Shown in pieces: positions 1 through 64,000 of a stretch of 64,000 bases of DNA. A program made the translations under genes and the position numbers. The number at the start of each line of letters is the position of its first letter. Position 1 is the first letter of the stretch. Below the pieces are notes generated by a model. It ran no database searches. It had not been told where the DNA came from and saw only the letters and a list, made by a program, of their open reading frames with translations. The DNA lies in NCBI GenBank assembly GCA_964291285.2, contig OZ219788.1, positions 732,973 to 796,972 on the forward strand, read 5' to 3'. The DNA comes from Alphaproteobacteria bacterium (GTDB lineage Bacteria; Pseudomonadota; Alphaproteobacteria; Bin95).

Positions 1-870
1 CTGCGCGCGGACGCCTCCCTGCCGGACGCATTCTTCGACATCTTCGTGGTGGACCCGCGCCACCGCCCGGTCGGAAGCCTTCCGCTCTCGCGCATCCTGC
101 GCAACCGCCGGCCGGTCGGGCTGGCGGAGATCATGGACGACGAACCTGTCGTGCTGCCGGTCGCCATGGACCAGGAGGAAGCGGCATTCCTCTTCCGCCA
201 GCAGGACCTGACTTCGGCGCCGGTGGTCGATGAATCGGGGCGGCTCGCGGGCGTGCTCACCATCGACGACGTGGTCGATGTCATGGACGAGGAGCACGAG
301 GACGACATCCTGAAACTGGGCGGCGTCTATGAGGACGACCTCTACCATGCCGCGGCGGCCACGGCGGCGAAGCGCTTTCCCTGGCTGCTCATCAATCTCG
401 GCACGGCGGTGCTCGCCTCCGTCGTCATCGCGCAGTTCGAGGCCGCCATCGAGGCCCTGGTCGCGCTGGCCGTGCTGATGCCCATCGTCGCCTCGATGGG
501 CGGCAATGCCGGCACGCAGACGCTTACCGTGGCCGTCCGCGCGCTCGCGACCAGGGAGCTTTCGGCCACCAACGCCATGCGCATCCTCGTCAAGGAAGTG
601 CTGGTTGGCGGCTTCAGCGGGATGCTGTTCGCCGTCATCGCGGCGGCGCTGACCTTCGCCTGGTTTGGAAACTGGCAACTGGGCGCGGTGATCGCGGCGG
701 CGATGGTCGTCAACCTGCTGGTCGCGGGCCTCTCCGGCGTCGCCATCCCGCTTGCCCTGGACCGGATGCGGATCGACCCCGCCATCGCGTCTTCGGTGGT
801 GCTGACGACCGTCACGGACGTGGTCGGTTTCTTCGCCTTCCTGGGCCTCGCCGCCGCGGTGCTGCTGTGA
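1..870 (+). CDS. mgtE: Magnesium transporter MgtE (5' truncated by window edge)
   Basis: Frame open from base 1; CBS-domain segment (APVVDESGRLAGVLTIDDVVD) followed by MgtE TM motifs MGGNAGTQ and IDPAIASSVVLTTVTDVVG. Confidence 0.95.
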   Translation: MRADASLPDAFFDIFVVDPRHRPVGSLPLSRILRNRRPVGLAEIMDDEPVVLPVAMDQEEAAFLFRQQDLTSAPVVDESGRLAGVLTIDDVVDVMDEEHEDDILKLGGVYEDDLYHAAAATAAKRFPWLLINLGTAVLASVVIAQFEAAIEALVALAVLMPIVASMGGNAGTQTLTVAVRALATRELSATNAMRILVKEVLVGGFSGMLFAVIAAALTFAWFGNWQLGAVIAAAMVVNLLVAGLSGVAIPLALDRMRIDPAIASSVVLTTVTDVVGFFAFLGLAAAVLL

Positions 871-1361
871 GCGCCGTCATCCGCCCGGTGCGGGACAGCG
901 ATGCGGACGGGCTGATCCGCCTGATCGACGCCTGCTGGTCCGCCTATGAGGGCTGCATCCTCGATGTGGATGCCGAGGAGCCGCAACTGCGCGCCATGCG
1001 GAGTCATTTCGACGCTCTCGGCGGCGAATACTGGGTCGCGGAAGAGGCCGGCGGCCGGATCGCGGCCGGCGGCGGCTGGGCGCCCGCAGCCGACCCCGCC
1101 GGCGCCGAGTTGCACAAGCTCTATGTGCTCGCGGATCTGCGCCGGCAGGGCGTCGCCCGGCGCCTGGTCGCCATGGCGGAAGCGGCCGCCCGGCGGCGCG
1201 GCAGCCGCTTCGTGGAGCTCTGGTCCGACACGCGCTTTCTGGAGGCACATGCCTTCTACGAGGCGCTCGGCTACCGCCGCACGGGCCGGACGCGCGAGCT
1301 GAAAGACCTGTCGGACACGGTGGAGTTCCATTTCGTCAAGGAGCCGTTCACCGTATCGTGA
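867..1361 (+). CDS. GNAT family N-acetyltransferase
   Basis: ELHKLYV...RRQGVARRL acetyl-CoA motif, FYEALGY; GTGA overlap with mgtE stop. Confidence 0.9.
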   Translation: MSAVIRPVRDSDADGLIRLIDACWSAYEGCILDVDAEEPQLRAMRSHFDALGGEYWVAEEAGGRIAAGGGWAPAADPAGAELHKLYVLADLRRQGVARRLVAMAEAAARRRGSRFVELWSDTRFLEAHAFYEALGYRRTGRTRELKDLSDTVEFHFVKEPFTVS

Positions 1362-1424
1362 TTGGCCGATGCCGGGTGCGGGGCCGATCTTTCCCGGCAG
1401 GAAACACATCCGGAGGACCGTCCG

Positions 1425-1880
1425 ATGCGAACCCTCTTCACAAGCCTTGCCGCAACTTCCCTGCTCGTGCTGTTCGCCGGCTTCGCGGCGGCGAAGGAGC
1501 CCGTGTTCCAGCGCAGCGGCGCCGCCATCCACGGCTACGACCCGGTCGCCTATTTCGAGGCCGGAGAGCCGGTGAAGGGCAAGTCGCGCCACGAGGTGGA
1601 ATGGAACGGCGCCAAGTGGCGCTTCGCCAGCGCGGCCAACCGCGACACCTTCGAGGCCGCCCCGGAGCGTTATGCGCCGCAATATGGCGGCTATTGCGCC
1701 TGGGCCGTCTCGCAGGGCTACACCGCGCCCATCGACCCGAAGGCGTGGAAGGTCGTGGACGGCAGGCTCTACCTGAACTACTCGAAGTCGGTGCAGAAGA
1801 ACTGGGAGAAGGACATTCCGGGCCATATCGCGTCCGCCGACGGGCACTGGCCGCGAATCCTGGCCGAACTGTCCAACTGA
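1425..1880 (+). CDS. Secreted YHS-domain protein
   Basis: Signal peptide; GYDPVAYF, FASAANRD, PQYGGYCAWAV, GRLYLN motifs; RBS GGAGG at 1412-1416 supports ATG 1425. Confidence 0.9.
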   Translation: MRTLFTSLAATSLLVLFAGFAAAKEPVFQRSGAAIHGYDPVAYFEAGEPVKGKSRHEVEWNGAKWRFASAANRDTFEAAPERYAPQYGGYCAWAVSQGYTAPIDPKAWKVVDGRLYLNYSKSVQKNWEKDIPGHIASADGHWPRILAELSN

Positions 1881-1928
1881 CGGCGTATCGGCTAGGGTCC
1901 CCCCGGTTTCGAGAGGAGGGCCGCGCTC

Positions 1929-2381
1929 GTGGTGAAGATCGCAACGCTCGCCGAGCTTGAAGGCTGGGTCGGCAGGGAACTCGGGGTCAGCGACTGGATC
2001 GCCGTAGACCAGGGCCGGATCGACGGCTTCGCGGAGGCGACCGAAGACCGCCAGTGGATCCATCTCGACACGGAGCGCGCCAAGACGGACATGCCAGGCG
2101 GCAAGACCATCGCCCACGGCTTCCTCACGCTCTCGCTGACCGCCGGCCTGATGGTGTTCTCGGTGCCGGGCGCCAGCCGGGCGATCAACTACGGCCTCAA
2201 CCGGGTGCGCTTCACCAACACGGTGCCGGCGGGCTCCAGGGTCCGCCTGCGCCAGAGCCTCGCCTCCACGGAGGCCGTGAAGGGCGGCGGCGTGCGCTGC
2301 GTGGTGGACAACACCATCGAGATCGAGGGAACCGACCGCCCGGCCATGGTGGGAGAGGGGCTGATCGTCTTCTACCCGTGA
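1929..2381 (+). CDS. MaoC family dehydratase
   Basis: FAEATEDRQWIH, TIAHGFLTLSL, NYGLNRVRF motifs; RBS GGAGG upstream. Confidence 0.9.
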   Translation: MVKIATLAELEGWVGRELGVSDWIAVDQGRIDGFAEATEDRQWIHLDTERAKTDMPGGKTIAHGFLTLSLTAGLMVFSVPGASRAINYGLNRVRFTNTVPAGSRVRLRQSLASTEAVKGGGVRCVVDNTIEIEGTDRPAMVGEGLIVFYP

Positions 2382-2395
2382 GCCGCAGCAAGGGC

Positions 2396-2482
2396 TGGTG
2401 GCCGCTGAGGGACTCGAACCCTCACGGGATTGCTCCCCACGGATTTTAAGTCCGGTCTGTCTACCGATTCCAGCAAGCGGCC
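2396..2482 (-). tRNA. tRNA-Leu (anticodon TAA)
   Basis: Minus strand reads GGCCGCTTGCTGGAATCGGTAGACAG...CTTAAAA...GGTTCGAGTCC...AGCGGCCACCA: acceptor stem, long variable arm, T-loop and encoded CCA. Confidence 0.95.
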
Positions 2483-2494
2483 GCGGACGCCAGC

Positions 2495-4048
2495 CTACTC
2501 CCTGCGCGGGAGGCGCGCCAGATTGAGCGCCGGCAGCATCGCCAGCACGAAGACGATTCCGAGCGCGAGGAAGCAGTCCCGGAAGCCGAAGGCGAGCGCC
2601 TGGGCGTGGACGACCTGGCCCAGATAGTCGAGCGCCGCGCCGATCCGTTCGGCGTCGGGCAGGCCGGCGATGCCGAGGCGGTCGGCGACGGTCTCGAGGA
2701 ATCCCCGGCTCGCCGTATTGGCCGCGGTCTGGGTGGAGGCAAGCGATTCCGCGTGCCAGTGTGTCCGGAGTTGCAGCCAGACCACGATCAGGTTGGTGCC
2801 GGAAGCGCCGCCGAGCTGGCGGATGAAGTTCATCGCGCCGGACCCTTGGGCCAGCTTCTCGTTGGGGAGCGCTCGAAGGGCGGACGCGGAGAGCGCCGGC
2901 ATGATGAAAGACATGCCGACCCGGCTGATCATGGTGAAGACGGCGAAGGCCCAGAAGCCGGTATTGGCGTCGGCCGAGGCCATCAGGAAGGTGCCGAACG
3001 CAAAGAAACCGAGGCCCGCCAGGATCGGGATATGGTCCGGCAGGCGGTCGGCCGCGCGTCCGGTCAAAGGCAGTGCAAAGACGAGGAGCAGACCGGCGGG
3101 CATGAGCAGCAGCCCGGCCTTGGTGGCGGTGAAGCTCTGGACCTGCTGGACGAAGACGGGGATGACGTAGCCGGAAGCGAAGTTCCCCGCCCCGAACACG
3201 AAGGCGACGATCACCGCCGCGGTAAAGGCGCGGTTGCGGAACAGCGAGACGTCCAGAAGCGGCGCCCGGCTCCTCACCTGGATGGTGACGAAGCCCGCCG
3301 CCGCAACGGTCCCGAGCACGGCGTAGAGCAGGATATGGTCGGAGAGCCAGCCTTCCCTCGGCCCCGACGCCGCGGCCGTCATCAGCAGGAAGAGCGCCGC
3401 CCCCAGGAAGGCGAAGCCGAACCAGTCGAAGGGCGGCAGCCTGCCGATGCGCCCCTTGGACGGCATGAACACCATGCCGGCGAGCAGCGCCAGACCGCAG
3501 AAGGGCAGCGGCAGCAGGAACATCGCCCGCCAGGACAGCGTGTCGATGGCGATGCCGCCGACGGCCGGCCCGAGCGCCGGCGCCAGCACGATGCCCGCGC
3601 CGTATACGCCCATCGCCATGCCCCGGCGCTCCGGCGGGAACACGGTGAAGATCGTCACCATGGTCATCGGCATGACGATGCCGGCCGCCACGCCCTGCAG
3701 GACGCGGCCGAGGATGAGCATGTCCATCGAGGTGGCCGTGGCGCTCATCAGGGCGCCTGCCATGAAGACCGCCAGGGTCAGCGCGAAGCCGAGCCTCTGG
3801 CCGAACGCCTCGGTGATCCAGGCGTTGAGCAGCTGGCTCGCGGTCATCGTGGCGAGGAAGGCGGTCGCCATCCACTGCGCTTGGTCCTGCCCGACGCCGA
3901 ACGCGCCCATGACCTCCGGCACGGCGACATTGACGATGGTGGCCGACAGCACCATCGAAAAGCCGCCGATCAGGCCTGCGACGGTCACATACCAGCGGTA
4001 GTTCGGGCCGAAACGGCGAAAGAGGTCGTCGACCGTATCGGCCTGCAT
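2495..4048 (-). CDS. DHA2 (EmrB/QacA) family MFS transporter
   Basis: ~14 hydrophobic segments; GRVLQG, APALGPAVGG, RQLGGASG motifs. Confidence 0.9.
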   Translation of the reverse strand: MQADTVDDLFRRFGPNYRWYVTVAGLIGGFSMVLSATIVNVAVPEVMGAFGVGQDQAQWMATAFLATMTASQLLNAWITEAFGQRLGFALTLAVFMAGALMSATATSMDMLILGRVLQGVAAGIVMPMTMVTIFTVFPPERRGMAMGVYGAGIVLAPALGPAVGGIAIDTLSWRAMFLLPLPFCGLALLAGMVFMPSKGRIGRLPPFDWFGFAFLGAALFLLMTAAASGPREGWLSDHILLYAVLGTVAAAGFVTIQVRSRAPLLDVSLFRNRAFTAAVIVAFVFGAGNFASGYVIPVFVQQVQSFTATKAGLLLMPAGLLLVFALPLTGRAADRLPDHIPILAGLGFFAFGTFLMASADANTGFWAFAVFTMISRVGMSFIMPALSASALRALPNEKLAQGSGAMNFIRQLGGASGTNLIVVWLQLRTHWHAESLASTQTAANTASRGFLETVADRLGIAGLPDAERIGAALDYLGQVVHAQALAFGFRDCFLALGIVFVLAMLPALNLARLPRRE

Positions 4049-4128
4049 GGAAGACGGGTCCGTCGGGGAACGGCCGCCAGCTTAGCCGGGATTCCTCCCC
4101 GCGGTCACGGGCCCGCCGGCCGCCCCGG

Positions 4129-6237
4129 TCAGTGGGCGAGCACGGCGAGCAGCAGGAGCGCGACGATGTTGGTGATCTTGATCATCGGGTTGACGGCCGG
4201 CCCGGCGGTGTCCTTGTAGGGGTCGCCGACCGTGTCGCCCGTGACGGCCGCCTTGTGCGCCTCCGAGCCCTTGCCGCCGTGATGGCCGTCCTCGATATAT
4301 TTCTTGGCGTTGTCCCAGGCGCCGCCGCCGGCGGTCATCGAGATGGCGACGAAGATGCCGGTGACGATGACGCCAAGCAGCATGGCGCCGACGGAAGTGA
4401 GCGCCGCCGCCTTGCCCGCGACCAGCCAGATCAGCAGGAAGAGCGCGATGGGCGAGAGCACCGGCAGCATCGAGGGCACGATCATCTCCTTGATCGCCGC
4501 GCGCGTCAGCATGTCCACGCAGGGGCCGTATTCCGGCTTGCCCGTCCCCTCCATGATGCCGGGGATTTCGCGGAACTGGCGGCGCACCTCCTCGACGACG
4601 GCGCCGCCCGCGCGGCCGACCGCCATCATCCCCATCGCCCCGAACAGGAAGGGCAGCAGCCCGCCGACGAACAGCCCGATGACGACATAGGGGTCGGAGA
4701 GCGAGAAGGTCACCTCTTCTGCGATGCCGGCGAAGAAGGGGTAGGTGTCCCCCGCAGCGCTGAAGAACTTGATGTCCTCGGTATAGGCGGCGAACAGCAC
4801 CAGCGCGCCCAGCCCCGCCGAGCCGATGGCATAGCCCTTGGTGACCGCCTTGGTGGTGTTGCCGACCGCATCCAGCCGGTCGGTGGTCTCGCGCACGTCC
4901 TCTTCGAGCTCCGCCATTTCGGCGATGCCGCCGGCATTGTCCGTCACCGGGCCGTAGGCGTCGAGCGCGACCACCATGCCGGCGAGCGCCAGCATGGCCG
5001 TGACCGCAATCGCGATGCCGAACAGGCCGGCAAGCTGGTAGCAGGCGATGATCGCGACGCAGATGATGATGGCGGGGAGCGCGCAGGCTTCCATGGAGAC
5101 CGCGAGGCCCTGGATGACATTGGTGCCGTGGCCGGTGGTCGATGCCTGGGCGACGGAGCGGACCGGGCGGTATTCGGTGCCGGTGTAGTATTCCGTCACC
5201 CAGATGATGAGCCCCGTGACGACGAGGCCGATGGCCCCGCAGACGAAGAGCTGCGTTCCCGTGAAACCGCTCTCGCCGACAGGCCCCAGGCCGACGGTCC
5301 ATGCCGTCATCGCCAGGATGCCGGCCAGCGAGATGATCGCGGCCACGATGAAGCCCTTGTAGAGCGCGCCCATGATCGACTGCGAGGCGCCGAGGCGCAC
5401 GAAGAAGGTGCCGACGATCGAGGCCAGGATGCACACGCCGCCGATGGCGAGCGGGTAGGACATGACGGCGCCCGCGAGCGCGGCGTCGGCGGCGAAGAAG
5501 ATCGAGGCGAGCACCATGGTCGCGACGACGGTGACGGCGTAGGTCTCGAACAGGTCGGCGGCCATGCCGGCGCAGTCGCCCACATTGTCGCCCACATTGT
5601 CGGCGATCACGGCGGGGTTGCGGGGGTCGTCCTCGGGAATGCCGGCTTCGACCTTGCCAACGAGGTCCGCGCCGACATCCGCGCCCTTGGTGAAGATGCC
5701 GCCGCCGAGGCGCGCGAAGATGGAGATGAGCGAGGCGCCGAAGCCGAGCGCCACGAGCGGGTCGATCAGCCCGCGCCCCTCCGCGCCGGCGGAAATGAGG
5801 ATCGCGTAGTAAACGCCGACGCCGAGCAGCGCCAGGCCCGCCACCAGCATGCCCGTCACCGCGCCCGAGCGGAAGGAGACCGCCAGCCCCTGGGCGAGGC
5901 CCTGCCGCGCCGCCTCGGCCGTGCGCACATTCGCCTTCACCGAGACGTTCATGCCGATATAGCCGGCGGCGCCCGAGAGCACCGCGCCGATCAGGAACCC
6001 GACGGCCTCATAGACGCCGAGCAGCAGCAGCAGCACGACGAAGATGACGACGCCGACGATGGCGATGGCCCGGTACTGGCGGTTGAGATAGGCGCGCGCG
6101 CCTTCCTGGATCGCCGCCGCGATCTCCTGCATGCGCTCGTTTCCGGGGCTCGCCGCGAGCACCGACCGCGACGCGGCAACGCCATAGACCAGCGCGGCGA
6201 GGCCGCAGACGACGACGAAAATCAGGACAGGCGACAT
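4129..6237 (-). CDS. hppA: Membrane H+-translocating pyrophosphatase, K+-independent type
   Basis: [44 protein letters not shown] motifs; GNTTKA (Lys determinant of K+ independence). Confidence 0.95.
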
Positions 6238-6370
6238 GGGCCTTTTCCCCTCGGGTGGATGGAAGCGCCGCCGGCGCGTGTAAGGGAAGGGCGGGTGTCC
6301 CTCAAGCCCCGATTTGTCGCATGAGCGGGACTCGCGTCTGCGGGAACGCCCCCGGCGCTGGCTCCCCCTT

Positions 6371-6400
6371 CGTCGTGCCCGGACTCGTTCCGGGCATCCA
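6371..6400. repeat. Alphaproteobacterial REP-like palindrome
   Basis: CGTCGTGCCCGGACTCGTTCCGGGCATCCA hairpin; same type as arms at 48398-48530. Confidence 0.65.
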
Positions 6401-6415
6401 TACGGCCCTGCGGAG

Positions 6416-6662
6416 TGTCATGAGATGTCATGTTTTGTCATGCCCCCCTGCGGAAATGTCATGTTTTGTCATGGGGCCGGTCTCCGCTCCGGTCGTTCGC
6501 AAGGCATCGCAGCCTCCTTGGTCGAGCCATGGTCCCGGACGCCCCCGTTGCCGGAGGAGCGTCCCCCGCCCGCGCATGATGCGCGCCCGCCCGCGCTCGC
6601 GCGCCCGTCCGCGCAAGGCGGCGGGACCGTCCTCTCCACCGTGAATGTCATGGAATGTCATG
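6416..6662. repeat. Seven TGTCATG direct repeats in 10-bp-phased clusters
   Basis: Copies start at 6416, 6426, 6436; 6457, 6467; 6646, 6656. Confidence 0.85.
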
Positions 6663-7005
6663 TTCCGCATCTCCGGCGCGGCGGACAGGAGGTATCCTGC
6701 ATGTCGTTCTCTCATCCCGTTTCGTTCCACTCCGTTCTGTTCGTCCCGCCGCCGCGCCGAACGCGGCGACCATTGCAGATGGCGGCGTTGGCGCCGCCGC
6801 CGGCTCGTCCGGCAAGCGGGTCCCTGTTTCGCGCGTATCGCGCGCAGGCGCGGGCGCGTGTCGGCGCCGGCGCGGTTCGCGCGCCTGATTGCGCGCGCGA
6901 GGCAGAAGACGCACCCCTCCCGTGCGTTTCACAGGGGTTTTCAAAAATTGCACCGCCCGGCCGCGCGGCGCCGGAAAAGCGGCTCCGGAGATCGCTTCTC
7001 CGGGC

Positions 7006-7035
7006 CTTATATCGGTATATTTTCTCTCTTGTCAA
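7006..7035 (-). promoter_or_regulatory. Candidate sigma70 promoter pointing leftward into the non-coding element and hppA
   Basis: Minus strand TTGACA, 17-18 nt spacer, then ATATAA/TATAAG; AT-rich patch. Confidence 0.55.
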
Positions 7036-7110
7036 GCCCTGAATGGAATAAAAAGTGAATATGTGGCATGAACCACCTCCCGGCGGGAGCGCCGGAACGG
7101 GGCCGGGTGC

Positions 7111-8295
7111 TCAGGCTGCCCGGCGGCGGCGGGAGCCGGCGAGTATCAGGGTCGCGAGCAGCGATACGGCGATCATCGGCAGGATGCCGATATTGATCCA
7201 GTCCCAGCCGAGATCCTCCAGGATGCGGCCGGAGAACAGCGCCGAGACGGCGATCGAGCCGAAGACGGTGAAATCGTGGATTCCCTGCACCTTGGCCCGC
7301 TCGGCAGGCGTGTGCACTTCGGTGAGCAGCGCCGAGCCTCCGACGAACATGAAGTTCCAGCCGACGCCGTTCAGGAAGAGCGCGACGGCAAAATGCATGA
7401 GCGTGATGCCGGTCAGGTTGACGGCGGCGCACACGGCGATCATCGCAATGCCCGCCAGGATGACCGGACGCGCCCCGAAACGGGACACCAGATGGCCGGT
7501 GAAGAAGGCGGGCAGATACATGCCGACGACATGCGCCTGCATGACGGTGAAGGTGTCGTCCGTGTCGAAGCCGCAGGCTTCCATCGCCAGCGGCGTCGGG
7601 CTCATCACCAGCGACATGGTGGAGTAGGCGGCCGCCGACGCCAGAATGGCGACGATACAGGCGGGCTGGCGCAGGATTTCGAGCAGGGGGCGGCCCGTGT
7701 CGCGGCGGTCTTCCGCGCTCATCCGCGGAATTTTCACGAATGCGAGAAGGCAGAAGGAAAGGACATAGAGCCCGACCAGCGAGAGATAGCTGCCGGCGTA
7801 GAAGACCGGCGCCAGCCAGTCGAGCGTGTGCTTTGCCAGTTCCGGCCCGATGACGGCCGCCAGCAGCCCGCCTGCCAGCACCAGCGAAATCGCCTTGGGC
7901 CGGAACTCCGGCGTTGCGATGTCAGCGGCGGCGAACCGGTAGAAGATCGCGAAACCGTTGAACCAGCCGATTATGGCCACGCCGAGGCAGAAGCCCCAAT
8001 AACTCATGTCGTAGATCGCCTGGACGGCGATCAGCGCCCCTGCGCACCCGATCACCGTCCCGAGCATGAAACCCGCGCGGCGCCCGATCCGGCGCATCAG
8101 CAGCGAGGCCGGAATCGAAGCGCTCATGACGCCGGCGTGATGGAAGAAGAGCGGCGCGGTCGCCCACCCGGCATCGTCCGCCAGCGTCTTGCCGACCAGC
8201 GGCACCGTCACGATCATCAGCGTCGTGGCGGAGATGTAGAGCGCCTGGCAGACGGCAAGCAGCAGCACGTTGCGCTTGACGGGATCGTTGAGCAT
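7111..8295 (-). CDS. MFS transporter
   Basis: 12 TM pattern; MRRIGRRAGF, YRFAAAD, GVGWNF motifs. Confidence 0.9.
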   Translation of the reverse strand: MLNDPVKRNVLLLAVCQALYISATTLMIVTVPLVGKTLADDAGWATAPLFFHHAGVMSASIPASLLMRRIGRRAGFMLGTVIGCAGALIAVQAIYDMSYWGFCLGVAIIGWFNGFAIFYRFAAADIATPEFRPKAISLVLAGGLLAAVIGPELAKHTLDWLAPVFYAGSYLSLVGLYVLSFCLLAFVKIPRMSAEDRRDTGRPLLEILRQPACIVAILASAAAYSTMSLVMSPTPLAMEACGFDTDDTFTVMQAHVVGMYLPAFFTGHLVSRFGARPVILAGIAMIAVCAAVNLTGITLMHFAVALFLNGVGWNFMFVGGSALLTEVHTPAERAKVQGIHDFTVFGSIAVSALFSGRILEDLGWDWINIGILPMIAVSLLATLILAGSRRRRAA

Positions 8296-8374
8296 TGCGG
8301 GGCCGGCCGGAACGGGAAACGCCTGACTTTACCCGCGAACGGGCACGGTCCGCGCCACAAAAATGCGCATGGGG

Positions 8375-9244
8375 TCAGGAAGTCCCGTCGCGCACGAAGG
8401 GATAGATGCGGATCATGTCCTGGGCCGGGTCGGAATCCGCAAAGGCGGCGACGGTGTCATAGGCGCGGAATATCGTCGGGCAGGGTGCTGCGTCCGCGCC
8501 GGCGCTTTCGACGAACAGCCCGAGGTCTTTCTTGACGAGATGGGCCTCGGCTCCCGATCCGCTGAACTCGCCCGTCGCGACATGCTTCGGGAAGGCATGC
8601 AGGGTCGTGAAGTTCTGGCCGGTGCTCGCGTTGATGACCGCCAGCATGGTCGCGATATCGAGGCCCGCGCGCTCGCCATAGGCCACCGCTTCCGTGGAGG
8701 CGACGAGACCCGAGATGTTGAGGGCGTTGTTGACGAGCTTCATCGTCTGGCCGAGCCCCGGCTCCTGCCCGACATGGAAGACCGTCCTGGACCACGCCTC
8801 TACCATCGGGCGCGCCCGCTCAAGAACGTCTTCGGGGCCGGACGCCATGCTGGCAAGCGTGCCTTCCTCGGCGCGGAATTTCATGCCCGAGACAGGACTG
8901 TCGAGATAGGCAATGCCCGCCTCGGCAAGGATGCGGGCGTTCTCGCGCGCGGCGGCCGGGCCGATGGTGCAGGTGTCGACCACGATCTGTCCCTTGTGTC
9001 CGGCTGCGGCGATTTCCAGCACGACCTCGCGGTTGGCGGCGACCGTCGGCAGCGAAAGCGCGACGATGCCGGCCCGGCGCGCGACCTCGCCGTTGGACTG
9101 CGCCGTGGCCGCGCCCTGCGGCGCCCGGTCCGCGGTGCCGGCAATGTCATGGACGACCGTCTCCCGCCCGGTCGCGGCGGCATGGCGCGCCATCGGGCCG
9201 CCCATGTTTCCCAGGCCGATGAAGCCGAATGTGTCGTCCGCCAT
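8375..9244 (-). CDS. NAD(P)-dependent oxidoreductase, 3-hydroxyisobutyrate dehydrogenase family
   Basis: GFIGLGNMGGPMA, DSPVSG, KLVNN, KDL motifs; start taken at MADDTF after RBS GGGAGG. Confidence 0.9.
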   Translation of the reverse strand: MADDTFGFIGLGNMGGPMARHAAATGRETVVHDIAGTADRAPQGAATAQSNGEVARRAGIVALSLPTVAANREVVLEIAAAGHKGQIVVDTCTIGPAAARENARILAEAGIAYLDSPVSGMKFRAEEGTLASMASGPEDVLERARPMVEAWSRTVFHVGQEPGLGQTMKLVNNALNISGLVASTEAVAYGERAGLDIATMLAVINASTGQNFTTLHAFPKHVATGEFSGSGAEAHLVKKDLGLFVESAGADAAPCPTIFRAYDTVAAFADSDPAQDMIRIYPFVRDGTS

Positions 9245-9368
9245 GACGCTTTCCTCCCTTTTGCGCCAGCATACCGCCATCCGCCGCATCCCATAGCCGC
9301 GGATTCCCGGTTTAACATCGCAGCGCCGGGATTGTAGGCTTGCGCTTTCGCGCCTTGGGAGAGGTTCG

Positions 9369-9887
9369 ATCCAGACCGGGTTTGCAGAGGCGGAGCGGAC
9401 GCGTTTCAGGAGCCTGCTGGCGCTGGCGGCCGGCAGTTCCTATGACGGCGAGCGCGAGGCGGCGCTGGCGGCGGCCAAGCGGCTGGCGGCGCGCCACGGC
9501 ATGTCGCTTGCCGAAGCGGCCCGCGGGGGCGGCCAACCGGAACCGGTGTGCGAGGAAAGCCCGTTCGAGCGGATGCGGAGGGCGCGCGCGGCGGCGCGGG
9601 CCCATGCCTTCCGGGAGAGCGAGAGGCGGGCGGATGAGGACCGCGCCCGTTTCCGGGCCGCCTGGGAGGATGCGCTCCGAAGGGGGCTGGATCGAGAGGA
9701 AGAGCCGCCTGCCAGGCGCGCGGGACAGGGCTTCGTGTGGCGGAGCCGGCGGCGGCTGGAGCCCGTCCAGCATGCGACGGTGCTGCTCAACGAAACGCGC
9801 CTGCCGTTCTCCGAGATCGCCGAGATCACCGGCCTCGACCGCTATGCGGTGGTCGGCCTCAAGCTCAAGCTGAGGGGCGTCGTCTGA
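9369..9887 (+). CDS. Hypothetical protein with DUF2786-like N-terminus (start uncertain)
   Basis: Frame open upstream of ATG 9501 encodes RFRSLLALAAGSSYDGEREAALAAAKRLAARHGMSL; C-terminal HTH-like FSEIAEITGL. Confidence 0.6.
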   Translation: MQTGFAEAERTRFRSLLALAAGSSYDGEREAALAAAKRLAARHGMSLAEAARGGGQPEPVCEESPFERMRRARAAARAHAFRESERRADEDRARFRAAWEDALRRGLDREEEPPARRAGQGFVWRSRRRLEPVQHATVLLNETRLPFSEIAEITGLDRYAVVGLKLKLRGVV

Positions 9888-9945
9888 GCCCGGTAGCCGT
9901 CTCGCGCCCGGCTGTTGCTGCACGGCCTGTCAAAGGATTGCAGGG

Positions 9946-11493
9946 ATGAGCGACCCGCTGGAGGAACTTGCGCGCCGCCGCGCCGTGGCCGAAGGACATG
10001 GCGGCGAGGCGAAGGTCGCCCGCCAGCGCCGGGCCGGCAAGCAGACGGCGCGCGAACGGGTCGCGATGCTCATGGACTCCGGCAGCTTCACCGAGATCGG
10101 CGGGCTTGCGACGCATGCGCCGACGCGCGTGACGCCGGTCAAGGACAAGCACACGCCCGCCGACGGGGTCGTGACCGGCTTCGGGCGGATCGAGGGACGC
10201 ATTGCCGGCGTGGTCGCCGAGGACTTCACCGTGCTGGGCGGCTCGCTCGGGCTGGTGAACTTCGCCAAGAAACACCGGATGATCGAACTGGCCCTGCGCG
10301 ACCGGGTGCCGCTGGTCTGGCTGTTCGACGGCGCGGGGGCGCGCACGGACGAATATATAGGCGAGGGGCTCGCGCCGATGCACCATTTCATGGATGTGGC
10401 GCGCCTCTCCGGCACGGCGCCGACGATCGCGGCGGTGCTGGGCCCGACGGCCGGGGACAGCTCCCTCCTGGCTTCCATGATGGAGTTCATCGTCATGGTG
10501 AAGGGGGAGGGCATGCTGGCGGCCGGCGGCCCGCCGCTCGTCGCCATGGGCACCGGCGAGCGCGTCTCCAAGGAGGAACTCGGCGGCTGGGAGGTCCATT
10601 GCCGGGTCTCGGGCGTGGCCGACAACGCCGCCGAGGACGAGGCCGATGCGATCCGGCAACTCAAGCGCTACCTCTCCTTCATGCCGGCCAATGCCTGGGC
10701 CTGGCCACCTGGGGCGGAACCGGCGCCCGCTCCCGACGATGCGGCGGGGACGCTGCGGAACCTCATACCGGCGAACCGGCGCCGGCCCTACGACATGAAG
10801 AAGGCCATTGCGGCGGTTTTCGACCGGGACAGCTTCTTCGAGCTGAAGCCGGACTATGCCCGCATGATGATTACCGGCTTCGCGCGCCTCGAGGGCCGGG
10901 CGGTGGCGGTTGCGGCGAACCAGCCGAAGGTGATGGCCGGCGCGATCACGGCCGCGGCCGGGTACAAGCTCCGCCGCTTCATCGACCTCGCCGCGGCCTA
11001 CCACCTGCCGGTCGTCTTCCTGACCGACACGCCGGGCGTGATGACGGGGCCGAAGTCGGAGCGGGAAGGGGCGCTCAGGGTCGGCATGGCGGTCGCCAGC
11101 AGCTTCGCCTTCGCCAACACGCCGCTGGTGACGGTGGTGCTGCACAAGGCGTTCGGCTACGGGGCCGCGGCAATGGGCGGCTATGGCGCGGAGCAGTCGG
11201 CGGTGCTCGCCTGGCCGACGGCGGACTTCAACGCCATCCCGCTGGAGAGCGGCATAAAGGCGGCCTACAAGGCGGAGCTTGAGGCGGCCGACGACCCCGA
11301 TGCGCTGTACGAACGGCTGGTGCGGGAATACGGCCGCCTCTGCGGCGCCTGGCCGGCGGCGGAAGCCATGAAGATCGACGACGTGATCGACCCGGCGGAA
11401 ACCCGCCCGCGCCTGGTCGAGGCGCTCGACCGCGCCGGAATGCGCCGCACCGGGGCCCCGGCTCCGACCCTGCGCCACGGTGTGATGCCGTGA
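9946..11493 (+). CDS. Acyl-CoA carboxylase carboxyltransferase (beta) subunit
   Basis: GKQTARERV, DFTVLGGS, DGAGAR, ANQP, DTPG, KAFGYG motifs. Confidence 0.9.
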   Translation: MSDPLEELARRRAVAEGHGGEAKVARQRRAGKQTARERVAMLMDSGSFTEIGGLATHAPTRVTPVKDKHTPADGVVTGFGRIEGRIAGVVAEDFTVLGGSLGLVNFAKKHRMIELALRDRVPLVWLFDGAGARTDEYIGEGLAPMHHFMDVARLSGTAPTIAAVLGPTAGDSSLLASMMEFIVMVKGEGMLAAGGPPLVAMGTGERVSKEELGGWEVHCRVSGVADNAAEDEADAIRQLKRYLSFMPANAWAWPPGAEPAPAPDDAAGTLRNLIPANRRRPYDMKKAIAAVFDRDSFFELKPDYARMMITGFARLEGRAVAVAANQPKVMAGAITAAAGYKLRRFIDLAAAYHLPVVFLTDTPGVMTGPKSEREGALRVGMAVASSFAFANTPLVTVVLHKAFGYGAAAMGGYGAEQSAVLAWPTADFNAIPLESGIKAAYKAELEAADDPDALYERLVREYGRLCGAWPAAEAMKIDDVIDPAETRPRLVEALDRAGMRRTGAPAPTLRHGVMP

Positions 11494-11554
11494 AAAGGGA
11501 TACTGTTTCTGACAGACCCGGCGGAATTCTGCGGCTTCCGGGCATTGTTGCGCG

Positions 11555-11758
11555 CTATACGAACGATATCGCGACGATGGTGAAAACCAGCGCAGCCGCA
11601 ATGATGTAGATCGCCTTCCGGACCGCCTTGAACTCCTGCAGGAAGTCCAGCCTCATCTCCTGCGACAGGGCAAGATCCTCATTCTGGCGGCGATTGAAGT
11701 ACACCATCGCTTCCTCAATGCGATCGAGGCGTTGCTCGGTGGTGGGGTCTTCGGCCAT
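11555..11758 (-). CDS. Small protein, coiled-coil plus C-terminal TM helix
   Basis: 67 aa; EQRLDRIEE heptads, hydrophobic tail IYIIAAALVFTIVAISFV; RBS AGAGGG upstream. Confidence 0.6.
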   Translation of the reverse strand: MAEDPTTEQRLDRIEEAMVYFNRRQNEDLALSQEMRLDFLQEFKAVRKAIYIIAAALVFTIVAISFV

Positions 11759-11944
11759 TCGTCATCCCTCTGCATGTTGGGGCTGGACGAAGATTGTTCT
11801 GATACACCCGGCACGATCCGGGAGCCCCGGAAGCATTTGAACGACAGAGTCTGACACATGCCGAGGGCAGGAGTCGAGGAGGCCCGCCGGTATGGAAACG
11901 CTGGTGGTGAGGTCCGGCGCTATCGTCGACGCAGTGCTCCCGCA

Positions 11945-13117
11945 TCAGGGCAGGCGGTATTTCTCGACGACTTCCTCATTGAGGGTAATACCGAGGCCCG
12001 GGCGGTCCTCCATCTCCAGACAGCCGTCCTCGAAGGACCTGATGGGCAGGTCGCACAACTCCGAGCGCAGCGGGTTGGGCTCGTCGCGGTTCCAGTCGCT
12101 CTGCATGTATTCGTAGATCAGGAAATTGGGCGCGTATGTCGCGAGATGCAGCGACACCGTCATGATGATGTTGGATGAGCTGCCGGTATGCGGGGCGTAC
12201 AGCACCCGGAAGGCGGACGCCATGTCGGCGATCTTCCGCGCCTCGGTGATGCCGCCGGCCCTCGCCGCGTCGTGCTGCACGATGTCTATGGCGTCGCGCC
12301 TGAAGAAGCGGGCGAAGCTGAAGCGGTTGAAGTCCGCTTCCCCGGTCGCGATGCGGATGCCGAGCCTTTCCCGCAGGAAGGCGTAGCCGTCGATGTCGTC
12401 CGGCGCCAGCGGCTCCTCGAACCAGTAGAGGCCAAGGGCTTCGAGCGCCTGGCCTACCTGGAGCGCGGTCTTGCGGTCGTGCCCGTAGCCGCAATTCGCG
12501 TCCGCCATGAGCGTGATGCCGTCGCCGGCATGGTCCCTGATCTGCTCGACGGTGCGGATTTCGCGCCGCCAGTCCATCGGGTCCCTGCCGATCTTGATCT
12601 TCATGGCGTTGAAGCCGCTGTCCTTGTGCGCGTCGATCTCCTCGCGGAGGATGCCGATGTCGCGCAGCCTGAGCGACGAGGCGTAGGCCCAGAGCTTCGG
12701 ATTGGTCCTGCCGCCGAGCAGCCGCCATACCGGGACCCCTGCCGACTTGCCCCAGATGTCCCAGAGCGCCGTGTCGATGCCCGCCATGGCCTCCAGGTAG
12801 AACCCCTTCTGGTGGCCCCGGTTCATCATCACGGACCAGAGCAGGTCCCAGAGATATTCGACGTCGCGCGGGTCCTTGCCGACCAGCAGCGGGGCGACAT
12901 AGCTGACGATATCCCTGAGCGCCGTCCCCGACAGCCGCGTCATGCACTCGCCGACGCCCTCAATGCCGTTGTCCGTGCGGATACGGACGATGACCGAGCG
13001 GTATTCCCGGAAAACGACCCCGGCAACCTCACCGGCCCGCGGCATACTGATCGGAGCCGCGATCGGCGTCTTCATCGGAACGGCAAGCGCGACGGCCTCG
13101 ACTTCCGCGATCTTCAT
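11945..13117 (-). CDS. Mandelate racemase/muconate lactonizing enzyme family (enolase superfamily)
   Basis: GIDTALWDIWGK, KIKIG, DAN, WFEEP, ATGE, APH motifs. Confidence 0.92.
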   Translation of the reverse strand: MKIAEVEAVALAVPMKTPIAAPISMPRAGEVAGVVFREYRSVIVRIRTDNGIEGVGECMTRLSGTALRDIVSYVAPLLVGKDPRDVEYLWDLLWSVMMNRGHQKGFYLEAMAGIDTALWDIWGKSAGVPVWRLLGGRTNPKLWAYASSLRLRDIGILREEIDAHKDSGFNAMKIKIGRDPMDWRREIRTVEQIRDHAGDGITLMADANCGYGHDRKTALQVGQALEALGLYWFEEPLAPDDIDGYAFLRERLGIRIATGEADFNRFSFARFFRRDAIDIVQHDAARAGGITEARKIADMASAFRVLYAPHTGSSSNIIMTVSLHLATYAPNFLIYEYMQSDWNRDEPNPLRSELCDLPIRSFEDGCLEMEDRPGLGITLNEEVVEKYRLP

Positions 13118-13167
13118 CGCCGTCTCCTTCCGGCGTCTTCGTCGCCCCCGGCGGGGAAGGTCTTCGT

Positions 13168-14034
13168 CTAGAGGCCGAAATCCTCCGGCTTCCCGTGCGC
13201 ATGGGCGAACGCCCGGTAGAGCTCCCGGGCCCGCCGCGCGACCGGTCCGGGCTGGTAGTCGCGGTCCTCGATACGGCTTGCGGGGACCACCTTCGGCGCA
13301 TTGCCGGTCGCGAAGACCTCATCGGCCTCCATCAGCTCGTCCAGTTCGACGGTCCGTTCGGCGACCTCGTGGCCGTCCTTGCGCAACAGCCCGATCATCC
13401 GCTGGCGGGTGATGCCGTTGAGGAAGGTGCCGTTGTCGGCGGGCGTGGCGACCTTGCCGTCGCGGACCATGAACAGGTTGGCGGTCGCGAATTCGGCCAC
13501 CTTGTCGTCGGGGTCGAGCACCACGGCGGTCGAGAAGCCGCGCTGCCGCGCCTTGCGGATCATCCGCTGCACGTTCGGATAGAGGCACGACGCCTTGGCG
13601 TCCGTCGGCGCCATGGAGGGGCGCGGCCGGCGTTCTTCGGCAACGGCCGCGGTTACGGTCTCGTCGGGCGCGGGCAGCGGCAATTCGAACAGAGTGAGCA
13701 TGAAGCGCGTCGAGTCCGCCTCCGGCTCCACGAAACCGTCATCGGCCCAGAACAGCGGGCGGATATAGAGCTCCGTCCCCTCCGGGAAGCGCCGCACGCC
13801 CTCGACGGCGAGCCTGGCGATCTCCCCGGCCTCGATCTTCGGGGCGAGGCCGAGCGCGCGCGCTGAGTCGATGGCGCGCCGGGCGTGGCGGTCAAGGTCC
13901 GGCATGACGCCCTCGAAGGCACGCGCGCCGTCGAAGGCGACCGAAGCCATCCAGGCCCCGTGCGTCATCGGCCCGAATACCGGCGGGTTGCCGGCGTGCC
14001 AGACCCCGTCGAGCCAGGTTTGCGGCTCCATCAC
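13168..14034 (-). CDS. ilvE: Branched-chain amino acid aminotransferase (class IV)
   Basis: FDGARAF, LYIRP, AKASCLYPN, EFATANLF, FLNGITR motifs. Confidence 0.85.
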   Translation of the reverse strand: MMEPQTWLDGVWHAGNPPVFGPMTHGAWMASVAFDGARAFEGVMPDLDRHARRAIDSARALGLAPKIEAGEIARLAVEGVRRFPEGTELYIRPLFWADDGFVEPEADSTRFMLTLFELPLPAPDETVTAAVAEERRPRPSMAPTDAKASCLYPNVQRMIRKARQRGFSTAVVLDPDDKVAEFATANLFMVRDGKVATPADNGTFLNGITRQRMIGLLRKDGHEVAERTVELDELMEADEVFATGNAPKVVPASRIEDRDYQPGPVARRARELYRAFAHAHGKPEDFGL

Positions 14035-14810
14035 TCGTTCCGCCAGACGGGCGGGCGCTTTTCGGCGAACGCCTTCGGGCCCTCGATATAATCGGCGCTG
14101 CCGATCAGCACATGCTGCTCCTCATAGGTGCGCGCAATGGCCGTCTGCAGGGTTGCCTCGTTCATGCCGGCATAGACCGCCTCCTTGGAAGCGCGAATCG
14201 AGATCGGCGCGCATTCCAGGATCTGTTCGGCCCAGCGCCGGGCGCCCGCCACGGCCTCGCCTTCGGGCACGACCTCGTTGACGAAGCCGAGCTCCCTGCC
14301 TTCCTCCGCGCCGACGCGCCGCCCGGTCAGGATCATGCCGAGCGCCCGCTTCTGGCCGATGATCCGGGGCAGGCGGTGGACGCCGCCGGCGCCCGCCATG
14401 AGGCCGACGCGCGGCTCCGGCAGGGCGAAGACCGCGTTTTCGGCCGCAATAATCAGGTCGCAGGCGAGCGCGGTCTCGAAGCCGCCACCCATCGCGAAGC
14501 CGTTGACGGCGGCGATGACGGGCTTGTTGAGGTCGTAGCGGTCGGTGAGGCCGGCAAAGCCGGTCGGGCAGCGCTTGCGCACATTGCCCTCGGCCTGGAA
14601 GCGCAGGTCGTTGCCGGCGCAGAACGCCTTGTCGCCGGCGCCGGTGACGATGGCCACCCAGAGCTCGGGGTCGGCGTCGAACTCGTCCCAGACCTCCGCA
14701 AGCTCGAAATGCGCCGGCCAGTGCAGCGCGTTGTAGCGCTCGGGGCGGTTCAGGGTGACGATCAGCAGGCGCCCGTCGCGCTCGACGGTGCAGTATTCGC
14801 GCTCGGCCAT
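14031..14810 (-). CDS. Enoyl-CoA hydratase/isomerase (CaiD-like)
   Basis: FCAGNDL, KPVIAAVNGFAMGGGFE, LPEPRVGL motifs. Confidence 0.92.
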   Translation of the reverse strand: MAEREYCTVERDGRLLIVTLNRPERYNALHWPAHFELAEVWDEFDADPELWVAIVTGAGDKAFCAGNDLRFQAEGNVRKRCPTGFAGLTDRYDLNKPVIAAVNGFAMGGGFETALACDLIIAAENAVFALPEPRVGLMAGAGGVHRLPRIIGQKRALGMILTGRRVGAEEGRELGFVNEVVPEGEAVAGARRWAEQILECAPISIRASKEAVYAGMNEATLQTAIARTYEEQHVLIGSADYIEGPKAFAEKRPPVWRNE

Positions 14811-14863
14811 GGGGGCCCTCCCTCGAAGTCGGAGAGATTATAGCCCCCGCCGCCGCCCTGTCG

Positions 14864-16126
14864 TCACCGCCGGGGCGGCGTGATGCGGATGGTCGCAATC
14901 TGCTGGCGGTTGCGGCGCAGCACCTCGAAGCGGAAGCCGTGGACGTCGAAGGCCTGGCCGGGCGTGGGAATGCGCCGCGACTCGCGCAGCAGCAGGCCGG
15001 CGAGAGTCGTGGCGTCCTGGTCCGGCAAGGTCCACTCGAACTCGCGGTTGAGGTCCCGGATGGTCACCCCGCCGCTGCAGATATAGGAGCCGTCGGGCTG
15101 GGCGCGTACGCCCGGCACCGCGACATCGTGCTCGTCCGCGATGTCGCCGACGATCTCCTCCAGGATGTCCTCCAGCGTCACCAGCCCCATCAGCGCGCCG
15201 TATTCGTCCACGACGAGGGCGAAATGCTCCCGCCGGCGCCGGAAGGCGTGCAGCTGGTCGAGCAGGGTGGTCTGCTCCGGGATGAACCAGGGCTTCGCCG
15301 CAAGCGCGGCCGCATCGAGGCCCGCCGCACCCGTTTCGTGCAGGGCCCGCAGGACGGCCTTGGCGTGCAGCACGCCGACGATGTTGTCCGGGTCGTCGCG
15401 CCAGAGCGGCAGGCGCGTATAGGGGCTGGCCAGCACCTGGGCCACGACCTCCTCCGGCGGAAGCGAGAGGTCCACGATCGTCATGTTGCTCCGGTGCGTC
15501 ATCACTTCGCCGACGGAAACATCGCCGAGGTCCAGCACGCTGCGCAGCATCCGCCGTTCGTCGCGGATTTCCTCGCCCTCGCCGCGGTGCAGCTCGATTG
15601 CGCCCCGGAGCTCCTCCTCATGCTCCTCGGACCCGGCCACCGGCGTCTCCGCAATGCCGAACAGGCGCAGGACACTGCGCACGACCCACTGGATCGCACG
15701 CGCCGGCGGCCCGGCCACCCGGACCAGAAGGGCGATCCACGGCGCGACTGCGGGCGCCACCTGGTCGGCGCGGTTGAAGGCGTAGGTCTTGGGCAGCACC
15801 TCGGCGAAGACCAGGATCAGCAGCGTCATCGCTGCGGTCGCATAGGCGACCCCGGCTTCTCCGAACAGGCCGATCAGGAGGCTTGTCGCAAGCGACGCTG
15901 CGAGAATGTTGACCAGGTTGTTGCCGAGCAGGATTGCCGCAATCAGCCCTTCCCGGTCGGCGCGAAGCCGGCGCACGGCGGCGGCTCCGGCATCGCCCCG
16001 CCGTGCACGGTGGTGCATGCGCGCGCTGCTGACGGCCGTCAGCGCCGTCTCGGACCCGGAGAAGAACGCCGAGAGCACCAGCAGCGCCAGTATGGCGCCG
16101 ACGATGATCCAGAATTCCAGCGTCAT
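14864..16126 (-). CDS. HlyC/CorC (CNNM) family transporter
   Basis: [21 protein letters not shown] pair (VVDEYG...[12 protein letters not shown]), CorC C-terminus. Confidence 0.92.
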
Positions 16127-17238
16127 GCCGCCAGCGCCTCGTCGAGCAGGGCGGCAAGTTTCTCTTCCTCCACATCGCGGTGGACGAAGGCGCGGCCGAT
16201 GCCGCGGGCCAGCACCAGAACGATGCGGCCGGCTTCCGCCTTCTTGTCGCGGCGCATCCGCTCGACCAGTGCGTCCCGGCGCGCCTGCGAGGCATTGGCG
16301 CCCGGCGGGTCCACGGGCAGGTCCGCACCGGCGAGATGCGCCCGCATACGGGCAAGGTCCTCCGCCGGGCAGAGCCCCAGCCGCACGGACATCCGGAAGG
16401 CGAGCGCCATGCCCAGCGAAACCGCCTCGCCATGCAGCAGCGCATCGCCGAAACCGGCCTCCGCCTCGAAGGCATGCCCGAAAGTATGGCCCAGATTGAG
16501 CAGGGCGCGGCGTCCGGCCTCGCGCTCGTCCGCGGCCACGACATCGGCCTTCGCCTCGCAGCTTGCGGCGATGGCGTGGGCGAGTGCGTCGTCTTCGCGC
16601 GCCAGCACCCGCGCGCCGTTCTCCTCCAGCCAGCGGAAGAAGTCCGGCCGGTCGATCAGGCCGTATTTCGCGACTTCCGCATAGCCGGCCCGGAGTTCAC
16701 GGTCGGGCAGGGTGGCGAGCGAGGTCGTATCCGCGAGCACGAGGCGCGGCTGGTGGAAGGCTCCGACCAGATTCTTGCCCTGCGGCGTGTCGATGGCCGT
16801 CTTGCCGCCGACGGCGCTGTCCACCTGGGCAAGCAGGGTCGTGGGAATCTGCACATAGTCTATGCCGCGCAACAGGATCGCGGCCGCGAAGCCTGCAAGG
16901 TCTCCCACCACGCCGCCGCCGAGCGCCAGGATGCAGCCGCCCCGGTCGAGCCCTGCATCCAGCAGCCGGTTCAACAGGTCTTCCAGGTGGCGGAAGGACT
17001 TTGTCGCCTCGCCGGGCGGCAGCACGACGGGCGCAAACGCGATGCCCGCGGCGTCAAGGCCGGCCGCCAGCCGCGGAAGATGATGCGCGGCGACATTCCC
17101 GTCCGTGACGACCGCGACGCGGCGGCGCTTGAGCACCGGCAGCAGCCAGTCGCCCGCGCGCTCCATCAGCCCGGGTCCGGCCAGAATGTCGTAGCTGCGC
17201 TCGCCGAGGTCGACCTGGATCTTCCGTAGCGGATTCAT
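16123..17238 (-). CDS. aroB: 3-dehydroquinate synthase
   Basis: [49 protein letters not shown] motifs; ATGA overlap with aroK. Confidence 0.97.
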
Positions 17239-17786
17239 CGGCTGCTCTCCGCGCGCCCGTCGGCCAGATAGCCTGCGCCGCGCAATGCGTCCTCCACGAG
17301 CGCAACGGTCTCCTCGGCCGGACCCGCCTGGCTCATCACGGTGAGCTCGGCGAGCCCGTAAACCGGGTAGCGTTGCTCGATGAGTTCGGCAAGGGTGCGC
17401 TGCGGGTCCGCAGTCTTGAGCATCGGGCGGTTGGAGCGCCGGGACACGCGCTCCCAGAGCACGTCGAAATCCGCCTTCAGCCAGACCGAAACCGCGTTCT
17501 CCGCGATGACAGCGCGCGTGGAGGGGTTCTGGAAGGCGCCGCCGCCGGTGGCCAGCACATGCGCCGGGCCGCTCAGCAGCCGGGCGATCACCTTGCGCTC
17601 GCCTTCGCGAAAGGCGGCCTCGCCCTGCGTTTCGAAAATATCCTCGATGGAGCAGCCGGCCCCCTCCTGGATTTCGTTGTCGGCATCGATGAAGGCGAGG
17701 CCCTGGCGTTGGGCCAGCAGCCGGCCGACCTTGGTCTTGCCGGCGCCCATCATGCCGATCAGTGCGACGGTTCTGGTCAGACTCAT
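17235..17786 (-). CDS. aroK: Shikimate kinase
   Basis: GMMGAGKT Walker A, GEAAFR, ATGGG, RPML; directly upstream of aroB. Confidence 0.96.
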
Positions 17787-17934
17787 GGACGGCATTCCCG
17801 GGATATGGGCGCTTGCGGCGGAAAGCAAAGCCTTGCTTTTGCCGCATTCGCGCCTTTGAACGGTTTTCGCTAGAATCGCATTATCGGGAATGAGCGCCGG
17901 ACCGCCACCCCGGAGGCGAAAGCGAGGAAGGGTT

Positions 17935-18084
17935 ATGGACGCTCGGAGACTGTTCCTGAACCTGCTGTTCGGGTTTGTGGGCGCGGCGGTCGTGGCGGCG
18001 CTGCTCTATTTCGGACTCGTGGACTCGCTCCCGCCGGAAACGACGGTGGAGAAGGTGTTGCCGGATGACCGTTTCCCTCGCTAG
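17935..18084 (+). CDS. Small membrane protein
   Basis: 49 aa, one TM helix, EKVLPDDRF tail; located at the head of the xerD operon. Confidence 0.6.
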   Translation: MDARRLFLNLLFGFVGAAVVAALLYFGLVDSLPPETTVEKVLPDDRFPR

Positions 18085-19771
18085 GGCGCTGGTCTGCGGG
18101 CTCGCCGCCGGTTTCATGGCCGCAACCGCCGCAGCCGAGGACAGGCGCGCGCCGATCCGGCTCATTCCGGCTGACCTTCCACGCGCAGCCGAAACGAAAG
18201 AGGAACCGGCAGCACAATTGCAGCAGCAGGAAACACAGGCCGCGCAGGGGCCGACGGTCCTGGTTGCGCTGGCCAAACCGAGCGATCCCGATTCGGCCGG
18301 GCTGCCGGGTTTCGAGGGCGGATTCGGTCTGCCGCTCTGGCGGGGCAGTTCGAGGGTGGCGGTTGCCCGGCTGCTCGAGGGCTTGCCGCAGGCCGTCGCT
18401 TCGCCTTCGCTCAGGGATGTGCTGTTCCGGGTTCTGGCGGCCGGCGCGGCACCGCCCGAGGGCGAGGGGCCGCGGCTGGCGCCCTTGCGGGTCCGGCTGT
18501 TCCAGACTCTCGGCCGTGACCGGGAAGCGGCGTTGCTTGCCGAGGCGGCGGGGCTCGAGACGCCACCCCCTTCGGCCGGCTCCGCGGCTGTCGATCCCGC
18601 CCTGGCGTCGGGCGATCTCGAGGCAGCCTGCGAAGCGGCGAATGCGGAGATGGTGCGCGCGCCTTCGGCCTATGTGCAGCGCGCAGCGGCATTCTGCGCC
18701 GCCAGGGCCGGGGAGGCGGACCGCGCGCACCTAATCCTCGACATCCTTCGCGAGATCGATGCAGGCGGAGACCCGTTGTTCGATGGACTGATGCTGCGCG
18801 CGCTGGCCGCGGCCAGGGAGAACGCGCCGCCATTACCGGATGACGGCCCGGTTACCGCGCTCAATGTGGCAATGCTGTCATGGCTCGGCGAGGCGCCGCC
18901 GGAAGTCTGGAAGCTGCGCAGCGACCCGGCAGCGGCACGCCTGCGGGCGAGGCTGGCCCAGACGGAGGCGGAAGCCGAACAGGCCGCCAGGGACGGCCTC
19001 CTGGAGCCCAGGGCGCTGCTGGCCTCGTATCTCCGCGGCGCCGAAACCGAAAACTCCCGCGCCCGGCTCGCGCAGGCGGCGATGGCGGCGACGGACCCGC
19101 AGCAGAGGATGCAGGCGTTGGCGCCGCTCTGGCAGGACGCGCTTGCAGCGGGGCTGCTGGTGCCCGTGGCGGGCGCGACCATCGAACTCGCGGCCGATAT
19201 CGTTCCATCGCCGGAACTGGCGCCGCATACCTCGATCGCCGTATTTGCCGCGCTCGCGGTGGGCCGCTTCGACATTGCGGAGCGGTGGTATGTTGCCGCA
19301 GTGGAGCGAGGCGCCGAGAGCGAAACGGACAACAATCGCGCGATGCTTGCCTGGGCGCCGATGAAGCTTGCCGATACCGGGGACAGAATGTCCTGGGCCG
19401 AGGACGGATTGCAGCGCTGGCTCGAAGCAGGCGGCGATGAACCTCCCTATTCGCGCGCCGCCATGCTGTTCGCGCTGATGGAAGCGGTAGGCGAGCCGGT
19501 CCGCCAGCAGGACTGGACGATCCTGCTGACGGACCTCCAGCGCGTAGCCGGTGAATTCCCGGCTCCGGTCGTCTGGCGGGGGCTCGACGCGGCAGGCAAG
19601 GGCGGGCGGATCGGCGAGGCCGTTCTTTACGCCGTCATCGCGTCAGGCGGCCGGGCCCGGGGCGACATGCCGACCGCCGTTGCCGTGGTCCGGGCACTCG
19701 CGGCCGTAGGACTGGCGGCGGAGGCGCGGGCCTATGCGTTCGAGTGCCTTGTCGAGGCCGCGGCGCTGTGA
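18065..19771 (+). CDS. Conserved hypothetical exported protein upstream of xerD
   Basis: Signal peptide-like N-terminus, GFGLPLWRGS and GRIGEAVL segments; GTGA overlap with xerD. Confidence 0.75.
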   Translation: MTVSLARALVCGLAAGFMAATAAAEDRRAPIRLIPADLPRAAETKEEPAAQLQQQETQAAQGPTVLVALAKPSDPDSAGLPGFEGGFGLPLWRGSSRVAVARLLEGLPQAVASPSLRDVLFRVLAAGAAPPEGEGPRLAPLRVRLFQTLGRDREAALLAEAAGLETPPPSAGSAAVDPALASGDLEAACEAANAEMVRAPSAYVQRAAAFCAARAGEADRAHLILDILREIDAGGDPLFDGLMLRALAAARENAPPLPDDGPVTALNVAMLSWLGEAPPEVWKLRSDPAAARLRARLAQTEAEAEQAARDGLLEPRALLASYLRGAETENSRARLAQAAMAATDPQQRMQALAPLWQDALAAGLLVPVAGATIELAADIVPSPELAPHTSIAVFAALAVGRFDIAERWYVAAVERGAESETDNNRAMLAWAPMKLADTGDRMSWAEDGLQRWLEAGGDEPPYSRAAMLFALMEAVGEPVRQQDWTILLTDLQRVAGEFPAPVVWRGLDAAGKGGRIGEAVLYAVIASGGRARGDMPTAVAVVRALAAVGLAAEARAYAFECLVEAAAL

Positions 19772-20670
19772 GCATCAGCGCTCTCAACGCCTTCCTCGAG
19801 GCGCTGGTGGTCGAACGGGGAGCGGCGGCCAACACCGTTGCCGCATATCGCCGCGACCTCGAAGACGCGGAAGCGTCGCTCGGCACCGGCCTGGAAGAGG
19901 CCGGGGAAGCGGACCTGCGCCGCTATCTTGCCAATCTGCTGAAAACGGGACTGTCGCCCCGGACGGTTTCGCGGCGGCGCTCGGCGCTGCGCCAGTTTTT
20001 CCTGTTCTGCGCGGCGGAGGGTTACCGGGAGGACAATCCGGCCGACCGGCTCGATGCGCCCAGGACCGGCCGGCCGTTGCCGCGCCATCTCGGAGTCGAG
20101 GAGGTGGGCAGGCTGATCGAAGCCATCGAGAGCCAGGACGGCCCTGCGCAACTCAGGCTCTATTGCATCGTGGAGCTGCTCTACGGCGCGGGCCTGCGCG
20201 TGTCGGAACTTGTCGGCCTCGCCCTGTCGGATGTGCCGCCCGGACGCGTCTGGCTGACCGTGCGGGGCAAGGGCGGGCGCGAACGGGTCGTGCCCCTGGG
20301 CCGCCCGGCGCGCGCCGCCATCGATGCCTGGACCAAGGTCCGCCCGCATTATGTCGGCGGGAGCCGGCAGTCGCGCTGGCTGTTCCCGTCCGCCAGCAAG
20401 GAGGGCCATCTGACGCGGCGGCGCATCGGCCAGCTGCTGGACGGGCTGGCGGTTCGCGCGGGACTGGACCGGCGCCGGGTATCCCCGCATGTCATGCGCC
20501 ATGCCTTCGCGTCGCACCTGCTGCAGGGCGGGGCCGACCTGCGCAGCCTCCAGCAATTGCTCGGCCACGCCGACATCGCGACGACGCAGATCTATACCCA
20601 TGTCGTGGACGACCAGTTGCGTCGTGCGGTCTTCAACCATCATCCGCTGGCAGCGAGGAATGACTCCTGA
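19768..20670 (+). CDS. xerD: Tyrosine recombinase XerD
   Basis: LYGAGLRVSEL, GKGGRER, SPHVMRHAFASHLL, LLGHADIATTQIY motifs; aroK-xerD-accA context. Confidence 0.92.
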   Translation: MSISALNAFLEALVVERGAAANTVAAYRRDLEDAEASLGTGLEEAGEADLRRYLANLLKTGLSPRTVSRRRSALRQFFLFCAAEGYREDNPADRLDAPRTGRPLPRHLGVEEVGRLIEAIESQDGPAQLRLYCIVELLYGAGLRVSELVGLALSDVPPGRVWLTVRGKGGRERVVPLGRPARAAIDAWTKVRPHYVGGSRQSRWLFPSASKEGHLTRRRIGQLLDGLAVRAGLDRRRVSPHVMRHAFASHLLQGGADLRSLQQLLGHADIATTQIYTHVVDDQLRRAVFNHHPLAARNDS

Positions 20671-21620
20671 TGCTGGTGCCCCTGGAGTTCGAACGCCCGG
20701 TCCTTGAGCTCGAAGCCAAGATCGACGAGTTGAACCAACTGACCGGAAACGACGACATCAATATCGCCGAGGAAATCGCGGAGCTGCGTTCCAAGGCCGA
20801 AAAACTCCTGGTCCAGACCTATTCGAAGCTGTCGCCCTGGCAGCGGGTGCAGGTGGCGCGCCATCCGGGGCGGCCGCGGCTGACGCATTTCGTGGAAGGG
20901 CTGATCGAGGGGTTCCTGCCGCTCTCGGGCGACCGGGCGTTTCGCGACGATGCGGCCGTCGTCGGCGGCATCGGACGGTTTCGCGGCCGGTCCGTCCTCG
21001 TGCTGGGACAGGAGAAGGGCGCCGACCTCGAATCCCGCCGCCGGCACAATTTCGGCATGGCGCATCCCGAAGGCTACCGCAAGGCGCAGCGCCTGATGCG
21101 GCTTGCCGACCGGTTCGATATCCCGGTGCTGACCTTCGTGGACACGCCCGGGGCCTATCCGGGCGTCGAGGCGGAGGAGCGCGGCCAGGCGGAAGCGATT
21201 GCGCGCTGCATCGAGATCGGCCTCGAATTGCGGGTTCCCTTCATCGCATCCGTCATCGGCGAGGGCGGCTCCGGCGGGGCGGTGGCGCTGGCCTCCGCGG
21301 ACCGCGTGCTGATGCTGGAGCATGCGATCTATTCGGTGATTTCCCCCGAAGGCTGCGCCTCGATCCTGTGGCGGAGCAGCGAACACGGGCCCGAGGCGGC
21401 CGAAGCGCTCAAGCTGACGGCGACGGACCTGCTCGGCCTCGGCGTCATCGACCGTGTGATCGGGGAGCCGTTGGGCGGCGCGCACCGCAATCCCGAAGCG
21501 GCGATATCTTCTCTCGGCGAGGCCATAGAAGAGGCGTTCCGGGACCTGGACGGCATAGACGGCAGCGCCCTCCGCCGCACCCGCCGCGAACGCTTCCTCG
21601 CGCTTGGTCGGGAGATGTAG
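20670..21620 (+). CDS. accA: Acetyl-CoA carboxylase carboxyltransferase alpha subunit
   Basis: ARHPGRP, NFGMAHPEGYRKA, DTPGAYPG, GEGGSGGA, YSVISPEGC motifs. Confidence 0.97.
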   Translation: MLVPLEFERPVLELEAKIDELNQLTGNDDINIAEEIAELRSKAEKLLVQTYSKLSPWQRVQVARHPGRPRLTHFVEGLIEGFLPLSGDRAFRDDAAVVGGIGRFRGRSVLVLGQEKGADLESRRRHNFGMAHPEGYRKAQRLMRLADRFDIPVLTFVDTPGAYPGVEAEERGQAEAIARCIEIGLELRVPFIASVIGEGGSGGAVALASADRVLMLEHAIYSVISPEGCASILWRSSEHGPEAAEALKLTATDLLGLGVIDRVIGEPLGGAHRNPEAAISSLGEAIEEAFRDLDGIDGSALRRTRRERFLALGREM

Positions 21621-21629
21621 GCCGGGGCG

Positions 21630-23795
21630 TCAGCCGGCAGCCTTGGCCTCGGCGCGGCGGCGGTGGAGCACCGGCTCCGTATAGCCGGAGGGCTGCTCGC
21701 GGCCCTGGAAGACGAGGTCGCACGCCGCCTTGAAGGCCGGGCCGTCGAAGGCCGGCGCCATCGGCCTGTAGGCCGGGTCGCCGGCGTTCTGCCGGTCCAC
21801 CACCGCCGCCATCTTGCGCATGGTGGCCTCCACCTCCTCCTCCGTGCAGACGCCGTGGCGCAGCCAGTTGGCCATGTGCTGGCTGGAAATGCGGCAGGTG
21901 GCGCGGTCCTCCATCAGGCCGATGTCGTTGATGTCCGGCACCTTCGAGCAGCCGATGCCCTGATCGACCCAGCGCACGACATAGCCGAGGATGCCCTGGG
22001 CGTTGTTCTCCAGTTCGGCGCGAATGTCCTCCGCCGACCAGTTGGGGCGCGGCGCCACCGGAACCGACAGGATAGCGCCGAGATCGGCCCTCGCGCGGCC
22101 CGCCACCGCCTCCTGGCGCTCCTCCACCCTCACGCGGTGGTAGTGCGTCGCGTGCAGGGTGGCGGCGGTGGGCGAGGGCACCCAGGCGGTGTCGGCGCCG
22201 GCCATCGGGTGGCCGACCTTCTGCTCCAGCATGTCCGCCATCAGGTCCGGCATCGCCCACATGCCCTTGCCGATCTGGGCCCGGCCGCGCAGGCCGCAGG
22301 CGATGCCGGTATCGACGTTCCAGTCCTCGTAGGCGCCGAGCCACGGCGCGGCTTTCATGTCCGCCTTGCGGATCATCGGGCCGGCTTCCATCGAGGTGTG
22401 GATCTCGTCGCCGGTGCGGTCGAGGAAGCCGGTGTTGATGAAGGCGACCCTGTGCCGCGCCGCGCGGATGCACTCCTTGAGGTTGACGGTGGTGCGCCGC
22501 TCCTCGTCCATGATGCCGATCTTGATGCGGTGGCGTTCCAGCCCCAGCAGGTCCTCGACGCGGGCAAACAGCGTGTCCGCGAACGCGACCTCTTCCGGCC
22601 CGTGCATCTTCGGCTTGACGATGTAGATGGAGCCGGCGCGGCTGTTGCCGTAAGCCCCGTTGCCCTTGAGGTCGTGCAGGCCGATCAGGCAGGTGAAGAC
22701 GGCGTCGAGGATGCCTTCCGGCGCTTCACGGCCTTCGCCGTCCAGCACCGCCGGGTTGGTCATCAGGTGGCCGACATTGCGGCAGAGCATGAGCGAGCGG
22801 CCGGGCAGCACGACCTCGCCGCCGTCGGGGCCGGTATAGCGGCGGTCGGGGTTGAGGCGGCGCTCGACCGACCCGCCTTCCTTGTCGAAGCTGGCTGAAA
22901 GGTCGCCCTTGATGAGGCCGAGCCAGTTCCGGTAGGCGAGCACCTTGTCCTCGGCGTCGACGGCGGCGATGGAATCCTCGCAGTCCACGATGGTGGTGAC
23001 GGCCGATTCCAGCAGCATGTCGGAGACGCCGGCCCCGTCGTCGCGCCCGACCGGGTGGCTGCGGTCGATGACGATCTCGATATGCAGGCCGTTATGGCGG
23101 AGCAGCACGGCTTCGGGCGCGGCCGGCTCGCCCCGGTAGCCCGCGAACAGGCCCGGCTCCGCCAGCGGCGACCCGCCGCCCGGCAGGTCCGCGACGAGCA
23201 CGCCGTCCCTCACGCGGTAGGCCAGTGCGTCGGCGTGCGAGCCGGCGGCGAGCGGCGCGGCTTCGTCGAGGAAGGCGCGCGTCCAGGCGATGACCTTGGC
23301 GCCGCGCGCCGGGTTGTAGCCGCCGGCCCGGGTCGCGCCGTCCTCCTCCGGGATGGCGTCGGTGCCGTAGAGCGCGTCGTAGAGGCTGCCCCAGCGCGCG
23401 TTCGCCGCATTGAGCGCGTAGCGGGCGTTGGTGACCGGCACGACGAGCTGCGGGCCTGCGGTGCGGGCGATCTCCTCGTCGATATGCGAGGTCTCGATGC
23501 TGAAGTCCGGCCCCTCCGGCGCGAGGTAGCCGATCTCGGCGAGGAAGGCCCGGTAGGCCTGCCCGTCCATCGGTTCGCCGCGCCGGGCCTTGTGCCAGGC
23601 GTCGATCTCGGCCTGGAGCGCCGCGCGCCGGGCGAGCAGGTCGCGGTTGACGGGCGCAAGCTCGTGCAGCAGCGCGTCGAAGCCCCGCCAGAAGGCGCCG
23701 CTCTCCATGCCGAGGCCGGGCAGGACCTCGTTCTCGACAAAGGCGTGCAGTTGGGCGGCGACCTGGCTTTGTCCGGCTCGCACTCGTTCGACCAT
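21630..23795 (-). CDS. glcB: Malate synthase G
   Basis: [51 protein letters not shown] motifs; start MVERVRAG. Confidence 0.97.
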
Positions 23796-23833
23796 GGGAT
23801 TCAAGGCTCCGGGTGAAGGGTTGGCGGGGTCTA

Positions 23834-25363
23834 TCAAGACTGCCCGCCTGCGGCAATCGCATTGGCGCGGCGGGAAGCGAACAGGAAAGCGAGCGGCGCG
23901 GCGACGACCGGCGCCAGCGTCAGCAGGTGGAAGGTGTTGAGATAGCCGATCATGCTGGACTGGAGAAACAGCGCATGGTCCAGCCGCCCGAGATCGGCGC
24001 TGCCGCCCGCATCCGCGAACGGCGCAAGCCAGGGGGCTCCGAGGCCGAAGTCGAACACGCTGACGATGCTTGTCAGCGCCACCCGCGCCTCCGCGGCCGT
24101 GTGCGCGAAGAGCAGCAGGGTGAGCGAGATGAAGATGCTGCTGCCCAGCATCCTGAGCAGGCTGAAGACGGCATTGCCCTGTGTGAGATAGGCCGGCGGC
24201 AGGGTGGAGAAGGTCAGGATCGCCAGCGGCGTGTAGGAGAGGCCGAAGCCGAACCCGTGCATCAGGTTGGACCAGAACACGTCCTCGCTTCGGAGGTTGA
24301 TGTCGAGCGACCCCATCCACACGCCCGCGCCCGCCTGTATGGCCAGGCCGGTCGCCAGGCAGAGGCGCGGGGCATGGCGGGTGAATTGCGCCACGATGAG
24401 GAAACTCAGCAGGTTGCCCACCCCGCGCGTGGCGATCAGGTAGCCGACGACCGCCTCCGGATAGCCGCGCAACTCCTGCAACAGCGGCGGGAACAGGATC
24501 ATGGGCGTGAACTGGAGCATCCCCATGACCAGGGCGAAGAAGAGGCCGAGGACGAAATTGCGGTCGGTGAAGGCGGCCGGCGCGAACAGCGGCGCGCGCG
24601 CCAGCCAGCTATGGACCAGGAACAGGTAGAAGCCCGCCGCCGCCAGCGCGGCCATGACCGCGATCTCCAGCGAATCGAACCAGTCGTTGCGCTGGCCGCG
24701 GTCGAAGAAGAGTTGCGTGGCGCCGATGGCGACGGCGAGCATGACGAAGCCGGCGGCGTCGAAACGCCGCGCCGTGCCGCGCTCCCTGTGGCCGATCGCC
24801 AGCAGGATCGGGATGCAGGCGGCAAGCCCCAGCGGCAGGATCAGGAAGAAGGCCCAGCGCCAGTCCAGCAACTCGCCGACGATGCCGCCGAAGGTCGGTC
24901 CCAGTATGGGGCCGAACACGCCGCCCACGCCCCACATCATCACGACGAAGGGCTGCTGCTCGCGGTTGAAGCTGCCGAGCAGGATCGCCTGGCCGAGCGG
25001 GAAGATCGGCGCCCCGAACGCGCCCTGGACGACGCGGACGGCGATCAGCGTCTCCAGCGAATCGGCGAAGCCGCACAGCACGGACGCGCCGGTGAAGCCG
25101 AGCACGGAGGCGAGCAGCAGGTTGCGCTGGCCCATCTTTCCCGCGAGCCACCCGGTCAGCGGCGTGGCGACGGCGGTGGCGACGAGATTGAGGGTGAGCA
25201 CCCAGGAGATCTGGTCCTGCGTCGCCGAGAGCGCGCCCTTCATCTGCGGCAGGATGACGGTGACGCTGGTGAGCGTGACTCCGAAGAGCAGGGTGACGGA
25301 CTGCACCGTCACGACGATCAGCCATTGCCGACCGGTGATCCGCGAGGGGTCGGCGGCGTTCAC
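23834..25363 (-). CDS. DHA2 (EmrB/QacA) family MFS transporter
   Basis: [41 protein letters not shown] motifs; GTG start overlaps upstream stop. Confidence 0.9.
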
Positions 25364-26562
25364 AAACGGTGGCTTTCCCGCGCGAAGCCCGCGAATGCGA
25401 ACGCCGCGGCGACAAGCAGGCCGGAGGCGAGGTAGAGCGCCATGCGGTCGCCGCCGGCATCCACCACAAGGCCGAGCAGGACGGGGCCCAGCACATAGCC
25501 CGCATCGCCCAGCATGCGGTAGCTGCTCATGGCGGCGGCGTTCATGCCGGGAGGCGCGTTGTCCGCCGCATAGGCTGCCGGAGCCGCCCCGCCGACCGAA
25601 GTGGCGACGCTCCATAGCGCGCAGGCCGAGGCGAACCAGAAATAGGAAGGCGCGACAGCGAACAGCAGCATCGCGCCGCCGGAAATCGCGGTCGCGGGCA
25701 CGATCACATTCTTGCGCCCGAACCTGTCCGCGACCATGCCCGCAGGCCAGGCGGCGAGCAGGCCGAGAACGCTTCCGAGCGCGATGCCGAACCCGATCTC
25801 GACAGTGCCGAGACCGAGGCTGGAAGCGCCCAGGAGCGGCACGATGGTGAACAGCCCGCCGGTCCGCGAAAAGGCGTTGATGAAGCCGACCCAGCTCACG
25901 AGCAGAAAGGCGCGGTTCGAGAAGACAAGCCGCAACTGCCGCAGGAAGTCCGGAGCCGGGCCTCGGCCGCCGGGCTGCCCGTTGCCTGCCATGTCGCGGG
26001 TCTCGCCGACCGCGAACCAGGCGATGGCGCCGGCCAGGAGGCTGGCGAGCCCGCAGGCGACGAAGGGCGCTTCCAGGCCCCAGTTCTCCGCGAGCCATCC
26101 CCCGGGGAACGGCCCGATGCCGACGGCGAAGATGAATGTGCCCTGATAGATGCCGATGGCGCGCCCGCGCCATTCGGGCCGGGTGATGTCGGCGAGCACG
26201 ACATGGCCGGTCGTTATGACCGCGCCCGCGCCCGCGCCTGCAATGAAGCGCGCCGCCACGAATTCCGGGAAGTCGGCCGCCCAGGCGCACCAGAGGTTGC
26301 CGGTCGTCGAAAGCAGGCCGCCGAGCGCAAGCGCCGTGCGGCGCCCGAGCATGTCGGACAGCCGTCCGATGGGCATGGCGATGAGGAAGCGCGCAAGCCC
26401 GTATATGGCGACGGCCATGCCGACCGCCGACGCGGTGACGCCGAAAGCCTGCGCGTAGAGCGGCAGCACCGGCACGATCGCCCCGAAGCCGAGTTGGTTG
26501 ACGCCGATCAGCACGCACATCCAGATCAGGACGCGCCGCTCGGCTGGTGAAGGTCGCGACAT
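25360..26562 (-). CDS. MFS transporter (DHA1-like)
   Basis: GRLSDMLGRR and ADRFGRK motif A in both halves. Confidence 0.9.
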   Translation of the reverse strand: MSRPSPAERRVLIWMCVLIGVNQLGFGAIVPVLPLYAQAFGVTASAVGMAVAIYGLARFLIAMPIGRLSDMLGRRTALALGGLLSTTGNLWCAWAADFPEFVAARFIAGAGAGAVITTGHVVLADITRPEWRGRAIGIYQGTFIFAVGIGPFPGGWLAENWGLEAPFVACGLASLLAGAIAWFAVGETRDMAGNGQPGGRGPAPDFLRQLRLVFSNRAFLLVSWVGFINAFSRTGGLFTIVPLLGASSLGLGTVEIGFGIALGSVLGLLAAWPAGMVADRFGRKNVIVPATAISGGAMLLFAVAPSYFWFASACALWSVATSVGGAAPAAYAADNAPPGMNAAAMSSYRMLGDAGYVLGPVLLGLVVDAGGDRMALYLASGLLVAAAFAFAGFARESHRL

Positions 26563-26632
26563 GGATGGCGATTGTAGTCCGTGTTCCCGAAGTGCGTATC
26601 GGTTCGATCCGGGCCGGTGATACTCGCTCCCC

Positions 26633-26759
26633 TCATTCCGAGTAGCGGCGCCAGCCGCGTATCGAGGGACGGCGGCCAGCGGTTCGGAGCGGTCCCCTTC
26701 GACAAGCTGAGGGCAGGCTTTCGATACGCGCCCGCTGGCGCGGTCGCTACTCAGGATGA
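26633..26759. repeat. REP/MITE-like palindromic element
   Basis: Outer arms TCATTCCGAGTAGCG / CGCTACTCAGGATGA, inner arms CGCGTATCGA / TCGATACGCG, core CCCTTCGACAAGCTGAGGG. Confidence 0.7.
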
Positions 26760-26973
26760 AGGGGCCGCTTGCGCGCCAGCGGAAGCGGCGCGCTTCGCTT
26801 CCGGCACGGTGGCGGCGGAATTGCGTGTCCCGCGCGGCCTATGCTTCAAAAGATAGCCGATGCTAATTTATGGCAAATTTCGACCTATCACATTGTTCCA
26901 AAAGTATAATTTGCATTCGTTAATTTGCCATTTTTCTTCTTTGGATACCTGACACAATCCTCTCCGGCAGCTT

Positions 26974-27912
26974 CTACCGCGTCCATGTGATACGAGTCTG
27001 CTCGTCAAGCCAGCGCCCGACTGCTCTCATTGGGTCGTCTTCTTTCGGATGCTCGAACGCCTCCGGTGGAGGACGGGTGCCGTGCGATGGGTGCGGTGGC
27101 GGCTTTCCAAGCGCACGAAACCCGTCACAGACTACCCCGATGTCTCCATCCGCGTTGAGAAAGTGGTCACATCCCGTGCAGTCGTCGATCACGTTGGCGT
27201 AATGATTTCCCCGCCAGACCCTCGCCGGGATCGGGCATCCGTCCACATGCCATGCGAAGCCCCGATGCACCGAAAAAAGAAGTAATCCTTCGGATAACTT
27301 TCTCCTGCGCCTTTCCTCGGCGCGCACATTGTACAGCCAGCGCTTCTGCCTGGTTCCATCGACAACGATCTTCTCAAGCTCTGCACGGCTCAACCCGCGG
27401 TCTGTCTTTGACAGGTCGATCTCGACGCATGACACGCCGAGGCCTCTGATTTTTCTCAGTTTCTCCTTGTCTGGGCCGTGTGTCACGGTTACTTCGACGA
27501 GTAGATTGCGCCCAGCGATCTGGACAATCACGTCCGGGATGATCGATCCGAGTCTCCGCTCTACGGCCACGGACTCGATGAGATAGCGCCGCTCCGGTGC
27601 GATCTCAATGTGCGGAAATCCGTAGCTGGGCAGGAGTTCGACCGCTGGCAGCACAATTTCCTTCCGCGCCACGAGGATGTCCTTTGCCGCGAGGTGTAAT
27701 GCCGTTTCAACTGCATGCTTGCACTCGTTCCCGCCGGCGTGCGCGAAGTGGTGCTCTACGACCTTCCCCTGCCTTGCGATCAGCGGCCCGCCGCATGTCG
27801 GACAGGTGCATGCGCATTTGAGTCCGTTCTCGGCTTCCGAGATATGCGTTGTTTCTCCGTCCGCCCCGACCGCCCAAGTCAGTCTGGCGCCGTTCGGTTT
27901 GCCTCTGGGCAT
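26974..27912 (-). CDS. CoiA-like putative nuclease (Zn-ribbon plus PD-(D/E)xK-like domain)
   Basis: CxCPxCGxxL...HHFAH...C, ETALHLAAK, PDV...LLVEVTVTH, CVEIDLS. Confidence 0.8.
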   Translation of the reverse strand: MPRGKPNGARLTWAVGADGETTHISEAENGLKCACTCPTCGGPLIARQGKVVEHHFAHAGGNECKHAVETALHLAAKDILVARKEIVLPAVELLPSYGFPHIEIAPERRYLIESVAVERRLGSIIPDVIVQIAGRNLLVEVTVTHGPDKEKLRKIRGLGVSCVEIDLSKTDRGLSRAELEKIVVDGTRQKRWLYNVRAEERRRRKLSEGLLLFSVHRGFAWHVDGCPIPARVWRGNHYANVIDDCTGCDHFLNADGDIGVVCDGFRALGKPPPHPSHGTRPPPEAFEHPKEDDPMRAVGRWLDEQTRITWTR

Positions 27913-27992
27913 CGGCGTGGTCTTTCCTTTGCCCTCTTTGCACGCACACTTGGGGTTCGCTGTTGATCCAGAGCAGGGTCGAACGATGTTGC

Positions 27993-29393
27993 CTAGTCGG
28001 CCGCCTCCAGACCCGTTTCGTGCCCTGCTTTTTCTAGGGCTTCAGCTTCGGCGCCGTGAGTTGCGGTTCCAAGGCCCTCCGTTCCCCGCGAGACGGGCTG
28101 CGGCGGAGGAGGATGCCACGCCTTCAGCGTTGCTCCGACAAGCTTGTAGAACTTCGGGACGATGCGCTCCAAGTCCTCGATGAAGGCTTTTGGACCGGAG
28201 AATCGCTTCCCGGGAGGCTCTTCGGTCAGCAAGACCTCGAAGGAATGCGGAAGCAGGGACGGGTTGGGGGACTGCAGCCGTCCCGGTGCCTCCCGCAGCG
28301 CGGCGACGCTTTCCGAAGTCGGCGGGGCGCGCCCCGGCCAATACGCCTGGATGCGCAGAAGGGAATCTTCCTCCTTGACCTTGAGCATTCCGAGCAGCCA
28401 GCGGACCCGGGCCTGGGTCGATTTGCGGTCCGTACGCGCCTTCAGGGCCATTGAGACGGTGATCGTCCGCCGGGCGAGGTCCGCCCGGACCGTGATGTCC
28501 GAGGCGCAGTCCGGGACACGCAGGACCGATGTGAGCGACTGGGTTTTGATCAACTCGGCGATGCCGGCCTCGAGACGCAATTTCTGATCCGCAGCATGCT
28601 TCCGTTCAATGTGGACGGAGACGGTCCGGTTGAGACCGGACGTCATGTGGAGGCAAAGGTCGCGCTCTTCGGCGAACCAGCTTGCGACCACATCCTCGAC
28701 GCCGGGCGTGTTTCTTGCCAACGGCACCCCGGACGAGGCGTGCTGAACGATATTCCGCCACTCGGGTCCCATCTGCGTGAACCGCTCGACCCCGGTGCTC
28801 GGATGGTCGAGATAGCCGCTCAACTGCTTGACAAGGAAGTCCTGCTCCGGGCTTTCCTGAACGCCTTGGTAGGCCAAGACCTCGCAGCATGTGCCCAGGT
28901 AAGCCCATGACCAGTGGTATAGGCTTACCTTGCCGGTCAGTTGCTTCAGCCGCGGGATGGACCCGGAAACCGGCGAATAAACAGGCCGCGCGACGAAGTC
29001 GTTCGATATGGTGATGACCGCATCGATTTTGTTGTCACGGGCGAGCTTCAGATACCGCTCGACTTGCTCTGGATCGAGAGCCGTCCGGCCGACCTTGGCT
29101 TCGATCAGGGCGCACCACCTGGAACGCCCGGTCTCGACGACCAGAAGGCCGTCGGGCCGGTCGGATTTTTCCGTGTCGGTCGCTAGGCCGACTTCCGTGT
29201 AGGCCGAGACCCGCGTTCGGATTCCTGTCCTGATACCGATGCCGGCGAGCAATTCACGGTGGAGTTCGGGGACCTGTTGCAGGACCGCAAGCAGAATGGA
29301 CAGGGTTCTCTCTTCCCGCCTGACATCGGCGACGACCGGAAAGAGTCTTGCGGGAGTGCCGCTGGACAGAAAGTCCGGGAGGTGGCTGCTCAT
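27993..29393 (-). CDS. Hypothetical 'stress response' family protein with PD-(D/E)xK nuclease-like motif
   Basis: ARLFPV, RPDGLLVV...LIEAKVG, QVERY, ITISNDF; start MSSHLP after RBS GAGG. Confidence 0.75.
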   Translation of the reverse strand: MSSHLPDFLSSGTPARLFPVVADVRREERTLSILLAVLQQVPELHRELLAGIGIRTGIRTRVSAYTEVGLATDTEKSDRPDGLLVVETGRSRWCALIEAKVGRTALDPEQVERYLKLARDNKIDAVITISNDFVARPVYSPVSGSIPRLKQLTGKVSLYHWSWAYLGTCCEVLAYQGVQESPEQDFLVKQLSGYLDHPSTGVERFTQMGPEWRNIVQHASSGVPLARNTPGVEDVVASWFAEERDLCLHMTSGLNRTVSVHIERKHAADQKLRLEAGIAELIKTQSLTSVLRVPDCASDITVRADLARRTITVSMALKARTDRKSTQARVRWLLGMLKVKEEDSLLRIQAYWPGRAPPTSESVAALREAPGRLQSPNPSLLPHSFEVLLTEEPPGKRFSGPKAFIEDLERIVPKFYKLVGATLKAWHPPPPQPVSRGTEGLGTATHGAEAEALEKAGHETGLEAAD

Positions 29394-29595
29394 GGACCTC
29401 ATTTCCAATGCGGGGATAGGCAGAATGCTGGCAGCATATTCTCGTATATCGAATACTGGCAAGCTGCTGTTGTCGTGGCCATGAGTCAGCCTGCGCAGAC
29501 GTTCGAACAGGCTCGGACCGTCTGCGTTCGCCGGGAGAGCCGGGGCCTCGTGACGCCGGGGCACGGCCCTTCGACGCCGCCGCAAGCCGCACAAG

Positions 29596-29632
29596 GTCCC
29601 GGATCGGCGCTGGCGCGCCGTCCGGGATGACG
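29596..29632. repeat. REP-like palindrome
   Basis: GTCCCGGATCGGCGC-TG-GCGCGCCGTCCGGGATGACG hairpin. Confidence 0.65.
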
Positions 29633-29645
29633 AGGGAGGGGGCGC

Positions 29646-30086
29646 TCAGGCGGTTTGCGCCGGCTGGCGGAGGAGGGTGCGGGCGTGGTTGTTCCTGCCA
29701 GCGAGGCCGCAGCGCCTCAGGAAGCGCTGCAACGCCCCCGCGCTGAAATGGATGCCCTCGGCCGCCAGCGCGTCCCGCAACCCGTAGCTGGAAAGCCCCG
29801 GCTGCGTCGCCAGGATACGAAAGACGATGTCCCGGCGCCGCTCGATTCGCGACTCGCTGCCGCCCTGCCTGCCGGGCCGTAGATGGCCGACCTCCCGGAA
29901 CTGCTTCAGCCACCGCTGGACGCTTCTCTCCCCCACCCCGAAAGTCCGCGCCGCGGCCGCTATGGTCGCGCCGCCGCGCAGCACGGCCGCCACCGCCAGG
30001 CCGCGGACCTCCAGGCTCGCGGCCCGGCCCTGTTTCGGCGCCGGCAGCGCGTCTTCCGGCAGCGGGCCGTTCGGTTCGTTTACCAT
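29646..30086 (-). CDS. IS630-type N-terminal HTH protein with no catalytic DDE domain
   Basis: SLEVR...AAARTFGVGERSVQRW...G.LRPGRQGG...LRDAL...ALQRFLRRCGL; RBS GAAGGAG; no second ORF follows. Confidence 0.7.
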   Translation of the reverse strand: MVNEPNGPLPEDALPAPKQGRAASLEVRGLAVAAVLRGGATIAAAARTFGVGERSVQRWLKQFREVGHLRPGRQGGSESRIERRRDIVFRILATQPGLSSYGLRDALAAEGIHFSAGALQRFLRRCGLAGRNNHARTLLRQPAQTA

Positions 30087-30363
30087 CGGTCGTTCTCCTT
30101 CGGTCTCATTGCAACCCGCCAGCCCCCTCTCCGGGCCGTGGGCCGACAGGTTCAGTGTCGCAACGCCCGACAGGTTGGGCGCTGCAAGGCCCTCGTCCGG
30201 GGTCCGCGCAGGCGCACCCCACCGGTTTGCCGGCATGACCCTCGGCCGGCGGCCCGGCGGGTGGTGCGGACGCGCTGCACACCGGAGCGGCGACCCCGTC
30301 TGCCGCTCCCTGAGGCCCCGAACGGCCCCGGCATAAGCGCCCGCCTCATTTCGGACTGAGTGG

Positions 30364-30396
30364 GAACAAATATAGAATAAATACGGCGGATGTCAA
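30364..30396 (-). promoter_or_regulatory. Candidate sigma70 promoter with overlapping alphaproteobacterial LexA-like box
   Basis: Minus strand TTGACA-16nt-TATATT; GAAC-N7-GAAT at 30364-30378 versus consensus GAAC-N7-GAAC. Confidence 0.55.
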
Positions 30397-30475
30397 CCGT
30401 CGTGTGGAATTATTTCCAGGGTCTGCTTTATACCGGCGCCGCCGCCGCACGCGGGGGCAGGCGCGGCTTATGCCT

Positions 30476-31429
30476 TCAAAGCAGTCCGGCGGCTTCCGCC
30501 CGCAGCGTCACGATGGCCCTCATGGCGTCGATCAGCGGCGTCGGCACGCCCTCCGCCGCGCCGATTTCGCCGACGCAGGTGAGCAACGCCGCAATCTCGG
30601 GCGGCTTGGCGTTTTCGAAGTCCTGGAGCATGGAGGTCTTGAAGGCGCCGAGGCTGCGGCCCAGCTCGACCCGCGCCTCGAGCGAAATGACCGGTTCGAT
30701 GCCGAGGGCGCGGCCGACGGCCGTCGTCTCCGCCATCAGCGCCATGGCGGCGTCCAGCGCGCCGTCGGGCGAGAGAATCCGGTCGAGCGTAGCTCCCGTG
30801 ACCGCGCTGATCGGATTGCCCGAGAGATTGCCGAGCAGCTTGCTCCAGACCTCCGCGCGGATGTCGTCGGAGCGCTGCACCTGGAAACCGCCTGCCTCGA
30901 ACGCGGCGGCGAGCGCAGACAGGTCCATCGCGCCGGGACTGCCGAGGATCACGCGGTCTCCGGGGCCGGCATCGATACGGCCGGGCTCCGGCACGGTCGC
31001 CCAGAGATGCAGCACGGCGCCGACCGCCTGGTGCGAAGGAAGCGCGGCCTCGATCCGGCCCTCCGGGTCCAGGCAGGCGATCCGCCGGCCGCCGAGGCCG
31101 TGAAAGAACCACCAGGACAGGCCGTTCATGGCGGTGACGATGGCCGTTTCGGGGCCGATCATCGGCGTCAGCGACGGTGCCAGCCTTGCAAGCGCCGGTT
31201 CCTTCACGGCGATAATCACCGCATCCTGGACGCCGAGCGCAGCGGGATTGTCATCGACGGCGATCCGGGCCTCGTGCCGCTCGCCCTTGAAGTCGAGGAT
31301 CACGCCGCGCGACCGGACCGCCTCCAGGGTTGCGCCGCGCGCGAGCCCGGATACCTCCGCGCCGCCGCGCGCAAGCAGGGCGGCGATCATGCCGCCCATG
31401 GCGCCAAGTCCGGCAACGGCGATTTTCAT
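30476..31429 (-). CDS. Ketopantoate reductase family protein (PanE/ApbA)
   Basis: GLGAMGG, IAVK, MNG, WSKLLGN, KTSMLQD..E motifs. Confidence 0.9.
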   Translation of the reverse strand: MKIAVAGLGAMGGMIAALLARGGAEVSGLARGATLEAVRSRGVILDFKGERHEARIAVDDNPAALGVQDAVIIAVKEPALARLAPSLTPMIGPETAIVTAMNGLSWWFFHGLGGRRIACLDPEGRIEAALPSHQAVGAVLHLWATVPEPGRIDAGPGDRVILGSPGAMDLSALAAAFEAGGFQVQRSDDIRAEVWSKLLGNLSGNPISAVTGATLDRILSPDGALDAAMALMAETTAVGRALGIEPVISLEARVELGRSLGAFKTSMLQDFENAKPPEIAALLTCVGEIGAAEGVPTPLIDAMRAIVTLRAEAAGLL

Positions 31430-31436
31430 GGGTGCG

Positions 31437-32222
31437 TCAGACAATGGCGGCGCCGCCGCAGACATTGATGACCTGCCCCGTGACATAGGATGCCGCCCGG
31501 CTGGCGAGGAAGACCGCGACCGAACCGATCTCGTCCGGATCGCCGATGCGCCTGAGCGGCAGCGCGTTGTTGACGCCCTCCAGCCGCACCGGGTCCGTCC
31601 ACAGCGCCTTGGCGAAATCGGTCTTGATGAGGCCCGGCGCAATGGCATTGGCGCGGATGTTCTTCGGTCCGTATTCTACGGCGATATTCCGCGCGATCTG
31701 GTGCTCGGCCACCTTCGAGATCGCGTAGGCCCCGAGCGTGGTGTTGCCCTTCAGGCCCGCAATCGAAGCGATGATGATGATCGATCCCCCGCCGGCGGTT
31801 TCCATATGGGGCAGGGCGAGCATGCACAGCCAGTGGGTGGAGCGGATATTCGTCTCCATGATCTTGTCGAACGCCGAGTCCGGGATCCCGGCAATCGGCC
31901 CGTAATAGGGGTTGGCGGCCGCGTTGGGCACCGCGATGGTCAGCTTGCCCCACCGGTCCACCGCGCAATCGACCAGCTTCTGCAGCTGGTCCTTGTGGCC
32001 GACATGGGCCGGACAGGAGACCGCTTCCGCCCCGTTTCGCGCCCATTTTTCGTTGATTTCGGCGGTTACTGCATCGCAAACATCCGCCTTGCGCGAGGAG
32101 ACCACGACATGCGCGCCGGCCTCCGCCAGGCGGCAGGCGATTGCCTTGCCGATGCCCTTTGTGGAGCCCGTGACGACGGCGACCTCACCCGAGAGATCGA
32201 ACAGCGAATCGGAGTGCGACAT
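31437..32222 (-). CDS. SDR family oxidoreductase
   Basis: TGSTKGIG, NAA, YAISK, NAIAPGLIKT motifs. Confidence 0.93.
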   Translation of the reverse strand: MSHSDSLFDLSGEVAVVTGSTKGIGKAIACRLAEAGAHVVVSSRKADVCDAVTAEINEKWARNGAEAVSCPAHVGHKDQLQKLVDCAVDRWGKLTIAVPNAAANPYYGPIAGIPDSAFDKIMETNIRSTHWLCMLALPHMETAGGGSIIIIASIAGLKGNTTLGAYAISKVAEHQIARNIAVEYGPKNIRANAIAPGLIKTDFAKALWTDPVRLEGVNNALPLRRIGDPDEIGSVAVFLASRAASYVTGQVINVCGGAAIV

Positions 32223-32390
32223 GGAGATACGCCCGTTTCCTCGTTAATTTTTGCCTGCGGGCCGGTTATGGCTTGTCGAAGTCCGCGACACAACCGGTCA
32301 AGTCAGGGCGAATTAATTGTCTGCCTTTGGGCCATGTTGAGGTGGGGTCCGGGGTGGCTATTTTTTTCTTGATATGGCAGTGTGCCGGTC

Positions 32391-34178
32391 ATGGCGAGGT
32401 TTCTGTTTGCGGGTGTTTGGGTTGATCTTCGCGCGGTCACGGTGCGCCCGACCTGGGGGGCACGGGAGCACCGGCGCTGGGACGATTTGGTAGCGGCGCA
32501 CCACTATCTGCGGTTCCACGGCATCATCGGCAAGGGTCTGCGCCATGTCGCGGTTCATGGCGAGGCCTGGCTTGCCCTGGTTGGCTGGCAGCCTGGAGCG
32601 TTCAAGGTGGGAGCGCGGGACCGCTGGATCGGGTGGTCGGCGGAGCAGCAGTTCCGTCGCCTGCATCTGGTTGCCAACAACTCGCGCTTTGTCATCCTGA
32701 CGCCTGAGCGGGTTCCCAACCTTGCCTCGCGGGTGCTGGGGCTGAGCGTGCGGCGGCTGTCGCAGGACCTGCGGGCGGCGCATGGCTATCCGGCTGTTGT
32801 GGCGGAGACGTTTGTGGACGTCTCGCGCTTCGCCGGCACCTGCTACCGCGCGGCCAACTGGCGCTCTTTGGGTCTGACGCGCGGCTTTGCCCGCGAGCCC
32901 GGAGGGGTGGCGCGCTGGCGTCACCACGGCCAGCCCAAGGAGGTCTTCGTGTTCGAACTGACACACGGCGCCCCCGAGGCGCTGAGCCATCCCGAGATAC
33001 CGGCAGACTGGAACGCTGAGCAGCACACCGAGCCGATGGCGGCGCCCCGGCTGCGCAGCCTGTTCGAGTGTTTGGGCGAGGTGCCCGAATACCGCCATGC
33101 CCGGGGCAAGCGCTATGCGCTCACCACCATTCTGACGCTGGCCGTTGCCGCCCGGCTTGCCGGATACCGGGGTGTGAACGCCTTCGCCCAGTTCGCCGCC
33201 CTGCTCTCCCAGAAGCAACTCAAGGCGGTGGGCGCCTTCTGGAGCCCATCCAGGCAGTGCTACACGCCGCCGGCGGTCACCACCTTCCACAACATCCTCG
33301 CCGCCCTGCCGCCACAGACCCTGGACAATGCCATCGGCCAGTGGGCCGGACAGCACAGCAGTGCGCACGCGCCTGTGGCCATGGACGGAAAGGATTTGCG
33401 CGGTGCCTCGAAGCAGAGCGAAGACCGGCGCAGGAGGATGGTCGCTGCGGTGGCGCATGACACCGGCGTGGTCCTCGGGCAGGTCGAAGTCAGCTCCAAA
33501 AGCAACGAAATCCCGGCCGTGCGCGAACTCTCCAGCGGTCTCGACCTCACAGGCCGGATCGTCACCATCGATGCGATGCACGCCCAGCACGAGACCGCGC
33601 GTTGCCTGCTCGAACGCCGTGCCGACTACGTGGTCAGCGCGGTGAAGGGCAACCAGCAGACCATCCTCGAAGACCTCAAGGCGATCGACTTCAGCGATGC
33701 GCCCTGGCACGAAACCGTCGACAAGGGCCATGGTCGCATTGAGCGCCGACGCTGCGCCGTCGTCGACCTCTGCGCTGCCGAGTGGGACGGCTACGCCCAC
33801 CTTCACGGGCGCCGCCAGGCAATGCGCATGGAACGCGAGCGCAAGATGCTCAAAACCGGCAAGCGCAGCATCGAGGTCACCTGGAGCCTGACGTCGCTTG
33901 GCGCAGAGCGAGCCGGCCCCAAGGAGCTTCTCGATCTGGTGCGCAACCACTGGCACATTGAGAACCGTGTGCACTATGTGCGTGACTTCACCTATGACGA
34001 AGACCGTTGCCGGGCATATGTGCGCCACCTGCCCGGAAATCTGGCCTGCTTGAGCAACGCGGCCATCGCTATCGTGCGCTGCGACGGACGCTTCCGATAT
34101 GTACCCGAGGCCAACCGGCACTACGCCGCCCGCGCCCAAGAGGCCCTCGACGCGATTATGATCGCGCCCAGAGGCTGA
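32391..34178 (+). CDS. ISAs1 transposase with N-terminal DUF4338 (DruA-like) domain
   Basis: N-terminal HHYL, RDRWIGW, NNSRF, PNLASRVL, ETFVD...GTCYRAANW; C-terminal DGKDLRG, KSNEIPA, TIDAMHAQ, VKGNQ, HGRIERR, HWHIEN, YDED; start uncertain (32382 or 32391). Confidence 0.9.
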   Translation: MARFLFAGVWVDLRAVTVRPTWGAREHRRWDDLVAAHHYLRFHGIIGKGLRHVAVHGEAWLALVGWQPGAFKVGARDRWIGWSAEQQFRRLHLVANNSRFVILTPERVPNLASRVLGLSVRRLSQDLRAAHGYPAVVAETFVDVSRFAGTCYRAANWRSLGLTRGFAREPGGVARWRHHGQPKEVFVFELTHGAPEALSHPEIPADWNAEQHTEPMAAPRLRSLFECLGEVPEYRHARGKRYALTTILTLAVAARLAGYRGVNAFAQFAALLSQKQLKAVGAFWSPSRQCYTPPAVTTFHNILAALPPQTLDNAIGQWAGQHSSAHAPVAMDGKDLRGASKQSEDRRRRMVAAVAHDTGVVLGQVEVSSKSNEIPAVRELSSGLDLTGRIVTIDAMHAQHETARCLLERRADYVVSAVKGNQQTILEDLKAIDFSDAPWHETVDKGHGRIERRRCAVVDLCAAEWDGYAHLHGRRQAMRMERERKMLKTGKRSIEVTWSLTSLGAERAGPKELLDLVRNHWHIENRVHYVRDFTYDEDRCRAYVRHLPGNLACLSNAAIAIVRCDGRFRYVPEANRHYAARAQEALDAIMIAPRG

Positions 34179-34315
34179 TACCCCACCCCCCACCGCAATA
34201 CAGGCTCGGGCCGAAGAACGGCGCAGCAAAACAACTGCGCCCGTCGAGGACGAAAACACTGGACCGCGGCATCAAGAAACCACCATGACGGCGGCCAGAA
34301 ACGTCTGGGGTTCCC

Positions 34316-34731
34316 CAAAACCTTCATTGTCGGGCGGGTCGGCCACCCCGTATCATGAAAACAGGTGCCGGCCGCGCGGGCGGGACTTCGGGCTTTTACG
34401 GGGTTGCCTACCGGTCAGGGTCCGCAAGACGGGCGCCGCAGATGGCGAGTATCGGACGCCTCGGGAGCAGTGCTTTGGCGGGGAGGTTTTTTTTGCGCCC
34501 GATCCCCAACAATTTTCACGGCAAAACCTTCATTGTCGGGCGGGTCGGCCACCCCGTATCATGAAAACAGGTGCCGGCCGCGCGGGCGGGACTTCGGGCT
34601 TTTACGGGGTTGCCTACCGGTCAGGGTCCGCAAGACGGGCGCCGCAGATGGCGAGTATCGGACGCCTCGGGAGCAGTGCTTTGGCGGGGAGGTTTTTTTT
34701 GCGCCCGATCCCCAACAATTTTCACGGCAAA
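34316..34731. repeat. Perfect 206-bp tandem duplication inside the IS
   Basis: 34316-34525 matches 34522-34731; CAAA microhomology at junctions. Confidence 0.92.
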
Positions 34732-34805
34732 CACCGGCAGCCAGACCGACATCACTCAGACAAAGCCCGCGGTTCGACTAAAAATTTTCCCTGCCGGTCA
34801 AGTCC

Positions 34806-35990
34806 TTGCGCGCCTATTTCCGTTTCATCGCCGCGAACGCGCCGTTCCTCGGGTTCGGAGTCCTGCTGGCCTGTTTTTCGAGCTTCGGGCAGACCTTCTA
34901 TATCGGGCTGTTCGGCGCCTCGATCCGCGCCGAATTCGCGCTCGACCATGCCGGGTTCGGGTCGCTTTACATGGCGGGCACGCTCGTCAGCGGGTTCGCC
35001 TTCGCCTTCGCCGGGCGCGCGATCGACCGCATTGCGCTTCGCCGCTACGCGGCCTTCGCCCTCGCGGGCCTTGCCGGTGCCTGCGCGCTCATGGCGAGTG
35101 CGGCCGGCGCGATCCTGTTGACGGTAGCACTATGCGGGTTGCGCTTTTTCGGCCAAGGGCTTGTCACCCATACCGCGCACACGGCGACGGCGCGGCATTT
35201 CGAGGGGGACCGCGGCAAGGCGCTGAGCATCGTCATGCTGGGCCATCCGCTGGGCGAGGCCCTGCTGCCGCCGGTCGCCGTGGCGGCGGCGGCGTGGCTC
35301 GGGTGGCGCGAAGTCTGGTGGGCTGCCTCGATCCTGCTGATCGTCGCGATCCTGCCGTCGGCCATGCTGCTGCTTCCCAGGATGCCGCCTCCGGCCCGCT
35401 CCGCGTCCGCACGCGCCGGGGCCTGGAGCATGCTGTTCCGCGACCGGCGGTTCCTGCTGACCCTGCCGGCGGTGCTGGTGCCAGCCTTCGTGTCCACGGG
35501 ATTCGCCTTTCACATCGCGCCGCTGGCCGCCGAACGGAGCTGGGACATGAAGCTCGTGGCCGCCGCATTCAGCGCCTTCGCGGTCGTCAAGGTCGCGACG
35601 TCGCTCGCCATGGGCCCCGCAATCGACCGCTTCGGCGCGCGCGCCCTGTTGCCGGCATTGTTGCTGCCGCTGACCGCCGCGTGCCTCACACTGTCAGCGG
35701 GCGCGGCGCCCTGGATCGCGTTCCTTTTCATGGCCTTTCTAGGCATGTCGGGCGGCGTGACGCAGACCCTGCTGGGCGCCATCTGGGCGGAGGTTTACGG
35801 CGTCGGCCACCTGGGCGCGATCCGCTCGGTCTATTTCGTGCTGATGGTGTTCTCGAGCGCGCTCGCCCCGGCTGCATTCGGGCGCGCCATCGATGCCGGC
35901 GCCGGCCTTGCCGAGATCGGCCTAGCCTGCGCCGCCGTCATGGTCGGCGCCAAGCTGTTGCTGCTTGCCGGCGGCCTCAACCGCCGGTGA
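34806..35990 (+). CDS. MFS transporter
   Basis: SSFGQT, GRAIDRI, LRFFGQG, AEVYGVGHLGAIRS motifs; TTG start 2 bp after the IS target duplication. Confidence 0.88.
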   Translation: MRAYFRFIAANAPFLGFGVLLACFSSFGQTFYIGLFGASIRAEFALDHAGFGSLYMAGTLVSGFAFAFAGRAIDRIALRRYAAFALAGLAGACALMASAAGAILLTVALCGLRFFGQGLVTHTAHTATARHFEGDRGKALSIVMLGHPLGEALLPPVAVAAAAWLGWREVWWAASILLIVAILPSAMLLLPRMPPPARSASARAGAWSMLFRDRRFLLTLPAVLVPAFVSTGFAFHIAPLAAERSWDMKLVAAAFSAFAVVKVATSLAMGPAIDRFGARALLPALLLPLTAACLTLSAGAAPWIAFLFMAFLGMSGGVTQTLLGAIWAEVYGVGHLGAIRSVYFVLMVFSSALAPAAFGRAIDAGAGLAEIGLACAAVMVGAKLLLLAGGLNRR

Positions 35991-36441
35991 GCGCGTCGAG
36001 AACGGCCTGGGCGTGGCCCTTGACGCGCACCTTGCGCCAGATGCGCGCAATCGAGCCTTCCTCGTCGATCAGGAAGGTCGAGCGCTCGATCCCCATATAG
36101 GTGCGGCCGTACATCCGCTTCTCGACCCATACGCCATAGGCTTCCGCCAGGGCGTTGTCCCGGTCGGAGCCCAGAGGGAAGGGCAGGCCGTGTTTCGCCT
36201 TGAAGCGGTCGTGCTTTGCCGGCGTATCGGGCGACACGCCGAGAATGGCGGCGCCGGCCCGGGCGAACTCCTCCGATGCGTCGCGAAAGGCCTGCGCCTC
36301 CGTCGTGCAGCCGGGGGTGTCGTCGCGGGGATAGAAGTAGAGCACGAGCTTCCGCCCGCGATAGTCTCCAAGCGCGACGGTGTTCCCGCCGTCGGCGGGC
36401 AGTTGGAAATCCGGGGCGAGGTCGCCTTCGTTCAGACTCAT
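35977..36441 (-). CDS. bcp: Peroxiredoxin Bcp
   Basis: LYFYPRDDTPGCTTEA, GIERSTFLID motifs. Confidence 0.95.
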   Translation of the reverse strand: MSLNEGDLAPDFQLPADGGNTVALGDYRGRKLVLYFYPRDDTPGCTTEAQAFRDASEEFARAGAAILGVSPDTPAKHDRFKAKHGLPFPLGSDRDNALAEAYGVWVEKRMYGRTYMGIERSTFLIDEEGSIARIWRKVRVKGHAQAVLDALTGG

Positions 36442-36447
36442 TCGATT

Positions 36448-39288
36448 TTACCCTTCCTCTAGATGGTGTCGGAAGAACCGGCGCGTCAGAACGCCGTCCT
36501 GCTCGATCCGCTCGCATACGCCTGCGAAATCCGGACAACCGCATCGTTCCGCAGCCAGCCGGGCCAGCGCCGGCATGTGCTCCGGCGGGGAGTCGCCGGA
36601 CAGACGGAAAAGGGCCTGCAGGTCCGCGAGCCGCGCCGTCGTTGCAGCCAGTTCTTCCCAGGATGCGGGACCGCTCGCCAGCCCGGCCGCTTGCGCCGCA
36701 CGGAAGACCGCCGCTGCGGAGCGTTCCGCGATCGGCGGGTGCGCGGCCGCATGGTTCAGCACCAGGTATTGCGCCAGGAATTCCAGGTCGATCAGGCCGC
36801 CGGGGCGATGCTTGAGGTCGAAAGGCTCGCTGGCCTTGCGTTGCGCCGCCATCTTCGCCCGCATGTCGCGGACGGCTTCGCGCAGGCCGCCATGCGGCTG
36901 CGCCAGGACTTCCATGCGTATGGCGTCCAGCCGCGCCGCCAGTTCCGGCGGTCCGACGGCGACGCGGGACCGGACCAGCGCCATGTGCTCCCAGGTCCAG
37001 GCATCCTCCTTCTGGTAGCGCTCGAACCCGTCGATATGGATGGCGAGAGGCCCGTCCTTTCCCGATGGGCGGAGACGCAGATCGATCTCGAAGAGCCGTC
37101 CTTCTCCCGTCTGGGCCGTAATCGCAGTTTGCAGGCGTTGCATCAGACGATTGAAATAAGTCGATGCCCATAAAGGTTTTTGGCCATCAGAATGCGTCAC
37201 TTCCTGAGGCGCGTCATAAACGGCGACCAAATCGAGGTCGGAACCCAGCGTCAGGTCTCCGCTCCCCCATTTGCCATAAGCCAGAATGGCGAAGCTGCTG
37301 TCCGGGAAAGTGCCGTGCCGTTCCCTGAATTCTTCCAGCGTCGCCGTCAGCAGCGCCTCGACCGCGGCATCGGCGATTTCGGAAAGGCTGGCCCCGGACT
37401 GCCGTGGACTGCGCCGTCCCTGGAGCAGACCGAGACCCGTATCGAAGCGTGCGTCGTTCGCCCAGCGCCGCACGATGTCGAGCACATCCTGGTAGGTCTG
37501 GGAAACCCGCAATGCGCTGTTGAGGTCCTGACGTACCCGGCCATCCAATGCTGCACCGCCCGCCAGCATGCCTTCGAGCACGCCCGGATGGTGGGTCATG
37601 TGCTCGGCGAGGAAAGGCGAGTTGCCGAGCACTTCGGCAACAAGGTCGATGAGCTGCGGATTGGTCTGGAACATTGCGAAGACGGGAACGCCGAGCGGCA
37701 GACGGGCCAGGAAGCGGTCGAAATCCACCAGCACGCGGTCCGGCTCCCGGGCGCCGGCGAGAGACTTGAGCAGGCTCGGCACCAGTTCAGTCAGGATTTC
37801 CCGCGCCCTCGCGCTTCTGGTTGCCCGTATCGAGCCGGAATGCCACGCGCGGACGATTTCGAAGACCCGCTGGGGATTGCGAAAGCCCAGCTCGGTAAGC
37901 GTCGTTGTCGTGCCAGGGTCGGGGTCCGTGCCGGTGAACACCAGATTGCCCGGCTCGGCGAGCGTGTCCGCATCCGAGAACAGGCTGTCGTAAAGTCGCC
38001 GGACATTGTCCAGATGGTCCAGCAGCACATGCGCAAGGGTGTCCTGCCCGCCATGACCCATGAAGCGCGCGAAGCCGGCAAGGCCGCCTGCATCCGGCAG
38101 TTCATGGATCTGCCGGTCGTCGATCATCTGGACGCGATGCTCGACCCTGCGAAGGAATCGGTATGCGTTCTGCAGGTCGTCCGCCGCGCGGCGCTCGACA
38201 TGCCCCGCTGCGACGAGGGCCTCCAGCGCCTCGCAGGTGGGGCGCACGCGCAGGCTCACATCGCGGCCGCCCCAGATCAATTGCTGCGTCTGGACGTAGA
38301 ACTCGATCTCGCGGATGCCGCCGCGCCCGAGCTTCACATTGTGTCCGGCAACCGCCAGCCGGTCATGGCCGCGATGGGCGTGAATCTGGCGCTTGATGGA
38401 ATGGATGTCCTGTATGGCCCAGAAGTCGAGGCTGCGCCGCCAGATGAACGGGCGGATATAGTCCAGAAAGGCCTGGCCGGCAGTCAGGTCTCCGGCCACC
38501 GGCCGGGCCTTCAGCATGGCGGCGCGTTCCCAGTTCTGCCCCATGCTTTCGTAATAGGCTTCCGCTGCCCGGATCGGCACCGCCAGCGGCGTGGAGGCCG
38601 GATCGGGGCGAAGGCGCAGATCGACCCGCTGCACATAGCCGTCTGCGGTGCGCTCCTGCAGCAGGCGGACGAGGTCGCGGGCGAAGCGAACCATCGTCTG
38701 GCCGGTCCTGTCCTGCCGCCGCACCGGCGCGAGCGCATCATCGTAGATCAGCACGATGTCGATGTCGCTCGAATAGTTGAGCTCGGCGGCCCCCAGCTTG
38801 CCCATTCCGAGTACCACGATGCCCGAACCGTCCGGCTCGGCGCCGGTGTATTCGCGTCCGGTGGCGAGCAGATGGCGAACGGCTGCGTCCAGGGCGGCAG
38901 CCGCGAAGGAACTCAGCGTTCCGGTGACCTGTTCCAGCGTCCATTCGCCGGCGATATCGGCGACGGCGACCGCCGCTGCAAGCCGGGCGCGTTCCTCCCG
39001 GAAGGTCCGCATCCAGCCGGCGGTGTCGAAATCGGCCGGAAGCTCCCGGAGCCGCGCAAACAGCGCTTCGACCGACCTGTCAGGCCCTTCGGCGGCAAGG
39101 ATCCGCGAAAAATCGGGGAACCTCAGCAGGGAATCGGTGAGGAACGGGCTCGACCCCAGCACCGCCCAGACTGCACGGCCCCGCGGGGTATCGCGGTCCA
39201 ACGGCCCAATCTGCGCCTGCCAGTCCTCCAGACGGCGGGCGGCCAATTCGGGATGGGCCGGAAGGGGGTGGTTCTCGACTGTCGTCAT
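36448..39288 (-). CDS. glnE: Bifunctional glutamine synthetase adenylyltransferase/adenylyl-removing enzyme
   Basis: Two nucleotidyltransferase motifs (GKLGAAELNYSSDID; GKWGSGDLTLGSDLD), DLRLRP twice, KLGRGGIREIEF; start uncertain (39288-39324). Confidence 0.95.
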   Translation of the reverse strand: MTTVENHPLPAHPELAARRLEDWQAQIGPLDRDTPRGRAVWAVLGSSPFLTDSLLRFPDFSRILAAEGPDRSVEALFARLRELPADFDTAGWMRTFREERARLAAAVAVADIAGEWTLEQVTGTLSSFAAAALDAAVRHLLATGREYTGAEPDGSGIVVLGMGKLGAAELNYSSDIDIVLIYDDALAPVRRQDRTGQTMVRFARDLVRLLQERTADGYVQRVDLRLRPDPASTPLAVPIRAAEAYYESMGQNWERAAMLKARPVAGDLTAGQAFLDYIRPFIWRRSLDFWAIQDIHSIKRQIHAHRGHDRLAVAGHNVKLGRGGIREIEFYVQTQQLIWGGRDVSLRVRPTCEALEALVAAGHVERRAADDLQNAYRFLRRVEHRVQMIDDRQIHELPDAGGLAGFARFMGHGGQDTLAHVLLDHLDNVRRLYDSLFSDADTLAEPGNLVFTGTDPDPGTTTTLTELGFRNPQRVFEIVRAWHSGSIRATRSARAREILTELVPSLLKSLAGAREPDRVLVDFDRFLARLPLGVPVFAMFQTNPQLIDLVAEVLGNSPFLAEHMTHHPGVLEGMLAGGAALDGRVRQDLNSALRVSQTYQDVLDIVRRWANDARFDTGLGLLQGRRSPRQSGASLSEIADAAVEALLTATLEEFRERHGTFPDSSFAILAYGKWGSGDLTLGSDLDLVAVYDAPQEVTHSDGQKPLWASTYFNRLMQRLQTAITAQTGEGRLFEIDLRLRPSGKDGPLAIHIDGFERYQKEDAWTWEHMALVRSRVAVGPPELAARLDAIRMEVLAQPHGGLREAVRDMRAKMAAQRKASEPFDLKHRPGGLIDLEFLAQYLVLNHAAAHPPIAERSAAAVFRAAQAAGLASGPASWEELAATTARLADLQALFRLSGDSPPEHMPALARLAAERCGCPDFAGVCERIEQDGVLTRRFFRHHLEEG

Positions 39289-39337
39289 CGTTCCCATAGG
39301 TCTCATATAGTGAGGGGCGGTCAAGCGGAGCGGATAA

Positions 39338-42300
39338 TTGCGGGTAAGGCCTCGGCATGTCCTGTGGATATTGGCGGTCCTCGCGGTCTTCGCTTCGGCG
39401 CTGGCGGCTGTTGCGGTCTGGCGCCTGTCCCAGGGGCCGGTGAACCTTGCCCTGCTGGCGCCGCGCGTCGAGGCGGCGCTTTCCCGTCCCGAGGCCGGCT
39501 ACAGGGCGGAAATCGAGGTAGTCGAGGTCGCATGGGCCGGCTGGAGCCGGTTGCTGCGCTTCAAGGTCTCGGATGCGCGGCTCGTGACACTCGAAGGCAG
39601 GCCGCTGGTGGAGACGCAGGGGCTGGAATTCGCCCTGAGCGTGAGCGACGTGCTGAGAGGCCGGGTCGTGCCGAGGGAAGTCGAGCTGCTCGGCGTCAGT
39701 GCCACGGTGCGCCGGCGAACCAACGGCACGATCAGCCTCGTCGCCGCGGCGAACGTGGAAACCGATGGCGAACCGCAGGAAATTGATCTTGGCGGACTGC
39801 TTGCCGCAGGCGTGGCGGGCGGCGGGGCCGGCCTTGCAGGCTTTGGCGTGCGCGGGGCGGCCCTCACGGTCGTCGATGACATCATGGGAATGGAGTGGAG
39901 CGTGCCCCGGCTCGACCTGGCCTTCCGCGGCGACGGCGGGGAAACGGTCGCGGAAGGCACGGCATCCCTGCGCCTCGGAGAAGCCGAGACGGATATCGGG
40001 TTCACGCTGTCTCCGTCAGGAAACGCCGGCGGGCCGTCGCTTTCCGCCCGGCTGCACGGACTGCGTCCTCAGGATATCGCCGGGCTCCATCCCCTGCTGA
40101 CATTGCTCGGCTACCTCACCACACCGCTGAGCGGCAGCATCGCCGTCCATCTTGCGCCGGACTACGCTGTCAGCGCGCTCGAAGCGGACCTGCACGGCGC
40201 CGGCGGGGCCGTCGCCGATCCGCAGGATACCGGGGGCGGCGTTCCGGTGGACGGGCTCATCATACAGGCTCGCGCCATAGACGGTTTTGCGCGGCTTGAG
40301 ATCGAAACAGTCGAAATCAAGGCGCTCGGCCATACGGCGCGCCTGTCGGGCGGAGGCGCGCGGCAGGACGGGGCGGTTTCTGCCTTCACGCATCTGGAGG
40401 ACCTGCCGCCGGCCCTGCTGGCGCCGCTGCTGCCGCCGCGCCTTGCCGCCGTGGCGGCATTGGACGCACCCGTTTCGGGCACCGTGGTATGGACGCTCGA
40501 TCCCGACTTCCGGCCCCTGACCCTGGACCTGGGGCTGACGCTTGGCGCCGGCAGCCTGCATGTCGCCGGCCCGCAGTCGGAAGCCGTTGCCCTGGAGGGC
40601 GGCAGCGCCTTCGTTCAGGCGGATCTCATGGCCGGGCAAATACTGGTCGAATCCCTGAACCTGGGGTTAAGCCGCGGCAGCATCGAGGCCAGCGGCAGCG
40701 GCAAGCGCGGTGAATCCGGATGGAGCGTGCATCTGGAGGGCGAGGCCGCTGCGGTTCCGGTGGACGATCTTCGGCTCCTGTGGCCCCCGGATGTCGGAGG
40801 CCCCGGCCCCCGCCAGTGGGTGCTTTCGAACCTGAGCAAGGGCCTGGTGGACAAGGCCCGGATCGTTGCCGATGCCGAGCTGGCCCCCGATGCCGACCCC
40901 GTGTTCCGGTCCCCGGCAATCAACGGCAGCCTGTCCTTTTCCGGGGTCACGGCGCGCTACTGGCATCCGCTTCCGCCGTTCGAGGACATTGACGGCAAGG
41001 CGGTCTTCGACTCGCAGTCGTTCCGGCTGGCATTGTCCGGCGGCAAATACCGGGACATCGCGGTTGCGGGCGCCACGGTGGACTTTCTGGGACTGGACCG
41101 CGAGAAGCCGCCTTCCAGACTGGAGGCGGATGTCAGGTTCGAGGGGCCGCTCGGCCATATTCTGGAAGTTCTCGACCGCGAACCGCTCGGATACGCCGGC
41201 TACCTCGGAATGGATCCCGCGGCGCTCGGCGGCGATGTGGTGTTCCGCCTTCGGGTCGGTCTGCCGCTGCTTGCCGCGCTCGCCTTCGACGATATCGCGC
41301 TGAAAGCGGAAGGAGGGGTCGTCAATGCGCGTCTGCCGGTCGCTGTGCTCGGGACGAATCTTGAAGGCGCCCGCATCGACGTGAAGGTGGACAAACAGCA
41401 CTTCGCCGTTTCGGGAGGCGGCTTGCTCGACGGGCAGCCGGCGACATTCGACGTCGAACAGCGGTTTTCGGGCAGCAGCCCGGTCGAAGCCGTTTACAGG
41501 CTGCGCACGACCTTCGACGAAGAGGGGCAGGCGCGTCTCGGCTTCCGGCTTCCCCCTTATGTGCGCGGACCTGTCGAGATCGACCTGGCTGCAACGGAGA
41601 ACCGGGACAACACAACCGAACTCAAGGTGAAGGCGGGCCTCGGGGCCAGCGAAATTCAGCTGAAGCGCCTCCATTGGACGAAACCCGCCGGCGAGCCTGC
41701 CTGGCTGGAGGCAAGCCTTCGCGCCGGGCCGGACGGACTGCTCGAGGCGTCGTCGATTGCCGCCGCCGCGCCGGGCCTCGAATTTGTCGGCCGGGCCCGT
41801 TTCGATATCGCGGGCGGCAAGCTCCTTGAAGGCTCGCTGGATCGGCTGCGGCTCGGCGAGCGGACCGATCTCGCCGTCAAGGTCGAGCCGCTGTCCGACG
41901 GCACGGTCTCGATCGGGGCGAAAGGACCGAGTATCGATCTTTCGCTCTTCCTGGACGGCGCAGGCGGCGAGCCGGACGGGCAACGGGGGCTCGACCGTCT
42001 TGACATCCGCCTGGACGCGGACCGCGCCTGGTTCGGGGGAGAGGCGCCGCTGCACGGTTTCGCCGCCGGAATCGGGGTGGAAGGGGGGCGGGTATCGGAA
42101 GCTGCAGTGAAAGCCCGGACGGCCAATGGGCAGGCCGTATCGCTCTCCCTTCAGCCGGACGGCGACAAGGCCGCGTTGAGGATCGATGCCGAGGATACGG
42201 GCGCGCTGCTTTCCGCGCTCGGCTGGTATGAAAACATGCGGGGCGGCCTGTTGCGCCTGACTGCCAGGGGCTCCGCCGGGGGGCAGGAAGACTACCGGGG

Positions 42301-42811
42301 CTCGCTGATGGTCAAGCATTTCCGGATAAAGGATGCGCCGGTTCTGACCCGTCTCCTCGCAGCGGCGTCGCTCACCGGTATCGGCGATGCCCTGTCGAGC
42401 GATGCTGGCCTGCAGTTTGAACGCCTGGAGACATCGTTCAGGATACAGGACCGCCGGATCGGTCTGGGTCCGGGCCGGGCCTTCGGCAATTCCATCGGTG
42501 TGACATTCCGCGGCGAATTCGACCGGGACCGGGAGACCGTGGCCCTCAACGGCGTGCTGGTGCCGGTCTATTACGTCAGCCGGGTGCTAAGAAAAATTCC
42601 CCTGATCGGGGACCTTCTGACGGGCGGCGGCGAAGGCCTGTTCGCCGCGAACTACGAAATGTCGGGCCCGGCGGACGATCCGAAGACCAAGGTGAATCCC
42701 CTGTCGGTTCTCGCTCCCGGCTTCCTTCGCGGCCTGTTCGGACCGCTTCTCGGTGCGGAAGGGCGCGACTGGGACCCGGACGAAGACCCTGTCGGCAAGA
42801 CGGTCCAGTAG
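39338..42811 (+). CDS. YhdP/AsmA2-like (DUF3971) envelope protein
   Basis: N-terminal TM anchor, RLSQGPV, C-terminal IPLIGDLLTGG...GLFAANY...VNPLSVLAPGFLR; divergent from glnE. Confidence 0.85.
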   Translation: MRVRPRHVLWILAVLAVFASALAAVAVWRLSQGPVNLALLAPRVEAALSRPEAGYRAEIEVVEVAWAGWSRLLRFKVSDARLVTLEGRPLVETQGLEFALSVSDVLRGRVVPREVELLGVSATVRRRTNGTISLVAAANVETDGEPQEIDLGGLLAAGVAGGGAGLAGFGVRGAALTVVDDIMGMEWSVPRLDLAFRGDGGETVAEGTASLRLGEAETDIGFTLSPSGNAGGPSLSARLHGLRPQDIAGLHPLLTLLGYLTTPLSGSIAVHLAPDYAVSALEADLHGAGGAVADPQDTGGGVPVDGLIIQARAIDGFARLEIETVEIKALGHTARLSGGGARQDGAVSAFTHLEDLPPALLAPLLPPRLAAVAALDAPVSGTVVWTLDPDFRPLTLDLGLTLGAGSLHVAGPQSEAVALEGGSAFVQADLMAGQILVESLNLGLSRGSIEASGSGKRGESGWSVHLEGEAAAVPVDDLRLLWPPDVGGPGPRQWVLSNLSKGLVDKARIVADAELAPDADPVFRSPAINGSLSFSGVTARYWHPLPPFEDIDGKAVFDSQSFRLALSGGKYRDIAVAGATVDFLGLDREKPPSRLEADVRFEGPLGHILEVLDREPLGYAGYLGMDPAALGGDVVFRLRVGLPLLAALAFDDIALKAEGGVVNARLPVAVLGTNLEGARIDVKVDKQHFAVSGGGLLDGQPATFDVEQRFSGSSPVEAVYRLRTTFDEEGQARLGFRLPPYVRGPVEIDLAATENRDNTTELKVKAGLGASEIQLKRLHWTKPAGEPAWLEASLRAGPDGLLEASSIAAAAPGLEFVGRARFDIAGGKLLEGSLDRLRLGERTDLAVKVEPLSDGTVSIGAKGPSIDLSLFLDGAGGEPDGQRGLDRLDIRLDADRAWFGGEAPLHGFAAGIGVEGGRVSEAAVKARTANGQAVSLSLQPDGDKAALRIDAEDTGALLSALGWYENMRGGLLRLTARGSAGGQEDYRGSLMVKHFRIKDAPVLTRLLAAASLTGIGDALSSDAGLQFERLETSFRIQDRRIGLGPGRAFGNSIGVTFRGEFDRDRETVALNGVLVPVYYVSRVLRKIPLIGDLLTGGGEGLFAANYEMSGPADDPKTKVNPLSVLAPGFLRGLFGPLLGAEGRDWDPDEDPVGKTVQ

Positions 42812-42826
42812 CTCGCGGCTTCGACG

Positions 42827-43633
42827 TCAGGTCCCGACCCTGAGCGTCTGCGTCAGGCTCTTCAGGCAGGCGATCACGCTCGGGGCGACGATTTTTCCCG
42901 TTCGGGGATTTTCCTCCGAGGGAACGCCGGCGATCTCCAGCGTAAAGCGCACCGCTTCGGCTTCCACCTCGATCCTGTGCTGGTTGCGGTCCACGGCCGG
43001 GTCCGCCCAGATTTCCAGCTCCGTGCGGTCGGGGCCGATGCCGGCGAGCGACAGCGCGGCGGCGACATTGACGTTGGCGGGAAAGCCCCGCGCCCCGTCG
43101 CGGGCGCTGCCCTTGAAGACGCACTTCGCCTCCGTCAGGCCGTCCACCTCGATCCCGTTCTCGACCAGGTGAGGCGCGCCGGCGAGGCCGCCGGGCGGTT
43201 TCCGCGTGACCATCGTGACGCGGTGGATAGTGCCCTCCGCCGCCGCCTTGACGGCGTCGAGGCCGAGCAGGGCGCCGGTCGGCACCACGATCCTGGCGCC
43301 GGTCTCCTTCGCCCGGTCGACGAGGTGCATGCGCGGCAGCAGCGCGCCCACGCTGGTCGGCATGAAAATCCGCCCCCGTTCGACGGCGGGCAGGGCGACC
43401 TCTTCGAAGACGGCAGCCGGCGCGCATTCGAGCACCAGGTCGGAGCAGGTCGCCAGTTCGCCGAGCGGAACGACGGGCGCGGGCGCGCGGAACTCCGCCT
43501 GCCGCGCCTCGGCCCGCGCCGTGTCCTTGGCCGAAACGGCGGCGAGCGCCAGGCCGTCGATGCCGATGTCGATGGCGGCGGCGACCTGCCGGCCGATCGT
43601 GCCGAAACCGCCTATACCCACCCTGAGCGCCAT
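42827..43633 (-). CDS. nadX: L-aspartate dehydrogenase
   Basis: GFGTIG, ECAP, GALLGLD, FPANVNVAAALSLAG, ENPRTG motifs. Confidence 0.88.
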   Translation of the reverse strand: MALRVGIGGFGTIGRQVAAAIDIGIDGLALAAVSAKDTARAEARQAEFRAPAPVVPLGELATCSDLVLECAPAAVFEEVALPAVERGRIFMPTSVGALLPRMHLVDRAKETGARIVVPTGALLGLDAVKAAAEGTIHRVTMVTRKPPGGLAGAPHLVENGIEVDGLTEAKCVFKGSARDGARGFPANVNVAAALSLAGIGPDRTELEIWADPAVDRNQHRIEVEAEAVRFTLEIAGVPSEENPRTGKIVAPSVIACLKSLTQTLRVGT

Positions 43634-43713
43634 GTCCGTCCCGCCTTTGCCGATGCTTGCCGATGGGGAAAGTCTAGCGCATCGTCCGGCCCGGCTGAAC
43701 GAAGGGGCACCAG

Positions 43714-45075
43714 ATGACCGCAACCGTCAACCCGACCGACATGCGCATTCCCGATCCGGGCATCCGCGCGCTCTTCCATATCGAGGCGCGGTGGCAGGCC
43801 TGGCTCGATGCGGAGGCGGCGCTGGCGCTCGCGGAAGCCGATCTCGGCATGATCCCGCAGGCGGCGGCGGAAGAGATCGCGGCCAAGGCGAAGCTCGAAC
43901 TGATCGACCGGGAAAGCCTCGACGAAGGCTTCCGGCGGACGGCGCACCAACTGGTGCCGCTCGTCTGGGAGCTCTCGGAAATCTGCGAGGGCGACGCCGG
44001 CAACTATGTGCACTGGGGCGCGACGACGCAGAACATCGTGCAGACGGGCGACCTGCTGCTGCTCCGGCAGGTGCATGGGGTGCTGCTCGGCCAGATCGGG
44101 CAGGCGCTCGACGCGATGGCCGGGCTTGCGGAGACCTGGGCCGATGCCGCGCTTCCGGGCCGCACCCACGGCCAGCACGCCGTGCCGACCACGTTCGGGG
44201 CCAAGGTCGCGGTCTGGATCGACGAGCTGGCCCGCCATGCGGAGCGGCTGCGCGGCCTGGAGGGGCGCACCTTCGTAGCCATGCTGGGCGGGGCGGCCGG
44301 CACGCTGGCTTCCTTCGGCGCGCACGGCTTCCGGGTGCAGGAGCGGATGGCCGCGCATCTCGGCATGGGCTCGATGCCGGTGCCGTCGCGCACCCAGGGC
44401 GACCATTTCGGCGAGTATGTGGCGGTGCTGGCCCTTCTGGCATCGACCTCGGCCAAGATCGGGCGCGAGGTCTATACCGGCATGAAGCAGGAGTTCGGGG
44501 AACTGGAAGAGCCGGTGCCGCGCGGCACGGTCGGCTCTTCCACCATGCCGCAGAAGCGCAACCCCATCCTCAGCCAGGACGTCGTCGCCGCCGCCGCGCA
44601 GGTGCGGGCAGCGCTGCCGCTGGTGCTGGAGGGGATGCAGACCGAGCACGAGGCGGACCGCGCGACCTCCATGCTCATCCGGCGGGGGCTGGAGCAGGCC
44701 TGCGTGGGCGCGGGCGACATGCTCTCGCGCCTCGTCGCGATCATGGAGGGCCTGACGGTCAAGCCGGAGCGGATGCGCGCCAATCTCGACCTCTCGGACG
44801 GCCTCATCATGGCGGAGCCGCTGATGCTGGCGCTCGGCGAGACGCTTGGCCGGCAGGAGGCGCACGATGTCGTCTATGAGGCCGCGCAGGCGGCGGCGCG
44901 GGGCGAGGGCCGGTTCCGCGACCTGCTGGCCGCCGACCCGGAGATAGCCGCGCACCTCGACGCGCCGCGCATCGCCGCGCTGCTCGACCCGGCGCGCTAC
45001 ACCGGCGAGGCCCCGGCCATGGCGCGGCAGCAGGCGAAGGCGGCCCGCGCGCTCAGCCGCGAACTGCGGAAGTGA
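43714..45075 (+). CDS. Adenylosuccinate lyase / PcaB family (fumarase-aspartase superfamily)
   Basis: HWGATTQ, GRTHGQHA, GSSTMPQKRNP signature. Confidence 0.9.
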   Translation: MTATVNPTDMRIPDPGIRALFHIEARWQAWLDAEAALALAEADLGMIPQAAAEEIAAKAKLELIDRESLDEGFRRTAHQLVPLVWELSEICEGDAGNYVHWGATTQNIVQTGDLLLLRQVHGVLLGQIGQALDAMAGLAETWADAALPGRTHGQHAVPTTFGAKVAVWIDELARHAERLRGLEGRTFVAMLGGAAGTLASFGAHGFRVQERMAAHLGMGSMPVPSRTQGDHFGEYVAVLALLASTSAKIGREVYTGMKQEFGELEEPVPRGTVGSSTMPQKRNPILSQDVVAAAAQVRAALPLVLEGMQTEHEADRATSMLIRRGLEQACVGAGDMLSRLVAIMEGLTVKPERMRANLDLSDGLIMAEPLMLALGETLGRQEAHDVVYEAAQAAARGEGRFRDLLAADPEIAAHLDAPRIAALLDPARYTGEAPAMARQQAKAARALSRELRK

Positions 45076-46075
45076 ACGCCTGCCAGCGCTCGGCCTGGTC
45101 GCTGTCCGGGATCGGGCGGTAGGGCGCCACGCGGTCCACCAGCCCGTCATAGCGGCTGCGGAGCCTGTCGCCGAGCTCGCCCGGCTTGCCGATGATCGCG
45201 ATGTCCTCGACCAGGCTGTCGGGCACGAGCGCGGCCATTTCGTCGAACGCGCCCTGGCGCACCAGCCCGCTCAGCGTCCTGCCGAGGTCGGCGAGGCCGT
45301 GATGCTCCAGCATGCGCCTGTAGTTGGGGGTTGAGCCGTAGAACGAGATGTCGCGCCGGACCTGCTCGAAGGCCGCGTCCATCTCCGCCTGGCTGTCTCC
45401 GGTGACGAGCCAGACCATCGTTTGCAGGTCCAGGTCGTCCACCGTCAGCCCGCGCGTCTTCGCCCCTTCGCCGATGGCGGGCTTGACCACTTCGTTGAGG
45501 TAGGACACCGAGTGCATGGGGTGGATGTGGAAGCCGTCCGCCGCTTCGCCTGCCGCCCGGCACATGCGCGGATTGACGCCGGCGAGGTAGATCGGGATGT
45601 GTGGATGGTCGATGGGCCCCGGATTGAAGAACGGGTTCATCAGCCGGAACCGGTAGAACGGCCCCTCGTAGCCCGGCCGCGCATCGGTCTGGAAGGTGTC
45701 GAAGATCGCGCGCATGCAGCGGATATAGTCGGTGACGCGCGCCGCCGGCCGGTCGAACGGCATCGAGAAGCGCCGCTCCACATGGGCGCGCACCTGCGTG
45801 CCGAGCCCCAGATGCAGCCGCCCGCGCGACGCGCGCTGGATGTCCCAGGCCGTGCCGGCCATCGAGAAGGGGCTGCGCGCGAAGGCGACCGCGATATTCG
45901 TGCCGAGTTCGAGCTTCTCCGTCGCCGTGGCCGCCACCGCGAGCGGCAGGAACGGGTCCTGCGCCGCCTCGAAGGTCCAGGCGGCGTCGAAGCCGAGCTC
46001 CTCCAGCCGCTGCGCCTGCGCAGGGACATGCGTCAGGTCGAAACCGCGCAACTGCGCGTCGATCTTGAGGGCCAT
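45053..46075 (-). CDS. LLM class (putative F420-dependent) oxidoreductase
   Basis: IAVAFARSP, LGLGTQVRAHVERRFS, FYGSTPNY motifs. Confidence 0.85.
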   Translation of the reverse strand: MALKIDAQLRGFDLTHVPAQAQRLEELGFDAAWTFEAAQDPFLPLAVAATATEKLELGTNIAVAFARSPFSMAGTAWDIQRASRGRLHLGLGTQVRAHVERRFSMPFDRPAARVTDYIRCMRAIFDTFQTDARPGYEGPFYRFRLMNPFFNPGPIDHPHIPIYLAGVNPRMCRAAGEAADGFHIHPMHSVSYLNEVVKPAIGEGAKTRGLTVDDLDLQTMVWLVTGDSQAEMDAAFEQVRRDISFYGSTPNYRRMLEHHGLADLGRTLSGLVRQGAFDEMAALVPDSLVEDIAIIGKPGELGDRLRSRYDGLVDRVAPYRPIPDSDQAERWQAFTSAVRG

Positions 46076-46184
46076 GGCCGGCCTTGTCTCCGTTTTCCGT
46101 TCGGGTGCCGGCAGGATAGCACCGCGAAAATCCCCCCGCGATGCGGTAGAGTGGCGGCCTGGAACGCAGGAAAGGCCCGCGCCC

Positions 46185-46889
46185 ATGACCGCCGCCATCG
46201 ACCTCTACACTTGGCCGACGCCGAACGGCCACAAGGTCCACATCATGCTGGAGGAGACAGGCCTCGGCTACAACGTCATTCCGGTCAATATCGGCAAGGG
46301 CGAGCAGTTCGCCCCCGACTTCCTGAAGATCAGCCCGAACAACAAGATGCCGGCGATGGTCGATCCGGAGGGGCCGGGCGGCGGGCCGTTCGCGCTCGCG
46401 GAATCCGGCGCGATGCTGATCTACCTGGCGGAAAAGACGGGCCGCTTCCTCTCAACCGACCCGGCGGAGCGCTACCGCACCCTGCAATGGCTGATGACCC
46501 AGATGGGCCATGTCGGGCCGATGCTGGGGCAGATAAACCACTTCCGGAACTATGCGGTCGAGAAGATCCCCTACGCCATCGACCGCTATGTCAACGAGGG
46601 CACGCGGCTCTACAACGTGCTCGACCGCCGCCTCGGCGAAAGCGGGTGGCTCGGCGGCGCCGACTATTCCATCGCCGACATGGCGACATATCCGTGGCTC
46701 CGCAGTTGGGAGAACCAGGGCCAGAACCTCGAGGCGCATCCCAACCTCGCGCGCTGGTTCCGGGAGATCGAGGCCCGCCCGGCGGTGGAGCGCGGCTGCG
46801 CCGTGCTGGCCGACCGCCGCCGGCAGGGCGGCATGACCGAAGAGGAACGCGAGATCATGTTCGGCGCGACGCAATACCAAAAGCGCTGA
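46185..46889 (+). CDS. Glutathione S-transferase (YfcG-like)
   Basis: WPTPNGHK, ISPNNKMP, ESGAML, YSIADMA motifs. Confidence 0.92.
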   Translation: MTAAIDLYTWPTPNGHKVHIMLEETGLGYNVIPVNIGKGEQFAPDFLKISPNNKMPAMVDPEGPGGGPFALAESGAMLIYLAEKTGRFLSTDPAERYRTLQWLMTQMGHVGPMLGQINHFRNYAVEKIPYAIDRYVNEGTRLYNVLDRRLGESGWLGGADYSIADMATYPWLRSWENQGQNLEAHPNLARWFREIEARPAVERGCAVLADRRRQGGMTEEEREIMFGATQYQKR

Positions 46890-46939
46890 GGCGGCGCGCT
46901 TCGCCACTCGGACAAGCACGACAGGGAGGGAATGCGGCG

Positions 46940-47395
46940 ATGGCCGGCCTTTGGTATGAGGAATTCGAGATCGGGAGGGAGTGGAAGCACCCGATCACCC
47001 GCACGGTGACGGAGATGGACAACATCCTGTTCACCGCGCTCACCCACAACCCGCAGCCGCTGCACCTGGACGAGGAATTCGCGAAGGAGAACTCGCAATT
47101 CGGCCAGCGGATCGTGAACTCGATCTTCACCCTCGGCCTGATGATCGGCGTGTCGGTGGAGGAAACCACGCTCGGCACCACGGTCGGCAATCTCGGCATG
47201 ACCGACTGCGTCTTCCGCAACCCCGTCGTCCACGGCGACACGATCACCTCCTTCACGAAGGTCCTCGACAAGCGCGAGAGCCGGTCCCGCCCGGAGGTCG
47301 GCATCGTCACCTTCGAGCACTGGGCGGTGAACCAGCGCGGCGAGGAGGTCGCCCGCTGCAAGCGCCAGGGCATGATGAAGAAGCGCCCGTCATGA
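46940..47395 (+). CDS. MaoC family dehydratase
   Basis: RTVTEMDN, NPQPLHLD, PVVHGDT, ESRSRP motifs. Confidence 0.9.
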   Translation: MAGLWYEEFEIGREWKHPITRTVTEMDNILFTALTHNPQPLHLDEEFAKENSQFGQRIVNSIFTLGLMIGVSVEETTLGTTVGNLGMTDCVFRNPVVHGDTITSFTKVLDKRESRSRPEVGIVTFEHWAVNQRGEEVARCKRQGMMKKRPS

Positions 47396-48282
47396 GCGCG
47401 GCGCTCAGATGCTTCCTGTTCGTGCCGGGCGACAGCGCGCGCAAGTTCGAGAAGGCGCGCGGCGTGCCGGCCGATGCGCTGATCCTCGACCTCGAGGACT
47501 CGGTGGCGCAGGCCAACCTGCCCGTGGCGCGGCGGATGGTGCGGGAGCGGCTCGAAGCCAGCCGGGACGACCGCGCCCAGCAGTTATGGGTCCGCGTCAA
47601 CCCGCTCGACACGGACCTCGCGCTGCCGGACCTCGCGGCGGTGATGGCCGGCGCGCCGGACGGGATCGTGCTGCCCAAGACCTTCTCCGCCACCGAGGCG
47701 GTCCGGCTCGACCACTACCTCTCGGCGCTGGAGGCGCGGGAGGAGGTGGAGCCCGGCTCGACGCAGATTCTCGTCGTCGCCACCGAGACGGCGCGCTCGC
47801 TCTTCACCATGGACAGCTTCACCGGCGCGAGCCCGCGCATCTACGGCATGACCTGGGGCGCGGAGGACCTCTCGGCCGCGCTCGGCGCCTCCACCAACCG
47901 CGCGCCGGACGGGCAGTATGAGGACGTGTACCGGCTGGCCCGCGCGCTCTGCCTGGCGGCCTGCAAGGCGGCGGGCACGGAGCCGGTCGACTCGGTCTAT
48001 CCCGACTTCCGCGACCTGGACGGCCTGCACGCCGAGGCGCTGCAGGGGCGCAGGACGGGCTTCACCGGCAAGGTGGCGATCCACCCCGCCCAGGTGGACC
48101 CGATCAACGACGCCTATGCGCCCACCGAAGACGAGATCGCCCACGCCCGCCGCGTCGTCGAGGCGATGGAGAACGCCGGCGGCGCCGGAACCGTCGGCCT
48201 GGACGGCAAGATGCTCGACATGCCCCACCTCAAGGCCGCCCGCCACGTGCTGGCGCTGGCCGAGCGGGCGGGCGCGGGGTAG
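47392..48282 (+). CDS. CitE-like CoA ester lyase (HpcH/HpaI family)
   Basis: LFVPGD, ILDLEDSV, WGAEDL, GFTGKVAIHPAQ, DGKMLDMPH motifs. Confidence 0.9.
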   Translation: MSAALRCFLFVPGDSARKFEKARGVPADALILDLEDSVAQANLPVARRMVRERLEASRDDRAQQLWVRVNPLDTDLALPDLAAVMAGAPDGIVLPKTFSATEAVRLDHYLSALEAREEVEPGSTQILVVATETARSLFTMDSFTGASPRIYGMTWGAEDLSAALGASTNRAPDGQYEDVYRLARALCLAACKAAGTEPVDSVYPDFRDLDGLHAEALQGRRTGFTGKVAIHPAQVDPINDAYAPTEDEIAHARRVVEAMENAGGAGTVGLDGKMLDMPHLKAARHVLALAERAGAG

Positions 48283-48292
48283 GGCCGGGGGG

Positions 48293-48323
48293 TTATTGAA
48301 ATTTCGGCGCGAAATTTTAATAA
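48293..48323. promoter_or_regulatory. AT-rich near-perfect inverted repeat
   Basis: TTATTGAAATTTCG-GCG-CGAAATTTTAATAA, one mismatch in 14 bp. Confidence 0.55.
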
Positions 48324-48397
48324 GGCGGGCCGCTGTTTAGGAAACCTTAACGGGACGGAGACGGCCTGCCCCAAACCGTCACCCCGCCCCCAAAACC

Positions 48398-48530
48398 CGT
48401 CACCCCGGACTTGATCCGGGGGCCAACCCGGACCGTCTGCGCCTGCCGCAGCCGTTCGAAACAAAATCGCACCGTCCGCGTCCGCCGGAGAAAGCTGGAG
48501 TTGGACCCCGGATCGGGTCCGGGGTGACGG
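48398..48530. repeat. Inverted pair of REP-like palindromes
   Basis: CGTCACCCCGGACTTGATCCGGGG...CCCCGGATCGGGTCCGGGGTGACG. Confidence 0.75.
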
Positions 48531-48631
48531 TGTTTGCCTGTCCTCGTCCGGTTCCGACCGCAGTCGGCGGAGAAAGGCCGGGTCGCCGCGCCTCCAGTGA
48601 CAAACGGGGCCCGCGTCCTTAGCCTGGGGTC

Positions 48632-49474
48632 ATGCGGAGCGCGCCCTGGACGGACGAGGAGAACGATCTGGTCGTCGCGGACTATTTCGCGATGCTGGCC
48701 GACGACCTCGCCGGGCGGGGCTACAGCAAGACCGAAAGCCGGCGCGCCCTGATGCCCCTCCTGCGCAGCCGGTCGGCGGCGTCGGTCGAGTTCAAGCGCC
48801 GGAACGTCAGCGCCGTGCTCAAGGGCCTCGGCGAGGACTGGATACCCGGCTACAGGCCCGCGTTCAATTTCCAGGCGGCGCTCGCCGATGCGGTGGCCCG
48901 CTGGCTGGCGCTCAACCCCGCCTGGCTGGAGCGGATGCCGGCCGGGCGCCATGCCGAGGCGGGCGGCATGGCCGAGGCCACGCAGCTTTGGGTGGGGCCG
49001 CCGCCGACGCTCTCGAACCGCCCGCCGCCGGAGGAGCTCGGGCAGATGCTGGCCGTCGCCGCCCGGTTCGACGCGGCGGGTCGGGACGAACGCAACCGCG
49101 CTCTCGGCCGCGCCGGCGAAAGGCTGGCGCTGGCGCACGAACGCGCGGCATTGGCGGGCGCGGGCCGCAGCGACCTCGCGGACGCGGTGCGCTGGGTGGC
49201 GCAGGAGGAGGGCGACGGGGCCGGCTACGACATCGCCAGCTTCCAGCCCGACGGCCGCCCCCGGCTCATCGAGGTGAAGACCACGAACGGCTGGGAGCGC
49301 ACGCCCTTCCACATCTCGCGCAACGAACTGGCGGTGGCCGAGGCGAAGCGCGAGGAATGGCGGCTGTTCCGCCTCTGGAACTTCTCGCGTGAGCCCAGGG
49401 CCTTCGAACTGGCCCCGCCGCTCGAAGCGCATGTGTCCCTCATGCCGACGGCCTTCCAGGCGAGTTTTCCATAG
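48632..49474 (+). CDS. DUF3883 (NO VEIN C-terminal) domain putative endonuclease
   Basis: W..EE...VADYF.ML, SVEFK..NVSAVL, GRAGE, GDGAGYDIAS, IEVKTT, ISRNE motifs. Confidence 0.88.
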   Translation: MRSAPWTDEENDLVVADYFAMLADDLAGRGYSKTESRRALMPLLRSRSAASVEFKRRNVSAVLKGLGEDWIPGYRPAFNFQAALADAVARWLALNPAWLERMPAGRHAEAGGMAEATQLWVGPPPTLSNRPPPEELGQMLAVAARFDAAGRDERNRALGRAGERLALAHERAALAGAGRSDLADAVRWVAQEEGDGAGYDIASFQPDGRPRLIEVKTTNGWERTPFHISRNELAVAEAKREEWRLFRLWNFSREPRAFELAPPLEAHVSLMPTAFQASFP

Positions 49475-49515
49475 AGGGCGGCGGGCCCCGGAAGCGGTTC
49501 GGTCTGTGAACGTCA

Positions 49516-49544
49516 TTGGCAACGTCAATATTTCCGTCTATGAT
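49516..49544 (+). promoter_or_regulatory. Candidate sigma70 promoter of the antitoxin gene
   Basis: TTGGCA-17nt-TATGAT; AACGTCA direct repeats at 49509 and 49521. Confidence 0.5.
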
Positions 49545-49580
49545 TTCATCTATCGGAGCGTCTTCGCGCAGGGTCGGAAA

Positions 49581-49940
49581 ATGCCGGGTGCGGTAGCGGA
49601 AAAGAACGCCGTGGCGGAAAAGCTGGAGCTTTTGAAGGAGCGGGCCGCCATCAGGGCGGTCGATGTGGCCAACATACTGGGGACCACGCCCGAGACGGTG
49701 TCCAGATGGAAACAGGGACGCGCCTGGCCCAGGCCGGGCAAGGAAAGCCTGCTTGTCGATCTAGAATATATCGTGGAACGGCTTTCGGAATTCTATACCG
49801 AGCCGACGACCGCGCGGGCATGGTTGTATTCGAGGCACAAATACTTCGACGGCCTCCGGCCCGCCGACCTGATCCGGGAGGGACGAATCGACGAGGTCCT
49901 GGAAGCCATCCAGACGATGGCCGCGCCCACATACACGTAG
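49581..49940 (+). CDS. Xre/MbcA/ParS-type antitoxin (HTH plus DUF2384-like domain)
   Basis: HTH DVANILGTTPETVSRW; C-terminal ARAWLYSRH..FDG.RPADLI..GR..EV. Confidence 0.82.
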   Translation: MPGAVAEKNAVAEKLELLKERAAIRAVDVANILGTTPETVSRWKQGRAWPRPGKESLLVDLEYIVERLSEFYTEPTTARAWLYSRHKYFDGLRPADLIREGRIDEVLEAIQTMAAPTYT

Positions 49941-50006
49941 GTTCGGGGCAGCCATGGACAATGTTGTCATCCTCTGCCAGATAAACCAACCTCAAAGTGC
50001 TTCGTA

Positions 50007-51610
50007 TCACTTTGCTGCCCAAATCCGGGCCAAAAACTCCCTCGCTTCTTGTAGCTCTGAATCATCCTCAACATTTCGCTGTTCGAGCACTTCTTGGACC
50101 CACCTCGGGCCATGATTTCCCACAGTTTTACAGAAGCCCTCGACTTGCCCAACAGGAACAATCCATAACTTTGATGCGCTGCATAATGACTCTAATTGTT
50201 TGTACTGACTGGCCGCTTGACCTGCTGGGATCGCGTGAACGCCGGCCTGTTTCACTGCATCCCAAGGAGATGCTTTCCGAAACTGTGCCTGAATTCGTAA
50301 TCTCAGATTGCGGGGAAATGGCTCCGATTTCGGAACTTCTGTCAGAATTTTCTCTATTTCTCTTTTTATCTCCACTCCAGTCAACCAAGGCTTGTGCTGC
50401 TCAATTGACGACTTTACGCTACGCGCTAAACTTTCAATATTGTTCCAATTCCCTCCTAATGTTTCAATTATCTTCTTAAAAATATCAATATCATTCAGAA
50501 CATCCATGTCTACGATTATGTCCACTGGAACACCAAGTTGAATCAGCACGTTTGCCAGCGTGGCTATCCTATGCTTTCCATTAGCGTGAACAAATAATAC
50601 GTCTGGATATTGATCTCCATGAACCGCTGGTAAATTTAATATGGATCTGTAAAACATACAATCGGTATCTGAGTCGCAGATAATCACCCGTTCATGGAAA
50701 ACACCTGACATAATAGATGATTGCATCATTAGAGGGTCTCGACTCACTTCCTTGACAAGCTCTTTATCTAATTCGAGTGTGCGATTTATATTACCGTCCC
50801 TTTGCAATCTTAACACATGTAAATTTTTTGAGGCAGTTGTTATAAGCCCTTGCAATACATCAGGGCTATGAGTAGCGATAAATAGTTGCGATTCATTGGG
50901 TTTGTTCTGAGCTATGATTTCTCCAAGCAATCTAGCTTGTGGTGGGTGCAAAAAAGCTTCCGGTTCATCTAAAAGTAAGATGGAGGGGGTCGTAGGGGCT
51001 AATAAACATAATATTACACTTGCAAAACTCCTCATGCCATCCCCCTGTTCGTCGAGCGGTGTAGAGGAAGCTATGAGTCGTTCATTATAAGTTTTTGAGA
51101 GTCTATCTTCTCCGTGATTTAAGGTAGGTTTTTGTCCAACAAGAAGAGGAATTACGTTTCCACCTAAACGAAAGACAATAAGTTCTTCTCCAAATGCTTT
51201 TTGAAAATGATTGCTAATCGTATCTTCAAGTTCATCATTTTGATAGAGGAGGTGAATTGGATTGGAGGGGGTATCCGTTAAGGCGGCAAAAGAAGGAGCG
51301 GAATTGCTTTCAGTTATTCGAGTTTCCGTGCTAACTCTAGTGCAGAATAATGAAGCAAAGGGGTGAATTAAAGCTGGCCACATTGTTTTGATATCATCTC
51401 CCCCCATGTTAAAATTAAATTTCGGCCCCTTAATTAGTATGGAATTACTTTCGACAATAAGTTGTGTATGTAATTCCAGATAAGTGGCAAAATCATCAGC
51501 AGTACCAGTGTGATACAAGTTCGTAGATTTTATCACTTGATTGCGTGATTTTTATGGATTGATTGCTCTAATTCCTTTAATGCAACGCTTTTCCCAGCGT
51601 TGTTAGGTCC
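50007..51610 (-). pseudogene. OLD-type ABC ATPase-TOPRIM nuclease, disrupted
   Basis: Low GC. Main ORF 50007-51536 has QGDGMRS, LLDEPEAFLHP, ATHS and TOPRIM-like IICDSDTD/VDMD; Walker A GPNNAGKS is at 51587-51610 in another frame, abutting an IS5 end. Confidence 0.8.
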
Positions 51611-51717
51611 TGTGGACGGATTTGATCAAGATGAAGGCAGCGGCGAGTGCGACGAAGGAGCTGAAGTTTGTGGCGGTCTTTTCGCAGCGCAGGGCGATGC
51701 GTTTGAAGCGTTTGATT
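51603..51717 (-). mobile_element. IS5-family remnant (transposase C-terminus and right end)
   Basis: Minus strand encodes IKRFKRIALRCEKTATNFSSFVALAAAFILIKSVHRT*, ending GTCCACAGGACC-TAA. Confidence 0.8.
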
Positions 51718-52220
51718 TGAATGGCATGACGGATGATGGGTTGAATTAATACAGCAATTACAATCCATTACAGTGAGAACACAGGATATTTCCAGAAACG
51801 TATCAACACTATGTCATCACGAAGACCGCATCGTCGCGGAAAGCTGTGCGGGGAAGGCAACCCGCGGGTCTCATAAGGCTCGTGTTGCCCGGCGCCCCTC
51901 CAGCATTGAGAATGCGGACATGTGTCTCTGGAGCATTCATCCCGGGCATCTTGCCCCCCGCGGGCTGGCCGTGCTGTGGAGGAGTTGTCACGCAATTCGG
52001 AAACCCTGCGCGGACGCTCGAACGACCGGCAACAGCCGGATTCCCGGCGCTGCTCAGGCCTGCGCTGCCGACAGGGCCGACGAACGGCTCCCTGAGCCGA
52101 ACCGGGCCGTATGAACGGCGGATTGGCGGAAGGTTGGGTACCTCTGTCGGAATTGGGACTGCCGCAGCGCTTCTATGGCAAGGGTCGTCTCTTCGCTCGG
52201 CATGATCGGGACATGGAAAG

Positions 52221-52240
52221 TGTGGTATAGCATTTGCTAT
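52221..52240 (+). promoter_or_regulatory. Candidate operator overlapping a -10 element of the defence operon
   Basis: ATAGCA-TT-TGCTAT palindrome (52227-52240) overlapping TGG-TATAGC. Confidence 0.45.
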
Positions 52241-52302
52241 GTCGCACGAGATGGTCTAATCCTTGCGCCCCATGTAATCGAGAAACGACGGTGCGACCGG
52301 GA

Positions 52303-55300
52303 ATGGGCGACATTCCGGAAGACTATCCACTCCGGGTCAAGGACTTGCGTGGGCGGTTGGGGCTTACGCAGGCGCAGATGGCGGAGCGCGTCGGCGTGTC
52401 GTTCGCGACAGTGAACCGCTGGGAGAACAGCCAGTCCAGGCCCGGGCGCCTGGCGTGGCGCGGGATCGTCGATCTGGAAGCCGAGGTCCGGCACTTGACC
52501 CGGCCGGCCGAGCCGCCCGCCGCTTCGGCGACGCCAACACTCGACTTTGGCTCCGAGCCGGCAGCGGTGGCTGCCGTTGCGGCGGCGACGCGGCTCGCCT
52601 ACGGCCACCTGTCCAACCCGGCTTTCGCCAGCGAGATATCCTCGATCGACCCGTTGCCGCACCAGCGTATCGCCGTCTACGAGCACATGATCGGCCAGTC
52701 GCCGCTGCGGTTTCTCCTTGCCGACGACGCCGGCGCCGGAAAGACGATCATGACGGGGCTGTATCTCCGCGAGATGCTCGTGCGCCGGCTGATAACCCGT
52801 GTGCTTGTGGCGGCGCCGGCCGGACTGGTGGGCAACTGGGAACGCGAGATGCGCATGCTGTTCCGCCTCCCCTTCCGCATCGTGCGCGGCACCGACGCCC
52901 GCGCCGGGAACCCGTTCGCCGGACCGGGGAGCGACCGCATCGTCGTCAGCATCGACACGCTTGTCGGCGAGCGCATGTTCGGGCGCCTTCGCGAGGCGAT
53001 GGAATCGGGTGCCGCGCGTCCCTACGACCTCGTGGTGTTTGACGAGGCCCACAAGCTGGCCGCCGCCCGCGAGCAGGATTTCCGAGTCCGCAAGACCGAC
53101 CGCTACCGCCTCGCCGAAGCTCTGGCCGGCCTGCCCGTAGACTGTGCGCGCTGGCGCCTGGGCTGGTCGGCGCCGAACATCCTGCTGCTGACCGCGACGC
53201 CGCACATGGGCAAGGATTTCCCCTACTACTGCCTGTGGCGCCTGCTCGCGCCGGACGCGCTGGCGACCTTCGAGGCGTTCGCGGACTTCCCCGAAGCGCA
53301 GCGCCGCCGCCACTTCATCCGCCGCACCCGCCTGGACGAGGCCGTCGCGCTCGTCCGGGCGGGCCGCAGCGAGGAGCTGGAGCGGGGCCAGACCCGGCTC
53401 GGTAAGACACCGGATTTCTTCGAATCCCGCACCGCCGACGAGGAGGCGGACGACAGCGGCGAACGGGAGCGCCACGAGGAATTCGAAGAGGCCGCGCTCG
53501 GCGGTTTCGCCGCGCTCACCCTGACGCAACTCCGGGAGGAGCGGGCGGAGGTCGAGGTCCTTCTGTTCCAGGCGCGCCGCCTCGCCGAAGCTGGCGAGGA
53601 CTCCAAGTTCGAGAAGCTGCGCGCGGTCATGGGCGATCCGGCCTTCGCCCGGGAGAAGCTCATCGTCTTCACCGAGCACCGCGACACGGCGGCGTTTCTG
53701 GTGCGCCGCCTGGAAGGTCTCGGCTTCGCCGGGCGGGTCGCCCTGGTCCACGGCGGGCTGGACTACCGCGCGCGCGAGGCGCAGGTGGAACTGTTCCGGC
53801 GTCCGGCGGAGCGCGGCGGCGCCAGCTATCTGGTCGCGACCGATGCCGCCGGCGAGGGCATCAATCTCCAGTTCTGCTGGCTGATGGTGAATTACGACCT
53901 GCCCTGGAACCCGGCGCGGCTGGAGCAGAGGATGGGGCGCATCCACCGCTACGGGCAGACGCGCGACCCGGTGGTGATCGTCAACCTGGTCGCCGGGGAG
54001 ACGCGCGAAGGCCGGGTCCTCAAGGTGCTGCTCGACAAGCTCGAGGCGATCCGCAAGGAACTCCGCTCGGACAAGGTGTTCGATGTCGTCGGGCACCTGT
54101 TCGAGAATCTGCCGCTCAAGGACTATCTGGAGCAGGCGGTGACGGAGGCTGGCGCCCGCGCCGCTGTCGAGGCGTTCGAGGCCAATCTGACGCCGGAACG
54201 GGCGGTCGCCATTGAAGCGCGGGAGCGTGGCCTCTACGGCAGCGGCGAGGTCCGCGCCCGCCTTCCCGAACTCAACGCGACCATGGAGCGGGAACAGTAT
54301 CGCCGCCTGCTCCCCGGCCATGTCCGCCACTTCGTCGAGACCGCGGCCCCCTTGATCGACCTGCGGCTGGAGGGCGACGCGGGCGGCGTGTTCGACTTCG
54401 TGCCCCAACGCCCGCGCGCCGCCGACGATATGCGCGCCGCGATGGACGTCTACCCCGAAGCGATGCGGGGCCGGTTGACGTTCCAGCGTCCGGAATCTGG
54501 CGGCGACACCATCTGGATGCATCCCGGCGAGCCGGTGTTCGAGTGCTTTCACGCCGCTCTGCTGGCGCGCCACGGCGGCGAGGCGCTGCGCGGCGCGATA
54601 TTCGTCGATCCCCACGCCGAGGAACCCTACCTCTTTCACCTGGCCCGGGTCTCGGTGGTGCGGCGCGGCCGGAACCGGGTGGAGACGGTCGAGATACGCC
54701 CGGTCGGGCTGCGGCAGGAGAGCGACGGCGCCGTTTCGCCCTGCCCGCCGGAGCATCTGCTCTTGTTGCGCGGCATTGGCGGCGTCGCGCCCGGCAGCAT
54801 ACCGCTGGCCCGCGCGGCGCACAGGCTCACGGAGAACGCCAGGGCGTCGCTGAAGGAGACTGCACTGCGCATGGCGGCGAAACATCGCGTGCGCCTTGAG
54901 GAGGCGCTGCCGGAACGGCGCCGTTGGACCGCGCGCGGCTACGACTACAAGACCGCCGAATTGATGACGAGGCGCCGGAGCATGAGCGGGGAGGCCCGCC
55001 AGGGCGATTCGCAAGCGCAAGCGGAGCTCGCCATCGTGAAGGAAGAGCAGAACCGCCTGGTCGCGGAGCAGCGCTGCCATCTGGCGGCGCTGGAGGCGGA
55101 GCCTGCCTCGATCGGGCCCGGCGAGGCAGCGATGATCGCCCATGCACTGGTCCTGCCGACCGGTGACCCGGAAGAGCGGCAGCGGCACGACGCCGAAGTC
55201 GAGGCGATCGCCATGGCCCATGCGCGCGCCCATGAGGAAGCGGCGGGGGCTTCGGTTCGAGACGTGTCGCGGCCCGCGCTGGCGCGGCGCGCCGGCTTGG

Positions 55301-55611
55301 GCGACTGGCCCGGCTTCGACCTTCGTTCGCTGCGCCCGGCCGGAGCGGGCGGGCCGGCCGAGGACCGCGCCATAGAGGTCAAGGGCCGCGCCGGATCGGG
55401 CGCGGTGGAAGTGAGCGAAAACGAATGGGCGGCGGCCTGCAACCTGCGCGAGCGCTACTGGCTCTATGTCGTCTTCGATTGCGCCGGGCCGCGCCCCCGC
55501 CTGGTCAGGGTGCGCGACCCCTTCGGCCGCCTGCTGGCCCGGACGAAAGGCGGCGTCGTCATCTCGGCGTCGGAAATCTTGTCGGCAAGCACGGACGAGA
55601 GGGTGGCGTAA
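52303..55611 (+). CDS. XRE-HTH / SNF2 helicase / DUF3883 nuclease fusion protein
   Basis: LTQAQMAERVGVSFATVNRWE; LADDAGAGKT, DEAH, TATPH, GEGINLQ, WNPARLEQRMGRIHRYGQ; C-terminal GFDLRS...IEVKGR...SENEW. Confidence 0.92.
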   Translation: MGDIPEDYPLRVKDLRGRLGLTQAQMAERVGVSFATVNRWENSQSRPGRLAWRGIVDLEAEVRHLTRPAEPPAASATPTLDFGSEPAAVAAVAAATRLAYGHLSNPAFASEISSIDPLPHQRIAVYEHMIGQSPLRFLLADDAGAGKTIMTGLYLREMLVRRLITRVLVAAPAGLVGNWEREMRMLFRLPFRIVRGTDARAGNPFAGPGSDRIVVSIDTLVGERMFGRLREAMESGAARPYDLVVFDEAHKLAAAREQDFRVRKTDRYRLAEALAGLPVDCARWRLGWSAPNILLLTATPHMGKDFPYYCLWRLLAPDALATFEAFADFPEAQRRRHFIRRTRLDEAVALVRAGRSEELERGQTRLGKTPDFFESRTADEEADDSGERERHEEFEEAALGGFAALTLTQLREERAEVEVLLFQARRLAEAGEDSKFEKLRAVMGDPAFAREKLIVFTEHRDTAAFLVRRLEGLGFAGRVALVHGGLDYRAREAQVELFRRPAERGGASYLVATDAAGEGINLQFCWLMVNYDLPWNPARLEQRMGRIHRYGQTRDPVVIVNLVAGETREGRVLKVLLDKLEAIRKELRSDKVFDVVGHLFENLPLKDYLEQAVTEAGARAAVEAFEANLTPERAVAIEARERGLYGSGEVRARLPELNATMEREQYRRLLPGHVRHFVETAAPLIDLRLEGDAGGVFDFVPQRPRAADDMRAAMDVYPEAMRGRLTFQRPESGGDTIWMHPGEPVFECFHAALLARHGGEALRGAIFVDPHAEEPYLFHLARVSVVRRGRNRVETVEIRPVGLRQESDGAVSPCPPEHLLLLRGIGGVAPGSIPLARAAHRLTENARASLKETALRMAAKHRVRLEEALPERRRWTARGYDYKTAELMTRRRSMSGEARQGDSQAQAELAIVKEEQNRLVAEQRCHLAALEAEPASIGPGEAAMIAHALVLPTGDPEERQRHDAEVEAIAMAHARAHEEAAGASVRDVSRPALARRAGLGDWPGFDLRSLRPAGAGGPAEDRAIEVKGRAGSGAVEVSENEWAAACNLRERYWLYVVFDCAGPRPRLVRVRDPFGRLLARTKGGVVISASEILSASTDERVA

Positions 55612-57545
55612 TGCCGTGGAATGACGATTTACACGGTGCCGCGCTTAACATTGCTGCGTCAGACGCATCACCCCTGCGTGTACGTGCAGGCCCTGGCACC
55701 GGCAAGACTTTTACGTTGATGCGCCGGATCGCGCGTTTCCTGGAGCAGGGAATCGAACCAGAGCGCATTCTTGTATGTACATTTACTCGGACAGCCGCGG
55801 CTGATCTGAAAGAAGCCGTCGTTGCGTTGAATGCGCCTGGAGCAGATAGTGTAAAAACGACTACCATCCATGGCCATTGTTTCGGAATCCTCATGCGAGA
55901 TGATGTTTTGGCTTCGACCTCTCGGGTTCCTCGGCCGCTATTGGAGTTTGAGCGGCGCTTTCTCTTGGAGGATCTACCGGGAAACGCCTTCGGCACGATC
56001 CACGGCAAGCGGAAACGGCTCATGGCCTTTGAGGCGGCTTGGGCGAGACTCCAAGACGAGCAGCCAGGTTGGCCAAACGATGCAACGGATAAGGCTTTCC
56101 AAGCCGCGCTTCTTGATTGGTTGCGCTTTCATGGGGCAATGTTGATCGGCGAACTTGTACCGGAAGTCTTGCGTTATCTTCGGAACAACCCCGCGGCACG
56201 GGACTTTGATCAGTTCACGGAGATTCTCGTTGACGAGTATCAAGACCTGAACGTCGCCGAGCAGGAGGTGATCGATCTACTTGCCATAGACGCGAAGTTG
56301 ACAGTTATTGGTGACGAAGATCAATCGATCTATTCTTTCAAGTGCGCACACCCGGAAGGGATCGAGGAGTTTGACCTGAGAAATACCGGAACTGCAGACG
56401 AAACGTTGGAGGTATTTCGGCGGTGCCCAACCACAATTGTCGCACCGGCCAATGAATTAATCAGCAACAATAACGATAGAGTCAATCGATCTCTGTTGCC
56501 GCATGTGGAAAACGGCCAAGGGGAAGTCCATATCGTCCAATGGACAGATATCGAGGCGGAGGCGAACGGGTTAGCTCAATTCATCCGACAGCGTATCGTC
56601 GATGAACGAGTCCATCCCGGTCGGGTTCTCGTTCTCGCTCCACGCCGGGTGTTCGGCTATGCGGTTCGTGATGCCTTGACGGCGCTAGATGTGCCGGCCC
56701 ACAGCTTCTTTCAGGAACAGGCGCTCGAAGGCGATCCAAAGAGCAGGGACGGTAGCAAGAAGCAGCAGGTATTTACCCTTTTGACGCTTGCGGCCGATCC
56801 AACTGACGCAGCAGCGCTTCGCTGCTGGTGCGGTTTCGGCAATCACTCTCTTCACGCCCCCGCTTGGGGACGGATTCGCGAATTGTGTCAGCAACCGGAC
56901 CATTCCCTAACGGATGTGCTTGAAGGCATTCGGGATGAGCGCATTTCGTTGTGTTATGGCAACTCTCTCCGCGACAGGCTTTCTGAACTTCGACAGCGGC
57001 TACAGGTTCTTGAGAATTTGGTTGGCCAAGCTTTTGTGGATGCATTGTTTCCAGCGGACGACTCCGACTTTGAGGAGCTTCGCGAACTGACTTCTAGTCT
57101 TCCTGAGGGTGCCGATGCCAAATCTCTCCTGGATATACTTCGCACACGCATCACCCAACCTGAATTGCCGACAGATGTCAATTATGTTCGCGTAATGAGT
57201 CTGCACAAATCAAAGGGTCTGACCGCCGATCTCGTAATCGTGATGGGTTGTGTTGAAGGACTAACTTCACACGTTGGTGATTCGCTATCGGAGGCAGAGA
57301 AGAACAAGGATCTCGAAGAACAACGGCGACTGTTCTATGTTGCCGTGACTCGTTCACGTGATACACTAATTCTGTCGAGCGTCACACACTTGCCTCGAAA
57401 CTTGGCTTATCAACTTAAAGTGCGTATAACCGGTCGAAAGAATGTTGTTCCGACCATTACCTCACGCTTCATCCACGAGCTGGGTCCTAGAAGACCGAAT
57501 CCGGTCAAAGGCGCGCAACTGCTCGAAACAGGGATTGGCGTATGA
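55611..57545 (+). CDS. UvrD/Rep superfamily 1 helicase
   Basis: AGPGTGKT, TFTRTAA, VDEYQD, GDEDQSIYSF, SLHKSKGL, EQRRLFYVAVTR motifs; TAATG overlap with upstream gene; lower GC than neighbours. Confidence 0.92.
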   Translation: MPWNDDLHGAALNIAASDASPLRVRAGPGTGKTFTLMRRIARFLEQGIEPERILVCTFTRTAAADLKEAVVALNAPGADSVKTTTIHGHCFGILMRDDVLASTSRVPRPLLEFERRFLLEDLPGNAFGTIHGKRKRLMAFEAAWARLQDEQPGWPNDATDKAFQAALLDWLRFHGAMLIGELVPEVLRYLRNNPAARDFDQFTEILVDEYQDLNVAEQEVIDLLAIDAKLTVIGDEDQSIYSFKCAHPEGIEEFDLRNTGTADETLEVFRRCPTTIVAPANELISNNNDRVNRSLLPHVENGQGEVHIVQWTDIEAEANGLAQFIRQRIVDERVHPGRVLVLAPRRVFGYAVRDALTALDVPAHSFFQEQALEGDPKSRDGSKKQQVFTLLTLAADPTDAAALRCWCGFGNHSLHAPAWGRIRELCQQPDHSLTDVLEGIRDERISLCYGNSLRDRLSELRQRLQVLENLVGQAFVDALFPADDSDFEELRELTSSLPEGADAKSLLDILRTRITQPELPTDVNYVRVMSLHKSKGLTADLVIVMGCVEGLTSHVGDSLSEAEKNKDLEEQRRLFYVAVTRSRDTLILSSVTHLPRNLAYQLKVRITGRKNVVPTITSRFIHELGPRRPNPVKGAQLLETGIGV

Positions 57546-57616
57546 CCGCGCGCCGCAAGATTCTGATCATCACCGGGCCGACCGGACCCGCACAGCCGCG
57601 CGGCGCCGCCCCATGA
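57542..57616 (+). CDS. 24-aa bridging mini-ORF MTARRKILIITGPTGPAQPRGAAP
   Basis: ATGA overlaps with both the UvrD stop and the methylase start. Confidence 0.45.
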   Translation: MTARRKILIITGPTGPAQPRGAAP

Positions 57617-60600
57617 CCGCCGAGCGCGACACCCGCCTGATCGAGGTGGATTTTCCGCTGGAGCGGGTCTCGATCGACTCCGTGCATGAGAAGAACGTCC
57701 GGCACGGGCATATCTCGACCCTGCATATCTGGCCGGCGCGGCGACCCTTGGCGGCGTGCCGGGCGGCGCTGGTGGCGACGCTGCTGCCCGATCCCGGTGA
57801 TGCGGCGGCACGGCAGGCCCTCTACAGCCGGCTGGCGGGCGAGGTCATCGAGACGGTCAAGGCCGAACGCCGCGGCGGCCGCGCGTTGGATCAGCACCGA
57901 CGCGAGACCTCAGGCGGCCTGCTGCACTGGGGGCGCGAGGACGGCCCGGACCTGCAATGGTTCCGCGAGCGCATCCGCCAGGCCCATGGCGGACGCGCGC
58001 CCAGGGTGCTGGACCCGTTCGCCGGCGGCGGCGCGATTCCGTTGGAGGCGATGCGGCTGGGCTGCGAGGCCACCGCCATCGACATCAACCCGGTCGCCTG
58101 GTTCATCCTGAAATGCACGCTCGACTATCCGTACCGCCTTGCTGGCGAGGCCCTCCCGCTGCCTGATTTTGCGCGCGCCGACAGCGACTTCATGGCGGCG
58201 TTCCTCAAGGCCAGGGGGTTCAAGGGCAAGGCCCTGGCCCGCCAACTTGCCGCGCTCGGCCTAGGCGAGGACGCTGGCGATGCGGAGCCGGGGCTGCTCG
58301 ACGACGCCCCGGAAACCGGCGGCGATCTTCTCCAGGCCGACCTCGCCTGGCAGTTGCGCGCCTGGGGCCGATATGTGCTGGCCCGCGTCCGCGCGGCGCT
58401 GGCGGAGCGCTATCCCACCTATGCCGAATTCCAGGCGCTCGTGCCCGGCGGCAAGTCCTGTGAGGAACGGCCGCTCGCGCTGCTGGCGCCGGATGAAAGG
58501 GGCGAGACTGACGCCGGGCCATTGAACGACAGGTTCGACGGGGCACATCTGGAGGACCCGCGCAACCCGCGCTGGGTGCCGAAACCGACAGTGGCGTATC
58601 TGTGGGCGCGCACGGTGCGCTGCAAGGGCTGCCGGGCGACATTGCCCCTGCTCAAGACGCGCTGGCTCTGCAAGAAGGACAACAAGCGTATCCTGCTCAC
58701 GATGGCGTCGAACGCGGACGGCACCGGCGTCGATTTCGGCGTCGAGACCGACGTGCCACGGGCTGGCGGCAATGCGGCGCAGCAGCGCGAGCACGACAAA
58801 CGGCTCGGCGCAGGCACGATGAGCCGCAGCGGTGCGCGCTGCCCTTGCTGCCCAACGATCATGACCATGGAGGATATCCGCCTCGAAGGCCGCGCCGGGC
58901 GGCTGGGCGCTATCATGACCGCCGTGGTCGTGGACGGGCCGAAGGGCAAGGAATACCGGCTGCCGCAAGACGAGGAACTGCGCGCCGCGGAAGTCTCCGC
59001 CGACGAACTGGAAGCGCTGTATGCCGACATTCCCTTCGGGCTGCCGATGGAGCTAACACCGCGCCAGGGGCGGGGCGCTGCCCGCGCCTTCTCGGTGGAG
59101 AATTACGGCCTCGACCGCTGGGGCAAGCTGTTCACCGACCGGCAGCTTCTGGCGCTGGGTTCGGTGCTGCGGGAGATGCGCCGGTGCGCCGACGCGATGG
59201 CGGACCTCCCGCCAGAATGGCGGGAGGCTATCCTGGCCTGTCTGGCCCCGTCGCTCGGCCGCCTCGCCGACCGGGGCAGCGCGCTTGCGACCTGGACCAA
59301 CGACCCGGAGAAAATCCGCAGCACGTTCGCTCGTTTCGCGCTGCCCGTCGTCTGGGACTTCGCCGAATCCTGTCCGCTAGCCGACACCACCGGCGGCTTC
59401 GTCCAGGCCGTCGAGTGGATCGCCCGCGTCGTCGAACATCTGCAAGACGCGACAAACGGCGCGCCCAGCGTAACGGTGCTGCGGCAGTCGGCCCTCGCAT
59501 CCGTTCCCGGCGGTTTCGACGCCATCGTCACGGACCCGCCCTATTACGACGCCATCCCCTATTCGGACCTGATGGATTTCTTCCATGTCTGGCTGCGCCG
59601 GGCGCTGCATGGCGTCGTGCCGGACGCCGAACCGGCGTTCGCCGACCCTCTCGGCCCGAAATGGAATGCGGCCGGCAGCGACGGCGAACTGATCGACGAC
59701 GCCAGCCGGTTCGGCGGCGACCGGGCGGCGTCCAAGCAGGCCTATGAAGACGGCATGGCCCGCGCCTTCCAGGCCTGCCACGAGGCGCTGAAGCCGGAGG
59801 GCCGGCTGGTCGTCGTCTTCGCGAACAAGTCCCCCGACGCCTGGGAGACCCTGGTCGCGGCGCTGATCCGCGCCGGGTTCGTCGTCACCGGCTCCTGGCC
59901 GATCCAGACCGAGATGCAGACCCGGCAGCGTTCGCTGTCCTCTGCCGCCCTCGCCTCCTCGGTCTGGCTCGTCTGCCGCAAGCGCCCGCCGGCCCGGCCG
60001 GGCTGGGACAGCGCGGTGCTGGCCGAGATGCGCGAGAACATCGTGCGGCGGCTGCGCGGCTTCTGGGATGCCGGCATCCGCGGGCCGGACTTCGTGTGGG
60101 CCGCGACGGGGCCGGCGCTCGAAGCCTTCTCCCGGCATCCGGCGGTGAAGAAGGCCGATGCGCCCGGCGAGACCATGGCGGTCTCCGAATTCCTGCGCGA
60201 GGTGCGCCGCATGGTGGTCGATTTCGTCGTCGGCCGGGTGCTGACCGGCGACGGCGACCCCGAGGCGGTGCGCGGCCTCGATGATGTGACGACCTATTAC
60301 CTGCTGCACCGCGGCGATTTCGGCCTGGGCGAGGCCCCCGCCGGGGCCTGCATCCTCTATGCGCTGTCCTGCAACCTGTCCGACCGCGACCTCTCCGACC
60401 GATTCGCCATCCTGTCACGACCTGGCCGCGTCCAATCCGACGAATCAGATGACGACGGGACCGGCGAGGAAGACGAGGACGGCGGCGGCGCTGCGGGTGC
60501 CGGCGGCGGGGGCGGCAAGGCGAAGCTGCTGCCCTGGAACCGGCGCAAGGCCAGAGGGCTGGGACTCGAAGGTCCGGGCGGGCGCCCCGCGCCGCTGATC

Positions 60601-60834
60601 GACCGGGCGCACCGGCTGATGCAGCTCTGGCGCGCGGGCGACGAGGCGAAGGTGAACGCCTATATCGACGACAGCGGCCTCGCGCGCCACGCCCTGTTCG
60701 CGCGGCTGCTGCAGGCGCTGATCGAACTGGCGCCAGCCGGCTCGGAGGAACGCGCGATCCTCGAATCCCTCTCCAACCACCTCGCCACCCGCGCCGGCCT
60801 CGCCGCCCCGCGCCAGGCAAGGCTGGAAGTCTAA
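57613..60834 (+). CDS. DUF1156 adenine-specific DNA methyltransferase with Zn ribbon
   Basis: RLIEVDFPL, LHIWPARRPLAACRA, DPFAGGG (SAM-binding motif), TDPPYYD (catalytic motif), CKGC and CPCC. Confidence 0.93.
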   Translation: MTAERDTRLIEVDFPLERVSIDSVHEKNVRHGHISTLHIWPARRPLAACRAALVATLLPDPGDAAARQALYSRLAGEVIETVKAERRGGRALDQHRRETSGGLLHWGREDGPDLQWFRERIRQAHGGRAPRVLDPFAGGGAIPLEAMRLGCEATAIDINPVAWFILKCTLDYPYRLAGEALPLPDFARADSDFMAAFLKARGFKGKALARQLAALGLGEDAGDAEPGLLDDAPETGGDLLQADLAWQLRAWGRYVLARVRAALAERYPTYAEFQALVPGGKSCEERPLALLAPDERGETDAGPLNDRFDGAHLEDPRNPRWVPKPTVAYLWARTVRCKGCRATLPLLKTRWLCKKDNKRILLTMASNADGTGVDFGVETDVPRAGGNAAQQREHDKRLGAGTMSRSGARCPCCPTIMTMEDIRLEGRAGRLGAIMTAVVVDGPKGKEYRLPQDEELRAAEVSADELEALYADIPFGLPMELTPRQGRGAARAFSVENYGLDRWGKLFTDRQLLALGSVLREMRRCADAMADLPPEWREAILACLAPSLGRLADRGSALATWTNDPEKIRSTFARFALPVVWDFAESCPLADTTGGFVQAVEWIARVVEHLQDATNGAPSVTVLRQSALASVPGGFDAIVTDPPYYDAIPYSDLMDFFHVWLRRALHGVVPDAEPAFADPLGPKWNAAGSDGELIDDASRFGGDRAASKQAYEDGMARAFQACHEALKPEGRLVVVFANKSPDAWETLVAALIRAGFVVTGSWPIQTEMQTRQRSLSSAALASSVWLVCRKRPPARPGWDSAVLAEMRENIVRRLRGFWDAGIRGPDFVWAATGPALEAFSRHPAVKKADAPGETMAVSEFLREVRRMVVDFVVGRVLTGDGDPEAVRGLDDVTTYYLLHRGDFGLGEAPAGACILYALSCNLSDRDLSDRFAILSRPGRVQSDESDDDGTGEEDEDGGGAAGAGGGGGKAKLLPWNRRKARGLGLEGPGGRPAPLIDRAHRLMQLWRAGDEAKVNAYIDDSGLARHALFARLLQALIELAPAGSEERAILESLSNHLATRAGLAAPRQARLEV

Positions 60835-60835
60835 C

Positions 60836-63562
60836 ATGCGCACCAGCGGCGAGAGACAACGCAAGACGAAGGCGGCGACCAGTCCGACAATTGCAGGATC
60901 CGAGCCATTGGAAGCCGCCCGGCTGCTGCCGAACGGCGCGCGCTTCTACCGCTGCGCCCTGCAGGTCAATCCGTTCGCCTATCTCGAGCGCCACGGCAAA
61001 TCGACCAACTTCCGTTCGGAGGCGGACTACAATGCGGCGATCGTCCGGGCTTGTTGCAAGGCCGGTATCGAAGTCGTGGCGGTCACCGACCACTACCGCG
61101 TCGAGACGTCCCGGGCGCTCTTGCGGGCCTGCCGCGAGGCCGGCCTTTTCGCGTTCACCGGCTTCGAGGCGGTTACGAAGGACGGCGTCCATTTCCTTTG
61201 CATTTTCGACCCGGAGCAGGAAGCAAGGCTGGAAAGAGTGATCGGGGACTGCGGCGTCCACGATTCGAGCGCAGCTTCTCCCGTGGGAAGCCTCGACTCT
61301 CTTGAATTACTGGCGAAGGCGCGTGAGTGGGGCGCGGTCGCCATCGCCGCGCATGTGGCTTCCAATGGCGGATTGCTGAAAACCCTCAGCGGGCAGCCCC
61401 GGATCAATGCCTGGACCTCGCCGGATCTGCTTGCCTGCGCGCTGCCGGGAGCGACCGTGAAGGCGCCGGATGGGATCCGACGAATCCTTGAGAACAAGGA
61501 TCCCCAGCACCGGCGCACCCGCGCGGTAGCGGTTGTCAACGCCTCGGATGTCAACGACCCGGCGGATCTGGAGAAAGACAGCGCATCCTGCTTCATCAAG
61601 ATGTCGAAAGTCTCGGTCGAGGCATTCCGCCAGGCGTTCCTCGATTCGTGGTCGCGAATCCGGTTGCACAGCGACCCACCGTCTGAACCCCATGCCGAAC
61701 TGGTCGCCGCAGCGTGGGAAGGCGGGTTTCTGGACGGCGTGTCCGTTCGCTTCAACGGCAATCTCAACACGTTGATCGGCGGCCGCGGCACCGGCAAGTC
61801 CACGGTGATCGAGAGCATACGCTACGCGCTCGGCCTCGACCCCCTGGGGGACGAGGCGCGCAAGATGCATGAAGAGACGGTCAGGCATGTCCTGAAACCG
61901 GGAACGAAGGTCTCGCTTCTGGTCCGCTCGCATCACCCGTCCGAAGCGCATTATGCAATCGAGCGCACCGTGCCCAATCCGCCGGTCGTCAGGGACGATG
62001 CGGGCAACCTGCTGGCCATGGCGCCGAGAGAGCTGATGCCGGGCGCGCAGGTGTTCGGCCAGCACGAAATCTCCGAACTGACAGGGAGCCCGGAAAGACT
62101 GACAAGCTTTATCGAGCGCCGTGCGGGACGCGATGCATCGCTCTCGGCCCACAAGGCGGAAATGAGGTTGGTGCTCGAGAAATCGCGCCTGCGTATCGTG
62201 GAAACCTGGCGGGAAATCGAGGAATTGATGGCCCGGCTTGACGCCCTGCCCGGCCTGGAAGAGACACAGAAGCGCTTTCGCGAAGCGGGGCTGGAAGAGC
62301 GGTTCAGGGAGCGAAGCCTCCTCGTCAGGGAGGAGCGGCTGTTCTCGATTCTGGACGAACGGCTCGAACCCTTTCGGGCGTTGCTCAGGGCGTTGGGGGA
62401 GGATCTTCCCATCGACGCCGCATTCGTTTCCGCCAGGGCGCTGGCCTCTCTGCCGAACGCGGATATCTTGCGCGAGACGGGCGATGTCCTGCAAACCCTG
62501 GGCGCACGGCTCGACGAGGCCCGCGCCGGGTTCGCCGCTGCCCTGACCGAGGCCGATGCGGCGATTACAGATATCCGGGAACGCTGGGACGAGCGGCGCG
62601 GCGCTATCGAAAGCGCGTATGAAAAACTGCTGCGCGATCACCAGAAATCCGGCATCGACGGCGCGGAATTCATCGAGCTGCGCAAGCAGCTCGAATATCT
62701 GCGCCCGCTGAAGGACCGGCTGGAACATCTCCGCAAGGATATGGAGATGCACGAAGCGCACCGCCGCGATCTGGTTTCGGAATGGGAGGATATCAAGGCA
62801 CGGGAATATCGTGCGCTGGCGAAGGCGGCGAAGGAGATAAACGGCAAGCTCCGCCAGCAGGTCAAGGTCGAAGTCAGAATGGCGGGCGACCGCGAACCTC
62901 TGGAAAATCTGCTTCGGACGGTCGTCGGGGGAAACCTTGCGGCCGCGCTTGAGCGCCTGCACAAGTCCGACCCGTTATCGCTGCCCGGGCTTTCGCAATG
63001 CTGCCGGGAAGGCAAGGACTCCCTGATCTCGACTTACGACCTCCCGCCGGGCGCTGCGGAACGGATCGCCGACGCCGGCCGGGACCTGCACATGAAAATC
63101 GAGGAGCTCGAACTACCCGCGACAACCCATATCGAATTGAACACGGCTCCCAAGGGCGAACCGGAGGCATGGCGCCCGCTGGAAGCGCTCTCCAAGGGGC
63201 AGAAGGCGACGGCGGTCCTGCTGCTTCTGCTGCTCGACGCCGAGGCGCCTCTGGTGATCGACCAGCCTGAAGACGATCTCGACAACAGGTTCATCACCGA
63301 GAGGATCGTTCCGATCGTGCGGCGCGAGAAGCGGCGGCGGCAGTTCGTTTTCTCGACGCATAACGCCAACATTCCCGTCCTCGGCGACGCCGAACTGATC
63401 CTCGGCCTCGCCGCGTCCGGCGAGGCCGGCGGCGGTCAAGCGAATATCGCGCCCGAGCATATGGGATCCATCGACTCGGAAGCTGTCCGTGAACTGGTCG
63501 AGGAGACGCTGGAAGGCGGCAGGAACGCCTTCGAGATGCGCCGCTCGAAATACGGGTTCTGA
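60836..63562 (+). CDS. PHP-domain / ABC-SMC-type ATPase fusion (TrlF/Ppl-like)
   Basis: N-terminal GARFYRCALQVN, VTDH, GVH, AAHV, ASD; GGRGTGKS, coiled coil, LSKGQ, IDQPEDDLD, STHN. Confidence 0.88.
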   Translation: MRTSGERQRKTKAATSPTIAGSEPLEAARLLPNGARFYRCALQVNPFAYLERHGKSTNFRSEADYNAAIVRACCKAGIEVVAVTDHYRVETSRALLRACREAGLFAFTGFEAVTKDGVHFLCIFDPEQEARLERVIGDCGVHDSSAASPVGSLDSLELLAKAREWGAVAIAAHVASNGGLLKTLSGQPRINAWTSPDLLACALPGATVKAPDGIRRILENKDPQHRRTRAVAVVNASDVNDPADLEKDSASCFIKMSKVSVEAFRQAFLDSWSRIRLHSDPPSEPHAELVAAAWEGGFLDGVSVRFNGNLNTLIGGRGTGKSTVIESIRYALGLDPLGDEARKMHEETVRHVLKPGTKVSLLVRSHHPSEAHYAIERTVPNPPVVRDDAGNLLAMAPRELMPGAQVFGQHEISELTGSPERLTSFIERRAGRDASLSAHKAEMRLVLEKSRLRIVETWREIEELMARLDALPGLEETQKRFREAGLEERFRERSLLVREERLFSILDERLEPFRALLRALGEDLPIDAAFVSARALASLPNADILRETGDVLQTLGARLDEARAGFAAALTEADAAITDIRERWDERRGAIESAYEKLLRDHQKSGIDGAEFIELRKQLEYLRPLKDRLEHLRKDMEMHEAHRRDLVSEWEDIKAREYRALAKAAKEINGKLRQQVKVEVRMAGDREPLENLLRTVVGGNLAAALERLHKSDPLSLPGLSQCCREGKDSLISTYDLPPGAAERIADAGRDLHMKIEELELPATTHIELNTAPKGEPEAWRPLEALSKGQKATAVLLLLLLDAEAPLVIDQPEDDLDNRFITERIVPIVRREKRRRQFVFSTHNANIPVLGDAELILGLAASGEAGGGQANIAPEHMGSIDSEAVRELVEETLEGGRNAFEMRRSKYGF

Positions 63563-63564
63563 GC

Positions 63565-64000
63565 ATGACGACACGGACAGAGCTTCTGGAGATCATTGCG
63601 AACGGCGAGAATTCCGGCGTCGAGTTCAAGCGCGACGATGTACGAAACCACGATCTCGCCAGGGAACTGGTCGCATTCTCCAACCTCGAAGGCGGCATGG
63701 TCCTGCTCGGTGTGGACGATGACGGGTCCGTCGTCGGGCTGACGCGGGACCGTCTGGAGGAATGGGTGATGACTGCGTGCCGGGACAAGATCAGGCCGGG
63801 CATTATCCCGTTCTTCGAGACAGTCAGGGAGGTGCGCCCCGGCGCTGACGTGGCGATCGTGCGGGCGCCACGCGGTGTCGATGTGCACAGCCAGTGGCAC
63901 AACAACAGAAACGCCTATTTCATCCGGGTCGGTACGCAGAGCCGGGAGCCGACGCCCCAGGAATTGAGCCGGCTCTTCCAGCAGCGAGGCGCCTTCCGCG
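63565..64000 (+). CDS. Schlafen/AlbA_2-domain ATP-binding protein (3' truncated by window edge)
   Basis: MTTRTELLEIIANGENSGVEFKRD...ELVAFSNLEGGMVLLGVDDDG...YFIRVGTQSR; not in the supplied ORF track because there is no stop in the window. Confidence 0.85.
   Translation, partial: MTTRTELLEIIANGENSGVEFKRDDVRNHDLARELVAFSNLEGGMVLLGVDDDGSVVGLTRDRLEEWVMTACRDKIRPGIIPFFETVREVRPGADVAIVRAPRGVDVHSQWHNNRNAYFIRVGTQSREPTPQELSRLFQQRGAFR

Follow-up and report, generated by a model that had tools for sequence, protein, structure and literature searches.

We report that a stretch of alphaproteobacterial DNA of 64,000 nucleotides (hereafter the window) carries an intact ISAs1-family insertion sequence whose transposase is composed of two modules on a flexible linker, an N-terminal GNAT domain followed by a complete ISAs1 DDE transposase. 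The closest characterised relative of this GNAT domain, as judged from a predicted structure and from profile comparisons, is the Mom protein of phage Mu, and the most likely function of the domain would be that of a transposase-tethered nucleic-acid acyl- or aminoacyl-transferase. The domain is more conserved than the transposase core, keeps company with three unrelated transposase families and is present 24 times in this one genome, always on an insertion sequence.

The element has an SDR gene on one side and an MFS transporter gene on the other; its features are collected in Table 1. The left junction reads CCGGTCAAGT/CAGGGCGAATT... and the right junction ...AAATTTTCCCTG/CCGGTCAAGT (the slash marks the element boundary), and the 10-mer CCGGTCAAGT has two exact occurrences in the 64-kb window where 0.16 would be expected. 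The inverted repeats are imperfect, with the left end matching the reverse complement of the right end at 13 of 18 positions, a match reached by only 5e-5 of random window positions, while the tips are identical in all five bases (CAGGG). The ISAs1 family is defined in ISfinder by CAGGG termini, short imperfect inverted repeats and direct repeats of 8-10 bp. A preliminary description of this DNA had claimed an intact ISAs1 element with CAGGG ends, an exact 10-bp target duplication and one open reading frame, and the sequence confirms all of this. The extent given there was right as to the ends, since eight copies in the genome match positions 1-2490 of the element over the full length, seven of them with 100% identity and the eighth with 99.8%; what it missed is that 411 bp inside the element are an independent nested repeat, present as a dimer. 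The copy census that it had proposed returned 12 near-identical copies in the genome, and the 595-aa reading frame is intact in all 12. Intact target duplications were found at six copies (10 bp in five, 9 bp in one), five further copies have flanks exchanged among them in the pattern expected from recombination between insertion sequences, and for one copy the flanks had no match. This ISAs1-family element is active and generates target duplications of 9-10 bp. A megablast search of the plasmid collection with the core of the insertion sequence gave no match.

The 411-bp insert is a dimer of a 206-nt repeat which is unrelated to the element and was acquired by the window copy within its 3' non-coding region; it is missing from three of the 12 copies, and one copy carries a single repeat unit. 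The repeat also stands alone at about 20 places in the genome with 92-97% identity, in some cases within duplicated flanks, and is present in four of 12 other genomes of the genus. Its copies are preceded by ...AAAC and end in ...CACGGCAA; the motif CATGAC is found on both sides of the G010 copies and not of the G000 copies, and neither a terminal inverted repeat nor a consistent target duplication was established among the copies compared. A scan of positions 34100-34900 against Rfam at E<=1 identified no family, and single-sequence folds of the 206-nt unit showed no extra stability over shuffled sequences (z 0.70 and 0.17). The consensus fold of the repeat is better on the + strand (-48.0 versus -37.4 kcal/mol, with seven versus two compensated pairs), a difference which is not decisive.

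Table 1. Features of the insertion sequence, with positions numbered within the window.
Feature	Position	Strand	Remarks
Whole insertion sequence	32304..34793	+	2,490 bp = 2,079-bp core + 411-bp nested repeat dimer
Target-site duplication, left copy, 10 bp, CCGGTCAAGT	32294..32303	.	flanks element
Target-site duplication, right copy	34794..34803	.	flanks element
Left terminal inverted repeat, CAGGG tip	32304..32321	+	comparison with right end
Right terminal inverted repeat	34776..34793	-	comparison with left end
Transposase gene, 595 aa from ATG	32391..34178	+	database protein P0001 100% identical; Pfam and NCBIfam matches
Predicted N-terminal Mom-like GNAT domain (Pfam DruA/DUF4338), aa 1-205	32391..33005	+	Pfam, AF2 model, Mom structural match, conservation
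Flexible linker between GNAT domain and transposase, aa 206-222, low confidence	33006..33056	+	full-length AF2 model
DDE_Tnp_1_assoc, usual ISAs1 N-terminal region	33066..33347	+	aa 229-322 (598-aa numbering), E 1.7e-14
DDE catalytic domain	33375..34019	+	PF01609; NF033564 aa 250-564
Element's own 3' non-coding DNA before nested repeat	34179..34315	+	identical in repeat-free copy up to ...CCCCAAAAC
Nested 206-nt genomic repeat, unit 1	34316..34521	+	exact tandem
Nested 206-nt genomic repeat, unit 2	34522..34727	+	exact tandem; last base(s) common to element, hence insert of 411 bp

The uninterrupted frame of the transposase gene spans positions 32382-34178, which gives a protein of 598 aa from an in-frame GTG at 32382 or of 595 aa from the ATG at 32391. 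The protein matches the Pfam family DruA (PF14236) at aa 36-169 with 70.2-73.6 bits against a cut-off of 27, then DDE_Tnp_1_assoc at aa 229-322 and DDE_Tnp_1 at aa 332-546, and it matches the NCBIfam ISAs1 equivalog NF033564 with 211.6 bits against a cut-off of 70, aa 250-564 corresponding to model positions 1-313 of 314. The preliminary description had proposed an HMM search for these three Pfam families, all of which were found, and had read a frame of about 595 aa with six DUF4338 motifs ahead of an ISAs1 DDE transposase; all six motifs are present in the translation. Its statement that ordinary ISAs1 transposases are without the domain holds within the same genome, where classical ISAs1 transposases lacking it occur at seven full loci and one partial locus. 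Residues D332, D394 and E524 (595-aa numbering) are candidates for the DDE triad by sequence; D332 never varies among 62 homologues, and conservation there reaches at least 90% for both D394 and E524. In the full-length AF2 model (pTM 0.59) residues 210-218 of the linker have a pLDDT below 50. An antisense reading frame (32358-34259, 633 aa) and frames crossing the repeat units had no Pfam family and were treated as high-GC artefacts.

The AF2 model of aa 1-222 has a GNAT fold (pLDDT 92.7), as does Mom, which is the best structural match of the domain by two methods. A Foldseek search of the PDB placed Mom (8bv8) first with an E value of 1.3e-7, followed by other GNATs, among them NAT10 and TmcA, which are cytidine acetyltransferases, and VIA-align gave Mom a Z score of 15.0 (rmsd 3.8 Å, 170 residues aligned) versus 12.8 for the next entry. 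The identity between Mu Mom and the N-terminal domain is about 14-17%. As hhalign gave a weak result (E 0.07) when the domain profile was compared with Mu Mom as a single sequence, an alignment of nine phage Mom homologues was built, and profile-profile comparison with this alignment gave an E value of 4.6e-5 and a probability of 68% over 131 columns. The Pfam family for Mom (PF25680) was matched at E<=0.01 by eight of 92 relatives of the domain, the best with 28.1 bits against a cut-off of 27.1; the window protein itself did not match PF25680 even at E<=10, and a sequence search of the PDB with the domain profile returned nothing below E 0.8. The structure prediction and the comparison with Mu Mom, both proposed beforehand, thus gave a confident GNAT model with Mom ranked first, and the assignment of the domain to a Mom-related DUF4338/GNAT type is sustained by PF14236, by the predicted fold and by Mom being the nearest solved structure.

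Mu Mom (PDB 8BV8; PF25680) is a Gly-tRNA(Gly)-dependent N6-adenine DNA aminoacyltransferase. Its active site is composed of H58, Y59, R111, S124, D149, R151 and Y159, of which R111, S124 and R151 are essential, according to the Mom paper (PMC13219725). In sequence and profile alignments five of these seven positions are identical in the domain, H38, Y39, S113, D143 and Y152 corresponding to H58, Y59, S124, D149 and Y159, and Mom residues N121 and G156 are identical in it as well. Across the 92 relatives, which are 35-85% identical to the query, the five residues are retained in 90, 86, 87, 87 and 91 sequences, respectively (93-99%), and the wider set H38, Y39, R76, D77, R99, S113, E139, D143 and Y152 is 93-100% conserved. 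Relative to Mom R111 and R151, the conserved residues R99 and R146 are shifted by one position or align in a way which depends on where gaps are set; an equivalence of R111 with R99 and of R151 with R146 by spacing was dropped, as the profile alignment did not support an exact match. Among 62 full-length homologues 33 columns are invariant, 24 of them in the GNAT domain and nine in the transposase, and the GNAT domain is more conserved than the DDE core.

The domain, a putative transferase, is in our view probably catalytically active. The preliminary description had named the absence of a DUF4338/GNAT fold and unconserved catalytic residues as observations that would speak against its reading; since the fold was matched and the catalytic-type residues are conserved across relatives, neither was made. 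It is hardly probable that the domain is catalytically dead, or of no importance as an enzyme, and has a structural role instead, in the binding of DNA or of the target, in transpososome multimerisation or in the recruitment of a host factor. The equivalents of the two essential arginines of Mom are insecurely aligned, and the loss of Mom-like residues from the Druantia DruA that was examined (see below) suggests that the fold can serve without them, but the conservation of nine polar residues at 93-100% agrees better with an active site than with a binding surface, and the residues coincide with the catalytic set of Mom.

The Pfam name of the domain refers to DruA of the Druantia defence system, and the preliminary description had framed it accordingly as possibly defence-related. 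PF14236 and an RD..IGW block are common to type I DruA and to the domain, and hhalign of the domain with a bona fide DruA gave an E value of 1.7e-5; the insertion sequence protein matches only profile positions 67-220 of 297. The PADLOC DruA model (PDLC00002) found 0 families at E<=0.01 when compared with this protein, versus an E value of 4e-198 for genuine DruA, and no Druantia partner genes (druB-E) are present in the flanks of the gene, where the neighbours are those encoding the SDR and the MFS transporter. A Druantia DruA is expected to share an operon with these genes, one of which encodes the large helicase DruE. The one genuine DruA examined (G037, at a locus also with DruD and DruE1) is without equivalents of HY, R99, S113 and D143. 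Because genuine DruA is without the Mom-like residues and the PADLOC DruA model was not matched, "Mom-like" fits the domain better than "defence-related", and the Druantia framing is weak.

The fusion proved to be widespread, with PF14236 carried by 114 of the 120 best full-length homologues; such fusion proteins are already common in databases, where NCBI labels the homologues "ISAs1 family transposase". The domain itself was found in 6,136 representative clusters at E<=0.001 and, in a sample of 100 further genera of the class, in five. Its partnership with IS66 and Tn5-like transposases had escaped the preliminary description: IS66-family and Tn5/IS4-like transposases carry the PF14236 domain with the same conserved motifs, while the DDE family differs in each. 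The domain is N-terminal in the ISAs1 and Tn5-like fusions, in the latter with an extra wHTH-like leader, and C-terminal in the IS66 fusions. This genome also contains an IS66-type element of 3.2 kb in 12 copies, in which the DruA-family ORF is separate; here and at seven of eight loci in other genomes this ORF is directly downstream of the IS66 transposase gene and overlaps its end. All 24 PF14236 matches of the genome are inside copies of either the ISAs1 fusion or the IS66-type repeat. Since the domain is a protein of its own in the IS66-type element, it need not be physically tethered to a transposase. Between IS66 elements the accessory ORF is 79-92% identical while the transposase is 48-81% identical, which speaks for a function connected with the element.

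These data also bear on whether the domain is selfish cargo with a role in defence or counter-defence apart from transposition, for instance bulk Mom-like protection of host or plasmid DNA from restriction, or Druantia-like immunity, a reading that we consider improbable. It would agree with the assignment by Pfam to the DruA family, with the separate gene in IS66 elements, with the patchy distribution among genera and with the known role of Mom in anti-restriction, as described in the Mom paper (PMC13219725). The in-frame fusion to three transposase families, conservation above that of the DDE core and the element-tied pattern in IS66 elements argue against it, as do the unmatched PADLOC model and the lack of adjoining Druantia partner genes.

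The best explanation, which we hold at just under even confidence, is that a Mom-type transferase tethered by the transposase marks a nucleic-acid base and thereby controls or protects transposition. On this view the GNAT module would be a functional enzyme that transfers acyl or aminoacyl groups by Mom-type chemistry. Carried to DNA by the transposase to which it is fused, it would modify a base at or near the element ends or at the donor or target site, leaving an element-encoded mark that would control or protect transposition. That the acceptor is DNA is a tentative assignment, and that the purpose of the domain is the control of the element's own transposition is, if anything, slightly more tentative.

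Alternatively, the substrate of a GNAT with such residues could be a protein, a tRNA or a small molecule. An active enzyme with an acceptor other than DNA (the transposase, an aminoacyl-tRNA, or a host protein of the nucleoid or of replication), or else a sensor of charged tRNA or acyl-CoA, would couple transposition to the metabolic or translational state of the cell, and we regard this as rather unlikely. The Foldseek and VIA-align neighbours after Mom are mostly protein or small-molecule N-acetyltransferases (NatF, RimI, Ard1 and SpeG among them), but Mom is first by both methods, 2.2 Z units over the next entry, and the five active-site residues which it has in common with the domain are, to our knowledge, not found in typical protein acetyltransferases. 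Fusion to DNA-binding transposases of three families moreover puts the domain on DNA. The HTH-like insertion of Mom (aa 175-209), deletion of which abolishes Mom activity according to the Mom paper (PMC13219725), is absent from the domain: it is a gap in all eight transposase-associated domains aligned with MAFFT, and the model of the domain has a short beta-hairpin at aa 166-178 in its place. The same paper, from 2026, cites GNATs that act on aminoacyl-tRNA, TacT and AtaT among them, puts forward the view that Mom defines a new category of DNA-modifying GNATs which use charged tRNA, and notes that prediction of the substrate from structure was not possible (PMC13219725).

Returning to a base-marking transferase as our preferred explanation, a broader version of it can be put forward, which we consider speculative and rather unlikely as a whole. 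At least three DDE families (ISAs1, IS66 and Tn5/IS4-like) would have independently recruited a Mom-type nucleobase transferase that writes a hypermodified-base mark at element ends or insertion sites, the mark acting as an epigenetic switch in the timing of transposition, in target immunity or in the protection of intermediates. In that case a single lineage of DNA-directed GNATs would have given rise, as side branches, both to Mom and to the DruA of Druantia, the latter catalytically degenerate.

Bacterial transposases are generally viewed as proteins for DNA binding and DDE catalysis, and further domains with an enzymatic function are uncommon in them and for the most part lack an explanation. 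If the domain does modify DNA, it would add a new level to the ways in which transposons regulate themselves, and modified bases in bacterial genomes would have a new origin; if it is inactive or directed at protein, the element would be an ordinary member of a large and already catalogued ISAs1 subgroup. The finding would also be of relevance to annotation because the Pfam name "DruA" invites the reading of such insertion sequence proteins as defence genes. The preliminary description knew of no functional characterisation, and our literature searches, with subscription journals and the ISfinder and InterPro pages outside their scope, likewise turned up no publication on the function of DruA or on fusions of a transposase with a GNAT or DUF4338 domain.

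In comparison with known systems, the element has in common with canonical ISAs1 insertion sequences the CAGGG termini, the 9-10-bp duplications, the NCBIfam equivalog and the succession of DDE_Tnp_1_assoc and DDE_Tnp_1. It differs from them in length, family members being about 1.2-1.5 kb (ISfinder) whereas the core here has a length of 2,079 bp, and the window copy one of 2,490 bp; the surplus is the GNAT-coding region, together with the nested repeats in the window copy, and lengthens the protein at its N terminus by about 225 residues. Between the transposase part and the seven classical ISAs1 copies of the same genome the identity is only about 36%. Mom of phage Mu is the product of a stand-alone late phage gene, whereas the domain here is part of a transposase fusion, and the loop before helix 3 is similar in the two (PNLASR here, PRNSESR in Mom). 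This loop, like that of Mom, reads as being without the glycine-rich acyl-CoA motif of GNATs. Two further systems are analogues in concept. Dam methylation gates the transposition of IS10 and IS50 and is thus a mark of the kind proposed here, but Dam is a host enzyme without homology to the domain. SETMAR, a histone methyltransferase fused to a mariner transposase, combines a modifying enzyme and a transposase in one protein as this element does, but it is a domesticated eukaryotic gene and not homologous to the domain.

On the best-supported reading, the ISAs1-family element is an active insertion sequence whose transposase bears a probably functional Mom-type transferase. The preliminary description of a real, intact element holds: its coordinates are exact, and both the CAGGG/CCCTG tips and the exact 10-bp target duplication, CCGGTCAAGT, were recovered. 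This 10-mer has only two occurrences in the 64-kb window (0.16 expected), and 13 of the 18 outermost bases of the terminal inverted repeats match (chance frequency 5e-5). The uninterrupted ORF of ~595 aa was likewise found; the single open frame starts at 32382 (GTG) or 32391 (ATG, 595 aa) and stops at 34178. All three families proposed for it were detected by Pfam, i.e., DruA/DUF4338 (aa 36-169, 70.2 bits), DDE_Tnp_1_assoc and DDE_Tnp_1, and the NCBIfam ISAs1 equivalog scored 211.6 bits (cut-off 70). No Pfam family was matched by the long antisense ORF or by ORFs over the repeats. On the right (34776-34806), only 12 bp separate the end of the element from the TTG at which the downstream MFS transporter gene putatively starts, and since promoter-like sites of the nested repeat units point towards this gene, its promoter may have been replaced through the insertion.

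The host genome (6.1 Mb, five contigs, 68% GC) carries 12 copies, as established by the copy census which the preliminary description had proposed, and the 595-aa frame is intact in every one. Eight copies measure 2,490 bp, a ninth has just one repeat unit and measures 2,284 bp, and three are repeat-free, the cleanest being 2,079 bp long. Six copies are flanked by an intact duplication (10 bp in five, 9 bp in one), two on different contigs have reciprocally swapped flanks, three form a three-way cycle of exchanged flanks, and one has unmatched flanks. This is the pattern that transposition followed by recombination between copies leaves behind, and the swapped duplication halves indicate that replicons recombined through their IS copies or that the genome was rearranged internally. 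Two of the three repeat-free copies contain an IS5-type element (DUF4096 + DDE_Tnp_1) at one shared internal site near the right end, with an IS701-like (DDE_5) element additionally present in one of them; because each composite retains its own intact 10-bp duplication, the element seems to have transposed while carrying ~0.9 kb of cargo in the non-coding DNA at its 3' end. The genome also has seven full classical ISAs1-type loci, and one partial copy (C3:119672), that lack the GNAT domain, bearing out the statement that ordinary ISAs1 transposases lack DUF4338; the open frames of the seven are ~386-401 aa long and 36% identical to aa 231-564 of the window protein.

Positions of the element, its copies and related loci (G000, genome of the window; C, contig)
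Feature	Position	Strand	Remarks
Insertion sequence	32304-34793		CAGGG start, CCCTG end; sequence of both tips
Target duplication, 10-mer	32294-32303; 34794-34803		exact count
SDR gene	31437-32222	-	flank
MFS transporter gene	34806-35990	+	flank
Copies with swapped flanks	G000 C3:1398671-1401160; C2:534996-537485
Copies in three-way cycle	G000 C4:301878-304367; C1:513226-515715; C1:343435-345718
Repeat-free copies with IS5-type insert	L021, G000:C2:682500-688200; L022, G000:C3:1448700-1452600
Classical ISAs1 loci	G000 C1:948165; C3:657542; C2:1201258; C2:824282; C3:1495707; C2:1390024; C4:262596
206-nt repeat, examples	G000 C1:569245-569450; C3:1834781-1835193		second site a second tandem pair; in relatives, L025-L037
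Interrupted or split relatives	L014 (G011); L015 (G010); L016 (G007)		83%; 82%; 41% identity
IS66-type element, example	L019, G000:C3:1376500-1380200		12 copies genome-wide
Druantia type I locus	L059, G037:C1:393000-412000

The extra 411 bp of the long copies are a head-to-tail dimer (206 + 205 nt) inserted at ...CCCCAAAAC|ACCGGC.... The 206-nt repeat, whose copies are preceded by ...AAAC and end in ...CACGGCAA, occurs at ~20 other sites of this genome (92-97% identity), of which some fall inside duplicated flanks; of the further genomes searched, four of 12 from the genus have it and none of eight from other families of the class; it is a dispersed, genus-specific family of strongly conserved sequence. 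Rfam gave no match to it and single-sequence folding was unremarkable; in a consensus fold (12 copies, five genomes) the + strand was better, with more compensated pairs. Each unit contains a promoter-like TTGTCG-18-TATCAT (two sites, 0.2 expected), of which the -10-like TATCAT is conserved among copies, and by eye GNRA and UUCG-type tetraloop-like motifs and a U-run. The repeat may be mobile and small-RNA-gene-like, which we offer as a lead only.

Among the 8,000 candidates scored in a search for full-length homologues, 1,653 proteins reached E<=0.001. Of the 120 matches listed, 114 have PF14236 next to a transposase domain, and in 111 all three domains are present; the fusion proteins, from Gemmatimonadota, Acidobacteriota and one alphaproteobacterium, are named 'ISAs1 family transposase' by NCBI. 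At E<=0.001 the N-domain alone had matches in 6,136 representative clusters, and 71 representatives chosen from 150 listed (315-736 aa) all have DruA, 60 of them together with an ISAs1-type transposase domain. By sequence, the GNAT-ISAs1 fusion is common in databases, and the element adds a new member to a large ISAs1 subgroup, which is annotated there yet uncharacterised. The literature search found nothing on transposase fusions of DUF4338/GNAT, in agreement with the earlier statement that no functional characterisation was known; the sole relevant statement on DUF4338 found in print is a sentence in PMC10853773 describing it as a GNAT domain to which some DndF proteins are fused. Near-full-length relatives are present in 3 of 40 related genomes, all stop-interrupted or split, in contrast to the 12 intact copies here.

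All 24 PF14236 matches in the genome are IS-borne, 12 being the ISAs1 fusion and 12 a separate ORF of ~294 aa directly after an IS66 DDE transposase, with overlapping ends. This IS66-family element (eight copies ~99% identical, four of an 81% variant) is, at 3.2 kb, too small to also hold tnpA or tnpB. The pair recurs at seven of eight loci from other genomes, where the accessory ORF is 79-92% identical and the transposase 48-81%. Among 120 matches listed for proteins >515 aa related to this ORF, 63 join IS66 DDE to PF14236 (placed C-terminally), 43 are Tn5-type (PF14706 + PF02281) with PF14236 N-terminal, and 14 are other. The family is distributed patchily: it was present in five of the 100 other genera of the class that were sampled and in none of 14 control genomes. 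The element thereby raises the question of a Mom-like enzyme's role on three transposase families.

Within the fusion, 24 of 33 columns invariant among 62 full-length homologues fall inside the GNAT domain, and the motifs HY, SRF, PNLAS, ETFV[D/E] and G..Y.A.NW are kept in all aligned transposase-associated domains. The AF2 model of aa 1-222 (from 92 sequences) has GNAT topology at pLDDT 92.7; the full-length model (pLDDT 85.5) indicates two modules joined by a flexible linker, because its pTM is 0.59 and residues 210-218 fall under 50. The comparison with Mu Mom suggested earlier placed Mom (8bv8) first in Foldseek (E 1.3e-7) and in VIA-align (Z 15.0 over 170 residues, rmsd 3.8 A; next entry Z 12.8). 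A profile of nine phage Mom proteins matched at E 4.6e-5 (probability 68%), and 8 of 92 relatives of the domain match the Pfam Mom model directly.

The 2026 Mom paper (PMC13219725) shows that Mom uses Gly-tRNA(Gly) as donor and attaches its glycine to the N6 of adenine in dsDNA; H58, Y59, R111, S124, D149, R151 and Y159 are named there as the active site. Five of these seven align, in three separate alignments, with H38, Y39, S113, D143 and Y152 of the IS domain, each kept in 86-91 of 92 relatives, so that catalytic-type residues are conserved; a non-catalytic structural role for the domain is quite improbable. Both of Mom's arginines, however, have no confident counterpart position, and the HTH-like insertion that Mom requires is missing. 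That the domain has a protein or a tRNA as acceptor, or serves as a metabolic sensor, is rather unlikely; the Mom-type transferase of the transposase would have nucleic acid as its substrate at the transposition complex.

The proposed link to DruA and defence fared less well. The PADLOC DruA model did not match the IS protein and matched the IS66-linked ORF marginally (E 0.001), and it is improbable that the domain is defence-type cargo. One sampled genome from another genus of the class (G037) has a genuine Druantia I locus that encodes DruA (E 4e-198), DruD and DruE1, with a 951-aa ORF between DruA and DruD unmatched by PADLOC. This DruA matches the IS-domain profile at E 1.7e-5, but differs from it at the HY, R99, S113 and D143 positions; as it is without these Mom-like residues, the one DruA compared hints that Druantia DruA may be a catalytically divergent or inactive GNAT. 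Judged by this one comparison, the transposase-associated clade stands equally near to Mom and to DruA, and the active-site residues that it shares are Mom's, not DruA's.
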